DNA from: Arcobacter sp.
GTDB lineage: Bacteria; Campylobacterota; Campylobacteria; Campylobacterales; Arcobacteraceae
Length of the DNA: 15,440 nucleotides
Reading direction: 5' to 3'
Assembly (NCBI GenBank): GCA_965662175.1
Contig: CBFIGT010000054.1
Location: 1 to 15,440, forward strand
The position numbers and the translations under genes were made by a program. Positions 1 to 15,440 of this stretch are shown piece after piece. The notes under the pieces are model-generated. The model searched no databases. It saw only the letters and a program-made list of their open reading frames with translations, and was not told where the DNA came from. The first letter of the stretch is position 1, and every line of letters starts with the position of its first letter.

Positions 1-633
1 CTCTTGTTCTAAAATTGTTTTGGCTAAATCAAATATGGCAATACCAAGAGTTAAAGCAATTATTGGTTTAAAAATAGCATCTAAAGTAAAGTCATTATGT
101 ATTAGTAAACTTGCAAAAAAACCAACCAATGAATATATGATTATAAATAGTGCTAGTGTAACCATTGAAAAACCAGCAACTCCATAAAAAAACTTAGTTA
201 AAGTGTGAAAGGGTTTATTTAACTCAATTAATTCAAGTCTTTCTAATAGTGTTTCAAGTTTAAAGTCAAAGAATATAATATTATCTCCCTCTTTTATTGT
301 AAGGGTAATACAAGTATTTCTTGTAGCACTACTTATATATGGAGATGAAAATGCTGTGTAATTATTTTTGAAGTGTAATTTCTCAATTATATAATCTCTT
401 TTTTCATTTAGGGCATTTTTATCTACGCTACTTCTAAAGTAGTTTGGTGAAGTTTGTAATTTTGTATCTTTGTTTGCAACATAAACTAATTCAAGAGATG
501 GAAATACTGAAAATAGTTTATTAAAATCTTTTTCCTCATAATTTATCAATAAACCAAGGTTGTGAATACTATTTTGTATAAAATCCTCTATCATATCTTT
601 ATTTTTTTCGTAAGCGTCTAAAAACTCTTCCAT
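1..633 (-). CDS. PDC/Cache-like sensor-domain membrane protein (partial, runs off the left edge)
   Basis: Not in the ORF track because it is truncated. Hand translation from ATG at 633 (RBS AGAAGGA upstream) is open for 211 codons: MEEFLDAYEKNKDMIEDF...FSSPYISSATRNTCITL...FFYGVAGFSMVTLALFIIIYSLVGFFASLLI...IIALTLGIAIFDLAKTILEQE. PYISxATxxxCIT is Cache/PDC-like and is followed by two hydrophobic helices. Confidence 0.75.
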   Translation of the reverse strand, partial: MEEFLDAYEKNKDMIEDFIQNSIHNLGLLINYEEKDFNKLFSVFPSLELVYVANKDTKLQTSPNYFRSSVDKNALNEKRDYIIEKLHFKNNYTAFSSPYISSATRNTCITLTIKEGDNIIFFDFKLETLLERLELIELNKPFHTLTKFFYGVAGFSMVTLALFIIIYSLVGFFASLLIHNDFTLDAIFKPIIALTLGIAIFDLAKTILEQE

Positions 634-663
634 TGTTATTCCTTCTATTATTTATCTGTTTAT

Positions 664-672
664 ATTATACCA
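664..672 (-). promoter_or_regulatory. Extended -10 (TGGTATAAT) of the leftward gene
   Basis: The minus strand reads TGGTATAAT (TGn-TATAAT), about 30 nt upstream of the ATG at 633. Confidence 0.55.
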
Positions 673-698
673 TTTTAGCCAAATACAAAAAAAATAGT

Positions 699-721
699 CA
701 TTGTATATTTATTATACAATG
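699..721. promoter_or_regulatory. Palindromic operator site 1 (TGTAT-N7-ATACA)
   Basis: CATTGTATA-TTTAT-TATACAATG has perfect 9-bp arms. The same core recurs twice upstream of amt2. Confidence 0.7.
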
Positions 722-750
722 GATATCTAGAATAAGTTTACTTTTTATTT

Positions 751-756
751 TATAAT
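751..756 (+). promoter_or_regulatory. Putative sigma70 -10 of amt1
   Basis: TATAAT lies about 30 nt before the ATG at 786, with RBS AAGGAAG in between. Confidence 0.5.
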
Positions 757-785
757 TCTTCATATCAATTTTAAAAAGGAAGAAA

Positions 786-2000
786 ATGGAAAATTTCACT
801 GATTTAAAGTACATTTTAGATGGATTCTTATTTGTATTTTCTGGTGTATTAGTTATGTGGATGGCAGCAGGTTTTGCTATGCTAGAAGCTGGTTTAACAA
901 GAACAAAAAATAATGCTACGGTATTAACAAAAAATATTGCTTTATTCGCAATTTCTTGTATTATGTACTACTTTGTAGGATATAACTTAATGTATGGAGA
1001 TGGTTCAGCATTAATGGGAAGTTTCTCAACTATTAGCATGGAGTCAGCACCTGATGCTGCTTATCCAGCAGCAGCTGATTTCTTTTTCCAAGTTATGTTC
1101 GTAGCAACTGCTGCATCTGTTATCTCTGGAACTATTGCTGAAAGAATGAAATTATGGCCATTCTTAATATTCGTTGTATTCTTAAGTGGAATTATTTACC
1201 CATTACAAGGTCACTGGACATGGGGTGGTTCTGAGTTAGGTGGAGTTATCGCTGGTTTCTCTGACTTTGCTGGTTCTACAATTGTTCACTCTGTTGGTGG
1301 ATGGGCTGCTTTAGCTGGTGTACTTATTTTAGGTGCTAGAAAAGGTAAATATGGTAAAGATGGTTCAGTTAGACCAATCCCTGGTTCAAACTTAACTTTA
1401 GCAACTCTTGGTACATTCATTTTATGGATGGGATGGTTTGGATTCAATGGTGGTTCTCAATTAGCATTAGGTTCAAAAGCTGATATTGATGGAATTGCAT
1501 TAGTTGTTGCTGATACAAATATGGCTGCTTGTGCAGGAGCTATTATGGCAGCGTTATTAACTCAATTAATCTACAAAAAAGTGGATTTAACAATGGTATT
1601 AAATGGTGCTTTAGCAGGTCTTGTATCTGTAACTGCAGGACCAGACCTTGGTATGATGGTTTCATTTATTGAAGGTATTGTTGGTGGTGCTTTAGTTGTA
1701 TTTGCTGTACCTATGTTTGATAAGTTAAGAATTGATGATCCTGTTGGTGCACTATCTGTTCACTTAGTTGCAGGTATCTGGGGAACATTAGCTGTTGGTA
1801 TCTTTAATCCAGATGTTGCAATCATGGCTCAAATTAAAGGTATAGTTGTTATTGGTGCATTTGTATTCATCTCATCATTCATTATCTGGAAAATCCTTGA
1901 TTTAATTATGGGATTAAGAGTAAGTGAAGAAACAGAAGTTGAAGGTCTTGATATTCATGAAACAGGACTTGAAGCTTACCCTGAGTTTAAAAGAGCATAA
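786..2000 (+). CDS. amtB: Ammonium transporter (Amt family), copy 1
   Basis: Motifs GFAMLEAG, FFQVMF, AER, DFAGSTIVH, GWFGFNGGS, NGALAGLV and DDPVGALSVH; both pore histidines are present. Confidence 0.97.
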   Translation: MENFTDLKYILDGFLFVFSGVLVMWMAAGFAMLEAGLTRTKNNATVLTKNIALFAISCIMYYFVGYNLMYGDGSALMGSFSTISMESAPDAAYPAAADFFFQVMFVATAASVISGTIAERMKLWPFLIFVVFLSGIIYPLQGHWTWGGSELGGVIAGFSDFAGSTIVHSVGGWAALAGVLILGARKGKYGKDGSVRPIPGSNLTLATLGTFILWMGWFGFNGGSQLALGSKADIDGIALVVADTNMAACAGAIMAALLTQLIYKKVDLTMVLNGALAGLVSVTAGPDLGMMVSFIEGIVGGALVVFAVPMFDKLRIDDPVGALSVHLVAGIWGTLAVGIFNPDVAIMAQIKGIVVIGAFVFISSFIIWKILDLIMGLRVSEETEVEGLDIHETGLEAYPEFKRA

Positions 2001-2007
2001 TTGGTAC

Positions 2008-2039
2008 TAAAAGAGGAGAGTTAAATCTCTCTTCTTTTA
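2008..2039 (+). terminator. Stem-loop between amt1 and the first PII gene (terminator-like or mRNA-stabilising)
   Basis: TAAAAGAGGAGAG-TTAAAT-CTCTCTTCTTTTA forms a 13-bp stem with one G-U pair. Confidence 0.6.
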
Positions 2040-2078
2040 AGAGATAAACTTTAATAGTATTTCCAAAAGAAGGATTAA

Positions 2079-2420
<342 letters not shown>

Positions 2421-2457
2421 AAACTGAAGTAACTTATTACTACTTTTTATAATATCT

Positions 2458-2485
2458 AGAGAGTGTATTTTTACACTCTCTTTTT
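2458..2485 (+). terminator. Rho-independent terminator after the first PII gene
   Basis: AGAGAGTGTA-TTTT-TACACTCTCT is a perfect 10-bp stem followed by a T-tract. Confidence 0.85.
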
Positions 2486-2486
2486 A

Positions 2487-2507
2487 TTTGTATAATAATT
2501 ATACAAA
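2487..2507. promoter_or_regulatory. Palindromic operator site 2 (TGTAT-N7-ATACA)
   Basis: TTTGTATAAT-A-ATTATACAAA has perfect 10-bp arms. Confidence 0.7.
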
Positions 2508-2528
2508 ATCTACAAAATCTACAAAATT
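2502..2528 (+). repeat. 9-bp tandem repeat, three copies
   Basis: TACAAAATC TACAAAATC TACAAAATT, beginning within the right arm of operator site 2. Confidence 0.85.
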
Positions 2529-2539
2529 ATCTACTTTTT

Positions 2540-2558
2540 ATGTATAAAAAACATACAT
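2540..2558. promoter_or_regulatory. Palindromic operator site 3 (TGTAT-N7-ATACA)
   Basis: ATGTAT-AAAAAAC-ATACAT has the same core and spacing as sites 1 and 2. TATAAT hexamers follow at 2582-2587 and 2589-2594. Confidence 0.65.
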
Positions 2559-2620
2559 TCTAATACTTACCAAAACTGACATATAATATATAATAATTAA
2601 AAGAAATTAGAAGGATAAAA

Positions 2621-3802
2621 ATGGATGCAAACATCTCTTATGTAATTGATACGTTTTTTGCAATCTTTGCAATGACGTTAATTATTTTTATGGTGCCTGG
2701 ATTTGCCATGCTAGAAGCTGGATTGGTTAGAACAAAAAATGTAAGTGCGGTTTTAATGGTAAACACTATGATTTATGCAGTGGCTTCACTTGCATTTTTA
2801 CTAGTTGGATACTCTATTGCTTTTGGTGATTTTGGAAGTGATAGTATGAGTAAATGGGCTGCGTTTTTATTTCAAATGGCATTTGTTGGTAAGGTAATTA
2901 ATATTATGTCAGGTGGAGTTAGTGAAAGAGCAAAAGTAATACCATTAGCATTTTTTACTATTATTATGGGAGCTTTAATATATCCTACAGTTGTAAACTG
3001 GTCTTGGGGAAATGATATGTTAGATGGTACAATGTTTGATTTAACAATGTATGATTTAGCAGGTTCTACTGTAATCCATAGTACAGGTGGATGGGCGCTT
3101 TTAGCTGCGATTTTAATAATAGGTGCTAGAAAAGGAAGATATGTTGATGGTGGAGTTAGAGTAATTCCTGCTTCAAATATTCCTTTAGTTACACTTGGTG
3201 CATTTTTATTATGGATTGGATGGTTTGGATTTAATGGTGGTTCGGTTGGTTCAATCTCTTCAAAAGAGAGTGCTGATGCTGTTGCTTTAACTATTATGAA
3301 TACAAATACAGCAGGACTTGCAGGTGCAATTATTGTTGGTGCATTTATGTATTTAAGATATAAAAGACTTGATATTACTATGGTACTAAATGGAGCTTTA
3401 GGTGGATTAGTTGCAATTACAGCAGGACCTGATTTATACAATATTTATACTCCAATTTTAATTGGTGCAATTGGTGGTGCTTTAGTAATTTTTGGAGTAT
3501 CATTTTTTGATAAATTAAGACTTGATGATCCAGTTGGAGCCCTGTCAGTTCACTTATTAAATGGTATTTGGGGAACATTAGCTGTTGGAATATTTGCAAG
3601 TAATGGTACAGATATTACATTTTTAGGTCAATTAAAAGGTGTAGTGGTTGTAGGTGTATTTGCATTTGTAAGTTCATTTATTGTTTTATTCATAATAAAT
3701 AAAATAGTTCCATTAAGAGCAGATAGAGATGAAGAGATGCAAGGATTAGATGTAGAAGAGTGTGGTTTAGAAGCATACCCAGAGTTTAAACGAGCATTCT
3801 AA
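2621..3802 (+). CDS. amtB: Ammonium transporter (Amt family), copy 2, divergent
   Basis: Motifs PGFAMLEAG, FLFQMAF, DLAGSTVIH, GWFGFNGGS and DDPVGALSVH; shares the C-terminal GLEAYPEFKRA with copy 1. Confidence 0.95.
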   Translation: MDANISYVIDTFFAIFAMTLIIFMVPGFAMLEAGLVRTKNVSAVLMVNTMIYAVASLAFLLVGYSIAFGDFGSDSMSKWAAFLFQMAFVGKVINIMSGGVSERAKVIPLAFFTIIMGALIYPTVVNWSWGNDMLDGTMFDLTMYDLAGSTVIHSTGGWALLAAILIIGARKGRYVDGGVRVIPASNIPLVTLGAFLLWIGWFGFNGGSVGSISSKESADAVALTIMNTNTAGLAGAIIVGAFMYLRYKRLDITMVLNGALGGLVAITAGPDLYNIYTPILIGAIGGALVIFGVSFFDKLRLDDPVGALSVHLLNGIWGTLAVGIFASNGTDITFLGQLKGVVVVGVFAFVSSFIVLFIINKIVPLRADRDEEMQGLDVEECGLEAYPEFKRAF

Positions 3803-3944
3803 AAATAGTTTTATAGCAGTGCTTTTTTGACAATCTCTGCGTTGAAAATTTAAAATCACATAGTCACATACTCAAGTATGCTCCTATGAGATTTTAAATT
3901 TCCGCCTTGACCTTGTCAAAAAATCCCAACTCTAAAACTATTTT
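3802..3944. repeat. 143-bp imperfect palindromic element (ERIC/IRU-like, possible MITE)
   Basis: Nested complementary arms: 3802-3813/3933-3944, 3823-3833/3913-3923, 3846-3857/3890-3901, 3859-3863/3884-3888 and 3867-3872/3875-3880. The segments CTGCGTTG, AGTCAC..GCTCCT and CCGCCTTG resemble the ERIC consensus as I recall it. Confidence 0.75.
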
Positions 3945-3981
3945 GTCCGTTAATTAAAAGATAAATAAAAATTTAAAAAAA

Positions 3982-3993
3982 TTTAGTTAAAAT
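3982..3993 (+). promoter_or_regulatory. Putative sigma70 promoter of the PII-pyrC unit
   Basis: TTTAGTTAAAAT (TTTAGn plus -10 TAAAAT) lies 25 nt upstream of the TTG start. The same architecture occurs at 7549-7583. Confidence 0.5.
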
Positions 3994-4003
3994 ATACAAA
4001 TAA

Positions 4004-4356
<353 letters not shown>

Positions 4357-4357
<1 letters not shown>

Positions 4358-5379
4358 TGAGTAAAGAAATAGTTTTAAACTCACCACTTGATATGCATCT
4401 TCATCTAAGAGATGGTGAGATGCTAAAGTTAGTAGGTCCTTTAACTTCAAAAACTTTTGCAGGTGCTCTTATTATGCCTAATCTTGTACCTCCTGTTACA
4501 ACAAAAGAGGCTTTATTATCTTATAAACAAAGAATAAAAGAGGCTTGTAAAGATGATATTTTTGAACCTTATTTAACACTATTTTTTCAAGAATATTCAA
4601 GGGAGTTTTTGGCTAGTATTAAAGATGAAATAATAGGTATAAAACTTTATCCAGCTGGAATTACAACTAACTCTGAAAATGGAGTTGCTGCAATAGATGC
4701 TGAAACTTTAAGACCAACTTTAGAAGCTATGAGTGATTTAGGTATTCCTTTATGTGTTCATGGTGAAACAAATGGTTTTGTTATGGATAGGGAAAAAGAG
4801 TTTATGCCAATCTATGAAGGTTTAGCAAAAACTTTTCCAAAGCTTAAAATAATTATGGAGCATATTACAACAAAAGATGCTGTTGATTTACTTCCTAAAT
4901 ATGATAATTTATATGCAACTATTACTTTACATCATTTAATTATTACTTTAGATGATGTTGCAGGTGGAATGTTACAACCACATCTTTTTTGTAAACCTAT
5001 TGCAAAAAGATATGAAGATAGGGATGCTTTATTAAAAGCAGCACTTGAAGCTAATCCAAAAGTAATGTTTGGAAGTGATAGTGCTCCCCATCCAAAACAC
5101 AAAAAAGAGTCTTGTGGTTGTGCTGCTGGAGTTTTTACATCACCAATTGCACTACAAGTTTTAGCTGAATTATTTGAAAAGCATGAAAAGCTTGATAATT
5201 TAAATGCATTTTTAAGTTTAAATGCTCAGAAAATCTATGATTTTAAACCTTTAGTTAAAGATATTACTTTAATAAAAGAGGAGTGTTTAGTTCCAAATAT
5301 TTATGAAGGATTTGGAGAGAATGTAGTTCCAATGTATAATAATCAAAAATTATCTTGGAGTTTAAAAGAGGGGAATTAA
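4357..5379 (+). CDS. pyrC: Dihydroorotase (homodimeric, E. coli type)
   Basis: Motifs DMHLHLRDG, IMPNLVPP, KLYPAGITTNS, HGE, MEHITT, FCKPIAK and GSDSAPH. The GTG start overlaps the PII stop codon. Confidence 0.96.
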
Positions 5380-6470
5380 GTTCCTCTCTCCGAAAGAAGT
5401 TTTTGAATTTTTTCTTGTGCTTCTTTTGATTTAACTTCTCTCTCTTCTCTCATTTGTCTTAAAATCTCAAGTGTTTCCATTTTTTCATGGTCAATATTTG
5501 CTTTTATTTGAATGGCTTTTCTATTATTTGATAAACCACTAACTGCTAAAAATTTCTCTTTATTATTTATGTAAACTTTTGCAGATGATGAGGATGCATT
5601 TTTATTAAACAATACAACATCTCCCTCTCTTAAGTCAAGTATCTCTTGGGCTGATAGATAGGTTTCAGCCATAACAGCATCAATATGCATTTTTGCACCT
5701 GAAATTAAGGTTGTAATATCTTTTTTTCTACTAGCTTTTCTATTTTTACCCTCAGAAAAAATCTTGGTTACGATTTTATTTAAAAGGGTTTCTATATATG
5801 AAATAGGGTAACAAATTGATAAAAAACCTGATTCTTCATCAATTGTAAACTCTAATACAACCAATAAAACTATCTCATGATCTGAAATAATTTGAATAGC
5901 ATTTGCATTTGTATCTCTTGATTCTATTTTAAAATTAAGAGTTGTTATTTCATCCCATGCTCTATAAAGATGATTAATAAGTAACCTATAAAAGTGGTCA
6001 AAGATTTCAACTTCAATCTCTGTTAGCTCTCTATCTAAATTATCACTTGCAGCAACAGCACCACTTCCTAGTAATTCAGCAATAATTTTATGGGAAATTC
6101 CAGGGTTACACTCAATTACTATTCTTCCATCAAGTGGTTTTATTGATAATGTATTTAGTGATGTTAGTTGAGGAATTGATAATATAAACTCACCATAAGT
6201 CATCTGTTCAATTGAATAAAGTTTTATATCCACTATTTTTCTAAGCATAGCTGATAAATCTGTAATAAGGTCCCTTAGCATTTTGTCATGCAGGGTTGAA
6301 AATGCTTTAAACTGCTCATTTGAAATACGATTTGGTTTTTTAAAATCATAAATAGAGTAGTTTTTTTCTTTAGATATTATTGGCTCATCGGCCGTTTTGT
6401 CTATATCTTCACCTTGCTCCGCAATATCTAAAAGAGCATCAATTTCATCTTGACTTAAAAATTCTGCCAT
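5376..6470 (-). CDS. fliM: Flagellar motor switch protein FliM
   Basis: N-terminal CheY-binding LSQDEIDALL, YDFKKPNRIS and EQMTYGEFI, plus a C-terminal SpoA-like region. Confidence 0.96.
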   Translation of the reverse strand: MAEFLSQDEIDALLDIAEQGEDIDKTADEPIISKEKNYSIYDFKKPNRISNEQFKAFSTLHDKMLRDLITDLSAMLRKIVDIKLYSIEQMTYGEFILSIPQLTSLNTLSIKPLDGRIVIECNPGISHKIIAELLGSGAVAASDNLDRELTEIEVEIFDHFYRLLINHLYRAWDEITTLNFKIESRDTNANAIQIISDHEIVLLVVLEFTIDEESGFLSICYPISYIETLLNKIVTKIFSEGKNRKASRKKDITTLISGAKMHIDAVMAETYLSAQEILDLREGDVVLFNKNASSSSAKVYINNKEKFLAVSGLSNNRKAIQIKANIDHEKMETLEILRQMREEREVKSKEAQEKIQKLLSERGT

Positions 6471-6471
6471 A

Positions 6472-7521
6472 CTATTCTCTATACTCTAATTCAACATCTA
6501 AAGCCCCAAGCTCTTTGATTAGCTTTAGTGTTTCAATAATATCTTTCATTGAAAGATTCATAACTTTCATAGACCTAACTAAATCAGATACTGTGGGTTT
6601 TCTTTTTGTATTTATCATTGTGTTATTTAAGTCAACAACTGGCTTATCAGCAATAACAACATCATCACCAATATTCATTCCCTTGTTTTTTCTTAAATCA
6701 TCCCACTCTAAATCATTTAGTTCGGTTTGTTTAACTCTAATTATAAAGTTTCCCTTTGAGACTGTAACAGGTCCTATTTCAATCTCATTACCTGAAATAA
6801 TCATTTCTCTATTTAAATCAATAATGATTCTTTGTTTAAATGAAGAGTCTAATTCTATTTGTTCAATTTGTGAAATAAATCTAACCATTGAAATATCATT
6901 TGGTTTTTTTACTTCAACTGTTCTTGTATCATATGCAAAGGCTAAGGGTTTACCAAATTTTTCATTTATTTTTCTTTGAATCATATCAGCATCTTGTGCA
7001 GAGGCTTTTAATAAACTAAGTGTTAATTCAGTTTCATCTTTTAAAGAGTATGGAACTTCATTTTCAATAATAGCACCCTCATAAATAATTCCACTAGTTT
7101 GATTATCTTCATTTGCTACTATAGTTCCTTGAGCTAAAGCATAAACATTTCCATCAACACCTTTAAGTTGTGTTAATAAAAGTTCCCCATTATCAATAGA
7201 TTTTGCATCTCCAATAGCTGAAATTTTTACTTTTATCTTATCACCTTGCTTTGAAAAAGGAGGAAGTGCTGAGGTTACCATAACAGCTGCAATATTTTTT
7301 GAAGAAATTGATGAAGTGGGAATCTTAATATATGAATTTCTAAGTAAATTTTGTAAACTTTGCATGGTAAATGTTGATTTATCACCTGTTCCTGCAAGTC
7401 CAACAACTAAACCATAACCAAGTAGTTGATTTTCTCTAATCCCTACAATATTAGTAATATCTTTTATTGTTTGTGCATGAATTGATAAAAAAAGTAAAAA
7501 TAATAAAATAATAGTTCTCAA
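6472..7521 (-). CDS. flgI: Flagellar P-ring protein FlgI
   Basis: Signal peptide followed by IKDITNIVGIRENQLLGYGLVVGLAGTGD, KNIAAVMVTSALPPF and VYALAQG. TTG start with RBS AGAGG. Confidence 0.96.
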   Translation of the reverse strand: MRTIILLFLLFLSIHAQTIKDITNIVGIRENQLLGYGLVVGLAGTGDKSTFTMQSLQNLLRNSYIKIPTSSISSKNIAAVMVTSALPPFSKQGDKIKVKISAIGDAKSIDNGELLLTQLKGVDGNVYALAQGTIVANEDNQTSGIIYEGAIIENEVPYSLKDETELTLSLLKASAQDADMIQRKINEKFGKPLAFAYDTRTVEVKKPNDISMVRFISQIEQIELDSSFKQRIIIDLNREMIISGNEIEIGPVTVSKGNFIIRVKQTELNDLEWDDLRKNKGMNIGDDVVIADKPVVDLNNTMINTKRKPTVSDLVRSMKVMNLSMKDIIETLKLIKELGALDVELEYRE

Positions 7522-7548
7522 TGTTTTACCTCTTCTAATAATTGGTAA

Positions 7549-7583
7549 ATTTTATCTAAATTTATATAAAATTTAGATATTAT
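7549..7583. promoter_or_regulatory. Back-to-back divergent sigma70-type promoters forming an 11-bp inverted repeat
   Basis: TATCTAAATTT-ATATA-AAATTTAGATA spans 7553-7579. The minus strand reads TTTAGATAAAAT (7549-7560) and the plus strand TTTAGATATTAT (7572-7583). Confidence 0.55.
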
Positions 7584-7609
7584 CAAAGAAAAATAATTTA
7601 GGGTTTTCT

Positions 7610-8392
7610 TTGAATATATATATTTACGGTAGTCAAAACTTTAAAAAAGATATACATGATGAGTTATCTAGAAGCAATATTGATTATAAATTAGGGGATA
7701 ATGGCCTAATTCAAGATGTTAATTCTATTGACGCATTAAAAGAGTTAATTGAAGATAGCCCTGATGATGTTTTTTTAATTGATGATGGAAAGATAATAAA
7801 AGAGAATTTAATAAACTCTAAAATTAAATTTTTAAAACCTAAAGATGGGATTGAACAAAAATATTTAAAAGATATGGGAATAGATGATTTTAGCGTTGAT
7901 TCTATTCAAGATATTTCAAAACATATTTTAAAAAAGATGAGAGATTTAGGTTTAGATGATGATGAAGATTTTGATGATAGAAACGAAATAGAAAACTCCA
8001 TATCTGATATTGTAAAAGATGCCTATAGTTTAGAGGATGAAAATAGTTTAGATAGTGAAGAGTATGAAGATAATTATGTGTTGAGTGATGATTTAAAAAA
8101 CCTTTTGGCTTCTGATAAAGAAGAGAAAGAGCTTATAAAATTAGATAAAATTAATTCAAAAGATAATAGCATGGAAGAATCAAAAAAAATGGAAGATTTT
8201 ACATCTTTAGAAGAGTTAAGTGAAAATGATATATTAGCAGCTTTTAGTGGAAATGATTTACCCCAAAAAACTCCTAAAACAGAGGGTAAAGAGATTAGTA
8301 TAAAGCTTGATAATCCAGAAGATATAAAAGATTTTTTAGCAAAACTTCTAAACAGTAAAGCTATAGAAATAACTGTCAAAGTAAAAGAGTAA
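7610..8392 (+). CDS. Highly acidic flagellar-cluster protein with degenerate receiver-like N-terminus (ChePep-like candidate)
   Basis: 260-aa ORF whose stop lies 2 nt before fliQ. It has a D/E-rich middle and ALKELIEDSPDDVFLID, which resembles REC alpha2-beta3. The CDS is well supported; the function is inferred. Confidence 0.6.
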   Translation: MNIYIYGSQNFKKDIHDELSRSNIDYKLGDNGLIQDVNSIDALKELIEDSPDDVFLIDDGKIIKENLINSKIKFLKPKDGIEQKYLKDMGIDDFSVDSIQDISKHILKKMRDLGLDDDEDFDDRNEIENSISDIVKDAYSLEDENSLDSEEYEDNYVLSDDLKNLLASDKEEKELIKLDKINSKDNSMEESKKMEDFTSLEELSENDILAAFSGNDLPQKTPKTEGKEISIKLDNPEDIKDFLAKLLNSKAIEITVKVKE

Positions 8393-8394
8393 AA

Positions 8395-8661
8395 ATGGAT
8401 TTAATGGGTATTGCTCAAAGTACAATAAAAATTATTCTTTTGTTGGGATTACCCTCACTAATTGTAAGTATGGTTATAGGTCTATTAATCTCAATTTTTC
8501 AAGCTGTAACTCAAGTTTCTGATGCCTCTTTGACATTTGTTCCGAAGGTGATTTTTGTATCAATTTTTATTCTTATCTCATTGCCTTGGATTGGTGATAA
8601 TGTTACCACTTACACAAAAGAGTTATGGGATATAATTTTAGTATTTGGTAAAAATGGATGA
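8395..8661 (+). CDS. fliQ: Flagellar export protein FliQ
   Basis: 88 aa, hydrophobic, with GLLISIFQAVTQVSDASLTFVPK. Confidence 0.96.
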   Translation: MDLMGIAQSTIKIILLLGLPSLIVSMVIGLLISIFQAVTQVSDASLTFVPKVIFVSIFILISLPWIGDNVTTYTKELWDIILVFGKNG

Positions 8662-9062
8662 TTGAAAAATTGTATAGTTTGAAGAAAATTCAAAGCGACC
8701 AAAAAATGATGTTTAGAGCTGAAATAATGAATTCAATTGATCTTTACAATGAACAAATTGAAGAGTTAAAAAAAAGTATCACTACAGCTTCAGTAGATAG
8801 ATTTGGAGCAATATCTGATTTTAAAGTTTTGGAAATACATAAAAATACCTTAAAAATGAATGTAAGAAAATTGGAGTCTCAGCGTTCAGTTTTATTAGTA
8901 AAACTAAAAAAACTAAATGCAGAGATAGTTGAATTACAAAAACAAAAAGAGCAGTATGCATATATTTTGGATGAACAGAAAAAAGAGGCTTTCAAAAAAA
9001 TTCTAAAAGAAGAGGAAGAGGCTTCTAGTGAGTTTGTTCAAAGTAAGTATATTGTTGGTTAA
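8658..9062 (+). CDS. FliJ-like coiled-coil flagellar export protein
   Basis: 134 aa, charged and heptad-like, with an ATGA overlap with fliQ. It lies directly upstream of a MotE-like gene, a common position for fliJ. Confidence 0.6.
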   Translation: MIEKLYSLKKIQSDQKMMFRAEIMNSIDLYNEQIEELKKSITTASVDRFGAISDFKVLEIHKNTLKMNVRKLESQRSVLLVKLKKLNAEIVELQKQKEQYAYILDEQKKEAFKKILKEEEEASSEFVQSKYIVG

Positions 9063-9075
9063 AAAGGAGTTTTTA

Positions 9076-9564
9076 TTGCATAAATTATTAATACTGTTTT
9101 TTTTAATTTTATCTTTTTCATGTGCTGAAGAGAGTGCGGGTTCTTTTGTGAAAGAGAAGAAAGAGATTATAGCTTTAAAAAACGATTTAAATAAGTTTTA
9201 TAAAGAAAAAGAAGAAGAGTATCAAAAAAGAAAAAAAGAGTTAGATAGTATATTAAATAAGATAAAAAATGAAAAAAATGATATTACAAAAATTTATCAA
9301 CAAAATCAAAGAATATTAGAAGATATTAAAGGTGAAGTTGCAAGTAAAACTTCAAAAATATACAATGCAATGAAACCAAAAACAGCAGCAGCAATTTTTG
9401 ATAATATGATACTAGAGGGAAAAATTGATGATGTTTTTGATATAATCTTAAAATTAAAAGAGAAAAAAGTAACTCAAATTATGAAATCTTTGAGCGTTGA
9501 AAATGCTGCAAAGATAACGGGTAAGTTAAAAAATTTTAGTGTAGAAAATAATAAAGGACAATAA
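9076..9564 (+). CDS. MotE/FlbB-like (MgtE_N-type) periplasmic flagellar protein
   Basis: Start revised from 9028 to the in-frame TTG at 9076 (RBS AGGAG at 9065-9069). This gives signal peptide MHKLLILFFLILSFSCA, a coiled coil, then KIYNAMKPKTAAAIF...IMKSLSVENAAKIT. Confidence 0.7.
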   Translation: MHKLLILFFLILSFSCAEESAGSFVKEKKEIIALKNDLNKFYKEKEEEYQKRKKELDSILNKIKNEKNDITKIYQQNQRILEDIKGEVASKTSKIYNAMKPKTAAAIFDNMILEGKIDDVFDIILKLKEKKVTQIMKSLSVENAAKITGKLKNFSVENNKGQ

Positions 9565-10094
9565 TGGCTGAAGAAACAACTGAAGAAACTAAAAAAAGTG
9601 GTAGCGGAAAAGGTTTAATGATAGTACTTATAGTACTAATCGTTGTTTTACTACTAGCTGTAGTTGGTGGTGGATATTTCTTATATTCTCAAGGTGTATT
9701 CTCTCCAAAAGATGATAAGCAGACAGAAGTTGTACAAAAAGAAGAGAGCAATGGAAAAGAGAGATTTAAAGCAAATATTAATGATTTAGTTTTAAATATT
9801 ACTAATGCTAAGGGTAGAGAAAAACTTATGAAGTTATCTTTTACTGTAAAAAGTAGTGACCCTGCAATAGAAGCTATTGTTGAAGAGTATAAGGCTGAAA
9901 TAGTAGATGTGGTAATTGCACAAATTAGTGCTAGAAGTTCAGAAGAGCTTTTAACAGTAGGTGGAAAAGCACTATTAAAAGATGAGCTTATAGATGAAAT
10001 AAATAGAGTTTTAAATGATGCAACAGCCACTAATTCTGATATTCAAAGAAATAGTGTTAAAAATATTTTATTTACCACCTTTGTTATAAAGTAG
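9564..10094 (+). CDS. fliL: Flagellar basal body-associated protein FliL
   Basis: Single N-terminal TM ending VVGGGYFL, plus LVLNI, EELLTVGGKALLKDELIDEINRVL and a terminal VKNILFTTFVIK. Confidence 0.93.
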   Translation: MAEETTEETKKSGSGKGLMIVLIVLIVVLLLAVVGGGYFLYSQGVFSPKDDKQTEVVQKEESNGKERFKANINDLVLNITNAKGREKLMKLSFTVKSSDPAIEAIVEEYKAEIVDVVIAQISARSSEELLTVGGKALLKDELIDEINRVLNDATATNSDIQRNSVKNILFTTFVIK

Positions 10095-10101
10095 AATAAA
10101 A

Positions 10102-10527
10102 ATGATAGTTGCAGTTAAAAACAGTGGACCTAAAAAAGTTCTAACGAGAGTAATATCTTTATTAGTAGTTATTGCTATGTTTGTTGCATACTATTTTCAT
10201 ATGAGTGAAGAGTTTAGTTCTAAAGAAGAAATATCAAAACAAGAACAAGTTCAAGAGGTGGAGGATACTAAAGCTGAAGAGGCTAAAAAGATTGAGAGAT
10301 TGATTTTTAGAGAGGTTGAAACAGCCGTTGATTTAGTTGGTCAAGAGTATATTCAAGATGTAAAAATAGTGAAAGATAAAATCTTAATTACCTGTGATAC
10401 ATCAACAAACCTTGACCCAATCAAAGTAAGATATGGAACATTAGCTTTAATAAAAAATAATCTAAATAATATAAAAGTAGCTATTGATATTAGATATATT
10501 GTGGAGAGTAAATATAATGAAAAATAA
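10102..10527 (+). CDS. Hypothetical single-pass membrane protein in the flagellar operon
   Basis: 141-aa ORF with one TM (VISLLVVIAMFVAYYF), packed tightly between fliL and flgH. No family recognised. Confidence 0.75.
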   Translation: MIVAVKNSGPKKVLTRVISLLVVIAMFVAYYFHMSEEFSSKEEISKQEQVQEVEDTKAEEAKKIERLIFREVETAVDLVGQEYIQDVKIVKDKILITCDTSTNLDPIKVRYGTLALIKNNLNNIKVAIDIRYIVESKYNEK

Positions 10528-11230
10528 AGAACTACTACTATTATTGATTATTCCTTTTTTTGTGGCTTGTACATCAACAAAACCTGAAATGACTTTTGAA
10601 AAACCTCCAGCTCAAGTTTTAAAAGCCCAGCCGGTTGTTCAATATAATAAGGGTTCTTTATATTCAAGAAAAGGTGCATCTTTATTTGCTGATAAAAAAG
10701 ATTTACAAATTGGTGATATAATTCAAGTAGTTATTGATGAGTCTTTAACTTCAGATACAAGTAACAAAAGAGAGCTTACAAATACAAGTAGTGATGCATT
10801 AGGTGGTGGACTTGTTACTCCAATGACTGCAAATACAGCAGCTTTAAACTCTACTGTTCAAAAAGCAGCAAATGCTATTAATAGTGTTGCTGGGATTGAT
10901 TTTAACTCTACTAGTAGTAGCTCTTTTAAGGGAAATGTAAAAGCAGCAGTTGATGAATCATTTGCTACAACATTATCTGTAATAATTGAAGAGACTTATC
11001 AAAATGGTAATTATTATATAAAGGGTTCAAAAGAGATGTTAATTGATGAACAAAAACAAGAGATAATTATTTCAGGTGTAATTAGACCTTATGATATAAC
11101 ATCTGATAACTCAATTAACTCATCACAAATAGCTAATTTGAAAATTTTATATGTTAAAGATGGTGAAGAACAGGATGTTTTACATGTGCCTTGGGGAACA
11201 AAAATACTGAAGGCACTTTGGCCTTTTTAA
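10517..11230 (+). CDS. flgH: Flagellar L-ring lipoprotein FlgH
   Basis: Start revised to the in-frame ATG at 10517 (RBS GGAGAG). Lipobox FVAC; motifs SLFADKKDLQIGDIIQVVIDE, NGNYYIKGSKE, ISGVIRPYDI and a terminal WPF. Confidence 0.95.
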   Translation: MKNKELLLLLIIPFFVACTSTKPEMTFEKPPAQVLKAQPVVQYNKGSLYSRKGASLFADKKDLQIGDIIQVVIDESLTSDTSNKRELTNTSSDALGGGLVTPMTANTAALNSTVQKAANAINSVAGIDFNSTSSSSFKGNVKAAVDESFATTLSVIIEETYQNGNYYIKGSKEMLIDEQKQEIIISGVIRPYDITSDNSINSSQIANLKILYVKDGEEQDVLHVPWGTKILKALWPF

Positions 11231-11288
11231 TCTAATTTTAAGAATTGTAATGTAATAATAAGGGAATTAATACCCTAAGGAGAAAGTG

Positions 11289-13514
11289 ATGATACATTCA
11301 TTAAATGTTGCACAAACAGGTTTAGCAGCTTCTAAAGCATCAGTTGAAAATGTAATGAATAATGTCGCTAATGCTAATACTGAGGGGTATAAAAAAAGAG
11401 TAGTAGAAACAAGCGAATTAGCCCATGCTGATAGTAGATTATGGGGTAGAGGTGTTACAATTGATGACACAGTTAGAATTAGTAGCCAATACCTTTATGA
11501 TAATATTATAAAAGAGAATACAAAAGAAAACTATTACACAGAACAATCAACAATGCTTTCAAATATTGAGTCTATATTTAAAGAAACAGACTCTTCAGGT
11601 TTCTCAGCTGATTTAGATAGATATTTTCAAACAATAGAGAGTGCTAGAGCTAATCCAACTAATGAAATTTATAAAAATGAATTAAGATTAAATGGACAAA
11701 TGATTGTTGAAGATATTCAAAGATTGTATAGTGAAATTGAGTCTCAAGAAGAGTTAGCTACAAAAGCACTTGAACAAGATGTTATTGAGATTAATACTAT
11801 TTTAGAAGATATTGCAACAGTTAATGACAAAATAAATGAGCAAGGTTATGCTTCAAATGATTTACTTGATAGAAGAGATTTATTAGAAAAACAACTATCT
11901 TCTTATGTTGATATAAATGTTAATCGAGATTATGAGTATTATGAACTTAAAATTGGTACTGAAGTTGCTGTTAGAAATGATAGTGCAAGAACAATTACAA
12001 TAAGTGAAACCTATGCTCCTCAAAAAGATAGATATATTAAAGATGATGGCGTTACAAGTAGTATTTTAGATGGTGTAACATTTGATAATGAAGATATTAT
12101 TGTTTTTGAATTAGATAATTCAAGCTCAGTATCTGTTCAATATGGTGAAGCTATGACTTTTGATTTAGATGGTGATGGAGTAACTGAAAATATAACAGTT
12201 GATGAAACAAATTATGTAAGAGCATTAGCATATAAAATTAACAGTAATAGTGATTTATCTTCAAAAGTAAAAGCTTTTAATGGAAACTACTCTTTAGATG
12301 ATAATGGAAAAAAAGTAACTGATGATAGCAGTGATGCATATTTATTAATAGAATCTAAGATTGATGGATATAGTGAGAAGTTTGATAGTAGAGTATCTTT
12401 TATTGAAAGTGCCCATTCAGAAGCAACATATTCATACACACCACTTACACAAGGTACTGATAAATTAAGTGTAAGTAGCTTAAGTAGTGATGATGGAACT
12501 TCTATTGAGCATACATTTACTTTAACAACTACAAGTACAGGTAGTGAAGTGTGGGATATAGAGCTTACAGATACATATGGATATTATGCAGCAACTCCTA
12601 CTTTTGAACCTGATACAATAAGTTATGATGAAACAAATGGGACTATTTCTTTACCAGCAGGTGTTGATACTTTTAAAGTCTCTTATAGTACAAATGATTT
12701 AGCAGAAGCTGGAACAAACCAAGTTTATGGAATTAAAATAACAGATGCAACAGCTACACCAACTGAATTAGAATCTGAAGTTACAATTGTAGATACAGAT
12801 ATTGGGACAGTTAATAGTATTTATAAAAATGAAGAACAAAGTAATAAAGCTACAAACACAATATCTCTTAATTTATTTGATGAAGAGCTTGTTGTAAGCG
12901 GTGGAAAAGTAAAAGCGATTTTAGATAATTTAACAACAGAGTCAGGAAATAATAAATTTACAGCTTACAAAGAGGATTTAGATAATTTTGTTAAAACCTT
13001 TACAGATATAACATCTAGTTATTTTAAAAATGATGATGCTTCTTATATTTATGGAGAAATTGCAAGTGATGAGAGTTCTGAAGTTCCTGATGATATAAAT
13101 TTATTTAGTGGCTCAAACGTAAAAACTTTTACTTTTAATAGTTCAGTAGTTGGAGATTTATCACAAAAAGATTTAGATTACTTAGCAACTATACAATGGA
13201 AAGATGATATCTCTTTTAGCGGTTTTGGACAAGGTGATAGTGTTGTATCTTCTGATAATGCAACTAGCTCTTTATCTGAATTTTATCAGGATTTACGAAT
13301 TAATATATCAAGGGATAAAGAGAATAGTGATTTTTTAGTGGATACTCAAAAGGCTATTAATGAATCTCTTACTTTATCTTACGACCAAATGACAAAAGTA
13401 GATAATGATGAAGAGATGGTAAATTTAATTAAATTTCAAGCAGCATATACAGCAAATGCAAAAATAATTACAGTTGTTGATGAGATGCTTAACACACTAC
13501 TTAATATGAGATAA
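11289..13514 (+). CDS. flgK: Flagellar hook-associated protein 1 FlgK (enlarged)
   Basis: N-terminal LNVAQTGL...NNVANANTEGYKKR, NDLLDRRDLL, and C-terminal VDNDEEMVNLIKFQAAYTANAKII. RBS AAGGAG; the start is either GTG 11286 or ATG 11289. Confidence 0.95.
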   Translation: MIHSLNVAQTGLAASKASVENVMNNVANANTEGYKKRVVETSELAHADSRLWGRGVTIDDTVRISSQYLYDNIIKENTKENYYTEQSTMLSNIESIFKETDSSGFSADLDRYFQTIESARANPTNEIYKNELRLNGQMIVEDIQRLYSEIESQEELATKALEQDVIEINTILEDIATVNDKINEQGYASNDLLDRRDLLEKQLSSYVDINVNRDYEYYELKIGTEVAVRNDSARTITISETYAPQKDRYIKDDGVTSSILDGVTFDNEDIIVFELDNSSSVSVQYGEAMTFDLDGDGVTENITVDETNYVRALAYKINSNSDLSSKVKAFNGNYSLDDNGKKVTDDSSDAYLLIESKIDGYSEKFDSRVSFIESAHSEATYSYTPLTQGTDKLSVSSLSSDDGTSIEHTFTLTTTSTGSEVWDIELTDTYGYYAATPTFEPDTISYDETNGTISLPAGVDTFKVSYSTNDLAEAGTNQVYGIKITDATATPTELESEVTIVDTDIGTVNSIYKNEEQSNKATNTISLNLFDEELVVSGGKVKAILDNLTTESGNNKFTAYKEDLDNFVKTFTDITSSYFKNDDASYIYGEIASDESSEVPDDINLFSGSNVKTFTFNSSVVGDLSQKDLDYLATIQWKDDISFSGFGQGDSVVSSDNATSSLSEFYQDLRINISRDKENSDFLVDTQKAINESLTLSYDQMTKVDNDEEMVNLIKFQAAYTANAKIITVVDEMLNTLLNMR

Positions 13515-13524
13515 GGAGTAGATT

Positions 13525-15093
13525 ATGGCTGATGGTATATTAGGTTTAGGTACAGGTCAAGCTAGTACATTAAATCAAGAATTAATTGATAAGTTAAAAG
13601 AGGCTGAAAGATCATCTACTGTAGCTCCTATAGAGACAGATTTGGAAGATTGGGATATTGAATCTGAAAAAATGAGTGAGATTAGTTCTATAACTAAAGA
13701 TTTTTTAGAAACAGTAAAACCTTTTGACCTTTTTATTACATCAGGAGTAAACTCTTTTAATAGTAAATCAGCTTCAACATCTGGAGAATCAGTTGTTTTT
13801 GATGCAGTTGATGTTGCTAATTTAAATGTTGGAATTACAACTGTAAATGTTTCTCAATTAGCTCAAAAAGATGTTTATCAATCAACTGTAATAGCTGACA
13901 TAACTTCAACAATTTCAGGTACAGATAATAATGATAAACTAACTATTAATGGAACAGAATACTCTACATATGGAAAAAGTTATGAAGATTTAGTGGAAGA
14001 GATAAATTATAATGTAGATTTAAACGCTTCACTTGAACAAGTAGGAACAGATTCATATAGATTAGTAATAAAAAGTGCAAATACAGGTATAGATAATGCT
14101 TTAGAAATAGTTGAAACAGGAATTAACTTAGGTTTAAGTCAATATACATCAGGAGCTGATATTACTCAATCTGATGTTCCTTTAGCTGGATTAGATTTGA
14201 CTATAAATGGAACTACATTTACAACAGATGGGATAGAGGATTATTCTGAGTTTATTGCTAGAATAGATTCTGATGCATCTTTTGATGCCTCAATAGTTGA
14301 TGGCAAAGTTTTAATAAGAGCTACAGATGGAAGTGCTTTAGATATTACAAATGATGATTTAGCATTAGATATGAAAAATAATAATCATACCTTATCAGCA
14401 CAAAATCTTTTGGCAACAGTTGATGGAATTAGTTATGATATTGCTTCAAATACTATGACTGTAGATAATGGATTAAAAATAACAGCTGTTGATGAGGGTA
14501 AATCTTCTATAAATGTTGAGAAAGATACAACAGAAGTTGTAACACAAGTGCAAACATTTATAACAGCATATAATGCTTATGTTGAAATATTAAATAATGA
14601 GATTTATTCAGATGAATCTAGTGTAGAAGATAAATCTGTATTAAAAGATATTTTGTCACAAGTTAAAAGTATGATGTTTGGTAATTATGGAAGTGATAAT
14701 GATTTAAATCTATTTAGTTTTGGTTTTGAATTAAATAAAGATGGTGAGTTAAGTTTAGATGAAGCCGCTTTTAATACAGCACTAACAGATGATTTTCAAA
14801 GTTTAGAAAATCTTTTTATTGGATCTGCAGAAAGTGAGGGTTTTGGTACTCAACTTAAAGAGTATATAGATGATTTAGATGGTTATAATGGTTTATTAAC
14901 TTCTTATGAAACAGATATGGATGAGAGAAAAACAAAACTAGAAGAAGAGTTAGAAAAAGCTGAAGAGGACTTGGACAATAAATATAGTTTATTAAGTCAA
15001 CAGTTTGCTGATTATTCAGCAATTATAACTAGGTTTAATTCTCAATTTGCTTCTTTAGAAATGATGATACAACAATCTGTTGCTTCTAATTAA
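13525..15093 (+). CDS. fliD: Flagellar filament cap protein FliD
   Basis: N-terminal GILGLG...LIDKLKEAE, VNVSQLAQKDV and FITAYN, with a C-terminal coiled coil ending QQFADYSAIITRFNSQF. Followed by fliS. Confidence 0.94.
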   Translation: MADGILGLGTGQASTLNQELIDKLKEAERSSTVAPIETDLEDWDIESEKMSEISSITKDFLETVKPFDLFITSGVNSFNSKSASTSGESVVFDAVDVANLNVGITTVNVSQLAQKDVYQSTVIADITSTISGTDNNDKLTINGTEYSTYGKSYEDLVEEINYNVDLNASLEQVGTDSYRLVIKSANTGIDNALEIVETGINLGLSQYTSGADITQSDVPLAGLDLTINGTTFTTDGIEDYSEFIARIDSDASFDASIVDGKVLIRATDGSALDITNDDLALDMKNNNHTLSAQNLLATVDGISYDIASNTMTVDNGLKITAVDEGKSSINVEKDTTEVVTQVQTFITAYNAYVEILNNEIYSDESSVEDKSVLKDILSQVKSMMFGNYGSDNDLNLFSFGFELNKDGELSLDEAAFNTALTDDFQSLENLFIGSAESEGFGTQLKEYIDDLDGYNGLLTSYETDMDERKTKLEEELEKAEEDLDNKYSLLSQQFADYSAIITRFNSQFASLEMMIQQSVASN

Positions 15094-15102
15094 TTTTAAT
15101 TC

Positions 15103-15111
15103 TGATATAAT
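15103..15111 (+). promoter_or_regulatory. Extended -10 (TGATATAAT) upstream of fliS
   Basis: Exact TGn-TATAAT in the fliD-fliS gap, about 30 nt before the start codon. Confidence 0.5.
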
Positions 15112-15141
15112 TTGTATTTAGAAAATAACGGAGTACTTTTA

Positions 15142-15440
15142 GTGGGAATTGAAGTTTATAATCAACAAAATGCGATAAGTAGTGACCCTTATGTATTAAT
15201 TTTAAAGTTATATGAGGGTTTGTTAAAGTATCTCTCTTTTGCTGAAGAAGCAATGGAAAATGGGGATATTGAAGAAAAATTTATATATATTAATAAATCT
15301 ATTGCTATTTTTGATGAGTTAAGAAATGTTCTTGATTTTGATGGTGGAGATATTGCTCATTATTTAGATGGTCTTTATTTATATCAAATTGAAATTCTTT
15401 TTACAGCAGGAATAAATGATAATATTAATTTAATACATCA
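15142..15440 (+). CDS. fliS: Flagellin chaperone FliS (partial, runs off the right edge)
   Basis: Not in the ORF track. Hand translation from GTG 15142 (RBS GGAG): MGIEVYNQQNAISSDPYVLILKLYEGLLKYL...INKSIAIFDELRNVLDFDGGDIAHYLDGLYLYQ. Confidence 0.93.
   Translation, partial: MGIEVYNQQNAISSDPYVLILKLYEGLLKYLSFAEEAMENGDIEEKFIYINKSIAIFDELRNVLDFDGGDIAHYLDGLYLYQIEILFTAGINDNINLIH

What the first reader, a model, noticed from the sequence alone, without database searches (positions are those of the whole stretch)
3802..3944. 143-bp ERIC-like hairpin element in a non-enteric genome, with apparently conserved internal loops and replaced stems
Seen in the sequence: a long rod-like fold starts in the amt2 stop codon, with five nested helices almost perfectly in register. 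The poorly paired segments are CTGCGTTG/CCGCCTTG and TCA/CTC, flanking the apical CATAC-TCAA-GTATG hairpin. From memory, the reverse ERIC consensus reads ...CTGCGTTG...AGTCACTTAC....GTAAGCTCCT...CCGCCTTG..., so the same loop words appear in the same order with similar spacing. The paired stems here are AT-rich and different (e.g. AAATTTAAAATC/GATTTTAAATTT). ERIC is mainly described from Enterobacterales and Vibrionaceae, and to my knowledge its mobilising enzyme is not established. Inference: this belongs to a wider family of structured non-autonomous elements (RNA or ssDNA) whose non-canonical loops are recognised by a protein. Here it replaces a normal terminator for amt2.
Basis: partly seen in the sequence, partly recalled or inferred. 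Interest (0 to 1): 0.8.

Follow-up and report, generated by a model that had tools for sequence, protein, structure and literature searches.

The report
ERIC-family hairpin folded on antisense strand
The hairpin after this ammonium-transporter gene is one copy of a small repeat related to the ERIC repeats of E. coli and present in many bacterial phyla; its shape is conserved on the strand opposite to the messenger RNA, so it likely spreads as a folded single strand recognised by a still unidentified enzyme rather than acting as a terminator.

Summary
The 143-bp rod is real (z about -9). It is a dispersed repeat: 4 loci in this genome, 0-43 matches in relatives, and the amt2 site is filled in 5 of 25 alleles. 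Stems covary while loop words stay fixed. A model trained without enteric or Campylobacterota sequences hits this element (E 9e-10) and returns 10 E. coli hits, all ERIC-type. Relatives occur in at least eight phyla. 118 of 131 Campylobacterota copies sit at a stop codon in one orientation. The conserved fold is on the antisense, purine-rich strand: on the coding strand A·C mismatches outnumber G·T 196:36, whereas ordinary 3' hairpins show 15:34. The terminator reading is therefore not supported. ERIC's TA ends, attC boxes and the REP GTAG foot are absent. No mobilising enzyme was found. The scan has already noted this family on other DNA. Verdict: new variant of ERIC; it makes ERIC mobility testable.

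The parts
2621..3802 (+). amt2, ammonium transporter (host gene); its stop codon abuts the element
3802..3944 (-). ERIC-superfamily rod; the conserved fold is on the - (purine-rich) strand
3802..3833 (.). left outer arm (locus-specific, covarying), starting in the stop codon; includes the T-run conserved in Arcobacter-type copies
3837..3844 (.). conserved loop word CTGCGTTG (reads AACGCAG on the - strand); one half of a pseudo-symmetric AA-bulge / short helix / AA-bulge loop
   Evidence: the symmetry is read from the sequence
3846..3861 (.). left middle arm, freely varying and covarying
3863..3883 (.). family core GTCAC-N-TAC / loop / GTA-N-GCTC; on the - strand a tandem G·A pair, a G·U(T) wobble (23 of 24 copies) and a 5-bp tip with a compensating middle pair
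3885..3901 (.). right middle arm
3902..3909 (.). conserved loop word CCGCCTTG (reads CAAGGCG on the - strand)
3912..3944 (.). right outer arm
3827..3856 (+). sigma-70-like match (11/12) pointing to glnK, with a mirror match on the - strand at 3919-3891; particular to this copy (1 of 131 copies reaches 11/12 on each strand), function untested
4019..4357 (+). glnK/glnB (P-II), downstream gene in the same direction

Best explanation
This is an old copy of a non-coding ERIC-superfamily repeat that sits on stop codons and keeps its fold on the purine-rich strand opposite the mRNA, and it likely moves as a folded single-stranded DNA whose symmetric purine loops would be bound by an unidentified, probably dimeric enzyme supplied in trans. 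Shown: multicopy status, presence/absence at orthologous sites, covarying stems with fixed loops, homology of the core to E. coli ERIC, spread over many phyla, anchoring on stop codons in one orientation, and the strand bias. Inferred: that the single strand is DNA rather than RNA, that a protein reads the loops, and that gene ends are targeted (or are the only insertions that survive). In this lineage the copies are mostly inherited in place. My odds: about 0.9 for 'ERIC-superfamily dispersed repeat', about 0.8 that the purine strand is the selected one, about 0.45 for the ssDNA mechanism.
For: Covariation: 22 of 32 pairs changed on both sides on the + strand (33 copies) and 32 of 41 on the - strand (24 copies); 0 of 500 shuffles reach the values, and slid registers drop from 90% paired to 31-51%. 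Across phyla the variable tip pair stays Watson-Crick in 122 of 124 copies, and the outer arm's own partner ranks in the top 5% in 111 of 122. ERIC link: model R2 scores the window 51 bits and Rahnella/Providencia copies 41 and 37 bits; all 10 E. coli hits carry the ERIC primer sites, 3 with 22/22 for both. Strand: A·C versus G·T on the coding strand is 196:36 in Campylobacterota, 33:8 in enterics, 73:22 in other phyla and 49:21 in untitled loci, against 15:34 for ordinary 3' hairpins of this genome. The consensus fold is -38.0 versus -16.7 kcal/mol on one alignment. The same skew marks the active strand of attC ssDNA sites (PMC5027507 passages). Mobility: 5 of 25 amt2 alleles are filled; Nitrospirales carry 40 or more copies, 82-96% identical to the query, with patchy occupancy; different variants occupy the same host gene in different genomes.
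Against: No enzyme gene is linked. One transposase among 89 GTDB neighbours, lying beside rather than around the element; no family more than 3 times among 137 metagenome neighbours, and no transposase among the top 25 families shown. Cores lie near 1 of 20 Y1, 0 of 15 RT, 4 of 30 tyrosine-recombinase and 0 of 8 IS5/IS1182 loci. No clean pre-insertion allele or junction was found. The short central GCG/CGC helix varies the other way (12 G·U versus 1 A·C on the coding strand). Orientation follows the gene, not the replichore, in the 5 of 12 exceptions that parsed, which does not point to replication ssDNA. Some copies beside tRNA, rRNA or ribosomal-protein genes have the purine strand transcribed. 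Wobble and G·A pairs form in both RNA and DNA, so my data do not tell them apart. Expression was not examined.
Confidence: 0.55

Rival explanations
1. Ordinary MITEs moved as double-stranded DNA by lineage-specific DDE transposases (IS5/IS1182- or IS630-like) that read the ends; the shared core is a passenger, and the position and orientation come from selection after insertion.
For: Nitrospirales and Acidaminobacter copies end in words resembling the terminal repeats of DUF772-type IS elements in the same genomes (the family labels are recalled). Reviews class ERIC as a MITE with 7-bp TIRs, a target duplication and TA ends (PMC2229807 table).
Against: The ends covary from copy to copy instead of being fixed. 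Arcobacter-type copies have no conserved termini. The IS elements themselves lack the core (best E 0.12). A DDE route does not explain one-strand wobble bias or loops conserved across phyla.
Confidence: 0.2
2. The purine strand acts as RNA: an antisense or independently transcribed rod that binds a conserved host protein, or that spreads through an RNA intermediate and reverse transcription at gene ends.
For: Tandem G·A pairs and a conserved G·U are typical RNA motifs (established knowledge). Rfam V_AS5, an antisense RNA family, matches the purine strand of an ERIC at E 0.0054, far below its cut-off. Orientation tracks transcription.
Against: Promoter-like sites are no more frequent in copies than in shuffles (3 of 131 at 10/12 or more, versus about 5% in shuffles). 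No link to RT genes (0 of 15; G152 has 42 matches but no RT hit). V_AS5 finds nothing in this genome.
Confidence: 0.17
3. Domesticated 3'-UTR regulator acting in the mRNA (terminator, ribosome road-block, or RNase E/III site) that sets the amt2:glnK ratio.
For: The mRNA strand still folds (z -8.9). Copies persist at the same genes (identity 0.77 versus 0.66). Reviews report that Yersinia ERICs destabilise upstream mRNA depending on orientation (PMC2229807 section 10).
Against: The fold is selected on the other strand. All 7 same-genus genomes lack it at amt2. No terminator signal. Host genes share no pathway (43 gene groups among 107 copies). A side effect on mRNA is compatible with the best explanation.
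Confidence: 0.08

Closest known systems
ERIC / IRU / RU-1 (127-bp repeat of Enterobacterales and Vibrionaceae)
   Same: Same core words in the same order and spacing, similar length, rod fold, intergenic position near stop codons, and the same strand bias in enteric copies (33:8).
   Different: No TA ends or 7-bp TIR; AT-rich arms unrelated in sequence; 143 bp; copies about 66% identical between loci; the model from Campylobacterota copies barely detects ERIC-type elements.
Integron attC sites
   Same: Lie just after a gene; structure rather than sequence is conserved; G·T wobbles and purines on the antisense strand; mostly on the leading-strand template (18 of 21 and 20 of 23 copies; PMC5027507, PMC5371416 passages).
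   Different: 0 of 131 copies carry RYYYAAC/GTTRRRY boxes; no cassette arrays; only one match in 15 kb beside an integron-type integrase.
REP / REPIN moved by RAYT (TnpA-REP)
   Same: Palindromic, extragenic, often supplying or abutting stop codons (PMC3733652 passage); ssDNA hairpin recognition would be the same logic (recalled).
   Different: GTAG precedes the tip in only 12 of 131 copies; no copy flanks the Y1 genes examined in Campylobacterota (0 of 12 clear hits).
Rfam RF02818 V_AS5 (Vibrio antisense RNA)
   Same: Weak match to the purine strand of an ERIC (32 bits); probably an ERIC transcript (inference).
   Different: Far below its 96-bit cut-off; no match in this genome or window.

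Membership tests
ERIC (strict) | Core sequence covered by the ERIC1R/ERIC2 primers | tested here: met
   Tip matches both primer cores, 0 of 200,000 shuffles; whole primers only 12/22 and 11/22
ERIC (strict) | Detectable homology to E. coli ERIC | tested here: met
   R2 hits the window and 10 E. coli ERICs. Caveat: R2 has 5 pairs and its training set was picked with a pattern of the shared words; R1 fails on ERIC-type copies
ERIC (strict) | About 127 bp with 7-bp TIR and TA at both termini | tested here: not met
   143 bp; termini not conserved among copies
ERIC (strict) | Target-site duplication | tested here: inconclusive
   Empty alleles are too diverged
ERIC (strict) | Multicopy, intergenic, long stem-loop | tested here: met
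ERIC (strict) | Orientation-dependent effect on mRNA decay | not testable with these tools
   Needs transcript data or reporters; none obtained
attC | RYYYAAC / GTTRRRY core boxes | tested here: not met
   0 of 131 in either orientation
attC | Bottom-strand G·T and purine skew | tested here: met
attC | Cassette arrays with an integron integrase | tested here: not met
   One copy in 15 kb beside the only integrase neighbour found
REP/REPIN | GTAG (or CGTC) foot before the palindrome | tested here: not met
   GTAG in 12 of 131; the commonest word is GAAG, 24
REP/REPIN | Copies flanking a RAYT gene | tested here: not met
   0 of 12 Campylobacterota Y1 loci and 1 of 20 Nitrospirales Y1 loci
IS5/IS1182-derived MITE | Fixed TIRs shared with a resident IS | tested here: inconclusive
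   Resemblance in Nitrospirales and Acidaminobacter; none in Arcobacter-type copies
Intrinsic terminator | GC stem plus U-tract on the mRNA strand, with G·U bias on that strand | tested here: not met
   0 sites; bias reversed

The most novel reading that the evidence does not exclude
ERIC is one branch of a pan-bacterial class of structure-defined single-stranded DNA sites, comparable to attC, read by an unidentified and possibly host-encoded enzyme that delivers them to the stop codons of core genes, where they mark or seed the hot spots at which defence genes come and go.
Probability: 0.2. Interest if true: 0.85.

Novelty: new variant of a known kind. Interest (0 to 1): 0.6.

Why it matters
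ERIC has been known since 1990-91 and is filed as an enteric MITE; one review says no motifs other than its terminal repeats were found (PMC2229807). The data here show that the ends are replaceable, while the loops and the strand are conserved across many phyla. That points the search for the mobilising protein away from terminal repeats, and gives a defined bait (the purine strand) with defined negative controls (the complementary strand and loop mutants). The amt2 copy itself is probably an old passenger.

Tried and rejected
Rfam: no match at the element. Plain blastn and nhmmer of the own genome found only this copy and one weak one; the covariance model found 4 loci. Phage pattern scans: 17 of 25 hits were one high-GC sequence family that does not form the rod, treated as chance; 8 looked real; a 5-nt-loop scan gave 1 locus, not examined. 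Y1 co-occurrence in the family: 8 of 11 genomes with 17 or more copies versus 3 of 11 with 5 or fewer; weak, kin are not independent, not used. Family-wide promoter: rejected. Replication-driven orientation: rejected on 5 of 12 exceptions. Defence-gene link: 18 of 63 downstream proteins matched defence, toxin-antitoxin or mobile families and 31 matched nothing. I chose those 63 from 113 after dropping obvious housekeeping and duplicate neighbours, and empty alleles in this genome also have accessory-looking neighbours by eye, so the link is unproven. Insertion into terminator loops: several empty alleles carry a short hairpin at the stop codon, but their stems do not match the outer stems of filled alleles. 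K-turn and bulge-helix-bulge were considered from recall; the loop sizes do not fit; not tested further. My hand-indexed pair table was one column off and was discarded. Sequencing runs held at most 0.35 of the words, as contigs only, and gave no evidence. The Nitrospirales element has no plasmid match. De Gregorio 2005 is not held.

Full report
Setting. The window is a whole 15.4-kb contig of a 2.6-Mb, 27.8% GC genome in 249 contigs. It carries amt1-glnK-amt2-glnK-pyrC and genes that look flagellar by their sequence. I infer Arcobacteraceae, because copies of the element after nrdB in its relatives resemble those in GTDB records titled Halarcobacter; no tool named the organism.

Observation. 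The rod at 3802-3944 is real and starts in the amt2 stop codon. Both strands fold far better than shuffles, the - strand by 13.5 kcal/mol more. Rfam has no match.

It is a repeat. Blastn found relatives in 19 of 41 genomes. A covariance model from 33 copies (R1) found 4 loci in this genome (after amt2, secF, carA and guaB; host names from recall of the protein ends). It found 0-43 matches per genome in 22 of 41 relatives and hits in 28 of 121 genomes of the phylum. The amt2 site is filled in 5 of 25 alleles, from five genera, and empty in all 7 same-genus genomes. Copies at the same host gene are 0.77 identical on average, copies at different genes 0.66 (107 copies, 43 gene groups): old and mostly inherited in place, though different variants can occupy the same gene.

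Structure. Stems change freely and keep pairing: 22 of 32 pairs on the + strand and 32 of 41 on the - strand show double changes, beyond all 500 shuffles and all slid registers (related sequences can inflate the shuffle test). The loop words are nearly invariant. On the - strand they read as a tandem G·A below a 5-bp tip, with a G·U(T) in 23 of 24 copies, and a two-fold symmetric AAGGC/AACGC loop (read).

Kinship with ERIC. Distant blastn against plasmids returned only short matches at the tip, in Rahnella and Providencia, which proved to be ERIC-type elements. My rough estimate is about a dozen chance hits in that collection. In the matches, the variable tip pair is complementary in 122 of 124, and arms prefer their own partner (outer 111 of 122, middle 77 of 124). 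Model R2, from 41 non-enteric, non-Campylobacterota copies, scores the window at 51 bits, E 9e-10. In one E. coli chromosome it gives 10 hits from 20 candidates, all carrying the published ERIC primer sites, three perfectly. Against this: R2 has only 5 base pairs and its training set was chosen by the shared words; R1 scores ERIC-type copies poorly; and TA ends are absent. I file it in an ERIC superfamily, not as strict ERIC.

Position and strand. In 118 of 131 Campylobacterota copies the centre lies within 90 nt of an upstream stop codon, with the pyrimidine strand as coding strand; the stem starts within -20 to +10 nt of the stop in 101 of 118. Other phyla lean the same way: 18 versus 1 among 80 GTDB loci and 32 versus 4 among 79 metagenome loci, with 59 and 40 unassigned and 2 and 3 on both sides. 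Isolated mismatches on the coding strand are A·C over G·T by 196:36, 33:8, 73:22 and 49:21 in four sets, whereas 226 ordinary 3' hairpins of this genome give 15:34. Transcription- or replication-linked C-to-T change would push the other way (established knowledge). So the fold is kept on the antisense strand. The exception is the 3-bp central helix (12 G·U to 1 A·C). The purine strand is mostly the leading-strand template (18 of 21, 20 of 23, taking the terminus at half length), but the 5 of 12 exceptions that parsed follow their gene.

Mobility and enzyme. Nitrospirales genomes hold 40 or more copies at 82-96% identity to the query, with covarying ends and patchy occupancy of ybaB- and leuC-like sites. 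Their ends resemble IS5/IS1182-type terminal repeats in the same genome, but those IS lack the core. Neighbour scans (89 of 140 GTDB proteins, enteric ones mostly left out; 137 of 138 metagenome proteins; 63 of 113 Campylobacterota proteins) and targeted checks of Y1, RT, tyrosine-recombinase and IS5/IS1182 loci gave no partner. No target duplication could be read.

Mechanism. I commit to a non-autonomous element recognised as a folded single strand, more likely DNA, by an enzyme acting in trans. The analogy is attC, whose active strand shows the same G·T and purine skew (PMC5027507, PMC5371416). The attC boxes themselves are absent (0 of 131). The rivals are a DDE-moved MITE, an antisense RNA and an mRNA-level regulator. 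The terminator reading fails.

Literature. I read passages of PMC10969869, PMC3733652, PMC12288879, PMC3896396, PMC5027507 and PMC5371416; passages plus section 10 of PMC2229807; and passages plus section 4 of PMC3184786. The reviews confine ERIC to enterobacteria and Vibrionaceae. Searches (listings only) showed no paper uniting these repeats across phyla. Hulton 1991, De Gregorio 2005, Wilson and Sharp 2006 and Zo 2011 were not read. No supplements were opened; RNA-motif catalogues, ISfinder MITE entries or genome-paper supplements may already list lineage-specific members. Earlier scan notes, seen after my main tests, report the same family in other phyla; they are not independent support.

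Verdict. Real; a new variant of a known kind; interest 0.6. The new points tested here are the link to canonical ERIC by a held-out model and the antisense-strand fold with a control.

Noticed in passing
window 3827-3856 (+) and 3919-3891 (-): Two inward-facing 11/12 sigma-70 matches formed by the inverted arms; particular to this copy; the + one could read into glnK.
   Followed up: partly
window 786-2420 and 2621-4357: Two amt-glnK pairs in tandem; amt1 lacks the element here but has one in G010 and G023.
   Followed up: yes
L056, L066, L071, L127, L174, L175, L205, L206, L211, L220: Copies beside tRNA and rRNA genes, in both orientations relative to the RNA gene.
   Followed up: no
L355 / L383 (G006) and G000:C130 after guaA: Integron-type integrase gene convergent on purH (with element) or guaA (without).
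   Followed up: partly
L012, L035, L040, L229: One variant lies after metH in some genomes and about 1 kb on, after an EamA-like gene, in another (97% identical): local movement or replacement.
   Followed up: partly
L301, L302, L310, L387: Nitrospirales copies with a smaller palindromic repeat inserted in one arm.
   Followed up: no
L120, L143, L158, L169, L172, L220, L538, L050: Head-to-tail tandem copies, up to four.
   Followed up: no
L014, L033, L334, L339, L344: TGTGAC words, sometimes doubled, just downstream of 9 of 131 copies, ahead of accessory genes; possible regulator site.
   Followed up: partly
L172: A record titled Vagococcus carries enteric-type ERIC tandems; possibly contamination.
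   Followed up: no
L111:1976-2099: Rfam V_AS5 weakly matches an ERIC, so that family may be an ERIC transcript.
   Followed up: partly
G000, after fabI, lepA, purH, htpG, efp, guaA, mtnN: Empty alleles carry short, near-perfect AT-rich hairpins overlapping the stop codon.
   Followed up: partly
G150: 35 reverse-transcriptase and 17 Y1-transposase matches in one 4.6-Mb Nitrospirales chromosome.
   Followed up: no
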